Origin: an uncultured Candidatus Rokubacteria bacterium
GTDB taxonomy: Bacteria > Methylomirabilota > Methylomirabilia > Rokubacteriales > CSP1-6
Reading direction: 5' to 3'
Length of the DNA stretch: 64,000 nucleotides
Assembly (NCBI GenBank): GCA_963771355.1
Contig: CAVYTA010000006.1
Location: forward strand, 2,528,001 to 2,592,000
Part shown: positions 1-64,000 of the stretch, in pieces
Layout of the letters: each line of letters begins with the position of its first letter
Numbering within the stretch: the first letter of the stretch is position 1
Translations under genes and position numbers: made by a program
The notes under the pieces: model-generated
Databases searched by the model: none
Seen by the model: the letters and a program-made list of their open reading frames with translations, nothing else
What the model was told of the DNA's origin: nothing

Positions 1-1087
1 GGAGGAGCCGCTTGGCCTTGTCCTTGTTCCGCTCGTTCCAGGGCAAGCCCTGGAGCTTGGTGTGCCAGGCGGTGATCTCGGCGGGGGAGAGGCTATTGTC
101 CATGCGATAGAACTCGCTCTTGCCGCCCGCCACCGTCTTCATGATCGGCTCGATGTCGATGGCGGCCTGCCAGGCCTGACGGAGCTTCTGGTTCGTCATC
201 AGGCCTTCCTTCTTGTTGAAGACCGCGACGAGCCAGTAATAGGGCTTGGCCACGATGGGCCGCGCGGCGGGATTCCGCTTGAGCCGGTCGAAGGCGTCCA
301 GGTTGAGGTCGTCGGCGAAGTCCAGCTCGCCGGTCTCGACCTGGGCGACCCGGGTCGCGACCTCGGGCACCGGCACCCAGCGGATCTCGTCCACATAGGC
401 GGTCTTGCCGCCGCCGTAGCCGTTCGGCTTCTCGTTGCGCGACTTGTAGTCGTCGAAGCGCACCATGCGGATGTACTGGTCGGGCTTCCACTCCGCGAGC
501 TTGTAGGGGCCGGTGCCGATGTACTCGGTGGCCTTGACCGCGGGCTCGAACTTCTCGGCGATCTCCTTGGGATAGATGGCTCCGAAGTTGTTGGGCACCC
601 CGAGCGAGATCAGCACGATGGCGGACTTCTCCTTCAGCCGCATGTCCACGGTGTACTTGTCGACGGCCTTGACGTCGGTGACCTGGGCGAAGAGCGCCTT
701 GCCATAGATGGACTGCTTGCCCCACCGGACGAGCGAGGCCACCACGTCGTCGGACGTCATCTCCTTGCCGTTGTGGAACTTGATGCCCTGGCGCAGCTTG
801 AAGGTGTAGACGAGACCGTCCTTGCTCACGGTATGGCTCTCCGCGAGCATGGGGATGGGCTTCTTGTCCTTGTCCAGGCTGTAGAGGCCCTCGTAGATGT
901 GGTTGGTGAGGGTCTCGGTGATGCTGGCGGTGGTCCAGTGGGCGTCCAGCGCGGGCGGCTCGCCGAGATTGCCGACGCGCATGACGCCCCCCTTCACCTG
1001 GGCGAGGGCGGCGCCGGCGGCGCCGGAGACGAGGACGACGGCGGCGAGAGCGATCAAGGCTTTTCGGATCACGACCGAAGCCAGCAT
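1..1087 (-). CDS. ABC transporter substrate-binding protein, family 5 (DppA/OppA-like); runs off the left edge
   Basis: Not in the ORF track. Manual translation gives MLASVVIRKALIALAAVVLVSGAAGAALAQ (signal peptide), then LGEPPALDAH...IYEGLYSLD...PMLAES...LRQGIKFHNG. AGGAGG RBS upstream. Confidence 0.9.
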   Translation of the reverse strand, partial: MLASVVIRKALIALAAVVLVSGAAGAALAQVKGGVMRVGNLGEPPALDAHWTTASITETLTNHIYEGLYSLDKDKKPIPMLAESHTVSKDGLVYTFKLRQGIKFHNGKEMTSDDVVASLVRWGKQSIYGKALFAQVTDVKAVDKYTVDMRLKEKSAIVLISLGVPNNFGAIYPKEIAEKFEPAVKATEYIGTGPYKLAEWKPDQYIRMVRFDDYKSRNEKPNGYGGGKTAYVDEIRWVPVPEVATRVAQVETGELDFADDLNLDAFDRLKRNPAARPIVAKPYYWLVAVFNKKEGLMTNQKLRQAWQAAIDIEPIMKTVAGGKSEFYRMDNSLSPAEITAWHTKLQGLPWNERNKDKAKRLL

Positions 1088-1179
1088 GCCGGGACCTCCT
1101 GCAAGGGGAAGTTGCGTCAGGTGGGTAGACTTTGCTCGACGGGGGGCAGGCTTGTCAACGGGGCTCCCGCAGCGTCCCG

Positions 1180-2635
1180 CTAGTCGAAGCCCGGCGGGGG
1201 AACGAAGCCCTGGAACTCACGCTCGAGCTGCTGGGCCAGCGCGATGCAGCCGCGATCGCCGTACTGTGGGCCCACGATCTGCGCCCCCACCGGTAGCCCA
1301 CCCGGGGTGAAGCCCGCCGGCGCCACCGTGGACGGCAGATAGGCCATGCCGGAAAAGCCCGCCCAGAAGAGCTGATCGGTGGTGGGCACGCGCCGGCCGT
1401 TGACGGTGATGGTGCGCTCGTGCCGCTCGCCCGCCTGATCATGGGGGAACGCGGCGGAGGCGGCGGTGGGGCAGAGGAGCACGTCCCACTCGCGGAAGAA
1501 CTCCGCCCAGCGCAGACGCATCCGGTGGCGCGTCTCGTTGGCGGCGAGCCAGTCGCGATGCGGCAAGACATTGGCTCGCATCATCCGCGCGTAGTACCGC
1601 TCGTCGCCGGGCGACAGCCCGGCCGCGATGGTGCGGTTGACCTCGAACTCCGCGTCCGTCTGCCGCGCGGAGGTCGCCGCGCGCAGGAGCTGGATGTACA
1701 CGCGATTGGCCTCGCCGGTGTCCACCGCGGGGCGCGCGCGATCGCTCACCTTGGCGCGCCGGCGTCCCAGGAAGTCGGCGAGGGCCTGGAGGCGATCCTG
1801 CACGTCTCCGTCCACTCGCGCCACCGGATCGTCGAGCATCACGGCGACGCGCCAGTCGCGCAGCGCGCGGCGGCGGGGCGCGGGCAGGCGAAGCTGCCAC
1901 CCCGCGCCGTCGATCTCGTCGCCCCCCGCCATCGCGGCCAGGCCGAGGGCCAGATCGTCGGCGCTGCGCGCCATCGGTCCCACCACCGCGATGTCGGTTT
2001 CCGCGACACGGCCGGGCAGGGCCTGGCCGCGCGGCGACACGATGCCCCAGGTCGGCTTGTGTCCGTAGACGCCGCAGAAGTGCGCGGGATTGCGGATGGA
2101 GGCGCCGATGTCGCTCCCCGCCTCGAGGCCGGTGAGGCCCGCGGCCAGCGCCGCCGCGGAGCCGCCGGAGGAGCCGCCGGGGGAGCGGGTCACGTCCCAG
2201 GGATTGTTGGTGGTGCCGTAGATCGCGTTGAAGCTCTGCCAGTCGCCGAGATGCAGCGGCACGTTCGTCTTGCCGAACAGCACGACGCCGGCGGCCAGGA
2301 GCCGGCTCACCGCCAGCGCGTTCTCGCTGGGATAGTTGTCCTTGAGGTCGGCGATGCCCCAGGTGGTGGGCATGCCCACCACGTCGTAGGACTCCTTCAC
2401 CGTCATGGGCACGCCGTGCAGCGGGCCCCACACCTGCCCCTTGCGGAGCGCGGCGTCGGCGGCGCGGGCACGCTTGCGCGCGGCCTCGAGGTCGGTGACC
2501 ACGATGGCATTGAGCCGGGGGTTGTGCCGCGCCATGCGCGCGAGATAGAGGTCGAGCAGCTCGAGGCAGCCGATCTTGCGCGCGGCGAATCAAGGACGCG
2601 AGCTGTTTCGCCGACCGGAACGGGATGTCCTGCAT
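1180..2635 (-). CDS. Amidase (amidase-signature family), frameshift near 2580
   Basis: Motifs GPLHGVPMTVKE, GGSSGGSAAA and GSDIGASIRNPA. The N-terminus MQDIPFRSAKQLASLIRR lies in another frame and joins KIGCLELLDLYLAR. Confidence 0.9.
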
Positions 2636-2675
2636 GCACGGCCTCCTTGGCCGCCGCGGGCGCGGGGTCCACCGG

Positions 2676-2704
2676 ACTCTAGGCGGGGCTACGGGGGCTG
2701 TCAA
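2676..2704 (-). promoter_or_regulatory. sigma70-type promoter for the amidase
   Basis: TTGACA-N17-TAGAGT on the minus strand. Confidence 0.7.
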
Positions 2705-2739
2705 GGCCGGCGCCCGCAAGACGTGTATGATGCCGGGCG

Positions 2740-3807
2740 ATGGGCGCAGCCACCGTCACGCGCGCGCGGAGCCTCGCCACGGCGGCGCTCACGCTCGTCC
2801 TCGTCGGCGCGCCGGCTCTTTCGCTCGTGTCTCCCGCGCCCGCGGAAGCGGTGGAGGCGACCTGGGACATCCGCCTGCTTTCCGTCGACGACCGCCGCCG
2901 CCTCCTGGCGGGGGAGACGGTCCCCTTCCCCGTGACCGAGCGCACCGACCGGGATCTGGCCGGCGGCGTGATGCTCTTCGTGGCCGCGCCCTTCGCCCGT
3001 GTGGCCGAGTACCTCGCGGAGAGCGAGCTCGCGGTGCGCGAGCCCGGCATCCTGGGGTGGGGCGCGCTCCCCGAGCGCGCGGGGCCGGACGCGCTGGCGC
3101 GGCTGCGGCTCGGCCCCGCGGAATCCGACGAGCTCCTGGACGCGCGCCCGGGCTCGGTGTGGAATCTCTCCGGCGCGGAGATGGATGGGCTGCGCGCGCT
3201 TCGGCCTCGCCTCGGGCAGGCCGCGAAGGCGGCGCAGGTGGAGGCGGCGAGCGTCCAGTACCGCGCGCTGCTGCTCCAGCGGGCCCAGGCCTTCCGGGCG
3301 CGCGGGCTCGGCGGCATCGAGCCCTACGCGCGGCGCGGCGGAACCGCCGCCGATCCGGGCGGCGAGCTCCGTCTGGCCGCGGAGGACGCGCGGCCGCTCG
3401 TCGCCTCGGCGCCCGCCCTCCCCGAAGCGCTGCTGAACTTCCCCGCCCTCCAGCATGCCGAGCGGGTCAGCCAGATCTACTGGGTCGAGCGGCGCCTGCA
3501 GGGCCGCGTCACGCCCATCCTGGTCCATCAGATGGTGGAGGTCCGGCCGGAGCTGGCGCTGCACGTGGAGCGGCACTTCTTCGTCGCTCACGCCTATAAC
3601 TCGAGCCAGACCCTGACCGGAGCCTTCCCGTGGGGCACGGGCACCCTGCTGTTCACGGTGGCCCGGGTGTCCACCGATCTCGTGTCCGGGCTCGGCGGCG
3701 ACATGAAGCGCGCCATCGGCCGCCGCCAGCTCCGCGGCGATCTCGGCGGACGCCTGGAGCGCCTCCGCGGCGCGGTGGTGAAGGCCCAGCCGCCCCAGAG
3801 CCCCTAG
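2740..3807 (+). CDS. Exported hypothetical protein
   Basis: 355-aa ORF with a signal-peptide-like N-terminus. TATGAT -10 box 8 nt before the ATG. No family recognised. Confidence 0.75.
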   Translation: MGAATVTRARSLATAALTLVLVGAPALSLVSPAPAEAVEATWDIRLLSVDDRRRLLAGETVPFPVTERTDRDLAGGVMLFVAAPFARVAEYLAESELAVREPGILGWGALPERAGPDALARLRLGPAESDELLDARPGSVWNLSGAEMDGLRALRPRLGQAAKAAQVEAASVQYRALLLQRAQAFRARGLGGIEPYARRGGTAADPGGELRLAAEDARPLVASAPALPEALLNFPALQHAERVSQIYWVERRLQGRVTPILVHQMVEVRPELALHVERHFFVAHAYNSSQTLTGAFPWGTGTLLFTVARVSTDLVSGLGGDMKRAIGRRQLRGDLGGRLERLRGAVVKAQPPQSP

Positions 3808-3815
3808 TGGTGTGA

Positions 3816-4318
3816 GGGGCCATCGGCGGCATTCACGCCGTGGGTGGCGCCCAGCGACTTGGCGTCTCGAGCTTGGCGGCGGAGACGTCCACCGCGATGA
3901 TCATGCGGGCGCCGGCGATCACCGCCCCTGGATGGCGGCGAGCCCGACGCCCCCGGCGCCGTAGACGGCCACCGTGGTGCCGGCCTCGACGCGCGCGGTG
4001 TTGAGCACCGCGCCCACCCCGGTCGTCACCCCGCACCCGATCAGCGCCCCGCGGTCGAGCGGCATGTCGTCGCGCACCTTCACCAGGCCGCTGTCGTGCA
4101 CGAGCATCTGCTCGGCATAGCTCGACAGGTTGGCGAACTGGTTGACGGGCGCGCCCTTCCACGAGAGCTTCGGCGGCTCGGTGGTCGCGCGCACGGGCCG
4201 GCTCTGGCACAGGTGGGTGCGCCCGGTCAGGCAGTACTCGCAGTGCCCGCAGAAGACCGACAGGCAGGCGATGACGTGATCGCCGGGCTTGAACTCGTCC
4301 ACGTGGGGGCACCGCCAG
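3816..4318 (-). pseudogene. Zn-dependent alcohol dehydrogenase (MDR) internal fragment
   Basis: FKPGDHV, structural Zn motif CGHCEYCLTGRTHLC, GCGVTTG and GAGGVG. Lacks the N-terminal GHE region and the C-terminal third. Several indels. Confidence 0.8.
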
Positions 4319-4352
4319 GTCGTCGTACCATCCGCGCATACGGGAGGCGCCC

Positions 4353-5873
4353 ATGAGACTGCCGCTCGCCGTCGTGTCGCTGCTCGTTGCTCTGGCCGGA
4401 CCCGCCGCGGCGGCGCCCGAGGGGACCCTCACCTGGGGGCTCCACGTCACGCTGGCCTCCAAGTGGCTCGACCCCGGCGACACCGAGGCGTTCATCAACC
4501 CGTTCATGGTGCTCTACGCCGTCCACGACGCGCTGGTGAAGCCGATGCCGGGCGGCGACAACACGCCGAGCCTGGCCGAGTCGTGGACGGTCTCCAGGGA
4601 CGGGCTGACCTACGAGTTCCTCCTCCGCAAGGGGGTGAAGTTCCACAACGGCGACCCCGTGACGGCCGACGACGTGAAGTTCTCCTTCGACCGCTACCGC
4701 GGCGCCGCCGCCAAGCTGCTCAAGGACCGCGTGCGCGAGGTGCAGATCGTCGACCCCGGCCGCGTGCGTTTTCTCTTGAAGGAGCCGTGGCCGGACTTCA
4801 TGACCTTCTACGGCACGTCCGCCACCGGGGCGGCGTGGATCGTGCCCAAGCGCTATGTCGAGAAGGTGGGCGACGACGGGTTCTTGAAGGCGCCGATCGG
4901 CGCCGGGCCCTATCGCGTGGTGAGCTTCAATCCCGGCGTGGATCTCGTCATGGAAGCCTTCGAGGGTTACTGGCGCAAGGTCCCCTCGGTCAAGCGGCTG
5001 GTCTTTCGCAGCATGTCGGACGAGACCACGCGCGCCGCCGCGCTCAAGGCGGGCGACGTGGACATCGTCTATCTGCTCAGCGGTCCGACCGCGGAGGAGA
5101 TCAAGCGGACGCCCGGGTTCAAGCTGGTGGCGGCGCGGCCGCCCGGCGTTCCCTACCTCGACCTGCCCGAGCAGTGGGATCCGAAGTCGCCGTGGCACGA
5201 CCGGCGCGTGCGCCTGGCCGCCAGCCATGCCCTCGATCGCCACGCGCTCAACCAAGCCGAAACGCTGGGGCTCTCACGTCCGACGGGGGGCCTCATCCCG
5301 CGCGTCCTGGACTTCGCTAAGGTGTACGAGCCGCCGGCCTACGATCCGGCCCGGGCCCGGAGGCTGCTGGCCGAGGCGGGATACCCGAACGGCTTCGACG
5401 CGGGCGACCTGACCCCGTTCCCGCCGTTCTTCGGTCTGGCCGAAGGCCTGGTGAACTATCTGCAGCAGGTGGGCATCCGCACGCGCATGCGCTCGATGGA
5501 GCGTGCCGCGTTCCTGAGCGCGTGGCGGGAAAAGAAGCTCAAGGGTGTGATCATGGGTCTCGGCGCCCCCGCCGGCAACGCGGCCACGCGCATCGAGGTC
5601 TACGTCACCAAGAGTGGCATCTACTCGTCGGGGGTGGTGCCCGAGATCGAGGACCTCTTCCAGCGCCAGGCCCGCGAGCTCGACCGCAAGAAGCGCGAGG
5701 CCCTGCTCCACCAGATCCAGGACATCATGGTCGACCGCGTGATGCACGTGCCGATCTACGAGCTCGCGTTCCTGTGGGGGGTCGGGCCGCGGGTGGAGGA
5801 AGCCGCCGTCGATCACATCAAGGGATTTTCCTACTCCGCCCCCTACGAGGACCTGAAGCTGAAGGGGCGCTGA
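4353..5873 (+). CDS. ABC transporter substrate-binding protein, family 5
   Basis: Signal peptide; LAESW...LRKGVKFHNGDPVTADDVKFS; PIGAGPY; GGAGG RBS. Confidence 0.93.
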   Translation: MRLPLAVVSLLVALAGPAAAAPEGTLTWGLHVTLASKWLDPGDTEAFINPFMVLYAVHDALVKPMPGGDNTPSLAESWTVSRDGLTYEFLLRKGVKFHNGDPVTADDVKFSFDRYRGAAAKLLKDRVREVQIVDPGRVRFLLKEPWPDFMTFYGTSATGAAWIVPKRYVEKVGDDGFLKAPIGAGPYRVVSFNPGVDLVMEAFEGYWRKVPSVKRLVFRSMSDETTRAAALKAGDVDIVYLLSGPTAEEIKRTPGFKLVAARPPGVPYLDLPEQWDPKSPWHDRRVRLAASHALDRHALNQAETLGLSRPTGGLIPRVLDFAKVYEPPAYDPARARRLLAEAGYPNGFDAGDLTPFPPFFGLAEGLVNYLQQVGIRTRMRSMERAAFLSAWREKKLKGVIMGLGAPAGNAATRIEVYVTKSGIYSSGVVPEIEDLFQRQARELDRKKREALLHQIQDIMVDRVMHVPIYELAFLWGVGPRVEEAAVDHIKGFSYSAPYEDLKLKGR

Positions 5874-5888
5874 GCGGACGGAGCGGCG

Positions 5889-6926
5889 CTAGACGGGAAT
5901 GGCGACGCGGGCGAGGACGGCGGGCTCGGCCAGCAGGCGGCCGGCCCCGCGGACGACGCAGGTGAGCGGATCGTCGCTCACCGAGATGGGCAGGTCGGTC
6001 TGGCGATGCAGGAGCTCGGCGAGGCCGGGCAGGAGCGAGCCCCCGCCGGTGAGCTTGATCCCGTTGTCCACGATGTCGGCGGCCAGCTCGGGCGGCGTGC
6101 GCTCGAGACAGCCGTGCATGGCCTCGATGATGGCCTCGATGGGCTCGCGCAGGGCCTCCCGCACCTCGGCCCCACTCACATAGACGGTGCGCGGCAGCCC
6201 CGCGGTGAGGTCGCGCCCCTTCACCGCGAGGGTCTCGGTGTCGCGCCCGCTCGGGTACGCGGAGCCGATGGCGAGCTTGATCTCCTCCGCGCGCCGCTCC
6301 CCGATGAGGAGCCCGTGGGCCTTGCGCACGTGCTGGGTGATGGCGTCGTTCATGTCGTCGCCCGCGATGCGCAGCGAGGAGGAGAAGACGATGCCGGACA
6401 GCGAGATCACCGCGACCTCGGTGGTGCCGCCCCCGATGTCCACGATCATGCTGGCGCCCGGCTCCGAGATGGGCAGCCCCGCGCCGAGGGCGGCGGCGGT
6501 GGGCTCGGCGATGAGGAACACGCGCCCCGCGCCGGCGTGGCCGGCGGACTCCACCACCGCGCGGCGCTCCACCTGGGTGATGCCGGACGGCACGCAGATG
6601 ACCACGCGCGGATGCACGGGGCTTCGCCGCGGCTGCGCGCGGCGGATGAAGTGGTACAGCATCTTTTCCGTCGTGTCGTAATCCGCGATCACCCCGTGGC
6701 GCAGCGGGCGCACCACCTCGATGGTGCCCGGCGCACGGCCCAGCATGGCCTTGGCCTGGGCGCCCACTGCCAGCACCGATCGGTCGCTGGTGTTCAGCGC
6801 CACGATGGACGGCTCGTTGAGCACGATCCCCTGGCCGGGGGCATACACCAAGGTATTGGCGGTGCCCAAGTCCACGGCGAGATCGTTCGGGAAGAGACGG
6901 CTCAGCGTACGGGCGAAGAACGACAT
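5889..6926 (-). CDS. mreB: Rod shape-determining protein MreB (orphan paralogue)
   Basis: DLGTANT, EPSIVA, PLRHGVIAD, DIGGGTTEVAVIS, KGRDL..GLP and LTGGGSLL motifs. No mreC or mreD adjacent. Confidence 0.92.
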   Translation of the reverse strand: MSFFARTLSRLFPNDLAVDLGTANTLVYAPGQGIVLNEPSIVALNTSDRSVLAVGAQAKAMLGRAPGTIEVVRPLRHGVIADYDTTEKMLYHFIRRAQPRRSPVHPRVVICVPSGITQVERRAVVESAGHAGAGRVFLIAEPTAAALGAGLPISEPGASMIVDIGGGTTEVAVISLSGIVFSSSLRIAGDDMNDAITQHVRKAHGLLIGERRAEEIKLAIGSAYPSGRDTETLAVKGRDLTAGLPRTVYVSGAEVREALREPIEAIIEAMHGCLERTPPELAADIVDNGIKLTGGGSLLPGLAELLHRQTDLPISVSDDPLTCVVRGAGRLLAEPAVLARVAIPV

Positions 6927-6940
6927 CGTATCCCGGAGAC

Positions 6941-6955
6941 GCAACGGGTGTGCCA
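6941..6955 (-). promoter_or_regulatory. sigma54 (-24/-12) promoter upstream of mreB
   Basis: TGGCAC-ACCCG-TTGC matches TGGCAC-N5-TTGC, 14 nt before the mreB ATG. Confidence 0.72.
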
Positions 6956-7068
6956 CCGCGGGGGCGAGGAGGATCCGCCCACCCTGCGCCGCATATATGG
7001 GTGGTTGTTGGGCATCTCGGGAACCGAGCGCCGCGCCTGACGGCGCGCCCGCGTCACGAGCGCAACAC

Positions 7069-7098
7069 TTACACGGAATTCATGTAGGGATTACACGG
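7069..7098. repeat. Direct repeat TTACACGG x2 (22-bp period), candidate activator site
   Basis: Copies at 7069-7076 and 7091-7098 in an AT-rich intergenic patch. Confidence 0.5.
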
Positions 7099-7127
7099 GC
7101 CCGCCCGGTCTGCGCTTGAACTAGACT

Positions 7128-8021
7128 GTGGCCGTGGACACCGTCACTCTCGGCACCGCGACCCCCGGCGGCGGCTTCCCCGTCTACGGACAGGCATTCG
7201 CGGAGACGATCGGGGAGACGGATCCAGCCCTCACGGTACGCACCCAGCACACCAAGGGGAGCACGGAGAACGTGCCCCTGCTCGAGGCGGGCCGGCTCGA
7301 CCTCGCCCTGGTCCAAGGCGAAGTCGCCCACGAGGCCCTCTCGGGCATCGGGCGGCCGCCCGCCGATCTCCGGATCCTCGCCGCGATGTACTCGACCCCC
7401 GGCATGTTCGTGGCGCGCGCCGATTCCGAGTACCGCGTCATCGCGGATCTGACCGGGCGCCATGTGGCGTTCGGCGCCCGCGGCTCCGGGCTCGTGATCC
7501 TCGCGCGCTATGTGCTCGACGGGCTCGGACTCGATCAGGCGCGCGACTTCCACCCCGTCTTCCTCGACGCCGCCGGGGATGGCCCCGCCATGGTGCTGGA
7601 CGGACGCGTGGCCGCGCTCTGGGGTGGCGGCATCGGCTGGCCCGGCTTCACCGCGGTGGCGCGCGGCCCCGCCGGGGCGCGCTTCATCGTGCCCGACGCC
7701 GACGGCATCCGCCGCATCCTGGCCAAGCACGCCTTCCTCAAGCCGATGACGGTGCCGGCCGGCTCTTATCCGGGGCAGAGCGGGGCCATCGCCTCGGTGG
7801 GCTCGTGGAGCTTCGTCATGGCGCGCCCCACCCTGGACGAGGCGCTGGCCTATCGCCTGGCGCGCGCGCTGCACCGCGGGGAAGCCGCCCTCGGCGCGCG
7901 CCTGGCCCAGGCCCGCGAGACCACCGCCGCCAATACCGTGGCCGCCGCGCCCCGAGTCGAGCTCATCCACCCCGGCGCGCGGCGCTACCTCCGCGAGATC
8001 GGGCTCCTGCGCGCGGAGTGA
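7128..8021 (+). CDS. TAXI-family TRAP solute receptor, no signal peptide (start may be GTG 7134)
   Basis: TLGTATPGGGFPVYG, TKGSTENV, G..GSG and IHPGARRY motifs. Confidence 0.85.
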   Translation: MAVDTVTLGTATPGGGFPVYGQAFAETIGETDPALTVRTQHTKGSTENVPLLEAGRLDLALVQGEVAHEALSGIGRPPADLRILAAMYSTPGMFVARADSEYRVIADLTGRHVAFGARGSGLVILARYVLDGLGLDQARDFHPVFLDAAGDGPAMVLDGRVAALWGGGIGWPGFTAVARGPAGARFIVPDADGIRRILAKHAFLKPMTVPAGSYPGQSGAIASVGSWSFVMARPTLDEALAYRLARALHRGEAALGARLAQARETTAANTVAAAPRVELIHPGARRYLREIGLLRAE

Positions 8022-9060
8022 CGCGCTGACCCAGGAGCGCGGGGAAGCCGGCCCGGCCTCCCGCCCGCACCTGGTCCAGCGTGCACTGGCGCGGCGCCTT
8101 GTCGGGCCGCCAGCGCAGGAAGCGGGTGCCGTGGCGGAACCGCCCTCCCGTGAAGTGGTCGTAGCCCACCTCCGCCACCAGTTCCGGCCGCAGCGGCTCC
8201 CACTCCGCCGAGCGGTCCGTGCTCCAGCGGCTCGGTCCACCCGGCGCCTGGCCGGTGAAGCCGGGCGGCGCGATGAGCGGACGCAGCCGCTCGAGCAGCG
8301 CCTTGCGCTCCGGGGCGGAGAAGCTGGAGGTGAACCCCACGTGGTGCAGCAGGCCCTGCGCGTCGTAGAGCCCCAGCAGGAGCGACCCCACCACGCGCGC
8401 GCCGGAGGCATAGCGGAACCCGCCCACCACGCAATCCACCGTCCGGGCGCGCTTGACCTTCTCCATCCCGGTGCGGTCGCCGGAGCGATAGTCGAGATCG
8501 AGGCGCTTGGCGATCACGCCGTCCACCGCGCCGCCCGCGCCGGAGAGCCATGCGCGGGCCACCGCCGCGTCGGTGGAGGCGGGCGACAGCGCGAGTCCGG
8601 CCGCGTCCGCCAGGTGCTTCCGTCCGAAGGCCTCGAGCCGCCGGCGGCGCTCGCGCAGCGGCCGGTCGGTGAGCCGGCGGCCCTCGGCGTCCACCAGGAG
8701 ATCGAACACGACCAGCACCGCGGGGGACTCGCGCGAGAGCCGCTCCACGCGGCTCGGCGCCGGATGGATGCGCTGAAGCAGGTCGTCGAAGGAGAGGCCG
8801 GCCCCCTTCGGCACCACCAGCTCGCCGTCGAGGACGAACCGGCGGGCCTTGAGTGCGCGGAGCGCCGTCACCACCTCGGGGAAATACCGCGCCAGCGGCT
8901 GGCCCGACTTCGACTGGAGCTCCACCCCGTCTCCGTCCCGGAAGGCCACACAGCGGAAGCCGTCCCACTTGGGCTCGTACTGCCAGGCCGGCCCAAGCGG
9001 GAGCTCCGTCACCAGGCGCGCCTCCATGGGCGGATACGGCGGCGCCAGCGGCAGCGTCAT
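7963..9060 (-). CDS. ligC: ATP-dependent DNA ligase, LigC/LigD-ligase type
   Basis: PMEA, adenylation motif EPKWDGFR, LDGELV, FDLL, DGVIAK, SLLLGLY, FRHGTRFLRWRPDK. Confidence 0.88.
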   Translation of the reverse strand: MTLPLAPPYPPMEARLVTELPLGPAWQYEPKWDGFRCVAFRDGDGVELQSKSGQPLARYFPEVVTALRALKARRFVLDGELVVPKGAGLSFDDLLQRIHPAPSRVERLSRESPAVLVVFDLLVDAEGRRLTDRPLRERRRRLEAFGRKHLADAAGLALSPASTDAAVARAWLSGAGGAVDGVIAKRLDLDYRSGDRTGMEKVKRARTVDCVVGGFRYASGARVVGSLLLGLYDAQGLLHHVGFTSSFSAPERKALLERLRPLIAPPGFTGQAPGGPSRWSTDRSAEWEPLRPELVAEVGYDHFTGGRFRHGTRFLRWRPDKAPRQCTLDQVRAGGRAGFPALLGQRVTPRAGARSRGGSAARRGG

Positions 9061-9079
9061 GCGAGCGCCCGCGGCCGCG

Positions 9080-10024
9080 TCATCCTGCACTCTTCAGCCG
9101 ATGCCGGCCGCGCCGGGCGAGCACCGGCGCGAACAGGTCGCCCACGCGAGCGAGCCGGGCGGGCACGTTGTCGAGGCGGAAATCTTCCAGCTTGGCCCCG
9201 CGCTCGACTTCCTGCCAGGTCAGCGGCGTGGACACCGCGGCCCGGGGCGACGGCCGCACCGAGTAGGCCGAGGCCAGCGTGCGGCCCCACGCGTTCTGGT
9301 TGTAGTCGACGAGGACGCGCCCGGCGGGCCGGCGGGCCACGCGATACTCCGCGGTGACGAGCGTCGGATGACGCGCGGCGAGGGCGACGGCGAGCGCCTT
9401 GGCCTCCGTCCACACCGCCTTCTGGGTGGGCCCGCGGACGATGGGCACGTAGACGTGGATGCCACGCGAGCCGGTGGTCTTCGGGAAGGAGGGCATGCCC
9501 AGGCGGTCCAGCGCCGTCCGGAGCAGGAGTGCGACCGCCCGCACCGTCTCGAAGTCGGCGCCGCGGACCGGATCCAGGTCGAAGTGGAGATAGTCCGGCC
9601 GCTGCACGTCGTCGCAGCGCGCGTACCACGGGTTCAGGTCGATGCAGCCGAGATTGACCAGCCACAGCAGCGAGAGGAGGTCCTGGACCATCGGGTACTC
9701 GATCACGCTGCCGGAGCCGTGCTCGATGGCGCAGGTCTCGATCCAGGGCGGGCGTGACGCGGGCGCGCGCTTCATGAAGAAGAAGGGGCCCCCGGCGCCG
9801 CCGGGGTAGCGTTTCATCACCATGGCCCGGTCCCGGAGATGCGGCAAGAGCTCGGGCGCCACCGCCAGGTAGTAGCGCAGCAAGTCGCCCTTGGTGAGCC
9901 CGAGGGCCGGCCAGAACGGCTTGCGCAGGTTGGTGAGCATGGTGCTCCGGCCGCGCAGCCGCACCTCCGCGGTGTCGCGATCGGCGGGGATCACCCGCGC
10001 CGCCGGCGGCGCGGCGGGGCTCAC
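9080..10024 (-). CDS. Stand-alone LigD-type primase-polymerase (Prim-Pol) domain protein
   Basis: C-terminal part of ORF 9080..10771: LTNLRKPFW, TKGDLLRYY, KRYP, HFDLDP, TTGSRGIHV, VLVDYNQN, SAYSVR. GTG start overlaps the upstream TGA. Confidence 0.9.
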   Translation of the reverse strand: MSPAAPPAARVIPADRDTAEVRLRGRSTMLTNLRKPFWPALGLTKGDLLRYYLAVAPELLPHLRDRAMVMKRYPGGAGGPFFFMKRAPASRPPWIETCAIEHGSGSVIEYPMVQDLLSLLWLVNLGCIDLNPWYARCDDVQRPDYLHFDLDPVRGADFETVRAVALLLRTALDRLGMPSFPKTTGSRGIHVYVPIVRGPTQKAVWTEAKALAVALAARHPTLVTAEYRVARRPAGRVLVDYNQNAWGRTLASAYSVRPSPRAAVSTPLTWQEVERGAKLEDFRLDNVPARLARVGDLFAPVLARRGRHRLKSAG

Positions 10025-10632
10025 GGTCGCGGGGCCAGGCGCGCCGGCCGCGGGCCCCGCCGCCGCGCCCCCGCCACGCCGATGTACTCGAGCTCGCGGC
10101 CCGCGCGCACGCTGCGGAGCAGCAGTCCGCCGCGGCTCATATCGCCCCGGCCCACGAAGTCGGCGGGGAAGCGGAGCCGCTCGCCGAGCACGCCGAGGAG
10201 CGGCTCCAGATACTTCCCGGTGGCCACGCTCCCCAGCAGGACGACCTCGCACTCGGCCCCCGCGGCGCGGGCGAGACGGCGCGCGTCGCGGAGCAGCGGC
10301 ACCCGGTAGCGGCGGTCGTCCGCGGCGATGTCGACCTGCGCGTAACGCCGGAGCCGGCTCAGGTCCACCGGCTCGTCGGCGGGCCGCAGCCCTTCGGCGG
10401 GGGTGATGACGAGCACGCCGGGCACCCCGGCGGGGGGCCGCGCGAAGGCCTCCGCGTAGGCGAGCTTGCCGCGGAAGTAGAGGCCGCTGAGAAAGGAGAA
10501 CACGTCGCCCAGCGGAGCGCCGGGGGCGGCGCGCACCCGCCGCGCCAGGTCGAAGCGGGCGCGCGCGTCGAAGACGAGCCCCGCCCGCACGCCGCCACAG
10601 TGCGCGGGGGACAGCAGGAAGATACGGCTCAC
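10021..10632 (-). CDS. Hypothetical protein in the DNA-repair operon, possibly YaaA/DUF328-like
   Basis: 203 aa, (V)SRIFLLSPAHC...SFLSGLYFRGKLAYA...VVLLGSVATGKY...GRGDMSRGGLLLR. GTGA overlaps on both sides. Confidence 0.8.
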   Translation of the reverse strand: MSRIFLLSPAHCGGVRAGLVFDARARFDLARRVRAAPGAPLGDVFSFLSGLYFRGKLAYAEAFARPPAGVPGVLVITPAEGLRPADEPVDLSRLRRYAQVDIAADDRRYRVPLLRDARRLARAAGAECEVVLLGSVATGKYLEPLLGVLGERLRFPADFVGRGDMSRGGLLLRSVRAGRELEYIGVAGARRRGPRPARLAPRP

Positions 10633-12344
10633 CGGCGGGCCCCCGGCGCCACCGCGCGCGCGAAGGCCTCCGGGCCGCGCGTGTTGAGCACCTCGCCGCG
10701 CCGCACCCACCCGCGCCGCGCCATGGCCACCCCGTAGCGGAGATTCGCCAGCTCGTCGGTGGCGTGCGCATCGGTGGAGATCACGAAGGGGATGCCCCGC
10801 TCGCGCGCGGCCCGGATCCAGCGGGGCGGCAGGTCGAGCCGGTTGGGGTCGCCGTTGATCTCCACCGCCGCGCGGGAGGCGGCCACCACGTCCAGGATCT
10901 CCTCCACCCGGCAGTCGATGGGCGGCCGCGAGAGCACCAGCCGGCCCAGGGCATGACCCCAGACCTTGAAGCAGGGATGCGCCATCGCGCGGGCGATCCG
11001 CCGCGTCATCTCCTCCGCGCCCATGCGATGGCGGGCGTGCACGCTCGCGATCACGATGTCGAGGCGCTCGAGCACCGAGTCGGGATAGTCCAGGCCGCCG
11101 TCGGCGAGGATATCCGACTCGGTCCCCCGCAGGAGCCGCACCGACACCGTTTCCTGGACGCGCGCGATCTCCTCCCACTGCGCCTCGAGCCGGTCCACCG
11201 AGAGCCCGCCCGCGTAGGACGCGGTGGGCGAGTGATCGGTGATGGTCAGATAGCGCAGGCCGCGCGCCTCCGCCGCGCGCGCCATCTGCGCCACCGAGTG
11301 CCGACCGTCCGAGTACACGGTGTGGCAGTGGACGGCGCCCTGGACATCCTCCATGCGGACCAGGTCCGCCGGAAGACTGCCATCCGCCGCCGCCTCGATC
11401 TCGCCCGCCTCCTCGCGGAGCTCGGGCGGCACGTAGGCGAGGCCGAGCCGGCGGTAGATCTCGGCCTCGGTGGCAAAGCCGGCCTCGTCGAGGCGCAGCC
11501 CGCGCGCCTCCGCGAGCCGGCGCAGATGCGCCACGTGCGCCGGCGCGCCGGTGGCGTCCAGCAGCGCGGCCGCGTAGCGCTCCGGCGGCACCACCCGCAG
11601 CTCGAGACCGAGGCCGGTGGCGAGGGTGGCCCGCGCCGAGTCTCGCCCGCGCGCGCCGGCGGCCGCGATCAGCGGCGAGGCGAGTGCGCGCTCGAGTGCC
11701 GCCGCAGGCCGGCTGGAGCCCAGCACCACCACCAGCGATTCGACGGTCTCCGTGGTGCGACGGAGGTCGCCCGCGTAGTCGGCCTGGGTGACCCCGGGCG
11801 CCGCACGCACGTGGGCGAGCAGCGGCTCTGCCACGGCCAGCGCGTCGGGGAGCAGCACCCGGGTCTGCCTCGGCTCGTCGAGGGCGCGAATCTGCTCCAG
11901 GAGCCGCCGCTCCGTCTTCTCGCCCATCCCTTTCACTGCCCGCACCCGTCCGGCCTCGCAGGCCGCCCGGAGCTCCGCGACCGAGGTCACCCCCAGCGTC
12001 CGGTTCAGCGCGGCGATCTTCGCGAGCCCGAGGGAGGAGAGGCGGCTCAGCTCACCCGCGCCCGCGGGCAGCCGCTCGTTGAGCTGCTCCAGCGCCCGGC
12101 AGGCGCCGGTCTGGTGCAGCTCGGTGATCATGGCGGCGAGCCCAGGGCCAACCCCGCGGAGCTCGGTGAGCCGGCCCTCGGCCACGAGCGCGGCGAGCGC
12201 ATCGTCGTCCAGGCGCTGCACGACCTCGGCCCCGCGGGCGTAAGCCCGCGAGCGGAACGGCGTCTCCCCCAACAGCGCGGTGAGGCGCGCCATCTCCTGC
12301 AGGGCGGCGGCGACATGGGCGGACCCGTAACGCTTGGCCTTCAT
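10629..12344 (-). CDS. polX: DNA polymerase X / PHP-domain protein, non-canonical polymerase site
   Basis: PFRSRAY, HhH GVGPG, PELRE; PHP motifs HCHT, TDHS, GTESDIL, EIN, STDAH. The DxD motif is replaced (ETVESLVV). Confidence 0.92.
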   Translation of the reverse strand: MKAKRYGSAHVAAALQEMARLTALLGETPFRSRAYARGAEVVQRLDDDALAALVAEGRLTELRGVGPGLAAMITELHQTGACRALEQLNERLPAGAGELSRLSSLGLAKIAALNRTLGVTSVAELRAACEAGRVRAVKGMGEKTERRLLEQIRALDEPRQTRVLLPDALAVAEPLLAHVRAAPGVTQADYAGDLRRTTETVESLVVVLGSSRPAAALERALASPLIAAAGARGRDSARATLATGLGLELRVVPPERYAAALLDATGAPAHVAHLRRLAEARGLRLDEAGFATEAEIYRRLGLAYVPPELREEAGEIEAAADGSLPADLVRMEDVQGAVHCHTVYSDGRHSVAQMARAAEARGLRYLTITDHSPTASYAGGLSVDRLEAQWEEIARVQETVSVRLLRGTESDILADGGLDYPDSVLERLDIVIASVHARHRMGAEEMTRRIARAMAHPCFKVWGHALGRLVLSRPPIDCRVEEILDVVAASRAAVEINGDPNRLDLPPRWIRAARERGIPFVISTDAHATDELANLRYGVAMARRGWVRRGEVLNTRGPEAFARAVAPGARR

Positions 12345-12374
12345 GTCCCCGGCTACTTCAAGAGCTGTGCCACC

Positions 12375-13598
12375 TCAGACCGGTGCCACGTCTTCCTGGA
12401 GCAACGGGCGCAGGTCCACGCGGCGTCCCTCGGCGGCAGAGAGATAGGCGCCGTAGATCACGGCGGTGACGTCGCGGGCGAGCGGGCCGCCGGAGAGCGG
12501 CTCCCGACCGAAAACGACGGCTTCCATGAAGTCCTGGATCTCCTGCGGATAGCCCGACGTCCAGTCCTCGTCGGGTTGTGGGCTCGACCAGCCGGCCTTG
12601 GTCTCGAGCTTCTCCACCAGGTACTCATCGCCGAACACCGCGCCGTCGGGCGCATAGGCCTGGACCACGTTGTTCGGGTTGATATTGCAGATCACCATGG
12701 CGCGGGCCCCGTAGGCGATGAGCTGATTGCGGATGCCGCCCAGGACGGTATCGGCGGCGGCGATCTGCGCCACGGTGCCGTCGTCGAACCCGATCAGCAT
12801 GGCGCCCCAATCCTCGACGTCGGCGCCCGCCACCGTCTTGAGGAACTGCGGCCCGGCGACGCGAAAGGTCTCCGTGGCCACGAGATTCGCCGTCTCCGCG
12901 CTCACCGAGACGGGGCGGATGGGACGGCCCCGCAGTCGGAGGCCCTCGTCCGCCTTGAGATAGAGCGCGGCCCCGAGCGGATGGCAGCCCTTTCCGAGCA
13001 GGGAGCCGCCCCCGCCGGTATCCCAGCGCTTGTTCACCGGCGCATGGGTGCCGGAGTGGCTTTCCTCCCCGACCAAGCGCAGGATCGGGCCTCCGGCGGC
13101 GGTGAGCAGGCGGCGCGCCTTCTGTACCGGCGGCGCGTACACCCAGTTCTCGGCGTAGCAGAGGCGGACCTTGGCTTCGCGGCAGGCGGCGAGCACCGCG
13201 TCGGCGGACGCGAGTGCGCGCCGGAGCATCTCGTCCCGCGGGGTGGCGGCGGGACCGAAGAAGCCGGTGAGGGGCTTCTCGACGATGACATGTTTCCCCG
13301 CGCGCGCGGCGGCCACCGCCATCTCCGCGTGGAGATACGACGGCGCGCAGAGATCCACGACGTCCACGTCTCCCGCCGCGGCCACGGCGGCGAGATCCGC
13401 TTCCACACGGCCCACGCCGAATTCGTCCGCGAACTGCTTGGCCCGCTCCGGCCGCGCGGCCGCCACGCAGGTGAGCTCGACGTCGAGCCCGTGCACGTGG
13501 CGGTACGCCTCGGCATGCAGCCGGGCCACGAAGCCTGCACCCACCAGCCCCACCCGCACGCGCCGCCTCTCCGTACCTCTACGACCGCTACCGCTCAT
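12375..13598 (-). CDS. Gfo/Idh/MocA family oxidoreductase
   Basis: VGLVGAGFVARLH, GKHVIVEKP, GGGSLLGKGCH. Confidence 0.9.
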   Translation of the reverse strand: MSGSGRRGTERRRVRVGLVGAGFVARLHAEAYRHVHGLDVELTCVAAARPERAKQFADEFGVGRVEADLAAVAAAGDVDVVDLCAPSYLHAEMAVAAARAGKHVIVEKPLTGFFGPAATPRDEMLRRALASADAVLAACREAKVRLCYAENWVYAPPVQKARRLLTAAGGPILRLVGEESHSGTHAPVNKRWDTGGGGSLLGKGCHPLGAALYLKADEGLRLRGRPIRPVSVSAETANLVATETFRVAGPQFLKTVAGADVEDWGAMLIGFDDGTVAQIAAADTVLGGIRNQLIAYGARAMVICNINPNNVVQAYAPDGAVFGDEYLVEKLETKAGWSSPQPDEDWTSGYPQEIQDFMEAVVFGREPLSGGPLARDVTAVIYGAYLSAAEGRRVDLRPLLQEDVAPV

Positions 13599-13625
13599 CG
13601 AGTCCTCCGGACAGGGTGAAACGAC

Positions 13626-13651
13626 CTGGGCCCGGTGCGGGCCGGGCCCAG
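13626..13651. other. Perfect 10-bp stem hairpin in intergenic region (terminator or 5'-UTR stem)
   Basis: CTGGGCCCGG-N6-CCGGGCCCAG. A TAGACT -10-like hexamer abuts it on the minus strand. Confidence 0.5.
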
Positions 13652-13681
13652 TCTACCCGGAGACGGCGCGTGCGAGGAGTC

Positions 13682-13963
13682 TTAGCACTTCGGGAGCGGA
13701 CGGAGCGTCGCTTCGATCTTGTCGCCGATCTTCAGGTCACGGATCGTCTCGGCGCTGGCCTGGAACTCGTGGGTGGCGCCGGCCGTGTCGCGCACCTTGA
13801 TCCTTTCCTGGGTAGCGCTCATCTCGACCACCTGGCCCTCGACGCGCTGGGGCGCCTTGGCGGGCTGGCACTGCTTCGGGGCGGGCTGCTGCGCGGCCAC
13901 GGAGCCGGCAGCGACCAGCCCGGCCAGCGAGAGCGAAAGCATGCTAACGGCAAACGTCTTCAT
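13682..13963 (-). CDS. Small exported hypothetical protein
   Basis: 93 aa with signal peptide MKTFAVSMLSLSLAGLVAAGSVAA; RVEGQVV...LKIGDKIEA suggests a small beta-barrel; two Cys. Confidence 0.75.
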   Translation of the reverse strand: MKTFAVSMLSLSLAGLVAAGSVAAQQPAPKQCQPAKAPQRVEGQVVEMSATQERIKVRDTAGATHEFQASAETIRDLKIGDKIEATLRPLPKC

Positions 13964-13996
13964 TAGGGGTCTCCCGTGTCCTAGGATTGGTCTGCT

Positions 13997-14209
13997 CTAG
14001 TTCTTCTTGGTGATGTCGTAGATGGCCCCGCCCACCGCGCCGACGCCGGCTCCGATGAGGGCGCCCTTGCCGGCACCATAGCCGGTACCCGCGCCGACCG
14101 CCGCGCCCGCGCCCGCGCCCACCGCGGTGCCGGTGACCGTTCCGCAGCCCGCCGGCGCCACTGCCAGGGCGGATAGGGACACGACTGCCATGATCCTTCG
14201 CAGCGTCAT
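13997..14209 (-). CDS. Glycine-zipper lipoprotein
   Basis: 70 aa, lipobox-like PAGC, GAGAGAAVGAGTG...GALIGAGVGAVGG; GGAGG RBS. Confidence 0.8.
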   Translation of the reverse strand: MTLRRIMAVVSLSALAVAPAGCGTVTGTAVGAGAGAAVGAGTGYGAGKGALIGAGVGAVGGAIYDITKKN

Positions 14210-14257
14210 ATAGAGCCTCCTCCGAGAGAGTCTGAACTGCTCCTCCCCCCGGGGGGG

Positions 14258-14272
14258 GCAAGCGGCGTGCCA
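14258..14272 (-). promoter_or_regulatory. sigma54 (-24/-12) promoter
   Basis: TGGCAC-GCCGC-TTGC, 48 nt upstream of the glycine-zipper ATG. Confidence 0.75.
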
Positions 14273-14420
14273 CGCTACGCACGCCAGACGGCGCGCAGAA
14301 TCGACGCCATACGCGCTCCCGCCGAGGGTCGGCCACATACGCGGGAGTTTCTACCCGTTCGGATGGTTCCCATTTCCCGGTGTAGCGAGTCTCACCGCGG
14401 GCTCGGTGAAGAGCTGACGC

Positions 14421-15740
14421 CTACTTCCCCATCAACCGCGCGGGAAGCCAGGTGGCCAGCCCGGGGAAGAGCGCCACCAGCAGCAGCATCACCAGCCCCA
14501 GTATCACGTAGGGGGTCACCGCGCCGCAGACCTGTCCCATGGTGATGGACCGCGGCGCCACGCTCTTCATGGTGAAGAGGAGCATGCCGAAGGGCGGCGT
14601 GAGCAGGCCGAGCTGCATGCAGATGAGGAAGAGCACGCCGAACCAGACGGGGTCGAACCCGTAGAGCGTCACCAGCGGCATGAAGAACGGCAGCGTGATC
14701 AGCATCATGCTCACCTGGTCGATGAAGCAGCCCAGGACGAGCAGGATGAGCATCATGACGGTGAGGACCGCGGCGGGGCCGAACTGGGCGTCCTGCACCG
14801 CCGCCACCAGCCCGTTGGTCGCCCCCGAGAACGTCAGGATCTGGGAGAAGGTGGTGGCGCCCACGATGATGAAGAGGATCACCCCGGAGATGCCCGCCGT
14901 TCCCAGCAGGGCCTTCAGCAAGCCGTCCCAGGTCAGCGCGCGGTACATCGCCGCCACCAGCACGGTGGCCACCGCGCCGATGGCGGCGGACTCGGTGGGA
15001 GTGGCCCAGCCCGCGGCCATGGCGAGGATCACCACCACGAAGATGATCACCAGCGGCAGCACGTACACCACCAGGGGCCGCCAGCGGACCCAGCCGCGGA
15101 CCGGCTCGTGCGCGAAGGCCGGCGCGAGCCGTGGATCGAGCACGGCGCGGACGACGATATAGCCCACGAAGGAGGCGGCGAGGAGCACGCCGGGCACGAT
15201 GCCGGCGAGGAGGAGCCGCGAGATGGAGATGCCGGCCAGGCTGCCGAGGAGCACGGTGAGCGCGGAGGGCGGGATGAGCATGTCCACGCCCCCGATGGCC
15301 ATGATGGGGCCCATCGCCATCCCGGGCTGATAGCCGCGCCGGAGCATCTCGGGAAGCAGGAGGCTGCCCAGCAGCGCGGTGGTGGCGATGGTGGAGCCGG
15401 AGATCGCCGAGAACACCGTCCCCGCCACCACCGCCACCACCGAGAGACGCCCGGGGACGCGGGCGATGAGCCGGTCGATGGCGTCGATGGCCTTCATGGC
15501 CACCCCGGTGTGGAAGAGCACCTCCCCCATGAGCACGAAGAACGGGATCGGCGTGAGGGAGAAGCTCGCGATGGACGCCACCCCGTTCCGGATCATCTGC
15601 ACGAGGCCGGCGTCCCCGCCCAGCCACACCCAGGCGCCCACCACGTTGATCGCGAGGAACGCGAAGGCCGCCGGGAGGCCGAAGGCGAGGAGCACCGACA
15701 GGAGGCCGAAGAGAAGGGTCGCCGCGAGCCACCAGACCAT
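14421..15740 (-). CDS. dctM: TRAP transporter large permease DctM
   Basis: IPFFVLMGEVL, SAISGS, LIPPS, ATPTES, LLTPPFG. Confidence 0.92.
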   Translation of the reverse strand: MVWWLAATLLFGLLSVLLAFGLPAAFAFLAINVVGAWVWLGGDAGLVQMIRNGVASIASFSLTPIPFFVLMGEVLFHTGVAMKAIDAIDRLIARVPGRLSVVAVVAGTVFSAISGSTIATTALLGSLLLPEMLRRGYQPGMAMGPIMAIGGVDMLIPPSALTVLLGSLAGISISRLLLAGIVPGVLLAASFVGYIVVRAVLDPRLAPAFAHEPVRGWVRWRPLVVYVLPLVIIFVVVILAMAAGWATPTESAAIGAVATVLVAAMYRALTWDGLLKALLGTAGISGVILFIIVGATTFSQILTFSGATNGLVAAVQDAQFGPAAVLTVMMLILLVLGCFIDQVSMMLITLPFFMPLVTLYGFDPVWFGVLFLICMQLGLLTPPFGMLLFTMKSVAPRSITMGQVCGAVTPYVILGLVMLLLVALFPGLATWLPARLMGK

Positions 15741-15766
15741 GAAGGAACCGGGGGACGAGCGCGCCG

Positions 15767-16261
15767 CTAGGCGTGCGGCCCGCTGCCCTCGAGGGCCCCG
15801 CCGAGCAGAAGGCGCCGCACGAACTCCACCCCGAGCACGGCGAAGCACACCGGCACCGGGGCATAGAGCCACCATTCCGGGAAGACGACCGCCTTGATCA
15901 CCATGGAGCCCTGCTGGGCCGAGCTGGCGATGGCCCGCGCGCCATAGATGACGAAGACCGTGGAGACGGCCAGCCCCACCAGGTCCGAGAGCCGCTCCAG
16001 CGCGCGCGCGGCGGGCCCCGGCAGCGAGGTGAGCAGGACGTCGAGCCGCACGTGCTCGTTCCGGTGGAGCAGCCACGGCGCCACCAGGAAGGTGGCGAGG
16101 GGAAGGCTATACTCCGAGACCTCGATGATCCAGGGCAGGGTCCCGAGCCCGAGGTTCCGGGCGAGGACGTCTCCGGTCACCAGGAGCGCCAGCACACCGA
16201 GGAGAAGCGCGGCCGCCACCGCCCCCGCGCGCAGCAGCCCCCGGTAGGCCCGCCCGAGCAT
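15767..16261 (-). CDS. dctQ: TRAP transporter small permease DctQ
   Basis: Four hydrophobic segments, EVSEY, EHVRLD. Confidence 0.9.
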   Translation of the reverse strand: MLGRAYRGLLRAGAVAAALLLGVLALLVTGDVLARNLGLGTLPWIIEVSEYSLPLATFLVAPWLLHRNEHVRLDVLLTSLPGPAARALERLSDLVGLAVSTVFVIYGARAIASSAQQGSMVIKAVVFPEWWLYAPVPVCFAVLGVEFVRRLLLGGALEGSGPHA

Positions 16262-16267
16262 CGCGCG

Positions 16268-18358
<2,091 letters not shown>

Positions 18359-18359
<1 letters not shown>

Positions 18360-18898
18360 TAACTCGCCGCCTTTACGGTAACCGCTTTGACCACGAGGTC
18401 GATGACCAGCTCCGCCTTCTTCAGCACCTCGTCCTCACGGATCCCGCCGAGCGGATGCGGGATGAGCGCGAGGGGGAGATCCGCCATGCCGCGGTTCTTG
18501 GCCTCCAGCTTGGCGAGCTGCTCGAACTCGAAGGTCCCCAGGACGACGGACGGGATCCCCTTCTGCTCCAGCACGATGGCGCCGTGGATACTCCACGACG
18601 TGCACGACCCTCAGTCGGCGCTGCCGACCAGGGCGAAGTCGCACTGGGTGAGCGCGTCGAGGATGGTGGGCGACGGCGCCCCCGCGATGCCCTTCTCGCG
18701 CTTCACGATCTCGCCCACGCCGTACTGCTCCTGGAGCCGGCGCGCTACCGTCAGCATCAAGAAGCCGGCATTGGCCTTGCTGTTGTCGAGAATGGCCACC
18801 TTCTTGCCGCGCAGGCTCGAGAGCCGCTGGGCGAGGCCCGCGGCGAGGATGCGGGGCTCGGCGGTGGGATCGTAGAGGACCACTTCCTTCGCGCTCAT
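18359..18898 (-). CDS. UGSC-motif selenoprotein (179 aa, Sec at TGA 18613-18611)
   Basis: ORFs 18611..18898 and 18359..18574 are in the same frame, joined through GCC GAC TGA GGG TCG TGC = A-D-U-G-S-C. Hairpin immediately downstream. Confidence 0.88.
18580..18600 (-). promoter_or_regulatory. Bacterial SECIS-like hairpin
   Basis: mRNA CGUCGUGGA-GUA-UCCACGGCG: 9-bp stem starting 11 nt after UGA, G-containing loop at about +20. Confidence 0.75.
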
Positions 18899-19031
18899 GC
18901 CTCACGCCCTCCGATTCATGGGGGTGAACAACCGGCCCCGCCCGCGGACGCCGCCGGGCGTGCTCGCCCATTAAAGCACGAGTCCGCCGCCGCCCGCCCG
19001 GCCGGGATTCGGAGTAGCATGTTGTCCGCCC

Positions 19032-19937
19032 ATGAGTCCCGGCGCCACGCCGATCCTCGAGCTGAGAGAGCTGACCAAGCGCTACGGCGAGGTGGAGGCC
19101 CTGCGCGGCATCAGCCTCGCCATCGCCGCCGGCGAGATCGTCGCCATGCTGGGCCCCAACGGCGCGGGCAAGACCACCTCGATCAGCCTCATGCTCGGAT
19201 TGCGCCGGCCGAGCTCCGGCGACGTCCGCCTGTTCGGTCTGCCTCCCACCGACCGCCGAGCGCGGAGCCGGGTCGGCGTGATGCTCCAGGAATCCGGCGC
19301 CCCCGGTGTCCTCACCGTCCGCGAGCTGATCGGGCTCTTCGGCACCTACTATCCCGCGCCCCTGCCGGTGGCGCAGGCCCTCGCCATGGCCGGCCTGGAG
19401 GACAAGGCAGACGCGCGCGTGGCCACGCTGTCGGGCGGGCAGCGCCAGCGGCTGTACTTCGCCCTCGCCGTGGGCGGCAATCCCGAGGCGCTCTTCCTCG
19501 ACGAGCCCACGGTGGGCATGGACATCGAGGCGCGCCGGGCCTTCGTGACCGCCATCCAGGCGCTCGCCGCCGCCGGCAAGAGCGTGATCTTCACCACGCA
19601 CTATCTCCGGGAGGCGGAGGAGCTCGCCACCCGCATCGTGGTCATCGATCGCGGGATCGTCATCGCCGACGCGGCGCCGCGGGTGCTCATGTCGCGGGTG
19701 GCGGGCAAGCGCGTGGCCTTCACGGTGGCGCGGCCCCTGCCCGCCGACGCCTTCGCCGGGCTGGTCGTCACCGCCCTGGACGTGTCCGACGGGCGCGTAC
19801 GCTTCCTCACCAGCGAGCCGGAGACCGCGTTGCGCCGGCTCTTCGAGCGGGGGGTGGAGCCGCACGACCTCGAGGTGGCGGGAGCCGACCTCGAGGAGGC
19901 GGTGCTGAGCCTGACCCGGCGACCGGAGCGCGCGTGA
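19032..19937 (+). CDS. ABC-2 exporter ATP-binding protein
   Basis: GPNGAGKTT, LSGGQRQR, LFLDEPT. Confidence 0.93.
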   Translation: MSPGATPILELRELTKRYGEVEALRGISLAIAAGEIVAMLGPNGAGKTTSISLMLGLRRPSSGDVRLFGLPPTDRRARSRVGVMLQESGAPGVLTVRELIGLFGTYYPAPLPVAQALAMAGLEDKADARVATLSGGQRQRLYFALAVGGNPEALFLDEPTVGMDIEARRAFVTAIQALAAAGKSVIFTTHYLREAEELATRIVVIDRGIVIADAAPRVLMSRVAGKRVAFTVARPLPADAFAGLVVTALDVSDGRVRFLTSEPETALRRLFERGVEPHDLEVAGADLEEAVLSLTRRPERA

Positions 19938-20701
19938 CCGCGCCGCTGCTCCGGATGCTGGGCGCGCAGACCCTGGCCGAGCTGCGCGCCCGCTGGCGTG
20001 TCGCCGCCTTCAGCATGACGAGCCTGGCGCTCCCCGTGGTGTTCTTCACCTTCTTCGGACTGCCGTTCGCGGGCCAGACCTTCCCCGACGGGGTGAGCGT
20101 GGGCGCGTATCTGCTCGTCTCCTTCGCCGCCTACGGCGTGGGGAACGTGATGGTGTACGGCTTCGGGATCGGCGTGGCCAACGAGCGCGGCATGAAGGTC
20201 GATCTCCTGATGCGCGCCACCCCGCTGCCGCCCGCGGTCGCGGTGCTCGCCAAGGTGCTGGTAGCGCTGGCCTTCGCGCTGGTGTCGATCGTGGTGCTGA
20301 TCGTCTACGGCGTGGTGGTGGGCGGGGTGCGGCAGGACCTGACCGTCTGGCTGCAGGTCATCGTGCGTCTCCTCGCGGGCTCGCTGCCCTTCGTGGCGCT
20401 CGGGTTCGCCATCGGCTACACCGCGGGCCCCCACGCGGCGCCCGCGCTCGCCAACCTCATCTATCTCCCGCTGTCCTTCGCCTCGGGGCTGTTCATGCCG
20501 GTGAGCCAGCTGCCCGGCTTCGTGCAGCGCGTGGCGCCCTATCTGCCGTCCTACCACTACGGCCAGCTGGCGTGGAGCGCGGTGGGGGCGCGGGCGGAGC
20601 CGCTCGTGGTGAGCCTGGCCTGGCTGGCCGGCTATACCGTGCTCTTCCTCGCCATCGCCGTGCGGGCCTACCGACGGGAGGAATCGCGGAAGTTCGCCTA
20701 G
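19934..20701 (+). CDS. ABC-2 exporter permease
   Basis: C-terminal part of ORF 18455..20701; about six hydrophobic segments, LMRATP, SGLFMP; GTGA overlap. Confidence 0.88.
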   Translation: MTAPLLRMLGAQTLAELRARWRVAAFSMTSLALPVVFFTFFGLPFAGQTFPDGVSVGAYLLVSFAAYGVGNVMVYGFGIGVANERGMKVDLLMRATPLPPAVAVLAKVLVALAFALVSIVVLIVYGVVVGGVRQDLTVWLQVIVRLLAGSLPFVALGFAIGYTAGPHAAPALANLIYLPLSFASGLFMPVSQLPGFVQRVAPYLPSYHYGQLAWSAVGARAEPLVVSLAWLAGYTVLFLAIAVRAYRREESRKFA

Positions 20702-22036
20702 CCCGCCTGCACCGTCTCCACCAGCCACTTCGCGGTGCGCAGGAGCCGGGCGTCGCCCAGCCGCGGCCCCACCAGCTGCACGCCCAGCGGCAGGCCGTTC
20801 TCGCCCTGCATGAGCGGGACGCTGAGCGCGGGCATCCCGCAGAGGGTCCACACCGAGTTGAAGGCGGGATCCCCCGTCGACTCGAGGCCGCGGGGCGCGG
20901 TGCCGCTGGCGGCGGGAGTGAGGATGGCGTCGTAACGCTGGCCGAACAGCTCCTCGAACCCGGCGTTCAGGGCCGGCCGTCGCGCGAGCGCCTGGAGGTA
21001 GTCGCGGGCGCGCACCTCGCGGCCGCGGGCGAGACGCTCCACCATGGAGGGCGAGAGCTGCGCGCGCCCACGCTCCCACGCCCAGTCGAGGTTCGCCGCC
21101 ATCTCCGAGTCGAGGATGAGCCGGTGCCACTCCAGCGCCTGGACTCACGGGCTCGCCGAGGTCCAGCTCCTCCACGCGATCGCCGAGAAAGTCCACCAGC
21201 TCCGCGAAGGCCTCGCGGGCGTCCCCGTCCACGTGCTCCCAGCGCGCCGTCTTCACGAAGGCGAAGAGCGGCGGGATGGGGGGCTCCGAGGCGGCGATCT
21301 CTCGGTAGCGCGGATACGCCGAGGCGCGCGAGTCGGGATCGCGCGCGTCGTACCCCACCAGCACCTCGGCCAGCAGCGCCACGTCCTCGAGGGTGCGCGC
21401 GAACACGCCCACGTGATCGAGCGAGCGCGAGAGCTGGAACATGCCGTGGCGCGAGATCAGGCCGTGGGTGGGCTTGAAGCCGAAGACGCCGCAGTAGGTG
21501 GCGGGCCGGATCACCGAACCGCCGGTCTGGCTGCCCACCGCCAGCGGCACCTGGCTCGCCGCCACCGCCGCCGCCGAGCCGCTGGAGGAGCCGCCGGGAG
21601 TATGCGCGGGGTTCACCGGATTGCGCGTCTTGCCCGGCGCGCGCGCGGCGAACTCGGTGGTCACCGTCTTGCCCAGGAGCACCGCGCCCGCCGCGCGCAG
21701 CCGCTCCACCACCGCGGCGTCCCGCGTGGGCACGCGGCCGGCGTGCAGCGGCGAGCCGTTCTCGGTCGGCATGTCCGCGGTGTCGATGATGTCCTTGAGG
21801 CCCACCGGCACCCCGTGGAGCGGTCCGGTGGGCGCGCCCGAGCGGCGCGCCTCGTCGGCCGCGCGCGCCTGCGCGAGCGCGTGCTCCGGATCCAGATAGG
21901 TCCAGGCCTGGAGCTCGGCTTCCGTCGCCTCCACCCGGGCCAGGCAGGCCTCGATCAGGGCGGTGGAGTCCAGCGCCCCTTCACGGATCAGGCGGGCGGC
22001 GGCGGCGGCGGACAGGCGGTGGAGGTCAGTTTCCGT
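20698..22036 (-). CDS. Amidase (GatA-like), frameshift near 21143, start codon uncertain
   Basis: GPLHGVPVGLKD, GGSSSGSAAA, GSQTGGSVIRPA. The C-terminus (GLPLGVQL) is in ORF 20698..21102. Confidence 0.85.
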
Positions 22037-24110
22037 AGAGGAATTCCGGCAGCCAGAGCGACATGCCCGGCCAGATGTACATGAACACGAGGCAGATGAG
22101 GACGATGATCATGTAGGGCATCATGCCGGCGAAGATCTGATTCAGGGTGACGTGCTTGGGTGAGACGCCCTTGAGATAGAACGCGGACATCGCCACCGGC
22201 GGCGACAGGAAGGCGGCCTGGAGGTTCACCGCCACCATGGTGCCGAAGAGGATGGGGTCGATCTGGAAGTGGCTCAGCAGCGGAATGAAGATCGGGCAGA
22301 AGATCACGAGGATCTCGGTCCACTCCAGCGGCCAGCCGAGCAGGAAGATGATGAGCTGGGACACGATCAGGAACCCCAGCGGCGAGAGGTTCCAGCTCAG
22401 CACCCAGCGCTCGATGAGCCCCTGGCCCCCGTGCAGCGCGAACACCGCGGAGAAGAGCGCGGAGCCCACGAAGAGCCAGCACACCATGGCGGTGGTCTTG
22501 GCGGTGAGGAAGGTGGACTGCTTGAGGTTCGTTCGCAGCTCCGGCGAAGTCCGGAGGTTCCACAGGAAGGGCACCACCGTGCCCAGGAAGGTCCCCCCGA
22601 TGAAGGCCGCCACCAGCATCGACGCGAAGGGCTCCCCCTCGTACCAGCCGAGCGCGAACCCCAGCACCGCGCCCACCAGGCTCCACCACCAGACCGATCG
22701 CGCGAAACGCGCCATCACCGCGAGATACAGCGCGCCCAGCGCGCCGATGCCCGCAGACTCGGTGGCGGTGCAGATGCCGAAGAGAATCACCGCCAGCACG
22801 ATGGCGGTGAGCACGCCGAGGGGCACCACGGAGGCGATGAGCTCCTTGAGGATCTGGAGCTGCTCGCCGTCCATGTGCCAGAAGTAGTACAGCAGCACCA
22901 AGGTGGAGGCGGCGGCCAGCCCCCAGAACCAGCCGTAGAAGTGCGCGGGGATCTTCCCCACGCCGGGGGCCGCGGTCGACGAGCGGAGCGAGGACATCTC
23001 CTCCGGCGGCCCCTCGGTCTTGGTACCCGAGGCCGCAGAGGGGGGATCGCCGGCGGCCCCGAGCTCCTGGGGCTTGTCGGAGTCGGGGGCCGAGGAGTCG
23101 CCCGCCGCGCCGAGCTCCTGCGGCTTCTCCTCCGCGGAAGGCGCGGGGGCTGGGGCCGTGGGCGCGAGCGGCGCCGGGGCGGTGATCGGCGCGGCCGGCG
23201 CCAGCGCCGCCGCCTTGGCGGCGACCGCCTCGGGCGCGTTGTAGACGACCACGTACCACCAGGCGGCGGCGAAGGTGCCCACCGTCAGCATGAGGGGCAC
23301 CGCCACCACGCCCACGCTGCGCATCAGCGCGCGATAGCCCAACCGGCGCGCGAGGGCGGGCCGGAAGAGGGCGGCGAGGAGCCCGGGCACCACGCTGCGT
23401 GAGGGCCCGCGCTCCAGCGCCCGCAGGTACTCGGGCACCTCCACGCGGTACTGGTCGGGGGGCAGCTTGGGCGCGATCTTCGGGTTGATGATCGCCCAGC
23501 CGAGGATGTAAACCAGGTAGAGGAAGGTGAGGAAGAAGCCCGGCAGCATGGCCGCCGCGTACAGCTTCACGATGGACTGGCCCGCCACCGCCGCGTAGAC
23601 GATGAGCATCACCGACGGCGGGATGAGGATCCCGAGCGTGCCCCCTGCGGTGATGGCTCCCGCGGCCAGCCGCACGTCGTAGCCGGCGTTGAGCATGGGG
23701 CGCATGGCGATGACACCCATGAGCACCACCACCGCGCCCACGATGCCGGAGGCGATGCCCCAGAAGGCGCAGACCAGGAGGGTGGTCACCGCCAGTGAGG
23801 CCGGCACGCGCCGGAAGGCGAGCTGCACGCTGTGGAACATGCGGTCCACCAGCGCGGCGCGCTCCATGATGTAGCCCATGAAGACGAAGAGCGGGATGGA
23901 CAGCAGCGTGTCGTTGGTCATCACGCCATAGGTCCGCTGCACGATGAGGTCGAACGCGCGGTTGTCGTACCAGTGCTGGCCGGGAGTCCAGAAGGCGATG
24001 AAGCCGAAGATCATCCCCAGGCCCATGAGCGTGAAGGCGGTGGGGAATCCCATCATGATCGCCACCACGATGAGGCAGAGCATGGTGAGCCCGAGAGACG
24101 GATCGCTCAC
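22026..24110 (-). CDS. dctM: TRAP large permease DctM with large insertions (694 aa)
   Basis: IPLFVFMG, GGTLGILIPPS, TATES, FLSPPVA. Confidence 0.9.
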   Translation of the reverse strand: MSDPSLGLTMLCLIVVAIMMGFPTAFTLMGLGMIFGFIAFWTPGQHWYDNRAFDLIVQRTYGVMTNDTLLSIPLFVFMGYIMERAALVDRMFHSVQLAFRRVPASLAVTTLLVCAFWGIASGIVGAVVVLMGVIAMRPMLNAGYDVRLAAGAITAGGTLGILIPPSVMLIVYAAVAGQSIVKLYAAAMLPGFFLTFLYLVYILGWAIINPKIAPKLPPDQYRVEVPEYLRALERGPSRSVVPGLLAALFRPALARRLGYRALMRSVGVVAVPLMLTVGTFAAAWWYVVVYNAPEAVAAKAAALAPAAPITAPAPLAPTAPAPAPSAEEKPQELGAAGDSSAPDSDKPQELGAAGDPPSAASGTKTEGPPEEMSSLRSSTAAPGVGKIPAHFYGWFWGLAAASTLVLLYYFWHMDGEQLQILKELIASVVPLGVLTAIVLAVILFGICTATESAGIGALGALYLAVMARFARSVWWWSLVGAVLGFALGWYEGEPFASMLVAAFIGGTFLGTVVPFLWNLRTSPELRTNLKQSTFLTAKTTAMVCWLFVGSALFSAVFALHGGQGLIERWVLSWNLSPLGFLIVSQLIIFLLGWPLEWTEILVIFCPIFIPLLSHFQIDPILFGTMVAVNLQAAFLSPPVAMSAFYLKGVSPKHVTLNQIFAGMMPYMIIVLICLVFMYIWPGMSLWLPEFLYGN

Positions 24111-24814
24111 GGCTTCTTTCGCCCGTCGTCCTCGGGGGCCTTGTCGTGCACGATCTCCTCATCCATCACGCTGCGGTGGCGGGCGGCGTCGTCGATGGCC
24201 TTGGCGCCCTCCATGACGGCGAGCCGTGACTCCTCGTCCACGTACTGGCTGTGCCCGAGCTGGGTGTCGAGCACGTCGATCTCCTCGACGTCCTCGAGCC
24301 GCGGCGGCCAGGCCCCGGTGCGCAGGCAGACGACGCAGCGGAGGATTTCCGCGAGCCCCTGCAGCATCACCAGCGCGCCCGCGAGCGGGATCACCGCCTT
24401 GAACTGGTACACCGGCGGCCCTTCCGCGGTGACGGTGGAGTGCTCGCCGATGCGCCAGGAGTCGGCGGCGAAGCCCGCCCCCGCGTAGATCAGGCCCAGG
24501 ATTCCGGGGATGAAGAAGAGGAGGTAGAGCGCCAGGTCCAGGGCCGCCTGGCCCCGCGGCTTCATGTAGATGTACACGAAGTCCGCGCGCACGTGGCCGG
24601 CGGCGGCCAGCGTATAGGCGCCGCACATCATGAACAGCGTGCCGTACAGCATGCTGTTGAAATCGTAGATCCACGCGGTGGGCGCGTTGAGGATGTACCG
24701 CTTGAAGACCTCGATGGAGACGACGAAGGTCAGGGCGACGATCAGCCAGGCGAAGATCTTGCCGGACGCGTAGCTGATGGAGTCGACGATGCGGAGGAGG
24801 CGCGCGGCGCTCAT
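24107..24814 (-). CDS. dctQ: TRAP small permease DctQ
   Basis: EVFKRY..NAPT.W, GHVRADF. Confidence 0.9.
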   Translation of the reverse strand: MSAARLLRIVDSISYASGKIFAWLIVALTFVVSIEVFKRYILNAPTAWIYDFNSMLYGTLFMMCGAYTLAAAGHVRADFVYIYMKPRGQAALDLALYLLFFIPGILGLIYAGAGFAADSWRIGEHSTVTAEGPPVYQFKAVIPLAGALVMLQGLAEILRCVVCLRTGAWPPRLEDVEEIDVLDTQLGHSQYVDEESRLAVMEGAKAIDDAARHRSVMDEEIVHDKAPEDDGRKKP

Positions 24815-24889
24815 GGCCGGTGGGGCCGGGCCGGCCGCCCGACGATCGCCGGATGGCCGACCCGATGGAACGGCGGGAGTCACGTGTCG

Positions 24890-26023
24890 CTAGCTCTTCT
24901 TGGGCCCGAAGTAGTGGTTGTAGGCCATGCGGCGGGACACGTTGGTGTCCAGGTCCCACTTGACCGCCCGGGCCGCGAACACCTTCTGCGACTCGGCGAT
25001 CTCCTTGAAGAGCGGGTTGTCCGCGGACTTCTTGTCCGCCACCGTGTCGTAGATTTCGAGCTGCTTCTGCAGCACGGAATCGGGCGTCTTGTAGAAGCGC
25101 ACCTTGTCCTTGGTCTGGAGCTCGATGTAGTCCTTCGAGTAGCGGTCGATGGCCTTCCAGGACATGTCGGCGGAGGCCGCCTCCACCGCATTCTCGATGA
25201 TGGCCTTCATCTTGTCCGGCAGGGCGTCGAACTTGGTCTTGTTGAACGTGATCTCGAGCTGCTCGGCGTTCTGGTGATAGCTCTGCAGCATGCACACCTT
25301 GGAGACGTCGGCGAAGCCGAGGATGCGGTCCGAGGAGGCATTGTTGAACTCGGCCGCGTCGAGGAGGCCTCGGTCCATGGCGGGCACGATCTCGCCGCCG
25401 GGCAGCGCGTTCACGGCCGCCCCCAGCCCCGTGAACACGTCGATGGAGATACCCACCGTCCGGAACTTGAGGCCCTTGAGGTCATCGGCCTTGGTGATGG
25501 GCTTCTTGAACCAACCCAGTGGCTGGGTCGCCATCGGGCCATACGGGAAGGACACCACGTTCATCCCGATGGAGGCGTAGAGCTTCTGGAGCAGCTGCTT
25601 GCCCCCGCCGTACTTGTGCCAGGACAGCAGCATGTTGGCGTCCATGCCGTAGCCGGGGCCCGAGCCCCAGAGGGCCAGCGCGGTCTGCTTGCCGTAGTGG
25701 TACACGAGCACGCCATGGCCGCCGTCGAGCGTGCCCTTGGACACCGCGTCGATGAGGCCGAAGGCCGGCACCACCGCGCCCGCCGGCAGCACCTCGATCT
25801 TGAGGTCGCCGCCGGTCATGTCGTTCACCTTCTTGGCGAAATCGTTCGCGTACTCGTGGAAGATGTCCTTCTGCGGCCACGTGCTTTGCCAGCGCATGCT
25901 GATGGGGCCTTGCGCCTTCACCACGGTGGGGAAGGTGAGCGCGGCCACGCCGGCGGCGGCAGCGGCGGCGCCCTTGAGGAACCGGCGACGCGGGGCTTGG
26001 AGAGCGGATTGCGTATCACTCAT
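24890..26023 (-). CDS. dctP: TRAP substrate-binding protein (TakP-like, Tat signal)
   Basis: RRRFLK Tat motif, WQSTWP, GWFKKPI..DDLKGLKFR; AGGAGG RBS. Confidence 0.92.
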   Translation of the reverse strand: MSDTQSALQAPRRRFLKGAAAAAAGVAALTFPTVVKAQGPISMRWQSTWPQKDIFHEYANDFAKKVNDMTGGDLKIEVLPAGAVVPAFGLIDAVSKGTLDGGHGVLVYHYGKQTALALWGSGPGYGMDANMLLSWHKYGGGKQLLQKLYASIGMNVVSFPYGPMATQPLGWFKKPITKADDLKGLKFRTVGISIDVFTGLGAAVNALPGGEIVPAMDRGLLDAAEFNNASSDRILGFADVSKVCMLQSYHQNAEQLEITFNKTKFDALPDKMKAIIENAVEAASADMSWKAIDRYSKDYIELQTKDKVRFYKTPDSVLQKQLEIYDTVADKKSADNPLFKEIAESQKVFAARAVKWDLDTNVSRRMAYNHYFGPKKS

Positions 26024-26227
26024 GGTGACGCCTCCTGGGGTCGGTCGTTGAAGTGGCCACATTGCGACTCCGAGCGATTCCGACGCAAAGCCCGGCTCCT
26101 CTCTTGCGGAGGGCTCCTTGGGCCGGTCCGGTCGGACCATCGAGCCAGCGGCAATTTTACAGGCCGCTGCCCCTCCAGGTAAAGGCTCTTGAAGGCTATA
26201 ATGGCGTCCCCGAAAGGAGAGTTCCCC

Positions 26228-27067
26228 ATGAGAGCCCTGGCCGAGCGGATGAACGCGCTATGCGATGCCCTGCCCTTCCAGACCAGCTGGTACCTCCAGA
26301 GCCTCGGCACCGGCGAGCGGGCGGACCGGCTGGGCGACCTCCCCGTGCCGTCCGCCAGCACGCGCAAGATCTCCATCCTCATGGCGGCGCTCAAGGCCGT
26401 GGCCGACGGCAAGCTCGCCCTCGACCAGAAAGTGACCGTGGACGCCCGGTATCAGGACAATGATTCCGGGACCTTCCAGCACCTCACCCCCGGCTTCTGG
26501 ATCACCCTCCGCGACGCCCTGGTGATGATGATCATCGTGAGCGACAACACCTGCACCGGGACGGTGGTGGACCTGGTGGGGCTGGGGGAGATACAGCGCC
26601 TGTGCGAGTCGGTCGGGATGTCTCGCACGGTCCACCGTTACGGCATCCCGCCGCGGCTGCCCGCCGATCACGGGCTCGAGCAAGTCACCTCCACCACCCC
26701 GCGCGACCAGGGACTGCTCCTGGACCTCATGCTCCGCGGGGCGGACGACACCGCGACGGCCGCGCAGCTGGGCTCGACCCCCGCACTCTGCCGGCTGGGG
26801 CTGGACATCCTGTCGTGGCAGAAGCTCAAGACCCGCCTGCCCTCGCTCTTGCCGCTGGGCACCAAGGTCGCGCACAAGACGGGGACGGGCTCGCGCGGCT
26901 ACATGGATGCCGGCATCGTCTACAAGGAGGGCCGCCCGCTCTTCATCCTCACCGCCTATACGGACGGCGTGCCCGCCGCGCTGCCCGACGGCATGCCCGG
27001 CTTCGCCGCCGCCAACCAGGTCATCGGCCGCATGGCGCGGCTGGCCTGGGACGACCTCGGGGGCTGA
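26228..27067 (+). CDS. Class A beta-lactamase-fold serine hydrolase
   Basis: SxxK (STRK), SDN, HKTG; AAGGAG RBS; TATAAT at 26197-26202; no signal peptide. Confidence 0.85.
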   Translation: MRALAERMNALCDALPFQTSWYLQSLGTGERADRLGDLPVPSASTRKISILMAALKAVADGKLALDQKVTVDARYQDNDSGTFQHLTPGFWITLRDALVMMIIVSDNTCTGTVVDLVGLGEIQRLCESVGMSRTVHRYGIPPRLPADHGLEQVTSTTPRDQGLLLDLMLRGADDTATAAQLGSTPALCRLGLDILSWQKLKTRLPSLLPLGTKVAHKTGTGSRGYMDAGIVYKEGRPLFILTAYTDGVPAALPDGMPGFAAANQVIGRMARLAWDDLGG

Positions 27068-27073
27068 GCGGGG

Positions 27074-28103
27074 CTAGCTCGTCTTCCCCGCGTAGCCCTG
27101 GCGGTGGAAGTAGTTGGCGTTGTAGAAGGCCAGGACGAGGTCGCGGTAGACGGCGGGGGGATAGCGCGGCGGATCATCCGCGCTCGTGCAGCTCGGCACG
27201 CATTCGATGACCGAGTCCACGTTGGGGCTGTAGAAGAAGGCGATGGAGTAGCGGTCGTTCCCCGAGTCGTTGAGCACCCCGTGCGGGGTCGAGTGGAAGC
27301 GGTCGTTGGACCACCGCTTCATCATGTTGCCCAGGTTGACCAGGAAGGTCCCCTCGATCAGGGGCGGCGCCAGCCACTCCCCGCTGGGCAGCCGCACCGC
27401 CAGCCCCGGCACCTCGGTGCGCGCCAGGATGGTGATGAAGGAGTTGTCGGTGTGCGGCCCCTGCCCGAACTGCTCGTCGTCCTCCACCTCCTGCGGCGGG
27501 TAGTGCAGGAAGCGCAGGTTGATGTGCGCCTCGCCGGCGAAGAAGGGCGCGAACCAGTCGGCGGGCAGGTCCAGCGCGCGGGCGAGCACGGGCAGCATCT
27601 TCTCGCCCACCGCTTCCAGCGTGGTGAAGTAGGCGACCATGGCCGCCCGCATCTCGGCCATGGCCCGCCGGCCACTGGTTGCGGCCGCGGAGCGTCTCGC
27701 CGTTCACGATGGCGGGATGGTCGGGCCCGCGGTCGTGGCTGATGAAGAAGCTCTCGTTGTAGTTCGGCCGGGTGGCCTTGTGGACGGTGGAGGCGCCCTG
27801 GATGCTCTCGTTGGGCGCGAGGTAGCCGATATTGTTCTCGTTGATGGCGAGGCCCCGCTTGACCGCGTCGGGCAGCGCGTGGAACTCGCGGGAGGCGGCG
27901 AAGGCCGCGTCCACCACCGCGTCCGGCACGCCGTGGCCGGCCAGGTAGAAGAACCCGATCTCCTCGCTGGCGCGCCGCACCTGCCGGGCCACCGCCTCGA
28001 GCCCGCCCGGCTCGCCGCGGAACGCGGGGCCGAAGTCGATCACGGGGATCGCCCGCGTCACCGCCTCGGGGTCCTTCACCGCCATCGCCTTGAAGATATT
28101 CAT
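27074..28103 (-). CDS. 2-oxoglutarate/Fe(II) oxygenase (IPNS-like family), frameshift near 27662
   Basis: IPVIDF, GFFYL.GHG, RFLHYP, HTD, STPH, RYSIAFF split over two frames. Confidence 0.87.
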
Positions 28104-28142
28104 CACGCCTCCCGTGAGCGGCCGGCTGGCCCGGCCGCCCCG

Positions 28143-28212
28143 AGCATACGCCGCCCCCGCTGCCGTTGCCAAGCCCGCCGCCGTTGCCAAGGCAGAAGCG
28201 CTGGTCTATTCT
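28143..28212. promoter_or_regulatory. Back-to-back divergent promoters built on an 18-bp tandem repeat
   Basis: Repeat CCCGC(T/C)GCCGTTGCCAAG at 28156-28173 and 28174-28191. Plus strand TTGCCA-N17-TATTCT; minus strand TTGGCA-N18-TATGCT. Confidence 0.55.
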
Positions 28213-28258
28213 CGGGGCCCGAGAAGCCTGAACCCACCCCCGCGTCGGAGGACCGAGC

Positions 28259-29098
28259 ATGGCAGCAGCGGTGAACTGGCCCGGCGGCGCGCGCTGCGCC
28301 ATCATGATGACCTTCGACCTCGACGGCGAGAGCCCGTGGATACACCGCGACGCCGCCCTCGCCGACCGGCCCCTGCACATGTCCATGGGCGCCTATGGCC
28401 CCAAGACCGGGATGCCCCGGATCCTCGACGTGCTGGACCGCTACGGGCTCAAGACCTGCATCTTCATCCCCGGCTGGATCGTCGAGCGCTACCCCGCGCT
28501 CTGCGAGGAGGTGTTACGCCGCGGGCACGAGGTCGGCCATCACGGCTACCTGCACGAGAAGCCCTTCTTCATGAAGAGCCGCGAGGAGGAGGAGGAGCTC
28601 CTCGTCAAGAGCCTCGACATCTTCAAGAAGATCCTGGGCGTCAAGCCGCTGGGCTCACGCTCGCCCTCCGCCGACCCGAGCCACCACACCATGGCGTTGC
28701 TCAAGCAGCACGGCTTCCTCTATCACAGCAATGCGCTGGATACCGACCTGCCCTACTGCCACGACACACCCCACGGCCCGCTCGTCGAGTTCCCGACCGC
28801 CTGGTGCAACAACGACGCGCCCTTCTTCATGTTCAGCGCGGTGCCGCCGGTCGGGCACGGCATCTGGAGCCAGCAAGACGTGTGGGAGATCTGGTCGGAG
28901 GAGTTCGAGGGCATGTACGCGGAGGGCGGCTTCTTCAACTGGCTCGGCCACCCGCAGATCATCGGCCGGCCCTCCCGGATGCGCATGGTGGAGCGGCTGA
29001 TCCAGCGCATCCTCGGCAAGAAGGACGTGTGGTGGCCCACTCCGGTGGACCTCGCGCGGTTCTGGCTGGCGCAGAGCCAGCCCGCCACGCGCGCCTGA
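28259..29098 (+). CDS. Polysaccharide deacetylase family (PuuE/PgdA-like CE4)
   Basis: TFDLD, HEVGHHGYLH, GSRSP, GHPQIIGRPSR. Confidence 0.88.
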   Translation: MAAAVNWPGGARCAIMMTFDLDGESPWIHRDAALADRPLHMSMGAYGPKTGMPRILDVLDRYGLKTCIFIPGWIVERYPALCEEVLRRGHEVGHHGYLHEKPFFMKSREEEEELLVKSLDIFKKILGVKPLGSRSPSADPSHHTMALLKQHGFLYHSNALDTDLPYCHDTPHGPLVEFPTAWCNNDAPFFMFSAVPPVGHGIWSQQDVWEIWSEEFEGMYAEGGFFNWLGHPQIIGRPSRMRMVERLIQRILGKKDVWWPTPVDLARFWLAQSQPATRA

Positions 29099-29794
29099 TG
29101 GCGGCCGGCCGCCTGGAGGGACGGGTCGCCCTCGTCACCGGGGCGAGCCGCGGCTTCGGCCGCGCCATCGCCCTGGCCTTCGCCCGCGAGGGCGCCCGGC
29201 TCGTCGCGAACTTCTTCGCCAGCGAGCGCGAGGGGAAGGAGGTGGCCGCGGAGGCGGGCCGCCTGGGGGCAGAGGCCATCGCGCTGGGCGGGGACGTGTC
29301 CCGCGAGGACGACGCGCGCGCCCTCGTCAAGGGGACGCTCGACCGCTTCGGGCGCCTCGACATCCTCGTCAACAATGCCGGCATCATGGTGGGGGCCGCG
29401 ACTCCGCGGACGGCACCGGCGCATGCCACGTGACGGCAACGGCCGCATCATCAACCTCTCCTCCCAGCTCGCCCAGCGCGCGGTGGGCGGGGGCGGCTTT
29501 GCCGCCTACGCCGCCACCAAGGGCGCCATCGAGTCGCTCACCCGCGCGCTGGCCTCGGAGGTGGGCGGCCACGGCATCACCGTGAACGCGATCGCGCCGG
29601 GCGGCATCGAGACCGACATGAGCAAGGACGTGATGACGCCGGAGTACCGCGCGCGGCGGCTGGCCGAGTTGCCGCTCCGCCGGTTCGGCGACGTGGCCGA
29701 CGTGGCCTACTGCGCGGTGGTGCTGGCCGCCGACGAGGCCGGCTATCTCACCGGCCAGATCCTGCATCCGAGCGGCGGCTGGGTCAGCGGCTGA
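29098..29794 (+). pseudogene. SDR oxidoreductase with internal deletion and frameshift near 29400
   Basis: TGASRGFG and NNAG in one frame; GRIINLSS, YAATK and VNAIAPG in another. The helix between them (about 30 aa) is missing. Confidence 0.75.
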
Positions 29795-29820
29795 GCCGCC
29801 TCGCCGACAAGGAGAGCTCC

Positions 29821-30714
29821 ATGCGCTACCGGTGGCCGGATGGCAAGCAGTCCGCCGCGGTCCTGTCCTTCGACTTCGACGCCGAGTCGGGCTTTCTCTT
29901 CCGCGAGCCCGAGAAGGCGAAGCGGAGCCTGGGCGATCTCGAGGAGCGCCGCTTCGGCCCGCGCGTGGGCGTGGATCGCATCCTGCGGCTGATGGACCGG
30001 CTCAAGCTGAAGGCGAGCTTCTACATCCCCGGCTGGACGGTAGAGAACCACCGGGCGCCCTCCCTCCGCATCCGCGACGCCGGCCACGAGGTCGGCGCCC
30101 ACGGCAACGTGCACGAGGCGGTGAGCTTTCTCGACGCGACCCAGGAAGAGGAGATCATGCGCCAGCAGCTCGCGATCCTGAAGTCAGGGCTCGGCGTCAC
30201 TCCGGCGGGCTATCGCTCGCCGTCGTGGGACGTCAATACCTGGACCCCGGGCATCCTCAAGCGCCACGGTTTTCTCTACGACTCCTCCCTCATGGGCAAT
30301 GACGTGCCCTACGAGGTGCCCAGCGAGGAGGGTCCGCTGATCGAGCTGCCCATCCAGTGGCTGCTCGACGACGCGCCGCTCTTCCGCCACGTGTACGGCT
30401 CGACCAATGCCATCGCCGATCCCGGGCGGGTGCTCCAGATGTGGAGCAAGGAGTTCGCGGCCATGCACGCGGAAAATGGCTGCTTCATCCTCACCTGCCA
30501 TCCCTTCGTGAGCGGGCGGGCCTCCCGCGTCCAGCTCCTGGAGGACCTCGTGGGCTTCATGCGGAAGTTCCGGGGCGTGTGGTTCACCACCTGCGAGGAG
30601 ATCGCGCGCTGGCACGCGAGCGGGAACGGCCGGGTGGACTCGCCCAACGGGAGGTCCGCGGCGGCGAAGCGGCCGCCGGCTAGCCGGCGCCGGGCGGCGC
30701 GGGCGCGTCGCTGA
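29821..30714 (+). CDS. Polysaccharide deacetylase family (PuuE/PgdA-like CE4)
   Basis: SFDFD, HEVGAHGNVH, GYRSP, YDSSLM, CHPFVSGR. Confidence 0.88.
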   Translation: MRYRWPDGKQSAAVLSFDFDAESGFLFREPEKAKRSLGDLEERRFGPRVGVDRILRLMDRLKLKASFYIPGWTVENHRAPSLRIRDAGHEVGAHGNVHEAVSFLDATQEEEIMRQQLAILKSGLGVTPAGYRSPSWDVNTWTPGILKRHGFLYDSSLMGNDVPYEVPSEEGPLIELPIQWLLDDAPLFRHVYGSTNAIADPGRVLQMWSKEFAAMHAENGCFILTCHPFVSGRASRVQLLEDLVGFMRKFRGVWFTTCEEIARWHASGNGRVDSPNGRSAAAKRPPASRRRAARARR

Positions 30715-31456
30715 GGATCTCGGCCAGGCGCGGGTAGGCGTCGGGAGTGAGGCAGCCGCCGATGACGAGCGGGCGCGCCGCTCCGGCGGCGAGCAGGCGC
30801 GGGATCGCGAGGCCCGTCTCCAGCTTGCCGTGAAGCCAGGGCAGCAGCGAGGCGCCGAAGCGCGCGCGGAGCGCCTCGAGGGCCCGCGGGAGGTATGCCG
30901 CGCCCTCCGGCGCCTTGGCCTCGATCTCCACCTCGTGATGGCGGACGGCGCCCGCGTCCAGTCGATAGGTCACCGCGTCGATGGCCAGCTCGGCGAGGAC
31001 GGCACCCCCCTCGCCCAGCGCGTTCCGGAGCCGCCGGTGCGTCGCGCGCTCCTGTAGCGCCTCGAGCCCCATCGCCCGCAGCGCCGCGACGGGCTCTCCC
31101 GCCGCCGGCGCCACTCCGAGGGCGATCCCGCGGGCGGCGAGGAGCGCCCGCAGGCGATCGAGCGCCGCGGCGGACCAGGGCTCCTCGATCTCCTCGCGCT
31201 CGAGCACGCCGGGGTCCACCTCGCGGCTGGACCCCTTCAGCGTGAGCAGCGTTTCGTCGTCCGCCACCCGCACCCGCAGCGCGTCCCCCCGGCGGCTCAG
31301 CGCGCGCGCCGGCGTATCGAGGTACACGTCGCGGAGCGCGACCTCGCCGGCGGAGACGAGACGCGCCCCCGCGAGATGATCCAGGGCCGCGACGGCGTCC
31401 GCGATGGCCTCCGGCCGCGCGTCGCGGATGACGAGCTTGGCTTCACGCTCCGCCAA
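30680..31456 (-). CDS. CYTH (triphosphate tunnel metalloenzyme) domain protein
   Basis: ExExK (EREAKL), DVYLDT, ALRVR, LTLKG, REEIE, EVEIE. Confidence 0.8.
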   Translation of the reverse strand: MAEREAKLVIRDARPEAIADAVAALDHLAGARLVSAGEVALRDVYLDTPARALSRRGDALRVRVADDETLLTLKGSSREVDPGVLEREEIEEPWSAAALDRLRALLAARGIALGVAPAAGEPVAALRAMGLEALQERATHRRLRNALGEGGAVLAELAIDAVTYRLDAGAVRHHEVEIEAKAPEGAAYLPRALEALRARFGASLLPWLHGKLETGLAIPRLLAAGAARPLVIGGCLTPDAYPRLAEILSDAPAPPGAG

Positions 31457-32456
31457 GGGCTGTCACGCGCGGCATCACCTCGGCGGCGAAGAGATCGATG
31501 GAGGCGGCGGCCCCCTCCTCGCTCATCTCGCCGAACATGAGCCGGCAGGCGAAGTAGGTGCAGCCGCTGTCCGTCACCTGGCGCTCGATCTCCTCGCGCA
31601 CGCGCGCGGGCGTGCCCGCGATGGCCACGCCGCGCTGGCGCGCCTCGTCGAAATCCCGGGCGAAGCGGAAGGGCACCGCGCCGTAGTCGCGCCAGAGCTT
31701 GGTGAGGTTCGCGTACCAGGCGGCATAGGCGGGGCGGGCCAGCGCCTCCGCCGCCGCCTCGGTGGGCGCCACCACCACGTGGCGCGACATGCCGAGCCGC
31801 GGCAGGGGCGCGCCACCGTGCTTGCGCTGCCAGGTCTCGCGATAGCGCTCGAAGAGCGGGCGCGAGGCCTCGCTGGGGCTATTGCTGATGACGTTGACGC
31901 GGTTGGTGGCCGCCCAGTCCGCGCCGGCGGCATGACCGAGCCCGTACCACAGCGGCGGGTGCGGCTGCTGGAAGGGACGCAGCACCATGGGGACTTTCCG
32001 ATAGTGGTAGCGGGGGCCGCGGTGGTCGAGCACCTCGCTGGTCAGCCCTTGCAGCACGATGGCCAGCGTCTCCTGATAGATCTCCTCGGTCTCCAGATGG
32101 TGGAGGTCGAAGAACGCCATCTCGTACGGCACGATACCCCGGCCCACGCCGAAGTCGAAGCGGCCGCGCGAGAGGTGGTCGAGCATGCACACCTCCTCGA
32201 TGAGCCGCAGCGGGTCGTAGAGCGGCAGGCAGTAGACGCAGGGGCCCAGACGGATGCGCCGCGTGCGCTGGGTGGCGGCGGCGAGGAAGAGTCCGGGCAC
32301 CGGGGCGAGGCCTAGCGGGGTGGCGTGATGCTCGGCGAGGTGATAGGAGTAGAAGCCCGCCGCGTCGTACTTCTCCAGCAGCCGCAGCCGGCTCTCGTAG
32401 TGCTCGTGCAGCGGCACGTCCCGCTTGTCCAGATGATCGAAGACCCCGAGCTCCAT
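31443..32456 (-). CDS. LLM-class flavin-dependent oxidoreductase
   Basis: AEHH, PLRLIEE..MLDHLSRGR..FGVGRG, PFQQPHPPLW. Confidence 0.9.
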   Translation of the reverse strand: MELGVFDHLDKRDVPLHEHYESRLRLLEKYDAAGFYSYHLAEHHATPLGLAPVPGLFLAAATQRTRRIRLGPCVYCLPLYDPLRLIEEVCMLDHLSRGRFDFGVGRGIVPYEMAFFDLHHLETEEIYQETLAIVLQGLTSEVLDHRGPRYHYRKVPMVLRPFQQPHPPLWYGLGHAAGADWAATNRVNVISNSPSEASRPLFERYRETWQRKHGGAPLPRLGMSRHVVVAPTEAAAEALARPAYAAWYANLTKLWRDYGAVPFRFARDFDEARQRGVAIAGTPARVREEIERQVTDSGCTYFACRLMFGEMSEEGAAASIDLFAAEVMPRVTALGGA

Positions 32457-32595
32457 GGCGCCCGCCAGCGTATACCGCGCCCCCGGGGGAAGGAAAGCGT
32501 CGAAGAAAAGCTCCCTGGAGAAGGAGCCGCCCGGTGGAGTACCATGGGCCCACGATCGAGCGGTACACCCCGGGCGCATCGAAGAGGAGCGTTCC

Positions 32596-34311
32596 ATGGC
32601 CTACGATCTCCTGATCAAGAACGGCTGGGTGGTGGACGGGTCCGGTCGGCCGCGGTACCGGGCCGATGTGGGCGTGAGCGGGGGACGCATCGCGGCCATC
32701 GGTCGCATACGTGAATCCGCCCGCGAAGTCCTCGACGCCGAAGGTCAGGTGGTCTCCCCCGGCTTCGTGGACGGCCACACCCACATGGACGCCCAGGTGT
32801 TCTGGGATCCGCTCGGGACCTGCTCCTGCTGGCACGGCATCACCACCGTGGTCATGGGGAACTGCGGCTTCACCCTCGCCCCCTGTGCCAAGGAGGACCG
32901 GCACCTCGTGATCCGCAATCTCCAGCGCGCCGAGGACATCTCGCTGGAGGCGATGGAAGCGGGCATCGAGTGGAAGTGGAAGACCTTCGCCGAGTTTCTC
33001 GATACCGTCGACGGGCTCCCCAAGGGCATCAACTACTCGGGCTACATGGGCCACTCCGCGCTGCGCACCTATGTCATGGGCGAGCGCGCCTTCGAGCAGG
33101 AGGCGTCCGAGGACGATCTCCGCGCCATGGAAGCCGAGCTGCGCAGCGGGCTGCGCGCCGGCGCCATCGGGTTCACGACCTCCCGGTCGCCGAGCCATGA
33201 GACCCCGGACCGCCGGCCGGTGGCGAGTCGGCTCGCCAGCTGGGACGAGGTCCGGCGGCTGGTCGGCGTGATGGGCGACATGAACGCCGGCATCTTCGAG
33301 CTCGCCGGTGAGGCCGTGGATCGCGACCCCAACAATCCCGGCCTCGTCGACTATCACCGGCGCCTGCGCGAGCTGGCGGTCGAGACGGGTCGGCCCGTCA
33401 CGTTCGGGCTCTTCAGCCGTCGGGATGCCCCGGACGCCTGGCGCGCGTACGTGAAGCTGCTCGAGGACACCGCCGCCCAGGGCGGGCGCATGACGGCCCA
33501 GGTGCATAGCCGCGCGCTGTCCGCCGTGCTCTCGTTCAAGACCCAGCTCCCCTTCGATCGGCTGCCGGTGTGGCGCGAGCTGCGCGCGCTGCCGCTGGAG
33601 GAGCAGAAGCGGCGTCTGCAGGATCCCGAGCTGCGGAGGAAGCTGGTGGCGGCCGCGCGCGAGCGCGAGGACCGCAAGGCCATCGGCACCGAGGCGCGTC
33701 CGGCCGTGTACGAGTGGATCCACGTCATGGAGAGCGTGCACGGCCCCCACAAGTCGGTGGCGGAGATCGCGCAGGCGCGCGGGGTGGATCCGGTGGAGGC
33801 CATGATCGACCTCGGCATCGAGACCGACATGGACGTGTTCTTCCTCCAGCCCATCGCCAACGAGAACCAGGAGATCGCGCTGGAGCTGATCAAGAACCCG
33901 CGCACCGTCGTCACGTTCTCCGATTCGGGCGCGCATGTGTCCCAGTTGATGGACGCCTCCCTCCAGACTCACCTCCTCGCCCACTGGGTGCGCGCCAAGC
34001 AGGCCCTCACTCTGGAGGAGGCGGTGCGCATGCTGACCTTCGACACCGCCACCATGTGGGGCTTCTCGGACCGCGGGCTGGTGCGCGAGGGCATGGCGGC
34101 GGACCTGGTGGTCTTCGATCCCGACACCATCGCCGCCGAGATGCCGGAAGTGGTGAACGACCTCCCCGCGGGGGCGCGACGCCTCATCCAGCGCTGCCGG
34201 GGCGTGGCCGCCACCGTGGTCAACGGCGAGATCCTGCTCCGGGACGGCAAGCATACCGGCGCGCTGCCCGGCAAGCTCCTGCGGGGGCCGCTGGCGCGCG
34301 CGGGAGTGTGA
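32596..34311 (+). CDS. N-acyl-D-amino-acid deacylase family amidohydrolase
   Basis: PGFVDGHTH, GITTVVMGNCG, SDSGAH, ADLVVFDP; GAGGAG RBS. Confidence 0.9.
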   Translation: MAYDLLIKNGWVVDGSGRPRYRADVGVSGGRIAAIGRIRESAREVLDAEGQVVSPGFVDGHTHMDAQVFWDPLGTCSCWHGITTVVMGNCGFTLAPCAKEDRHLVIRNLQRAEDISLEAMEAGIEWKWKTFAEFLDTVDGLPKGINYSGYMGHSALRTYVMGERAFEQEASEDDLRAMEAELRSGLRAGAIGFTTSRSPSHETPDRRPVASRLASWDEVRRLVGVMGDMNAGIFELAGEAVDRDPNNPGLVDYHRRLRELAVETGRPVTFGLFSRRDAPDAWRAYVKLLEDTAAQGGRMTAQVHSRALSAVLSFKTQLPFDRLPVWRELRALPLEEQKRRLQDPELRRKLVAAAREREDRKAIGTEARPAVYEWIHVMESVHGPHKSVAEIAQARGVDPVEAMIDLGIETDMDVFFLQPIANENQEIALELIKNPRTVVTFSDSGAHVSQLMDASLQTHLLAHWVRAKQALTLEEAVRMLTFDTATMWGFSDRGLVREGMAADLVVFDPDTIAAEMPEVVNDLPAGARRLIQRCRGVAATVVNGEILLRDGKHTGALPGKLLRGPLARAGV

Positions 34312-35393
34312 CCCCGGCGGCCTCCGTCCCAAAGCCTGTCCGGAAGGGCGGCGGCGCGCACCTCGTGGGGAGCGTGCCGCTGCCCGACACGGAGTCGGTG
34401 TTCCGCACGCTCACCACCGCGCTCGGCCCTCACCTGCGGCGGCTCCCCGACGGCGAGACCGGCGAGCGCCGCCGCTGGATCTTCTTCCAGAGCGTGATGC
34501 TCAAGAATCATCCCGCCATGGAGGAGGACCCCACCGTCCCGCCCTTCGCGCTCCGCCAGTGGGACGGCAAGCTCCTGCGCGAGATGACGCTGCTTCGCTT
34601 CCGCGCCGGCGTCGATCCCCAGCAGGTCCACTTCGAGACCGGCTATGCGCAGGCGGCGCTGGCTTCCTACGACGTGTTCCGGCGCCTTCACGCCGAGATG
34701 GTGATCCCCCCGGGCGTGCGCTTCCAGGTCTGCCTCCCCACCCCCATGGCGAGCGCCTTCATGTACGTGAGCCCGGCGGCGCGGGACGCTTACGTGCCGG
34801 CCTACGAGCGCGCGCTGCGCCGGGCGCTCGGCGATATCGTCGCCGCCATCCCCCATGCGCAGCTCGCCATCCAGTGGGACGTGTGCCAGGAGGTGCTCCT
34901 CTACGAGGGCTTCTTCCCCGATCGGCCCGCGGACTACAAGCAACGCATCGTGGCGGAGCTGGCGCGGCTGGGTGACGCGGTGCCCGAGGGCGTGGAGATG
35001 GGCTATCACCTCTGCTACGGCTCCCCCGCCGACGAGCACCTCGTCATGCCGAAGGACACCGCCATCATGGTAGAGATGGCGAACGCCGTCCGCGCGGAGC
35101 TGAAGCGGACGATCGAGTTCCTCCACGTGCCGGTGCCGCAGGACCGCGCGGACGCGGACTATGTCCGCCCCCTGGCCGGCCTCGCGGGCTTCGACGACAC
35201 CGAGCTCTATCTCGGGCTCATCCACCACCAGGATCCCATCGGGGACCTCACGCGGATCAATGCCGCGCGCAAGGTGGTGGGGCACTTCGGGGTGGCGTCG
35301 GAATGCGGCTGGGGGCGAACGGATCCCCAGCGCGTGTCGGGGCTGCTGGAGAGCCACCGCGCCGCGCTGGAGCGCATGCGCGAGGACGGCTGA
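34308..35393 (+). CDS. Cobalamin-independent methionine synthase (MetE C-terminal)-like protein
   Basis: HLVGSVP, PDGETGER, IQWD, YHLCYG, SECGWGR; GTGA overlap. Confidence 0.7.
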   Translation: MTPAASVPKPVRKGGGAHLVGSVPLPDTESVFRTLTTALGPHLRRLPDGETGERRRWIFFQSVMLKNHPAMEEDPTVPPFALRQWDGKLLREMTLLRFRAGVDPQQVHFETGYAQAALASYDVFRRLHAEMVIPPGVRFQVCLPTPMASAFMYVSPAARDAYVPAYERALRRALGDIVAAIPHAQLAIQWDVCQEVLLYEGFFPDRPADYKQRIVAELARLGDAVPEGVEMGYHLCYGSPADEHLVMPKDTAIMVEMANAVRAELKRTIEFLHVPVPQDRADADYVRPLAGLAGFDDTELYLGLIHHQDPIGDLTRINAARKVVGHFGVASECGWGRTDPQRVSGLLESHRAALERMREDG

Positions 35394-35402
35394 GGGCTTC
35401 TC

Positions 35403-36593
35403 TCAGTCCTTCGGCAGGCCGAGCACCCGCTCGCCGATGATGTTCCGCTGGATCTCGCTGGTCCCGCCCGCGATCGTGTACTGCCGCGCGCTGACGACAC
35501 GGTTGTACCAGCGCGGCGCGTCGGGGACATCGGCGGTGGGCTGATTGACGAGCACGCGGGGCCCCAGCAGCTCCCCCGCGAAGTCCGCGATGCGCACCCC
35601 CAGCTCGGAGCCGAAGAGCTTGAGGATGGAGCCCTCGGGCCCGGGCGGCTCGCCGCGGAGCTGCCGGGTGAGGTTGCGGTAGCGCGTGTACTTCAGCGCG
35701 GCGGCGTCGATGACGAGCTGCGCCCAGCGCTGGCGCACCACCGGGCTCTCCCACGCGGGCGCCCCGTTCACGGCCAGCTCGCGCGCGAGGGCGCCCAGCC
35801 GCCGGACCTGATCGTCGTGGCCGCGCCCGCCGCCCGCCTTGCGCTCGTACATGAGGGTGGTCATGGCCACGCCCCAGCCCTGGTTGACCTTGCCCACGAG
35901 GTTTTCCTTGGGCACCGCCACGTCCACGAAGAACACCTCGTTGAAGTGCCGGTGGCCGTTCATGAGCACGAGCGGGCGCACCGTGATCCCGGGCGTCTTC
36001 ATGTCCACCAGCAGATAGCTGATGCCTCGGTGCTTCGGCGCGGCCGGATCCGTTCGCACCAGGAGATAGATCCAGTCCGCGAACTGGGCGCCCGAGGTCC
36101 AGACCTTCTGGCCGTTGACGAGGAAGTGATCGCCCTTGTCGATCGCCCGCGTCTGCAGGCCGGCGAGATCCGAGCCCGCGCCGGGCTCGGAGAATCCCTG
36201 GCACCAGATGTCCTCGGCGGTGAGGATGCGCGGCACGAACCGCGCCTTCTGCGCCGGCGTCCCGCACTCGATGAGGGTGGGCCCGATCATGCCGATGCCG
36301 GAATAGCCCGGCAGCACCGGCGCCCGCACGCGAAAGCACTCCTCGTCGTAGATGAGCTGCTCCATCAAGGTGGCGCCGCGCCCGCCGTACTCCTTGGGCC
36401 AGGAGACGCCCACCCAGCCCGCCTTGCACATGGTGCGCTGCCAGGCCACGCGCTTCTCGAAAGTGGGGCGATCGGGCGCCACGCGCTCGTCGGTGGGATC
36501 GTCCACGCAGAGCTCGCGCGGCAGATTGGCGGCCAGCCAGCCGCGCAGCTCCTGGCGGAAGGCTTCCTGCTCCGGTGTGTTCTGGAAGTCCAT
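35403..36593 (-). CDS. Acyl-CoA dehydrogenase
   Basis: WCQGFSEPGAGSDLA, NGQKVWTS, FNEVFF, IAGGTSEIQRNII. Confidence 0.93.
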   Translation of the reverse strand: MDFQNTPEQEAFRQELRGWLAANLPRELCVDDPTDERVAPDRPTFEKRVAWQRTMCKAGWVGVSWPKEYGGRGATLMEQLIYDEECFRVRAPVLPGYSGIGMIGPTLIECGTPAQKARFVPRILTAEDIWCQGFSEPGAGSDLAGLQTRAIDKGDHFLVNGQKVWTSGAQFADWIYLLVRTDPAAPKHRGISYLLVDMKTPGITVRPLVLMNGHRHFNEVFFVDVAVPKENLVGKVNQGWGVAMTTLMYERKAGGGRGHDDQVRRLGALARELAVNGAPAWESPVVRQRWAQLVIDAAALKYTRYRNLTRQLRGEPPGPEGSILKLFGSELGVRIADFAGELLGPRVLVNQPTADVPDAPRWYNRVVSARQYTIAGGTSEIQRNIIGERVLGLPKD

Positions 36594-36617
36594 CGCGCTC
36601 GATACTACCGCAGGTGC

Positions 36618-37088
36618 TCAGTCGCTTGCGAGGCGCTCGACGCGGGCGCCGGAGAGACGCAGGTAGTCGGCGGCAGCCATCACGATGGACACGTCGTTGC
36701 TCCCGGCATTGAAGGCGATCTCCTCGCGCGCCGCCAGCGCTTCGTCCACGAGGACCGGCAGGCCGAAGAGATTGCCGAAGGGCGGGACGGCGCCGGGGAC
36801 GCAGCCGGTGAGGGCGAGCAGCTCCTCCGGGGTGGCGAAGCGCAGGGTGCGGGTGGAGAGGAGAGCGCGGACGCGGGCATTGTCCACCCGCCGGCTCCCC
36901 GGCAGCACCACCTGCACGGGCGCGTCGGCGGCGAGGAGCACGAGGGCCTTGGCGCCCGACTCGGGAGGCGTGCCGCGGACGCGCGCCGCTTCCGCGCTGG
37001 TGAAGACGGGCGCGTGCTCGAGGAGGCGGTAACGCGCCCCCTGCTCGCGGAGCCAGGCCTCCAGGCGCTCTGTCACCGGCGTCCGCAT
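36618..37088 (-). CDS. YbaK/ProX aminoacyl-tRNA editing domain protein
   Basis: H.PVFTS, AKALV, RFAT.EEL..LTGC.PGAVPPFG, FNAG. Confidence 0.88.
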   Translation of the reverse strand: MRTPVTERLEAWLREQGARYRLLEHAPVFTSAEAARVRGTPPESGAKALVLLAADAPVQVVLPGSRRVDNARVRALLSTRTLRFATPEELLALTGCVPGAVPPFGNLFGLPVLVDEALAAREEIAFNAGSNDVSIVMAAADYLRLSGARVERLASD

Positions 37089-37131
37089 CCGCGGTAGTAT
37101 AGACGCCCATCGCGGCCAACGGAGACTGCCC

Positions 37132-38220
37132 ATGAAGATCACCCACGTCCAGACCCACGTGCTGCGCACCCCGGCGGGCAATCCCCTGGTGGTGGGGCTG
37201 CCCGCGCCCACCGACACGCGCGAGTTCGTCACCGTGGAGCTGGGCACCGATCAGGGTCTGACCGGGCTCGGCCTCACCTTCTTCGGCGGCGCGCTCACGC
37301 CGGCGCTGAAATCCGCGGTGGACACCCTCGCCGGGCTGACCATCGGCGAGGACCCCACCCAGACGGAGCTGATCGCGGCGAAGTGCCGTCGCGCCGCCAG
37401 CCACGCCGGGCCCGGCGGGATCTACACGCTCGCGCTGTCCGCCATCGACATCGCGTGCTGGGACCTCAAGGGCAAGGCGGTCGGGCAATCCGTGTGCGCG
37501 CTGCTGGGCGGGCTGCGCGACCGCGCGCCGACGTACGCCAGCGGCGCCCTCATGCGGCCGCATCCGGTGAAGTACCTGGCCGAGGCGGGCCCACGGCTGG
37601 TCAAGATGGGGTTCCGCCAGATGAAGATGCAGTGTGGGAGCGAGGCCACGGTGGCGGAATCCATCGAGCGCGTGCGCGTCATGCGCGAAAGCATCGGCCC
37701 CGATGTGGACCTCATGTGCGACATCAACCAGCTCTGGAGCGTGAACCAGGCCATCGAGATCGGCCACCGGATCGCGGACTACCACCTCTTCTGGCTAGAA
37801 GACCCGGTCGCCCACGACGACTTCCCGGGACTCGCCCGCGTGGCCGACAACCTCATCACGCCCATCGCCGCCGGCGAGTATCACTACGGCATCGTGCCCT
37901 TCCGTCACATGCTCGAGCACCGTTCCATCGACATCGTGATGATCGACCTCCTGCGGGCGGGCGGCATCACGCAGTGGATGAAGATTGCGGGCATGGCGGA
38001 AGCCTTCAACCTGCCGGTGGTCAGCCACCTCATCCCCGAGTTCCACGTCCACCTCATCGCTGCCATTCCCAACGGGCTCACGGTGGAGTACATGCCGTGG
38101 ACGCTCGAGCTCTTCGAGGAGACACCCGCCATGGATGCGGGCCAGCTGATGGTGCCGCGCAAGCCGGGCTTCGGGCTCTCGTTCGACGCGGCCGCGATCA
38201 AGCGCTACAGGGTCGGCTGA
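37132..38220 (+). CDS. Mandelate racemase/muconate lactonizing enzyme family protein
   Basis: [32 protein letters not shown]. Confidence 0.9.
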
Positions 38221-38245
38221 GGCCGACACAAAGGAGACGAACGAC

Positions 38246-39004
38246 ATGGCTACCGAGAACAAGGTCGCGATCATCACCGGCGCGGGCAGCGGCATCGGCG
38301 AGGCCACCGCGCTGGCGCTTCTGGCCGAGGGCTATTCGGTGGCGCTGGCGGGACGCCGTAAGGACCAGCTCGAGCGGGTGGCGGCTTCCGCGGGACGGCG
38401 GGAGTGATCGGGCGCTGGTGGTGCCGACGGACGTCGCGGATCCAGGCTCGATGCGGAATCTCTTCGCGCGCACCAAGGAAGCGTTCGGGCGCCTGGACCT
38501 CCTCTTCAACAATGCCGGCATCGGCGCGCCCGCCATCCCCATGGAGGAGCTGACCTACGAGCAGTGGAAGGCGGTGGTGGACATCAACCTCACCGGCTCC
38601 TTCCTCTGCACCCAGGAAGCCATCAAGATCATGAAGGACCAGGACCCGCGCGGCGGCCGTATCATCAACAACGGCTCGATCTCGGCGCATGCCCCGCGGC
38701 CCAACTCGGTCGCTTACACCTCCACCAAGCACGCCATCACCGGGCTCACCAAGTCCACCTCGCTGGACGGCCGCAAGTACGACATCGCCTGCGGCCAGAT
38801 CGACATCGGCAACGCGCTGACGCCGCTGGCGGCGCGCATGTCCAAGGGCGTGCCCCAGGCCAACGGCACCGTCGCGCCGGAGCCGCTCTTCGACGTGTCA
38901 CACGTCGCCAACGCCATCGTCTCCATGGCCAAGCTGCCGCTGGATACCAACGTGCAGTTCATGACCATCATGGCGACGAAGATGCCCTTCGTCGGAGGGG
39001 ATGA
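38246..39004 (+). CDS. SDR oxidoreductase, frameshifts near 38395 and 38996
   Basis: [31 protein letters not shown]; ends [18 protein letters not shown]. Confidence 0.85.
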
Positions 39005-39008
39005 TCGA

Positions 39009-40211
39009 CTAAGCGCGGGGCTCGGCGGCCAGCTCCTTCGCGAGCGCGTCGGCGAGCCGCGCGTACTGCGCGCGGTGGTTGTAGAGCTGGGCGGACACGC
39101 GGATCACCCGGTGCGGCGCGCCGGGCCAGCGCATGATCGGCACCTCGATGCCCCAGCCCTCGAAGAGCCGGGGCTGAAGCGGGTCGGCCTGGCGCCAGGC
39201 GGGGTTCTTGAGCGGGCTCTCCGGAAGGCGCACGCTGGCGATGGAGCCGATCATCTCGTCCGGGCACGCCGGCGCCGTGCCCGCCGCGGCGCACAGGAGC
39301 CGACGCGCCTCCAGCGCCAGCGCACGATTGCGCGCCATCACCGCGGGCCAGCCGCCGGGTAGCAGCCCGCCCACATAGTCGATCGCCCTCGGCACCGTGA
39401 GCCAGCCGGTGGGGTCGCTGGTTCCCGTCCAGTCGAACTCGAGGCGGAAGCGCGTCCGCCCCGGACGCTCGCCGGTGGCGCCGTGGCTGATGGTGAGCGG
39501 ATGGACCTCGGGCTGGCGGTCGCGGCGCGCCCAGAGGAAGGCCGAGCCCTTCGGCGCGCAGAGCCACTTGTGGCAGTTGCCGCTGTAGTAAGCGGCGCCC
39601 AGCCGGGTGAGATCGAGCGGCACCATGCCCGGCCCATGCGCGCCGTCCACCAGCGTGTCGATCCCCCGCGCGGCCAGCGCCTCGACCATTCTCTCGATGG
39701 GCAGGATGAGCGCGGTGGGGCTCGTGATGTGGTCGAGCAGCGCCAGCCGCGTGCGCGGCGTCACCTTGGCGAGGACGATCTCCACGACCTCGTCGGGGGA
39801 AGACACCGGAAACGGGATGGTCGCCACCACGACGCGCGCCCCCGTCCGCCGGGCCACGAAGTCGAGCGTGTTCTTGCAGGCGCCATAGGCGTGATCGGTG
39901 GTGAGGAGCTCGTCGCCCGTCGCGAAGGGGAGCGAGCGGAGCACCGCGTTCACCCCGCTGGTGGCGTTGGAGACGAAGGCCAGATCGTCGGGATCGGCCC
40001 CCACGAAGGCACCCAGCGCGCGCCGCGCGACCTCCAGACGCGCATCCAGCTCGCGGCCGAGGAAGCGCACCGGCTCCGCTTCCAGCTCGGCGCGGAGCGC
40101 GGCCTGATGGCGCAGCACCTCGGCAGGGCAGGCGCCGTACGAGCCGTGGTTGAGGAAGGCGACGGCGGGGTCGAGCGGCCAGAGCGCCGCGAGGTCCGGC
40201 GGGGTGGTCAC
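39009..40211 (-). CDS. Class V PLP-dependent aminotransferase (isopenicillin N epimerase/EgtE-like)
   Basis: [39 protein letters not shown]. Confidence 0.9.
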
Positions 40212-40224
40212 GGCCGGGCCCGGC

Positions 40225-41268
40225 TCAGAGCGGCTTGACGTCGACGGCCTGGCCCGACGCGGCGCTCTTCGTCACCGCGTCGGTGAACTCCATGTAGCGG
40301 ACGCCGTCCTCGAAGGTGGTGTGGGTGATCTTCTCTCGCCCGCGGATGGCGTTGATGAACTCCTCCTCCACCCGCCAGCCGATCCGCTTCTCCTTCGCGA
40401 TCGGGATCTCCTTCAGCGCGCTCTCGCCCTTGCGCGCGCCCGACAGCCGCTTGGCGTCCGCCTCGAGACGAATCGTCCCCTCGGTGCCGAAGATCCACAC
40501 CTCGGGCGGCGGGGCCAGCGCGGTCACGGAGCTGAAGCGCAGGTGAGCGGTCGCGCCATTGCCGAGCTCGGTGAGGATGTCGGCGTGATCAGGCACCTTC
40601 ACGTCGTGCATCTTGCCGTCGGCGTCTTTTCTCCTGGGCACGGTCACGCGGGTGAAGGCGGTGAGCCGCTTCGCGTGCCCCAGCCAGCGCGACATGGCCT
40701 CGTACCAGATCCCCATGTTGAGAATGTTGTGGCCGGAGAGCGAGAGGTCCTGGCGCCAGTGGAGCGGGGCCGCCGGGTCCACGAACTTTCCCTGCCCCGC
40801 CTGGAGCTCGACCGCCACCACCTCGCCGACGAACCCGTCGGCGATCAGCGCCTTCAGCGTCGGGTCGGTCTCGAGCGTATGCGGCGCCGGCACCAGCTGG
40901 GCCACCAGGTTCGGCGCCTTGCGCGAGGCCTCGAGCATGCGGCGCCCCTCCGCCGCGTTCATGGCCATGCGCGCCTCGCAGAGCACGTGCTTGCCCGCCG
41001 CCAGCGCGGCCAGCGTCAGCTCGCAGTGCATGTAGGGCCAGGTGCCGATGCAGATGGCGTCCACGTCGGGCGAGGCGATCAGCTCGCGCCAGCCGCCGTA
41101 CACCTTGGGGATGTCGAACTCCTTGGCCACGCGGTCGCCGGACTCGACGCTGCGGTTGGCCACCCCCATGAGGACCACGCCGGGCTGGGCCCGGAGCTTG
41201 GGGATGTGATGGAGACGGGTATTGGCGCCGGCACCGACGAACCCTACGCGGATGGCCTGTTCGCTCAT
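40225..41268 (-). CDS. Gfo/Idh/MocA family oxidoreductase
   Basis: VGFVGAG, GKHVLCEARMA, C-terminal TTFEDG. Confidence 0.88.
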   Translation of the reverse strand: MSEQAIRVGFVGAGANTRLHHIPKLRAQPGVVLMGVANRSVESGDRVAKEFDIPKVYGGWRELIASPDVDAICIGTWPYMHCELTLAALAAGKHVLCEARMAMNAAEGRRMLEASRKAPNLVAQLVPAPHTLETDPTLKALIADGFVGEVVAVELQAGQGKFVDPAAPLHWRQDLSLSGHNILNMGIWYEAMSRWLGHAKRLTAFTRVTVPRRKDADGKMHDVKVPDHADILTELGNGATAHLRFSSVTALAPPPEVWIFGTEGTIRLEADAKRLSGARKGESALKEIPIAKEKRIGWRVEEEFINAIRGREKITHTTFEDGVRYMEFTDAVTKSAASGQAVDVKPL

Positions 41269-41294
41269 GCGCGACATGATAGCATCGCTCCGCC

Positions 41295-42144
41295 ATGGAA
41301 GATCGCCACGGCCGAGGGCCGCTTCACCGCGGACGTGGCGGGCCCGGCCGGCGCGCCGCTGGTGCTGCTGCTGCACGGGTTCCCCCAGTCGCGGCACTCC
41401 TGGCGCGAGCAGGTGCCCGCGCTCGCCGCCGCGCGCTATCGCGTCATTGCGCCGGATCAGCGCGGCTACTCGCCCGGCGTGCGGCCGGATCCCGCCGCGG
41501 GCCTTGCCGCCTACAGCGTGGATCGGCTCATCGCGGACGTGCTCGATCTCGCCGCCGCCGAGGGGCATGGCGCGAAGCCCTTCCACCTGGTCGGCCACGA
41601 CTGGGGCGGTCATGTCTCGTGGGCGGTGGCGCACCGGCATCCCGAGCGTGTGGCATCCCTGACCATCCTGTCGCGGCCCCATCCGGCCGCCTTTCGCCGC
41701 GCCTTTCGCGAGAACGCGGACAATCAGCAGCATCGCTCCCGTCACCACAAGATCTTCCACGACCCCGCCACCGCGGACCTCTTGCTCGAGGACGGAGGCC
41801 GGCGCTTCAAGCGCAACCTCGCGAATCAGGGCGTGGGCGAGGCGGCGATCGAGGAGTACTACTCGGTGCTGGGCGAGCGCCCGGCGCTCGAGTCGGCGCT
41901 GGCCTGGTATCGCGCGGCGGGCGCGCTCACAGGCACCGAGGTGGGCTCAATCACGGTGCCCACCCTGTATATCTGGGGCGACGCGGACGCCACCGTTGGC
42001 CCGAGCGCGGCTCAATGGACGGCGGAGCACGTGACGGGACCGTATCGCTTCGAGACGGTGCCCGAGGCCGGCCACTTCCTGACGGATCAGGCACCCGCCG
42101 CGATCACGCGGCTGCTCCTCGAGCATCTGACCGCCCACCGCTGA
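41295..42144 (+). CDS. Alpha/beta hydrolase (epoxide hydrolase-like); apparent indel just after the ATG
   Basis: LLHGFP, PDQRGYS, VGHDWGG, IWGDAD, GHF. Confidence 0.87.
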
Positions 42145-42145
42145 G

Positions 42146-45100
42146 CTAGCGCCGCGCGCGGTCCTCGATCTCGAGGATCGCGGGCAGCGACGCGAATCCC
42201 GCCTGCAGGCCGGGATCTCGAGTCCGCGCGCGGAGATCAGATATGGTGGCCAAGGCCGCGCGATCCGCGGCCCGCGCCTCCTCCGCCCGGCCGCATGCCG
42301 CGTGGAGGCGCGCGAGGGCGGCATGGCTCTGCCAGATCAGCCGAGGCTGGCCGATGGCCTCCACGATGGCGAGCGCGCGACGGAGCGCATCCTCCGCCTC
42401 GCCCCAGGCGCGCCGTGCCACCGCGCTCTCGCCTTTGATCCGCCACGCCCAGCCCTCGTACTTGGGCGAGCTCCCCGGCGGCGCCGTCTCGAGGCTCTGC
42501 GCGGCGAAGCGCCGGGCGGCGTCGGCGTCATCCCGCAGCAGAGCGAGCTGGCCCAGGCTCGCGTAGCAGTGCGTCCCATAGCGCCACGTCATCCAGCGGG
42601 ACGGTGGCGGATGCTTGACGGTGTGGAGCGACTCGTCCAGGGCCTGGGCGGCGCTCGCGAGATCTCCCCGAGCCATGAAGGCGTCGGCCTCGTTGTTGCG
42701 GATGAAGGCCCGCCGCTCCGCCCCGCTGCCGTGGCCGGCGCGGGAGGAGCGTCCGGTGACCTCGTAGGACTGCTCGGACAGCGCGATGCCCGCGTCGAAG
42801 TCGCCGCAGTCGAGCCGGAGGAACCCGAGCGTATTGAGGAAGCGCGGGATCAACGCCTCGTCGCCGACTTTCTCGGCCAGGGCGAGGCCTTCGACCAGCG
42901 TGGCGAGCGCCCGATCGTACTCCCCCATCTCGTGGCAGGCCAGCCCCTGGTTCCATAGGCAGCGGATGAGGGGAATGACGAGGCGATGCTCCCGGGCGAG
43001 CCGGACGCCTTCTTCGCCGAACGCCAGACTCTCGCGATACTGCCCCTTCCAGGTGCGGTTGGCCGCCATGAGTTGCAGCACGAGCGCCTGGCGGTTTGCG
43101 TCATCCATGGTCCGCCCGATCTGCAGGGCGCGGGCGAGGTCGACTTGGGCCACCTCGAGCCGACCATTGAGCGCGTTCAGATAGCCTCGAGTGTAGAGTC
43201 CCCCTCCCAGCGGGCCCTGCGCCCCCACGGTCTCCGCGATCTCGATCGCGTTCCGCGCGCGCTCGTGAGCCGCGGGGAAGTCCTCGAGCCACTGGAACGC
43301 AATGGCCACTTGCACGAGCGCGTCCGCCTCCGCGGGACGATCCTGGACGCGCCGCGCGAGGGCGACGAGCTGCTCGGCCTCCTCGCGCGAGCGGACGAAC
43401 TCGCCGAGTCCGAACAAGAGGTCGGCTCGCGCGCGGTGGATGGCGATGAGGGTGGCCGCGGGCACCCGATCCGCCAGCCGGCCCGCCGCCACCAGGGCCT
43501 CGGCGTAGTAGGCCACCGCCTGGCGGAGGCCGAAGGCCTGGGTGGCTTTCTCGGCCGCCTTGACGAGATAGTCCAGCGCGCGCGGCCAGTCCTCGGCCTT
43601 CGAGAAATGGTGGGCGAGCATTTCGTAGTGCTCGGGCAGCCGGTCTGCGTACAGCTCCTCGATGGCCCGGCCCACGAGGGCATGCAGCTCCCGGCGCCGC
43701 TGGACGAGGAGGGAGTCGTAGGCCACGTCCTGGGTGAGCGCGTGCTTGAACATGTAGGCCAGCTCGGGATAGAGCCGGCGCTCGAAGATGAGCTCGAGCG
43801 CGGTGAGCTCCCGGAGGAAGTCGTCACTGCGCTCCCGGATCTCCGCGAGGCGCTCCACCAGACGCCGCGTGAACTCACGGCCGATCACCGCGGCGAGCTG
43901 GAGCGTTCGCTTGGGGGCCTCGGCGAGGCGGTCGATGCGGGCGGCGATCACGTCCTGGATCGAGCCCGGAACGGCCAGTGCGGTCAGGGGTTGCGTCAGA
44001 GCGAAGCGACCTTCCACGCGGCGGATCGCCCCGCTCTCCTCCAGCGACTTCACCAGCTCCTCGACGTAGAACGGGTTGCCCTCGGCCTTGGCGCCGATCA
44101 CCGACCGCAGCGCGTCGGGCAGAACGTCGGCGGCGAGGACAGCGGCGGCCATGCGCGCGCTGTCGTCCGCCGAGAGCGCGGCGGGCACCACCCGGGTAAA
44201 GTAGCTCCGCTCGCCGAAGGGATTCGCGTAGCCCGGCCGGTAGGTGAAAATGAGGAGGACCCGCCGGGCCGGGATGCTGTCCATCAACGTCGCCAGGAAC
44301 TGCTCACTGGCGGTGTCGATCCAGTGCAGGTCTTCGATCACGAGCACCTGCGGCCGGCGCTCGGCGGCGCGGACGAGCAACCGCCGTACCGCGTCGAAGG
44401 TCTCGTTGCGCCGCTGGCGCGGACTCATGGCTCGCACCTCCGCGTCGCCTGGGTCCACCGACAAGAGCGCGCGCAGATACGGCGTGATGGGCGCCGGGTC
44501 CTCGCCCGTCAGCGCCACGCCGCTCTCGATCTTCGCGCCGATGGCCGCCTCGTCATCCGTATCCTCGATGCCGAACCCGCGCCGCACCAGATCGATGAGG
44601 GGATGGAAAGTCATGGCGCCGCCGAAGGAAAGGCAATGCCCTTCCTGCCACGTCGCGTGGTCGCTCACCCGCCGCCTCAGCTCGAGGAGGAGCCGCGACT
44701 TCCCGATACCCGCGTCGCCGACGAGGAATACGGCCTGGCCCTGGCCGGCGCGAGCTCGCTCGAAGGCGTCGAGGAGCAAGCTCAGCTCGCGCTCCCGGCC
44801 GACGAACGGGGTGAGACCCCGCTCCGATTCGACCTCGAGCCGCGTGCGCGTCTCATGCTCGGCGATGATCTCCCACGCGCTCACCGGCTCGGCCTTGCCC
44901 TTGAGGTGGACCTCGCCGATTCGCCGGGTCTCGAAGTAGCCGTGGACCAGGCGGTGGGTGGCCTCGGAGATGGTTATCCGCCCCGGCTCTCCCGTCTGCT
45001 GGAGCCGCGCCGCCACATTGGTGGTGTCGCCCACCGCCGTATAGTCCATGCGGAGGTCGCCGCCGATGCTGCCCACCACCACCAGCCTGTATTGAGGCCT

Positions 45101-45636
45101 TGCCGGGCCCGGAACGTGATGCCGCGGGGAGCGAGCTCTTGCTGGAATCCCGCGAGGGCGCGCTCGATGCCCAGCGCGGCGCGCACCGCCCGGCGCGCGT
45201 GGTCCTCGTGCGCGATGGGCGCGCCGAACAGCGCCATGATGCCGTCGCCCAGGAACTGATTGACCGTACCCTCGTTCCGGTGCACCTCGGCGAGCATGAG
45301 CTCGAAGGCACGGCTCATGAGCCCGTGGACGTCCTCGGGATCCAGGCGCTCGGACAGCGACGTGAAGCCCGACACGTCCACGAACAGCACCGTCACCTGC
45401 TTGCGCTCGCCCTGGAGCGCGCTCGCGCTGGTGAGGATCTTCTCGGCGAGATGCTTGGGGGTATAGGCGCGAGGCGACACGGCTCCCTCGAGCGAGGCGC
45501 CGCACTGATGGCAGAAGCGATTGTCGGGCGGGTTGGGCGCCCGGCAGGCGGGGCAGCGCGTCTCGAGGGGCGCGCCGCACCCGCCGCAGAAGCGTACGCC
45601 CGCTGGATTATCCTGGGCGCAGCCCGGGCAAATCAA
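42146..45636 (-). CDS. Double zinc ribbon - class III nucleotide cyclase - AAA ATPase - TPR protein, frameshift near 45087
   Basis: Four CxxC pairs; VTVLFVD..GFT, FLGDG, GDTTNVAAR; Walker A GDAGIGKS; Walker B IEDLHW; GNPFYVEE; helical repeats. Confidence 0.9.
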
Positions 45637-45641
45637 TTCAC

Positions 45642-46422
45642 TCAGCTACGGTACGAAGGATCGGTACGGTCGAGCCGCCGCAGCAGCCCCGGCCAGACCA
45701 GCGCGCCCTGCCCGCCGCGCGGCCGCTGGGCCGTGGCCACCCGGGCATACCCCTCGTCCATGACTTGCTTGGGCACCGGGATCAGCTCCCCGCCGCCCGA
45801 TTGCGCCCGCACCTGGATGGCGCAGGAGGCCTCGAGGTAGTACATCGCGACGAAGGCGTCGGCCACTGTCTCGCCCACGGTGAGGAGGCCGTGGTTGCGC
45901 AGGATGAGCGAGGAGTTGTCGCCGAGATCCTTCGCGAGGCGCGGCTTCTCGTCGTCGTTCAGCGCGGGCCCCTCGAAGTCGTGATAGCCGAGGGTCTTGA
46001 GCACGAACATCGAGTGCTGCGAGATGGGCAGGAGGCCGGCGCGCTGCGCGGACACCGCCACCCCGTTCAGCGTATGGGTGTGGAGCACGCACTTGGCGTC
46101 GTGGCGCACGGCATGGATGGCGCTGTGGATCACGAAGCCCGCCTGGTTCACCGGGTACTCGGAGCCGTCCAGCTTCTGACCCTCCTGGTCGATCTTCACC
46201 AGGCTGGAGGCGGTGATCTCGTCGAAGAAGACGCCATAGGGATTGATGAGGAACTGGTCCTCGGTATCCGGGACCCGCGCCGAGATGTGGGTGAAGACGA
46301 GATCCTCCCAGCCGTAGCGGGAGACGAGACGGTAGGCGGCGGCGAGGTCCACGCGCACCGCCCATTCCTCGGGAGACACCTTGCCCTGCAGCGACGGAAA
46401 CTCGAGCGCGGATGCCGGACAT
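45642..46422 (-). CDS. Class II aldolase/adducin family protein; apparent indel just after the ATG
   Basis: VDLAAAYR, THIS, FLINPYG, IHSAIH, LHTH, LRNHG. Confidence 0.9.
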
Positions 46423-46438
46423 GGGACGGTCCTTTTCT

Positions 46439-47587
46439 CTAGCGAAGGTTGTAGAGTCGCGCCACGTTGTCGTGGGTGATCTTGCGGCGCACGCTGTCGG
46501 AGAAGCCTGCGAGGTTCTTGCCGAGGATGGTGTGCGAGTTCGGCCACAGGCAGTCGGGGTGCGGGTAGTCCGCGCCCCAGATGATGTTGTCCTCGCCGAT
46601 AAGCGGCACGATGGGCTCGAGGTACTGGTCCTGCTGATACGTGACGAAGCCCTGGCGCCGGAAGTAGTCGCTGGGCTTGAGCTTGAAGCCGAGCGCGCGG
46701 GCGCGATCCTCATACTCGGTGTCGAGCCGGTCGAACACGTACGGCAGCCAGGTCACGCCGGACTCGCCGAGCACGAACTTGAAGTTCGGATACTCCTCGC
46801 AGGCGCCGGAGGCGATGATGGACACCAGCACCTCCATGGTGTCGAGCTGGAACAGGGCGGAGCGCACCAGCCGCCACTGCACCATGTAGTCCTTCTCCAT
46901 CTGCGGATTGTCCGGCGTGCGGAGGCCCTTGAAGCCGGTGGAGTGGAAGGAGATGGGGAAGTCGCACTCCGCCGCCGCTTCCCACAGCGCGTACCAGTCG
47001 CGGTGATAGATGGGCAGCGCCATCCGCTTGAAGGCGAGATCGCCGCCGCGCAGGCCCAGCTTGGCGCAGCGCCGGACCTCGGCGGCCGCGTCCTTGGGAT
47101 CGTTGTTGGGGATGATGGCGAGCGGGAACACCCGGTTCGGATCGCTCGCCTTGGCGAAGTCGGCCGCCCACGTGTTGTAGATCGAGTTCGCCCACGCGCG
47201 CTGCGCGCCGTCGGCGATCAGGTCGTTGATCATCAGGCAGCCGTAGATGATCTCCTTGTCGAGGCCGTCGCGATCGAGATCGGCCAGGCGCAGCTCCGGG
47301 GTGGTCGGGCGCGGCCGGGCCCCGCGCGTGTAGTTCCACTCGAAGCCCGCGTCCTTCATCTCGTCGATGTGGGCGAAGACGCCCTTGGTGTACGGGAGGA
47401 AGCCCGGCCCCACCCCGTTCCACATGCCCCGGTCCACCGCGTCCACGAACCAGTGGCAGCCGTCCTCGAGCTCCTCCACCCGCGGGACCAGGAGCTTCCA
47501 CTTGGCCGGGGCCTGGGACGACCAGAGGTCGGGCGGGCAGTAGGTCAGGTCGATGTGGTTGTCGCCCGAGATGAGCCGGTCGGTCAT
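46439..47587 (-). CDS. Amidohydrolase family 2 protein
   Basis: ISGDNH, ISFH, ESGVTWLP, KPSDYFRRQ, WGADYPH. Confidence 0.9.
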   Translation of the reverse strand: MTDRLISGDNHIDLTYCPPDLWSSQAPAKWKLLVPRVEELEDGCHWFVDAVDRGMWNGVGPGFLPYTKGVFAHIDEMKDAGFEWNYTRGARPRPTTPELRLADLDRDGLDKEIIYGCLMINDLIADGAQRAWANSIYNTWAADFAKASDPNRVFPLAIIPNNDPKDAAAEVRRCAKLGLRGGDLAFKRMALPIYHRDWYALWEAAAECDFPISFHSTGFKGLRTPDNPQMEKDYMVQWRLVRSALFQLDTMEVLVSIIASGACEEYPNFKFVLGESGVTWLPYVFDRLDTEYEDRARALGFKLKPSDYFRRQGFVTYQQDQYLEPIVPLIGEDNIIWGADYPHPDCLWPNSHTILGKNLAGFSDSVRRKITHDNVARLYNLR

Positions 47588-47646
47588 GACGCGCTCCTTT
47601 GCGGGACGAAGGACAAGGGGGCTACGGATCGGTTCCCGGCATCATA

Positions 47647-48543
47647 TCAGATCTGACCCTCCCAGGAAGCGGACGCCACGGCCTTCCAGCGGGCGCGGAT
47701 CCGCTCGCGCTCGGCCTCGGGCAGCCGGCCGTCACCCAGCAGTGCCGCGTTCTGCCGCCAGCGATCGGGCTTGGTGGTGCCGACGATGGCGGTGTGCACG
47801 CCCGGCACGCCGAGGGTGAAGCGCAGCGCCGTCTTCACCGCGGCGTCGCCCTTCCCCGGGAGAAAGGGATAGTCCAGCTTCCGGAGGCGCTCCCAGTACT
47901 CCTGGTAATAGGCTTCCGCGGGCTTTCGCGCATAGCGCCAGGCCACGTTGGCCAGCGGTCGCTTGGCGATGACGCCCAGCCCCGCCGCGCGCGCCGCCGG
48001 CAGGGTCAGCTCGATCGCCTCCTGATCCGCGATGCTCACCGAGGTCTGCAGCGTGTCGAAGCGGCCGGACTCCACCGCCCAGCGCGCGGCCTCGCCGTCG
48101 CCGCTATAGCCGATGTAACGGGTCCACCCGCGGCTCCGCGCTGACTCCAGGGCGGTGATGGCGTCACCGCGCTGGAGCACCTCCAGCCCGCACGAGTGGA
48201 GCTGGATGAGATCGAGATGGTCGGTGGCGAGCCGGCTCAGGCTGCGCTCGATGCTGCGCAGGAGCGCCCCGGGCCGCCAGTCCGACCGCGCCTCCGCGCG
48301 CGCGTGGCCACACTTGCTGAAGAGGTAGACTTCCCGCCGCCGCCCCCCGAGCGCCTTGCCGATCAGCTCCTCGCTGTCCTCGTAACATTCGGCGGTGTCG
48401 ATCACGTTGAGCCCCGCGTCGAGCGCGCCGCCGAGGAGCCGCGCCACCGTCTTCGCGCTCACGCGCTGGTACCCGATCTCCGAGCCGCCGAAGCCCAGCA
48501 CGCTCACGTCCATGTCCGTCTTGCCCATGCGCCGCCGTTCCAT
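47647..48543 (-). CDS. Aldo/keto reductase
   Basis: IDTAECY, SEELIG, SKCG, DLIQLH, IGYS. Confidence 0.92.
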   Translation of the reverse strand: MERRRMGKTDMDVSVLGFGGSEIGYQRVSAKTVARLLGGALDAGLNVIDTAECYEDSEELIGKALGGRRREVYLFSKCGHARAEARSDWRPGALLRSIERSLSRLATDHLDLIQLHSCGLEVLQRGDAITALESARSRGWTRYIGYSGDGEAARWAVESGRFDTLQTSVSIADQEAIELTLPAARAAGLGVIAKRPLANVAWRYARKPAEAYYQEYWERLRKLDYPFLPGKGDAAVKTALRFTLGVPGVHTAIVGTTKPDRWRQNAALLGDGRLPEAERERIRARWKAVASASWEGQI

Positions 48544-48578
48544 CGTGCGTGAAGTCCTCCGTGCTATGATCCGTCGCC

Positions 48579-49547
48579 GTGAGCCCCGAGCGTGTCGAGG
48601 TCGGCGTGCTGCTGCCCACGCGCGACGCGGTGATGTCGGGCCGCTTCGAGACCGCGCCGCTCCTCGCCATGGCGGAGCAGGTGGAGGCGGCGGGGTACGA
48701 CTCGATCTGGGTGGGCGATTCGTTGCTCGCGCGCCCGCGCTTCGAGCCCCTCACCCTCCTCGCCGCGGTCGCCGCCCGCACACGCCGCGCCCGACTCGGC
48801 ACCGCCGTCCTCCTGCCCGCCCTCCGCCATCCGCTCGTGCTCGCGCATCTGGTGGCCACGGTAGATCGCCTCGCCGAGGGTCGCCTCCGGCTCGGCGTGG
48901 GCATCGCGCCCGACTCCCCGGCGGTGCGACGCGAGTTCGAGGCGGCGGGCGTGCCCTTCAAGCAGCGCGTCGGCCGCCTCGAGGAGACTCTGGCGATCTG
49001 CCGGCGGCTCTGGGCCGACGAGGGCGGCGAGCGCGGCGTGACGGTGGCGGGACGCTACTGGAGTCTCGAGGGCGCGCGCCTCCTCCCCACCCCGCATCTG
49101 CCCGGCGGCCCGCCCATCTGGATGGGCGGCGAGGTGGAAGCGGCCACGCGCCGGGCCGGCCGCCTGGCCGATGCCTGGCTCCCCAACAGCGTCACGCCCG
49201 AGGCCTGGGCCGAGGGCTGGGCGCGCGTGCGGGAGACCGCGCGCGCGGAGCGCGGACGCGCCGAGGCGATCACCCCCGCGCTGTACACCACCATCAATGT
49301 GGGGCGCGACACGCGGAGCGCCGAGGTCGAGCTGCGGCAATTCGTGGAGACCTACTACGCGGCGCCGTACGAGACCATCGCCCGCATCCAGGGCTTCCAC
49401 GCGGGCGATGCCGCGAGCTGTCTCGAGCGTCTCCAGGGTTTCATCCGGGCCGGCGTGCGGCACATCGTCCTCCGTTTCGGCGGCGGTGACCAGGCCACCC
49501 AGCTCGAGCGCGCCACGCGCGAGATCTTGCCGCGGCTCCGGGGCTGA
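48579..49547 (+). CDS. LLM-class (F420/flavin) oxidoreductase
   Basis: GYDSIWVGD, LGTAV, GRLRLGVG, PPIWMGG. Confidence 0.9.
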   Translation: MSPERVEVGVLLPTRDAVMSGRFETAPLLAMAEQVEAAGYDSIWVGDSLLARPRFEPLTLLAAVAARTRRARLGTAVLLPALRHPLVLAHLVATVDRLAEGRLRLGVGIAPDSPAVRREFEAAGVPFKQRVGRLEETLAICRRLWADEGGERGVTVAGRYWSLEGARLLPTPHLPGGPPIWMGGEVEAATRRAGRLADAWLPNSVTPEAWAEGWARVRETARAERGRAEAITPALYTTINVGRDTRSAEVELRQFVETYYAAPYETIARIQGFHAGDAASCLERLQGFIRAGVRHIVLRFGGGDQATQLERATREILPRLRG

Positions 49548-49599
49548 TCTTGCACCCATCCCGCGCGCCACGCTAGAGTGGCTCCAGGAGGATCACCCC

Positions 49600-50100
49600 A
49601 TGGCCCAGACCCTCGAGCAGTTCGCCGCCGCCTGCCGCCGCGTGCTGGAATCCGATCCCGGCCCGGAGGGACGGAAGAAGGTATGCGCCCTCGTCCAGGA
49701 CATGCTCAAGGACAAGGCCTTCACCGACGCGCATCTGAGCGACGAGACGCCCGAGCGGAAGATCCTCTACGAAGATCCCAAGCTCGGCTTCTGCATCCTC
49801 GCCCACGTCTACAAGGGCGCCAAGGAGAGCAACCCCCACGACCATGGCTCGACCTGGGCCATCTATGGCCAGGCCGACGGCTCCACCGTGATGAGCGACT
49901 GGGAGGTGCTCCAGCCCGCCACCGCGACCGTGCCCGGCAAGGTGCGCCGCGCCCGGAGCTATACGCTCGAGCCCGGCATGGCGAAGGTCTACAACGAGGG
50001 CGACGTGCACTCGCCACGCCGCGAGGGACCCACCCGGCTCATCCGCATCGAGGGCCAGAACACGGACCGCATCAAGCGCTTCGCCTTCGAGAAGGCGTGA
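49600..50100 (+). CDS. Cupin / cysteine dioxygenase-like protein
   Basis: PHDHG..WAIYG and VHSP His motifs; AGGAGG RBS. Confidence 0.75.
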   Translation: MAQTLEQFAAACRRVLESDPGPEGRKKVCALVQDMLKDKAFTDAHLSDETPERKILYEDPKLGFCILAHVYKGAKESNPHDHGSTWAIYGQADGSTVMSDWEVLQPATATVPGKVRRARSYTLEPGMAKVYNEGDVHSPRREGPTRLIRIEGQNTDRIKRFAFEKA

Positions 50101-50110
50101 GCCGCCGGCG

Positions 50111-50443
50111 GTGGTCAAGAGCCTCTCGCTGCTGACGCGCAAGGCGGGGATGACCCACGAGCAGTTCGTCAAGCACTGGGTGGAGGTGCACGCTCCCCTC
50201 GCCCATGCCGTGCCCGGCCTCCGGCGCTACGTGCAGTCCCATATCCTGGAGGAGCGCCGGCGGCCCGACATCCCCGCCACCGAGGTGGAGGTGGACGGCA
50301 TCGCCGAGCTCTGGTTCGACGACGCGGACGCCCTCGCGCGCGGCTTCGCCTCGGCGGAAGGGAAGGCGCTGCACGCCGACGGCGCGCTCTTCATCGGGCG
50401 GATCAAGAGCTACACGACGGAAGAGCGCGTCATCATCGGCTGA
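50111..50443 (+). CDS. EthD-family protein
   Basis: RK.GMT.EQF..HW...H.PL, PGLRRYVQ, DGIAELWF. Confidence 0.88.
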   Translation: MVKSLSLLTRKAGMTHEQFVKHWVEVHAPLAHAVPGLRRYVQSHILEERRRPDIPATEVEVDGIAELWFDDADALARGFASAEGKALHADGALFIGRIKSYTTEERVIIG

Positions 50444-50453
50444 AGACTCTCCG

Positions 50454-51817
50454 CTAGGAGCGCAGCGGACCAGCCAGCGGGTGCAGCACGTCGATCGCCC
50501 AGCCCAGTTCCAGGCGCTCGCCCAGCCAGTCCGGGTGGGCCGTCGCGCGCCGATGCGAAGGCCCTCGGCGTCGTGACGCGCCCGGAGGATCGCGACAGAG
50601 TCTCCGGGGCCTGCAGCGGAGGGCGGCACCTCAGGGAGCGGGCGGCCGTCGGGTCGCCGGAACTGGAGCGTCCCGTCAGGCCCGCGCGCGACCTGGTAGC
50701 CCTCCTCGTGCACCGCGCGGTGATGCCGGCGGCAGAGCAGCGCGAGATTCGAGAGCTTCGTCGGGCCGCCCTGCGCCCAGTGGTGGAGATGATGGGCCTG
50801 AACGACCCGCACGCCGCACCCGGGAAAGCGGCAGGTCCGGTCTCGATGCAGGAGCGCGCGGCGCAAGGCGGGCGGAATGGTCCGGGTCCGCGCTCCGATC
50901 TCCACGACACGCCCCCCTTGGTCGTGGCGCACGACTACCCGGCTCGCGTCACACGCCAGGCGGCGGGACGTTCCCGCGGGAACGTGGGCGCCGTCCTCGA
51001 GAGCGGACTGGCCCGGCTGATCCGGATCGGCCAGCACCGCGGCGTCGACATGGACGACCACTTGGTAGCGCTCCCCCGGCGCGCCCGGATCGAGGGCGTG
51101 GTGCAGCGCCGACTCCGCCACCAGCGCTAGCGCGTCCGCCTGCTGCTGGGCCACCGTCGGACGCTTCTCCACCGGCTCTGCCGGCTCCGCCGCTCTACCG
51201 CGCCGGCGTGCGGTTCCCGCTGGGCCTTCTGATAGAGCACCTCGCGCCCCGCCTCCAGGGCACGCCGCAGGAGTGCTCCCGCCTCCGGCGTGAGCCGGCC
51301 CCGCACCACCACCATGCCGTCTTCGTCATCGTAGACCTGGAGCCCCCGGCCTTCGTGGTGCCGGGCGGCCTTCCGCGCCTCGGCCCGGCGATCCACTTGC
51401 CGCCAACTCTGCACGATGCGCTCGACATGCTCGGCCGTGCCCGCCCGCCCGACGGCAAGCAGCCGAGCTTCGGTCTCCGGCGTGGCGACGCGAGTGAGCG
51501 CACGGACCTTGGAATAGGACAGCTCCCCGCGGGCCAGGGCCTCGGTCAGCCGGGGCAGCGTCCCGAGGGCGCGCGCGACACGGACCCGCTCCCGAGCCGC
51601 GCCCTTGTCCAAGCCCTACCCGCCAGCCGAGCCACTCGGCGCAGGAGGGGAAGCCCGTGTTCCACCCGCCCCGCGCGTCGAACTCGCGGATCAGGGCCAG
51701 CAGGCGCGCGGTGGCGGCATCGAGGTGCGCGGACAGCTCCGCGATCTCGTCGCCGAGCCGCTCCAGCTCGGCGGTGGGTGGGGGCGTGGCCAGCACGGCG
51801 GATGTTTGGGATCCCAT
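50454..51817 (-). CDS. DUF222 (13E12-repeat-like) HNH endonuclease, frameshifts near 51612, 51180 and 50550
   Basis: EFDARGGW..GFPSCAEWL.WR, GELSYSKVRALTR, RRLACD, RD..CRFPGC, HH..HW..GG.T...NL..LCRRHH..VH. Confidence 0.85.
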
Positions 51818-52061
51818 GGCGAGTCCTCCCTCTGCTTGGACGACTCTACACCCTGGTTTTCGCGACTCCGGAACGCGCACGGAGCGAGCGATCAGTCGGC
51901 GTCAAATGATTTTCGGTCGCCACCCGGCTGAACGCGTTCCGATGGGCCCGGGCGGAGCGCTGAGCCCGCACGTCACGAAGGCCGTCGCCGCGCGGGGAAT
52001 TCACCCGCCAGGAGTGTCAAGCCGAAAAACTCGTCAGGACCGGAGAGGTGCTCGCCCGGGC

Positions 52062-52982
52062 TCACCCGTGAAACGTCCGCCGCCCCTCGTCGCGGTTCCA
52101 GAGCCGGATGAGATGGCGCCGGCTCTCTGGCGTGCCGCCGTCCGTGAACGGCGTGCGGGCATGCGCGAAGCGGCGGTTGTCGAGATACTGGAGCTGACCG
52201 CGCGCGATGGTCAGCTCGATCCAGCGCTCCTCCGACTCCACCATCGAGCGCATCGCGTCCAGCGCTTCGAGGCCCTCCGCGTCCACGGGCTTCCCCGCCA
52301 GCGACGCGCCGGTCTCGATGAGCACCCGGTTGTAGCGGCAGACCACGCCGCGCGGATCGTCGGCGAACACGGGCTGCCAGTCCACCTTGTCGTCGTCGGG
52401 CGCATGCTCGGCCTGGCGGTCCCAGGGGAAGGGCTGGTAGAGGCGCTTCCGCAGACCGGGCGCGGTGCCCTGCAGGGTCGAATGCGCGTCGGTCAGGCTG
52501 ACGAAGCGGCTCACGCCGCCCTCGGCCGCCGTGTTCAGGCAGAGGAGGCCGACGTACTCCGGCGGCAGGTCGAGCCAGGGGGCGTCCGTGTGGAACTGCA
52601 GCTCGAGGTTGGTGACCGAGCGTCGCACGCCGTACTCGAGCTTCTTGCCGGTGTCGCGGACGTCGTAGAGCATGGTCCCGTCCCATTTCTGGGCGACGAG
52701 CCGGCCCAGGAGCGACCCCAGCACCCAGCCGAGCGCGCGGTTCTCCTCCTCCGAGAACCGCTCCACGGGCACGCGGTCGAGCACGGCCAGGCCGACGGGA
52801 CCGCGGAGACGGTCACCCACCTCCGCCATGACCTCGCGACAGCACGCCAGGCCCGACGGCGGCGGAGAGAGCAGAAGCGTGGGCAGCGGATCGCGCCGGA
52901 GGCCCTCGACGAAGGCCTCCAGCTCGGCCACGGCCGGCCCCGGCAGCGGGACCAGCCAGTCCACCGCAGTGAGCCGGCTCAC
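52062..52982 (-). CDS. TauD/TfdA-family 2OG-Fe(II) dioxygenase
   Basis: FHTD, VGLLCL..A.EGG.S, DNRRFAHAR..F, RHLIRLW; GTGA overlap. Confidence 0.85.
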   Translation of the reverse strand: MSRLTAVDWLVPLPGPAVAELEAFVEGLRRDPLPTLLLSPPPSGLACCREVMAEVGDRLRGPVGLAVLDRVPVERFSEEENRALGWVLGSLLGRLVAQKWDGTMLYDVRDTGKKLEYGVRRSVTNLELQFHTDAPWLDLPPEYVGLLCLNTAAEGGVSRFVSLTDAHSTLQGTAPGLRKRLYQPFPWDRQAEHAPDDDKVDWQPVFADDPRGVVCRYNRVLIETGASLAGKPVDAEGLEALDAMRSMVESEERWIELTIARGQLQYLDNRRFAHARTPFTDGGTPESRRHLIRLWNRDEGRRTFHG

Positions 52983-54031
52983 GCGCAGGCGACCGTGTAG
53001 GCGTCCGCGGTGCCCTCGGGCAGGGGGTACTCCTGCCACTTCGCTCCGCCGTCCTGGGTGCCGAAGACCTGCCCGCAGCGCGACACGCAGTAGATCTGCT
53101 CGGGGTCCTTGGCGTGCAGCGCCACGCTCATCATGGTGGCCCGCGCCTTCACCCCGCGGTCGACGCGCTTCCACGAGCCGCCGAGGTCGTCGCTCCGATA
53201 GAGCGAGCCGTCCTCGCTGCGCGCGGCGGGGCTGAGACAGGTGAAGAGCGTATTGGGATTGTGCGGGGACACGCAGACGTCGCGCGAGTAGGTGAGCGGG
53301 GAGAAGCGCCCGATCTCCATGTCCTCCCAGGTGGCGCCGCGGTCCGCGCTGCGGAACATGCCCATGCGCGCGGCGAGGAATACCGTGCCGGGCGCCGCGC
53401 TGGAGACGCAGAGGGCGTGCGAGTCCATCATGCCCTCGATCTCGGTGTCGCTCACGATGCGGCTCTTGAGGTGGGGCCGGTCGGCCAGCTTGATCAGGGG
53501 CTGGCTCACGTCCTCCCAGGTCTCCCCGCCGTCGCGCGAGCGCATGACGCCGTCCACCTCGAGCCCGGCATAGAGCTCGCGCGGATTGCTCGGGTCGGCG
53601 GTCATCCGGGTCACCCGGCAGTCGAAGCTCATCTTCACGTGACCGGCCGCCTTGAGCCCGAGCTTCCGCCAGGTGTCGCCGCCGTTCTCGCTCTTGTAGA
53701 CGGCCGCGGGCGAGGTGCCCGCGTACATCACCCGCGGGTCGCGCGGATCGAAGAGGAAGGACCAGACCTCCTTGGCCCCATCGGGGAACGGGATGGCCGT
53801 CCACTTGTCCCCGCCGTCCGTGCTGCGATACGGCCCTTCCTGCGTGCCCGCGTACACCACCTGGGCATCGCCTGGGTGCACCGCGATGGCGTGGATCTCG
53901 GCATCGGCCGGCAGCCCGCCGGCCAGCTTCTGCCAGCGGTCGTCTCCGAGCGCGCGGCGGAAGAGCCCGCCCTGTGCCGTCGCCGAGCCACCGAATCCCC
54001 GCGCCGCCCCCGCATAGATCTTGGTGACCAT
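52979..54031 (-). CDS. BNR/Asp-box beta-propeller protein
   Basis: Repeated S.DGG.TW boxes (STDGGDKW, SENGGDTW, SRDGGETW, SADRGATW, SDDLGGSW, TQDGGAKW); no signal peptide. Confidence 0.87.
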   Translation of the reverse strand: MVTKIYAGAARGFGGSATAQGGLFRRALGDDRWQKLAGGLPADAEIHAIAVHPGDAQVVYAGTQEGPYRSTDGGDKWTAIPFPDGAKEVWSFLFDPRDPRVMYAGTSPAAVYKSENGGDTWRKLGLKAAGHVKMSFDCRVTRMTADPSNPRELYAGLEVDGVMRSRDGGETWEDVSQPLIKLADRPHLKSRIVSDTEIEGMMDSHALCVSSAAPGTVFLAARMGMFRSADRGATWEDMEIGRFSPLTYSRDVCVSPHNPNTLFTCLSPAARSEDGSLYRSDDLGGSWKRVDRGVKARATMMSVALHAKDPEQIYCVSRCGQVFGTQDGGAKWQEYPLPEGTADAYTVACA

Positions 54032-54062
54032 GTCGGCCTCCTGGCCTGGATTGGCTTCGACT

Positions 54063-54989
54063 CTATCCCTTGTCCATGACTTCGCGCACCTTCTCGACCG
54101 GCACCGCGATCTTCACCCCGGCCCGCTCCTCCTGCAACAGCATGGCCACCCGCGAGTCGCGCCCGGCCCAGCCGCGGTTCATGGCCTCCGTCAGCTCTTC
54201 CAGCGCCAGGTTGGCGATGCGCATGGGCACGCCGAACTCACGGCCCACCGCGGTGGCCAGCGAGACGTCCTTGTGCGCGAGCTTGAGCGCGAAGGACGGC
54301 GGCTCGAAGGTGCCGGGCAGGAACTGATCGGCGAGACCGTCGAAGGTGCGCCGGCGGCCCTGGGCGCCCTGGCGCACCGCCTGCCAGAGCGTGAGGGGAT
54401 CCACGCCCGCCTTGACGCCCATGGTGAAGACTTCCGCCAGCGCCGTCTGGATGGCATAGCCCGCGCAGTTGTGCACGAGCTTGGCCACCGAGCCCGCGCC
54501 GATGGGTCCGACGTAGTAAGCCTGATCGCCGATGGCGTCGAGCACCGGCTTGAACTTGTCGAACACCGCGCGCTCGCCACCCACCCACAGCGCGAGCTTA
54601 CGGGTCTTCGCGCCCTTCGGCCCTCCGCTCACCGGGGCGTCGAGCACGTGGAAGCCCTTCTCCGCGAACGTGGCATGGAGCCGCCGGACCAGGCCCGGGG
54701 AGTTGGTGCTGAGGTCGAAGAAGGCCGCGCCCCGATTCATGCCGCTGATGAGCCCATCCGCGCCCAGCGCCACCGCTTCCACCTCGGGCGGGCCGGGGAG
54801 CGAGGTGAAGATCACCTCCGCGTCCTTGGCGACCTCCCGGGGCGTGGCGGCCCAGATGGCGCCCGCGGCCAGATGCGGGGCCGCCGCGTCTTTCCTGACG
54901 TCGTTGACGATGAGCGCATGCCCCGCTGCCTGCAGATTGGACGCCATGAAGGCGCCCATGGTGCCGACTCCGATGAACCCGATCTTCAT
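54063..54989 (-). CDS. Beta-hydroxyacid dehydrogenase (HIBADH/GarR family)
   Basis: IGFIGVGTMG, DAPVSGG, KLVHN, KDV.LA. Confidence 0.92.
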   Translation of the reverse strand: MKIGFIGVGTMGAFMASNLQAAGHALIVNDVRKDAAAPHLAAGAIWAATPREVAKDAEVIFTSLPGPPEVEAVALGADGLISGMNRGAAFFDLSTNSPGLVRRLHATFAEKGFHVLDAPVSGGPKGAKTRKLALWVGGERAVFDKFKPVLDAIGDQAYYVGPIGAGSVAKLVHNCAGYAIQTALAEVFTMGVKAGVDPLTLWQAVRQGAQGRRRTFDGLADQFLPGTFEPPSFALKLAHKDVSLATAVGREFGVPMRIANLALEELTEAMNRGWAGRDSRVAMLLQEERAGVKIAVPVEKVREVMDKG

Positions 54990-55330
54990 GCCGGCTTCTC
55001 CTCGAAGACCTGCTTGGCGATCTTGGCGGCGGACATCGCGCTGGGCCAGCCGGCATAGAACGCCAGATGGGTGATCAGCTCGCCGATCTCCTCCTTGGTC
55101 ACGCCGTTGGCGAGGGCGCGCGCGGTGTGGCCCTTGAGCTGATCGGGCCGGTAGAGCGCCACCAGAGCGGCCACCGTGATCAGGCTGCGATCCCGCTTGG
55201 ACAGGCCGGGGCGCTCCCAGATGTCTCCGTACACGAGCGACTCGGTGAGCTCGATGACCCGAGGGATCACCCCGCGGACCTCGTTGCGGGTGGCGAGCGT
55301 GGCGGGCGAGGTCGAGGACGGCGTGGCCAT
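54986..55330 (-). CDS. Carboxymuconolactone decarboxylase family protein
   Basis: YGDIWERPGLSKRDRSLITVAAL, HLAFYAGWP; AGGAGG RBS. Confidence 0.9.
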   Translation of the reverse strand: MATPSSTSPATLATRNEVRGVIPRVIELTESLVYGDIWERPGLSKRDRSLITVAALVALYRPDQLKGHTARALANGVTKEEIGELITHLAFYAGWPSAMSAAKIAKQVFEEKPA

Positions 55331-55393
55331 GGCTCCTCCTTGAACGTCGGGTAACAACGGGTAGAATCCTCGCACGAGAAAGGAGAGTTGACC

Positions 55394-56158
55394 ATGCCCA
55401 TCGCGCCCTACCGGATTCACGCCGTTCGCTACGCCCACCGCAAGTGCACGACCTCGGAGGCGTTCTACGGCGACCACCACAACGGCCCCATGACCATGGA
55501 CTACTTCGTGTGGGCCCTCACCAACGGCAGCGAGACGGTGGTAGTGGACCTCGGTTTCACCGAGCCGGTCGGCACCGCGCGCGGGCGCCAGTTCCTCCGC
55601 CCCATCGACCGGGGCCTCGCCGAGGTCGGCGTGGATTGCCGGAAGGTCCAGCACGTGGTGCTCAGCCACTTCCACTACGATCACGTGGGCAACTATGCTC
55701 TCTTCCCCAACGCCACCTTCTACGTCCAGGACGCGGAGATGGCGTTCTACACCGGGCGGAACGTCTCGCTCGGCGCCTTTCGCCGCTCCGTCGAGGTGGA
55801 GGACATCTGCGCCCTCATCCGGCTGAACTACGAGGGAAGGCTGGTGTTCGTGGACGGCGAGCGTGAAGTGGTGCCCGGGGTGAGTGTGCACAAGGTGGGC
55901 GGACATACGGCCGGCATGCAGATCGTCACGGTGGCGCACGCCAAGGGGCGCGCGGTGGTGGCCTCGGACGCCTCGCACTATTACCGCAATTTCGAGGAGC
56001 GAATTCCCTTCAATACCCTGCACGACCTGCCCGGGATGTACCGCGCCTTCGATCGCATCGGCGAGCTGGCGTCGAGCCCGGACCTGGTGATCCCGGGCCA
56101 CGATCCGCTGGTTCTCGAGCGGCTGCGCCAGGTTGGGGACGGGATCGTGGAGCTGTGA
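55394..56158 (+). CDS. Metallo-beta-lactamase-fold hydrolase (AHL-lactonase-like)
   Basis: SHFHYDHVG, GGHTAG, ASDA, PGHD; TTGAAC-N16-TAGAAT upstream. Confidence 0.88.
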   Translation: MPIAPYRIHAVRYAHRKCTTSEAFYGDHHNGPMTMDYFVWALTNGSETVVVDLGFTEPVGTARGRQFLRPIDRGLAEVGVDCRKVQHVVLSHFHYDHVGNYALFPNATFYVQDAEMAFYTGRNVSLGAFRRSVEVEDICALIRLNYEGRLVFVDGEREVVPGVSVHKVGGHTAGMQIVTVAHAKGRAVVASDASHYYRNFEERIPFNTLHDLPGMYRAFDRIGELASSPDLVIPGHDPLVLERLRQVGDGIVEL

Positions 56159-56277
56159 CGACCGGCAATGCTGTACGACCAAGGTCCTATGGACAGTGGC
56201 GGCCGCCGCTCGTATCACTTTGTGGCGGGTACTGACGCGGCGACCTGGCTCTACACCGGCTCAAGGGAGGGGTTTCG

Positions 56278-57633
56278 ATGAGAGCAGAAATGAGGGTCTC
56301 CAGTCTGGCGTTGAAAGGCGTCCTGATCGCCGGCGTCGCCTGCCTCGCGCTGCTGGTGCCGGCGCCCAGCCGCGCGGATCACGACCAGGAGGAGCACTTC
56401 GGGGTCATGCAGCCTCCGCCTCCGCCGCCGCCCCGGAGCACCCTCGACCGCTTCTTTCCGTCACTCCAGGAAAACCGGGCCACGTGGAATCCGTTCTTCC
56501 GCGACGCCGACCTCACGGCGCGCTTCCGGTCCTTCTACTTCAACCGCCAGAACGACACCGGCAACGACAGCGAAGCATGGGCGCTCGGCGGCTGGGCGCA
56601 GTTCTCGTCCGGCTGGCTGCTCGACACCTTCGCGATCGGCGGAGCCTACTTCACCTCCCTGCCGGCCTACGCTCCCGAAAGTCGGCCCGGCAGCCTGTTG
56701 CTCACGCCGGGGCAGGACGCGATCGGGGTCTTCGCCGAGGCGTGGGCCGCCTTGCGGTACAAGGAGTACGTGCTCCTGAAGGGGGGCCGGACGAGGATCG
56801 ACGAGGGGTACGTGAACTCGCAGGATAACCGGATGCTCCCGAACACCTTCGAGGCGGTGATGCTGTCCGGCAAGATCGACTGGTTCCGCTACGACGTCGG
56901 CTACATCTGGACCATCAAGCCCCGCGACTCGAACGACTTCATCTCGATGTCCCGCCAGGCCGGCGGGACGGGTGACGACGAAGGGTTGGTCCTCGGCGCG
57001 GTCGAGCTCACGCCGATCAAGGGCCTCTCGCTCTACGCTGGGAACTTCTATGGCGTGAACACCTACAACACCCTGTTCGCCAAGGGGGAGTACCTGCACG
57101 CGTTCACCAAGGACCTCTCCATGCAGTTCGGCGTCCAGTTCACCGACCAGACGGACGTGGGAGACGCGCAGGTCGGCGCTTTCAACACGTGGAACGTCGG
57201 GTTCGGCGCGCGGCTCTTGTGGCGAGGTCTCACCCTGGGGGTGGCCGCGCACTTCAACGGGGACGGGGCCGACCTCCGCTCGAACTACGGCTCGTGGCCG
57301 GGCTACCTCTCCTTGCTGGTGACGGACTTCAACCGGGCGAACGAGAAGGCCTTCGGGCTCGGCCTCAGGTACGACTTCGGCGGGACCCTGCTGCCCTTCC
57401 AGCTCCCCGGCTTCAAGGTGCACCTGCTCTATGCCCGGGGCGGCGACCGCATCAATCCGGCGTCCGACGCCGGGCTGCCGACGACGCACGAGGGAAATCT
57501 GGACATTATCTATGACGTGCCGCAGGTCAAGGGCCTGCAGTTCCGCTTCCGCAACGGCTATGTCGGGCGGGGCAACGACCAGGTCGTCAAGGACTTCCGC
57601 ATCATCATCAACTACGAGCTCGACGTGTTCTGA
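56278..57633 (+). CDS. OprD-family outer membrane porin
   Basis: Signal peptide, RSFYFNR, SGW..D.F, D.RMLP.TF, terminal DFRIIINYELDVF with C-terminal Phe. Confidence 0.75.
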   Translation: MRAEMRVSSLALKGVLIAGVACLALLVPAPSRADHDQEEHFGVMQPPPPPPPRSTLDRFFPSLQENRATWNPFFRDADLTARFRSFYFNRQNDTGNDSEAWALGGWAQFSSGWLLDTFAIGGAYFTSLPAYAPESRPGSLLLTPGQDAIGVFAEAWAALRYKEYVLLKGGRTRIDEGYVNSQDNRMLPNTFEAVMLSGKIDWFRYDVGYIWTIKPRDSNDFISMSRQAGGTGDDEGLVLGAVELTPIKGLSLYAGNFYGVNTYNTLFAKGEYLHAFTKDLSMQFGVQFTDQTDVGDAQVGAFNTWNVGFGARLLWRGLTLGVAAHFNGDGADLRSNYGSWPGYLSLLVTDFNRANEKAFGLGLRYDFGGTLLPFQLPGFKVHLLYARGGDRINPASDAGLPTTHEGNLDIIYDVPQVKGLQFRFRNGYVGRGNDQVVKDFRIIINYELDVF

Positions 57634-57650
57634 TCGGCCGGGGACAGCCC

Positions 57651-58400
57651 CTAGTGGAAGGCGAGGCCGCCGTCGACGACCAGAACCTGGCCGGTGACGC
57701 TGTCGGCGCGGCAGAACGTCTCGACCTGGGCGGCGATGTCGCCGACGTCGGCGCCCCGGCCCAGCACCACCATGCGGCGCACGCTCTCGGCCACCTCCGG
57801 CGGGATACGCTGGGCCATGCGCGTGCCCTCGATGAGGCCGGGCGCCACGCAGTTCACGGTGATGGCGGGGGCCAGCGCCACCGCCAGGCAGCGCGTGAGG
57901 TGCACGAGCGCGGCCTTGCTGGTCGCGTAGCCGATCGAGCTGCCGGTGGGGCGCAGTCCGGCGATGGAGGCGATATTGACGATGCGCCCCGCCCCCTGCT
58001 TGCGCATGTGCGGCGCCGCCGCCTTGGCGAGCAGGAACGGGCCGCGCAGGTTCGTGTTCTGGAGCCGGTCCCATATGTCCGCGGTGAGCGCGTCGAGATC
58101 CGGGAACGGGATGCCGATGTTCCAGCCCGCGTTGTTGACGAGGATGTCGAGACGGCCGAGCGCGGCGGCGGCGGCGCTCACCGCGGGCTCGCAGGCGGCC
58201 GCGTCCGCTTGATCCACCTGCACCATGGTCGCGCGACGGCCCAGGCCTTTCACGAGGCCGGCCACCCGCTCCGCGCTCTCGCGATTGCCCACGTAGCCGA
58301 CCGCGATGTCGCAGCCGGCACGGGCCAGCCGCTCACAGATCGCGGCACCGAGATCGCCGGAGCCGCCCGTCACGAACGCCACCCGCCCCTGAAGGTCCAT
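57651..58400 (-). CDS. SDR oxidoreductase
   Basis: TGGSGDLG, NNAG, YATSK, VNCVAPG. Confidence 0.92.
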   Translation of the reverse strand: MDLQGRVAFVTGGSGDLGAAICERLARAGCDIAVGYVGNRESAERVAGLVKGLGRRATMVQVDQADAAACEPAVSAAAAALGRLDILVNNAGWNIGIPFPDLDALTADIWDRLQNTNLRGPFLLAKAAAPHMRKQGAGRIVNIASIAGLRPTGSSIGYATSKAALVHLTRCLAVALAPAITVNCVAPGLIEGTRMAQRIPPEVAESVRRMVVLGRGADVGDIAAQVETFCRADSVTGQVLVVDGGLAFH

Positions 58401-59260
58401 CACTCCTCCACGATGAAGCGCCACGTCTCGCCGTGGCGCCGGATCCGCCCCGCGGTCGGATGGTGGAAGTGGGTGCCCAGCACCGTGACCGGCCCGTCCG
58501 CATAACGCTCACAGAAGGCCCGCCGGGTTTTCCGCGCCTGCTCCATGTCGGTGTCGAAGTGGCTGCCCCAGCGCGGCTCGGCGATCTGCACCGGATGATG
58601 CATGAGATCGCCGGTGATGACCGCGTCGCCATCCCCCGAGCGCAGCCGCACGCTGACATGCCCCGGCGTATGACCCGGCGTGGGCTCCAGCCACAGCTCG
58701 TCGGAGACGCGGTGGTCCATCTCCACGAGGGTGGCCAGGCCGGCGTCCAGCACCGGCTGCACGCTGTCCGCCAGGATGCGCCGCGTGTCGTCGTCGCGCT
58801 CGCTCGACCAGTGCTCCCACTCCTGGCGCGCGAAGAGGTGACGCGCGCGCGGAAAGGTCGGCACCCAGCGGCCACTGTCCAGCCGCGTGTTCCAGCCCAC
58901 GTGATCCACGTGGAGATGCGTGCAGATCACGAGGTCCACGGACTCGGGCGGCACGCCGGCGGCGCGCAGATCCTCGAGAAAGCCCGTGCGCATCATGTGG
59001 AAGGGCGCGCGCCCGCCGCGGTCCTTGTCGTTGCCCACGCAGGTGTCCACCAATGCGGTGAGCCCCGGCGCGCGGAGCACGAAGGCGTGGATGCTCTGGA
59101 GAAAGCGCCCCTTGTCGTCGAGGAAGTGCGGGGCCAGCCAGTCGCGGTGGCGCTCCAGCGCCTCGGGCGTGGCGTCGGGGAGCAGCCAGGTGGGGCGCGT
59201 CGGGCCCGCGCGCTCGACCACCGCGGAGATGCGGAGCCGTCCGAGGGCGAGGTCGCGCAT
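58400..59260 (-). CDS. Metallo-beta-lactamase-fold hydrolase
   Basis: THLHVDHVGWN, PGHTPGH, TGDLMH. Confidence 0.9.
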   Translation of the reverse strand: MRDLALGRLRISAVVERAGPTRPTWLLPDATPEALERHRDWLAPHFLDDKGRFLQSIHAFVLRAPGLTALVDTCVGNDKDRGGRAPFHMMRTGFLEDLRAAGVPPESVDLVICTHLHVDHVGWNTRLDSGRWVPTFPRARHLFARQEWEHWSSERDDDTRRILADSVQPVLDAGLATLVEMDHRVSDELWLEPTPGHTPGHVSVRLRSGDGDAVITGDLMHHPVQIAEPRWGSHFDTDMEQARKTRRAFCERYADGPVTVLGTHFHHPTAGRIRRHGETWRFIVEE

Positions 59261-59266
59261 CGCGGG

Positions 59267-60182
59267 TCAGTTCACCTCGGCGCGCAGGCGCCCGTGCAGA
59301 AGCTCCAGCCCCTCGATCATGGCGTCCACCGAGCGCGCGCCGGCCTGGAACATCGCGGTGGCATTGAGCGACACCCACTGAAAGCCCATGGACTGGAGCG
59401 CGGCGGCGCGTGCCACCACCCGATCGGGCTCGGCGTAGAAGCGCTTGCTCTCGGCGTCCCGCGGCGGCGGCGCCACCATGCTCTGGAGCCCGATGCTGGC
59501 GGGATCGCGGCCGGCGGCCTCGGCGTGGCGGCGGATGGATTCCAGCGCGCGCTTGGCATCCTCCGCGTCGGTGACGCGGCTGGCGAGCCAGCCGTCCCCG
59601 AGCCGGCCCACACGGCGGAAGGCCGCCTCCGAGTAGCCGCCGATCCAGACCGGGAGACGGCGGCCCTGCGGCGGCTTCGGCTCCATGGCCATGGCATGGG
59701 CTCGGTAGTGCTTGCCGGAGTATTCGACCTGCGCGTCGCCCCAGTACGCGCGCATCAGCGCGATGGCCTCGTCCATGCGCGCGCCGCGCGTGTGGAAGTC
59801 CTCGCCCATGGCCTCGTACTCTGATTCCTGCCAGCCGACGCCGATGCCCAGTCGCACGCGCCCACCGGACAAGGTGTCCAGCGTGCTCACCTGCTTGGCC
59901 ACGAGCGTGGGCTCTCGCTGCGGGAGCACCAGCACTTCAGTGCCCAGAGTCACCCTTGATGTCACCGCCGCCATGTAGGAGAGCCCCATCAGCGCTTCCA
60001 GGATGGGCATGGCCGGGTTGTAGGGGCCCGGGGGGCGGCCGTCCCCGGGGAACGCCCATGACCACGTGGTCGAAGATGTCGATGTGGTCGTAGCCGATCT
60101 GCTCGATGGCCCGGGCGAGGCGGAGGACGCCCGCGGGGCCTTCCCGGTACGCGACGCTGGGAAACTCGACGGAGAGCTTCAT
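59267..60182 (-). CDS. LLM-class F420-type oxidoreductase, frameshift near 60045
   Basis: GYDHI..FDHVV, then LVAKQ..TLD.LSGGR..LGIGVGW...EY, PKPPQ. Confidence 0.87.
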
Positions 60183-60199
60183 GGGTCGGATCAGGCCGG

Positions 60200-60228
60200 A
60201 GTTTAGGCGCGCGGTCACTTTCTGTCAA
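60200..60228 (-). promoter_or_regulatory. sigma70-type promoter
   Basis: TTGACA-N17-TAAACT. Confidence 0.7.
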
Positions 60229-60256
60229 AGGCGATTTGCGCTAAGGTGAGTCCCTC

Positions 60257-61042
60257 ATGCTCGTGGGAGCCTTCGCCTGCGCCCATACGCCGCAGCTCCT
60301 CATCCGGCCGGAGACGGAGGACCGTGACCTCGTCCTCCGCGTCCACGCCGCCTTCGCGCGCGTGAAGCAGCGCCTGGAGGCGCTCCGGCCCGACGTGCTC
60401 GCGGTGGTGGCGGGGGATCACATCGAGGCCTTCTTCCTCGACGCGGTGCCGGCGCTGGCGGTCTACGTGGGCACGGAGTGCGCGGGCACCTTCGGCCCCT
60501 ACCAGTACCGGATGAAGATCCACGAGCCGCTCGCGCGCGCCGTGGTCGAGCAGGGGGTGGAGCGCGGGTTCGACCTCACCTATACGCAGCACGCGCCGCT
60601 CGACTACGCCTTCTACGTGCCGCTCCACTTCACCATGCCGGAGCCCGCGCTGCCCATCGTGCCCCTGCACGTGAACGTCTACCTGCCGCCTCAGCCCACG
60701 CCGCGCCGCTGCCACCAGTGGGGCGCCGCGCTGGGCGACATCCTGCGCGCCCGGCCGGAGCGAGTGGTGCTGATGGCCTCGGGCGGCATGTCCCATTTCC
60801 CCGGCACCGACCGCTATGCCTCGCCCGACTTCGACTACGACCGCGAGCTCCTGGACACGCTACGGGCCGGGCGCGGCCGCGAGCTGGCGCGGATCTCCGG
60901 GGAAGAGCTGGACAAGCGGGGCAATATCGAGCTGCGCACCTGGATCACGCTCCTCGGCGCGGTGGGCGACGTGCCCGCGGAGGTCTACTGCTACGAGCCG
61001 TCCTGGCACCATGGCAATGCGGTGGTGGAGTGGGCGCTCTGA
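60257..61042 (+). CDS. Extradiol ring-cleavage dioxygenase, LigB-like catalytic subunit
   Basis: AHTP, DH...F, SGGMSH, E.R.W; the usual LDH motif reads LDY. Confidence 0.8.
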   Translation: MLVGAFACAHTPQLLIRPETEDRDLVLRVHAAFARVKQRLEALRPDVLAVVAGDHIEAFFLDAVPALAVYVGTECAGTFGPYQYRMKIHEPLARAVVEQGVERGFDLTYTQHAPLDYAFYVPLHFTMPEPALPIVPLHVNVYLPPQPTPRRCHQWGAALGDILRARPERVVLMASGGMSHFPGTDRYASPDFDYDRELLDTLRAGRGRELARISGEELDKRGNIELRTWITLLGAVGDVPAEVYCYEPSWHHGNAVVEWAL

Positions 61043-61055
61043 TGTGGATGCGCTG

Positions 61056-61334
61056 ATGGACGAGGGCGCGCACTACCAGTTCCCGCCCGCCGCCGCCTAC
61101 CCGCTGAACCGCTGCCTCAAGGCGCTCAAGTCGGACCGCGCCTTCGCCGAGCGCTTCGTCAAGGATCCCCGCGCCGCCGCCCGCGAGCACGGGCTCGCGG
61201 AGGACGAGGTGCGCCTGCTCGATCCCCTGGATCGCGACGCGCTGGTGGCGCGCGGGGCGCACCCGTACCTCGTCTTCATGGCGGGACTGCGCCTCAAGAT
61301 GCTGCGCGAGCCCGGGACCATGGAGCATTTCTAG
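61056..61334 (+). CDS. LigA-like small subunit of extradiol dioxygenase
   Basis: Y.LNR....L......ERF..DP......GL.E.E, GAHPY; directly follows the LigB-like gene. Confidence 0.7.
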   Translation: MDEGAHYQFPPAAAYPLNRCLKALKSDRAFAERFVKDPRAAAREHGLAEDEVRLLDPLDRDALVARGAHPYLVFMAGLRLKMLREPGTMEHF

Positions 61335-61347
61335 TGGAGCACTTCTA

Positions 61348-62235
61348 GTGGAAGACCGGCTCGAGGGCGTGCTCCACCCGCAGGCCGCGCTGCTGCGCCG
61401 GCCCGCCTGGAACCGGTCCCTCCGCCGGGTGTCCCGGAGCACGGTGGTGGTGGCGGGCGCGATCTGCGCCGTCCTCATCATCGGCATCGCGCTGTTCGCC
61501 AATGCGCTGGCGCCCTACCCGCCCGACGAGCAGAATTTCGACCTCATCGAGACCCCGCCCAGCGGGAAGGCGCTCTTCGGCACCGACCGCTTCGGCCGTG
61601 ACGTGCTGAGCCGGGTCATCCACGGCTCGCGCATCTCGCTCTACGTGGCGACGGTCTCCATCTCCATCGCGATGCTGGCGGGCGGCGCGCTCGGGCTCAC
61701 CGCCGGCTATCTCGGCGGCGCCTGGGACAACGGGATCAACCGCGTGCTCGACGTCTTCTTCAGCGTGCCCGGCCTCCTCCTCTCCGTGGGCATCGCGGCC
61801 ATGCGCGGCCCGGGCGTGAACAGCGCGGTCATCGCCATCGCCATCGTGTACATCCCGCTCCTCGCCCGCGTGATGCGCGCGCCGGTGCTCGCCGAGCGCG
61901 AGAAGGAGTACGTGGAGGCCATCCGCGCCCTGGGCGCCACCCGCTGGGTGGTGGCCCTCAAGCACGTCCTGCCCAACGTGCTCTCGCCCTTCGTCGTGCA
62001 GGGCACCGTCGCGTTCTCCCAGGCCATTCTCATCGAGGCCTCCCTGAGCTATCTCGGGCTCTCCGCCCAGCCCCCGACGCCCTCCTGGGGCAATATGCTG
62101 AACGAGGGGCGCACCTATCTCGAGACCGCCCCCTGGATCTCCGTGTTCCCCGGCATTGCCATCATGGTCGCCGTCCTCGCCTTCAACCTGCTGGGCGACG
62201 GCCTGCGCGACGTCCTCGACCCCAACGAGCAGTGA
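61348..62235 (+). CDS. Peptide/nickel ABC permease (DppC-like)
   Basis: FGTDRFGRDV, EYVEA.RALGA, PPTPSWG.ML, GDGLRD.LDP. Confidence 0.93.
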   Translation: MEDRLEGVLHPQAALLRRPAWNRSLRRVSRSTVVVAGAICAVLIIGIALFANALAPYPPDEQNFDLIETPPSGKALFGTDRFGRDVLSRVIHGSRISLYVATVSISIAMLAGGALGLTAGYLGGAWDNGINRVLDVFFSVPGLLLSVGIAAMRGPGVNSAVIAIAIVYIPLLARVMRAPVLAEREKEYVEAIRALGATRWVVALKHVLPNVLSPFVVQGTVAFSQAILIEASLSYLGLSAQPPTPSWGNMLNEGRTYLETAPWISVFPGIAIMVAVLAFNLLGDGLRDVLDPNEQ

Positions 62236-62257
62236 TCACCGCAGAGGAGGGCACCCC

Positions 62258-63826
62258 ATGACCAGCAAGGATCCCGCGCCCCGCGAATCGAACCACCTGA
62301 GCCGCCGCCAGCTCCTCCAGGCGAGCGGCCTCACCCTCGGCACCCTCGCCCTCGGCCGCACCGCGTTCGGCCAGACCCCGAAGGCGGGGGGGACGTTCAT
62401 CTCGGCGCGGACGACCGAAGCCACCGGGCTCGATCCCCAGCTGGTGCCGGCGTTCTCGCGGAGCGCCCGCTCGCCCATGATGTACAACCAGCTCGTCCGC
62501 TTCGAGCCGGACATGACCCCGGTGCCGGAGCTGGCCGAGTCGTGGGAGGTCAGCAAGGACGGCTTGACCTGGACGTTCAAGCTGCGGCAAGGCGTGAAGT
62601 TCCACGACGGGCAGGAGCTCACCTCCGAGGACGTGAAGTTCACCTTCGATCGCCTGTTCGAGAAGTCGCCGGGCAAGTCCGACTTCATCGCCGTCGACAA
62701 GGTCGAGCCCGCGGGCAAGTACGGGGTCAAGTTCATCACCAAGGAGCCGTTCGCCGGGCTGCTCGCCGCCCTGGGTGGGTTCTGGGGCTTCATCATCAGC
62801 GAGGCCGGGATCAAGAAGCACGGCGACCTCAACAAGGCCGCCGTCGGCACCGGGCCCTTCATGCTGGACGACTGGAAGGTCGAACAGCAGATGACGCTCA
62901 AGCGGAACCCCAGCTACTTCAAGAAGGGGCTGCCCTACGTCGACGGGGTGCTCCTGCGCGTCATCCCCGACGAGGCCAACATCGTCGCCGCCCTGCGTAC
63001 CGGGCAGATCCATCACGCCTTCATCGAGGACAACAAGAACTTCAACCTCCTCAAGGACGAGAAGTCGCTCACCGGCTACCGCTCCTCGCGGCTGGGGTAC
63101 GACTTCCTCAACATCAACGCCTCGCGCGGCCCCCTCAAGGACGTGCGAGTACGTCAGGCCATCTCGTGGGCGGTGGACCGCGCGCAGGTGATGCGGGTGG
63201 CCGCGTCGAGCTTCGGCCGCCTCACGCCACCGGCCACCGCGCCCATGAAGCAGTGGCAGCTCCCCGAGGATAAGTGGATGCCGTACTACCGCCCGGACGT
63301 GGAGAAGGCCAAGAAGCTCATGGCCGATGCGGGCCACGCCGCCGGATTCACCGTGAAGCTCGGCGTGATCCCCACCTTCCCGACCATGGTCTCCGGAGCC
63401 CCCGTCATCGCCGCCCAGCTCAAGCGGATCGGCATCAACGCCGAGATCGAGAACGTGGAGTACGCGATCTGGATCAAGCGCTGGCAGGCCAAGGACTTCG
63501 ACCTCACCATGAACACCACGCCGGGCTACGCCGATCCCGACACCGCCTTCTTCCGCGCGCTGCACTCGACCAAGGGACAGAACTGGAACTCCTGGAGCGT
63601 GCCGGACCTCGACGCGATGCTGGAGGAGGGCCGCCGCACCATGGACTTCCGGCGGCGGAAGGAGATCTACGATCGCGTCCAGATCATGATCCTGGAGCAC
63701 GTGCCGCACCTCTGGCTCTTCTCCGCCGACACCATCGACTTCACCCAGACGGCGGTGAAGGGTTTCCGGCAGCATCCGACCACCCTGCTCTACGGCTTCG
63801 AGGGCGTCTGGCTCGACAAGGCGTAG
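62258..63826 (+). CDS. ABC substrate-binding protein, family 5 (Tat signal)
   Basis: SRRQLL, LAESW, LRQGVKFHDG, GTGPF; GAGGAGG RBS. Confidence 0.93.
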   Translation: MTSKDPAPRESNHLSRRQLLQASGLTLGTLALGRTAFGQTPKAGGTFISARTTEATGLDPQLVPAFSRSARSPMMYNQLVRFEPDMTPVPELAESWEVSKDGLTWTFKLRQGVKFHDGQELTSEDVKFTFDRLFEKSPGKSDFIAVDKVEPAGKYGVKFITKEPFAGLLAALGGFWGFIISEAGIKKHGDLNKAAVGTGPFMLDDWKVEQQMTLKRNPSYFKKGLPYVDGVLLRVIPDEANIVAALRTGQIHHAFIEDNKNFNLLKDEKSLTGYRSSRLGYDFLNINASRGPLKDVRVRQAISWAVDRAQVMRVAASSFGRLTPPATAPMKQWQLPEDKWMPYYRPDVEKAKKLMADAGHAAGFTVKLGVIPTFPTMVSGAPVIAAQLKRIGINAEIENVEYAIWIKRWQAKDFDLTMNTTPGYADPDTAFFRALHSTKGQNWNSWSVPDLDAMLEEGRRTMDFRRRKEIYDRVQIMILEHVPHLWLFSADTIDFTQTAVKGFRQHPTTLLYGFEGVWLDKA

Positions 63827-63832
63827 AACCGC

Positions 63833-64000
63833 GTGACCCGTTATCTGATCGTCCGGCTGTACTCGATGGCCCTGACCCTGGTGGGGCTGACGGTGCTGAT
63901 CTTTCTCATGCTGCGGCTCATCCCGGGCACGGTGGTGGAGCAGATGATCGGCGCGGACGCGATCGCCAGCCCCGCCATGGTGGCGCAGCTCAAGGCCTTC
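63833..64000 (+). CDS. Peptide/nickel ABC permease (DppB-like), partial at right edge
   Basis: (V)TRYLIVRL...LVGLTVLIFLMLRLIPG. Confidence 0.8.
   Translation, partial: MTRYLIVRLYSMALTLVGLTVLIFLMLRLIPGTVVEQMIGADAIASPAMVAQLKAF

Follow-up and report, generated by a model that had tools for sequence, protein, structure and literature searches.

A TGA codon inside a gene of an uncultured Candidatus Rokubacteria bacterium almost certainly specifies selenocysteine (Sec) in a 179-aa protein, which by its profile matches is a further member of the already catalogued UGSC family. The gene lies on the minus strand at positions 18359 to 18898 of the window, i.e., the whole 64,000-nucleotide stretch of DNA analysed here. 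Its product very probably works together with the Unknown_1 protein encoded by the next gene, and profile comparisons make a common ancestry with the selenoproteins GrdB and PrdB highly likely. A single added UGSC member is of little weight; most of the interest lies in the partner gene and in the resemblance to GrdB/PrdB, both of which the original prediction had missed. With them, an orphan family becomes a defined two-protein system with testable chemistry, and the thioredoxin fold assumed for UGSC is put in question. The relevant features are as follows.

18908..18912, minus strand: Shine-Dalgarno-like GGAGG, 9 nt upstream of the UGSC ATG (from the sequence)
18359..18898, minus strand: UGSC-family gene, 179 aa with the TGA as predicted Sec (from translation and the PF24696 and NF041046 profiles)
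18611..18613, minus strand: in-frame TGA, codon 96, predicted Sec (from Cys in relatives and TGA in distant domains)
18602..18604, minus strand: Cys99, second residue of the UxxC motif, predicted resolving thiol (from the representatives' alignment column)
18580..18600, minus strand: SECIS-type hairpin, 9 bp, loop GUA at 18591-18589 (from folding and comparative tests)
17265..18359, minus strand: partner gene, 364 aa, Unknown_1 domain, its ATG overlapping the UGSC stop as TAATG (from this overlap, co-occurrence and a figure comparison)
14421..17239, minus strand: TRAP transporter genes dctP (16268 to about 17239), dctQ (15767-16261) and dctM (14421-15770), co-oriented

A UGSC-family gene divided by a TGA codon

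Translation of the minus strand from 18898 to 18359 gave 179 codons and a TAA, with a single internal TGA in the context VGSAD*GSCTSWSIHG. The two called ORFs are one frame read through this TGA, as the original prediction had proposed without stating the strand. The expectation that standard pipelines would divide the gene was borne out by the ORF list, which cuts it into pieces of 95 aa (18611-18898) and 71 aa (18359-18574); no Shine-Dalgarno-like motif was seen upstream of the internal GTG at 18574. The GC3 values of the two halves were 0.95 and 0.90, and across 10 orthologues both halves were similarly conserved and free of stops. Ordinary gene calling breaks UGSC genes more widely, and most of 69 database matches span at most about half of the query. 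Neither a sigma-70 promoter match nor a minus-strand terminator was found in window 14000-19200. Contigs assembled from RNA runs align to the region; they are unable to show transcription, and their small shares carry no weight.

The read-through protein matched the Pfam UGSC family, PF24696, with 148.2 bits (cut-off 25) over profile positions 2-171 of 172. The part before the TGA matched positions 2-92 and the part after it 94-171, each its own half only. When C was put for U, NF041046, the only NCBIfam family match, gave 123.7 bits against a cut-off of 125 (E 5.9e-36, profile 2-146 of 147). The two entries agree with the earlier statement that UGSC proteins are a recognised family of unexplained function, which went under the name 'UGSC-containing protein' in the available parts of PMC2398784 and PMC1976440. 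The gene shares with this family the full-length profile match, the UGSC motif, the in-frame UGA with a SECIS element and the existence of Cys-type homologues, and it differs in falling 1.3 bits below the NCBIfam cut-off and in having Gly106 for the usual Asp, neither of which sets it outside the family. Codon 106 (window 18581-18583, minus strand) is Gly in its own sub-clade, and Asp in 93% of the Cys-type representatives and in 63 of 71 Sec-type domains. No second Pfam family common to UGSC members appeared among the matches listed (25 of 58; 142 members scanned).

Six UGSC genes occur in the source genome, and all of them carry a single TGA at the motif. UGSC genes were found in 61 of 61 related genomes searched, a tally that counts the source genome and the unpublished G016 and G030; all other alignments and statistics are independent of G016 and G030. 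One stretch of the source genome (contig C5:163698-165323) encodes a UGSC-Unknown_1 fusion of 547 aa, whose motif is the variant USTC and whose hairpin differs and is longer.

Predicted selenocysteine at codon 96

Cys had been expected opposite the UGA, and it occupied this column in 145 of the best 150 full-length representatives from the UGSC profile search, with Ser in 4 and Gly in 1; the profile was seeded with Cys-type sequences, so that Cys matches are favoured in this count. The Cys99 column held Cys in 136 and Ser in 12 of the same 150. We also collected loci by alignment of the partner protein; the search covered 3 of the collection's 64 parts and gave 610 candidates, of which the best 80 were used. 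They contained 76 UGSC domains, 4 of which were partial or without the motif. The other 72, from many phyla, had 71 TGA codons and 1 TGT at the motif.

The source genome (99.8% complete) carries a tRNA-SeC at contig C7:111447-111544, adjoined by selA (555 bits) and selB (367 bits), and selD (266 bits) on contig C4, all three above their cut-offs. Use of Sec by the organism, as originally proposed, is consistent with this complete set. The SelD (contig C4:225335-226252) is itself of the Cys type (CGGC) and lies within an 817-codon open frame, which may be the Ndh-SelD fusion mentioned in the available part of PMC2398784. TGA ends 2194 of 3601 called genes of at least 200 aa and is the main stop codon, so the genome code is neither 4 nor 25, and alternative genetic codes were rejected.

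The base call was compared with contigs assembled from the public runs of four studies, which are not raw reads and one of which may be the source sample; no other letter was listed at 18611-18613. Contig X10 bridges the codon in a 1873-nt record, and X1, X2 and X9 cover it closer to the record ends. Alternatively, the codon could be a genuine stop, a lesion in a pseudogene, an error of assembly or reassigned to Trp or Gly. The assembly may contain errors, since two further genes of the window look frameshifted, and a few single-member database proteins carry S, L or R at the TGA column. Against this, all 6 paralogues, 71 of 72 distant domains and the public contigs have TGA at the identical codon, the two halves are conserved alike and stop-free in the 10 orthologues, the aligned residue is Cys, and TGA is the genome's main stop. 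This explanation is largely refuted, and we consider it very improbable.

Three kinds of observation that could have spoken against Sec were looked for. The public contigs keep TGA, without TGC or TGT; selA, selB, selD and tRNA-Sec are all present; and relatives run on past the codon instead of ending there. The best reading is one 179-aa UGSC-family protein with predicted incorporation of Sec. The description 'redox-type' given to it holds as far as it is deduced from the UxxC motif.

A conserved hairpin follows the TGA

The hairpin has 9 pairs, a 3-nt GUA loop, 19 nt from the UGA to the loop and a folding energy of -14.0 kcal/mol. A 9-bp hairpin at 18580-18600 with a G-containing loop about 20 nt past the UGA had been described, and the G proved to be the first base of the loop. 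It fits the bacterial SECIS geometry, as had also been claimed, lying inside all limits given in the available part of PMC13188914 (loop of 3-9 nt, stem of 4-16 bp, G in the first two loop positions, 16-37 nt from the UGA, energy of -7.5 kcal/mol or lower). Shuffled sequences equalled it in 1 of 200 cases for a 27-nt stretch, and in 26, 41 and 149 of 200 for stretches of 40, 50 and 80 nt. Among 5000 synonymous recodings, 247 folded equally well and 6 did so with an unchanged GU triloop. Of 2193 ordinary TGA stops in the source genome, 3 are followed by a hairpin in this register. By itself, the hairpin is evidence of only moderate strength, and it is weak alone in DNA of 70% GC.

Strong support came from comparison. 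Among 10 orthologues, no synonymous change was seen in 60 comparable codons at positions +4 to +10 after the TGA, versus 128 of 475 (27%) in the upstream flank and 143 of 468 (31%) in the downstream flank. In 69 distinct sequences, the Ser codon that supplies the loop GU was AGT in 57 of 58 cases against a background of 8.7%, and the Val codon at +8 was GTC in all 24 cases with G as its pairing base and GTG in all 15 cases with C. In 35 hand-picked sequences, 92.9% of the hairpin cells were paired, with 21 double changes, compared with 18-48% in slid controls; related sequences inflate these covariation counts, and the sequence set spans several phyla. These comparisons, including compensatory changes across phyla, clearly argue that selection acts on the hairpin. 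The Gly106 change of the own sub-clade turns a U-A pair into U-G and preserves the stem. The TGT-type locus (L165) was without a hairpin. Window 18583-18620, comprising the UGA and the hairpin, was the sole matching stretch of many unrelated soil DNA and RNA contigs that diverge on both sides, a further sign of nucleotide-level conservation.

The Unknown_1 protein as probable partner

The 364-aa protein encoded after the UGSC gene gave no Pfam or NCBIfam match. Judged by eye against Fig. S1A of PMC2398784, it belongs to the same family as Unknown_1. The available part of that paper reports a UGSC/Unknown_1 fusion, and describes neither regular adjacency nor a function there. In our data, UGSC was on the same strand at 71 of the 80 partner loci (best 80 of 610), within 300 nt at 66 of them and fused at 16; it was absent at 9, of which 2 were contig ends. 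The fusions, one of them in the source genome, thus recur as in PMC2398784, whereas the own locus has two separate, overlapping genes. All six UGSC genes of the source genome adjoin, or are fused to, a partner copy. It is this association which makes joint action of the two proteins very probable, and the adjacency and fusions suggest that they may form a complex.

Two of the eight partner copies in the source genome have no UGSC nearby. These copies (contigs C6:2676294-2677253 and C5:215732-216670) showed no UGSC domain within about 6 kb, and they may use UGSC made elsewhere. Partner homologues from Poribacteria (L121, L139, L144 and L151) match to about residue 280, with no UGSC within 5 kb, and are possibly a separate subtype.

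The invariant polar residues of the partner are T112, N145, R150 and E184. It has no invariant Cys; C83 is kept in 50 of 61 sequences, so that the Cys highlighted for Unknown_1 in the available part of PMC2398784 is not invariant. Its closest named relatives, from Candidatus Rokubacteria / Methylomirabilota, are 71-80% identical. The structural model (pLDDT 92) has no clear match among solved structures: Foldseek gave none at E of 0.001 or below, and the best Z was 5.5 with the whole-chain model, which is no proof of a new fold. Profile comparison lent no support to the partner as a GrdE/PrdA-like protein (0.4%), a fumarase alpha protein (0.2%) or an internal repeat (0.1%).

At the own locus, the TRAP transporter genes are probably in the same operon as the UGSC and partner genes. 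They are kept in the related genome G007 (L084), replaced in G001 (L085), and not among the genes listed at six loci of other genera (L086-L091). A transporter of this type was accordingly rejected as a fixed part of the system. The neighbours at the best 80 of the 610 partner loci included TctC (15), luciferase-like (14), NHL (9), SDR (8), CoA-transferase (8), PrpD (6) and thioredoxin-reductase-like (6) genes, the last being absent from the own locus; these are raw counts, uncontrolled for the frequency of such genes in such genomes.

Predicted fold and probable relation to GrdB/PrdB

In the UGSC model (pLDDT 95.6), five strands alternate with helices, and U96 stands at the start of helix 97-112, which follows strand 3. 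Its best structural matches were flavodoxin-, receiver- and periplasmic-binding-type domains (Z 9-11, no single one clearly ahead), with no thioredoxin-titled entry among the matches listed. The fold is predicted to be flavodoxin-like. UGSC was called likely Trx-like in the available part of PMC2398784, and with the thioredoxin-fold UxxC selenoproteins (Trx-like, Prx-like) it does share UxxC at a helix start and a probable Se-S cycling; its predicted topology and, among those listed, its best fold matches are of the flavodoxin/receiver type instead. PDB chains were searched by sequence and by profile with UGSC, the partner and a GrdB-type protein, and nothing credible was found, so no solved GrdB/PrdB structure was at hand for fold comparison.

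HHalign aligned UGSC residues 74-176 with a GrdB-type profile at 96.7% (E 3.8e-10, 96 columns), Sec on Sec. This profile was built from 22 proteins of 24 loci, 2 truncated ones being left out, and both the GrdB and PrdB sets come from one phylum and are labelled by PF07355 only. The best of 62 control families reached 16%, with a score of 26.5 against 71.7 for GrdB. In HMMER searches, the UGSC profile placed 16 of the 22 GrdB-type proteins above all non-UGSC proteins among 5013, and at E of 0.01 or below the GrdB profile recovered 44 of 151 UGSC proteins and none of the 5013 genome proteins. A separate PrdB-like set (19 of 20 genes) aligned with UGSC at 73.9% (E 2.8e-5). The N-terminal half of UGSC did not align with either (at most 1.8%), and PF07355 matched neither the UGSC protein at E of 1 or below nor any protein of the source genome.

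UGSC thus has in common with GrdB/PrdB (PF07355) the aligned residues 74-176, Sec in register and a UxxC-type motif after a strand; by inspection, a G-rich hairpin at comparable spacing from the UGA is also seen at the GrdB-type loci. It differs in its length of 179 aa versus about 240 or 435, in having no second CxxC cysteine, and in its partner, which is Unknown_1 here and the pyruvoyl protein GrdE/PrdA there. Judged by these alignments, UGSC probably descends with selenoprotein B and works like it, but is not a member. No partner homologue was found at 70 GrdB-, GrdE- or PrdB-type loci. PF09338 (GrdE/PrdA) had 0 matches in the 99.8% complete source genome and was present in 14 of 14 other genomes picked for GrdB-type genes. 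With neither PF09338 nor PF07355 there, and a partner unlike GrdE/PrdA, the known substrate-activating route is missing. PF07355 matched in 88 of the 121 genomes; many of the Methylomirabilota type have GrdB-type genes and short PrdB-like ones that contain an in-frame TGA (L172-L241), though the source genome has none. A link between UGSC and GrdB/PrdB was not found in the available parts of PMC2398784, PMC13188914, PMC1976440, PMC9312934, PMC5029168, PMC7539508, PMC9402790, PMC11229817 and PMC3091704; subscription papers, supplements or curator texts may state it.

Proposed function of the UGSC/Unknown_1 pair

By analogy with PrdB, the two proteins likely form a two-subunit Sec-dependent reductase. 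According to the available parts of PMC3091704 and PMC11229817, the PrdB Sec attacks a substrate carbon held by PrdA and gives a selenoether, which a PrdB cysteine cleaves to leave a Se-S bond that is then reduced. Following this scheme, Unknown_1 would stand in for the pyruvoyl subunit and would bind and activate a small substrate, the U96 selenolate would attack it, C99 would free the product with a Se-S bond remaining, and a thioredoxin-type system would re-reduce that bond. The whole sequence of events, in which Sec is inserted at the UGA through the adjacent hairpin and SelABCD and UGSC serves as the selenium subunit of a two-part reductase with Unknown_1, has in our estimation a little better than an even chance of being correct. 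We also lean slightly toward a reductive turnover of substrate bound to the partner, again by the PrdB analogy. More tentatively, and with somewhat less than even probability, the pair may represent an undescribed, widespread class of Se-dependent reductases that would use GrdB/PrdB selenolate chemistry without a pyruvoyl subunit; Unknown_1, with no clearly matched fold, would supply substrate binding, and each paralogous pair would cleave a different small organic substrate.

UGSC may instead act generally as a thiol-disulfide or peroxide reductase, for which the partner would be a protein client or an accessory. The predicted position of UxxC at a helix start, the 'Trx-like' view of UGSC in the literature, a peroxidase activity of GrdB in a reference title within the available part of PMC3091704, and one Atlas cluster of the partner named thioredoxin all favour this function. 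However, the best fold matches described above include no thioredoxin title among those listed, the partner invariants T112, N145, R150 and E184 are not Cys, and several relatives have 6-11 paralogous pairs per genome, a number which suggests specialised substrates. A general reductase is unlikely in our judgement.

Slightly less likely still is that U96 and C99 ligate a metal or Fe-S cluster at the partner interface, which would make the enzyme resemble a hydratase or dehydratase and not a covalent reductase. For the partner, Foldseek placed class I fumarate hydratases at the top (E 2.4e-3, TM 0.22; also Z 4.6, rmsd 5.2, 181 aligned), and for UGSC a chain from the methyl-coenzyme M reductase activation complex came second (Z 10.8, rmsd 3.6, 134 aligned). 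These structural scores are, however, weak or level with unrelated matches, the fumarase alpha profile gave the partner 0.2%, Ser replaces C99 in 12 of 150 representatives, and in the available descriptions Sec acts as a nucleophile in GrdB/PrdB, which are closest to UGSC in sequence.

We regard as improbable a non-enzymatic redox sensor or regulatory pair, in which a receiver-like UGSC domain would switch the partner upon oxidation. Receiver domains are frequent among the fold matches and an adenylate/guanylate cyclase gene adjoins at two loci (L077, L114), but the receiver match is generic to the fold and the recurrent neighbours are transport and catabolic genes (raw counts at the best 80 of 610 loci).

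Other genes in the window

At window 20698-21960 (minus strand), the match to intact paralogues shifts frame near 21100-21330, which is a frameshift, either real or an assembly error. From its translation, we take this gene to be amidase-like. A 2OG-Fe(II) oxygenase gene at 27074-28120 (minus strand) runs over two frames near 27630-27670 when compared with the paralogue at C6:503079. A class A beta-lactamase-like protein is encoded at 26189-27067 on the plus strand (PF13354, 161 bits), by eye with no obvious signal peptide. A PolX-PHP DNA polymerase gene is located at 10629-12344 on the minus strand, and the region following it presumably encodes a LigD-like primase, a label taken from the translation.
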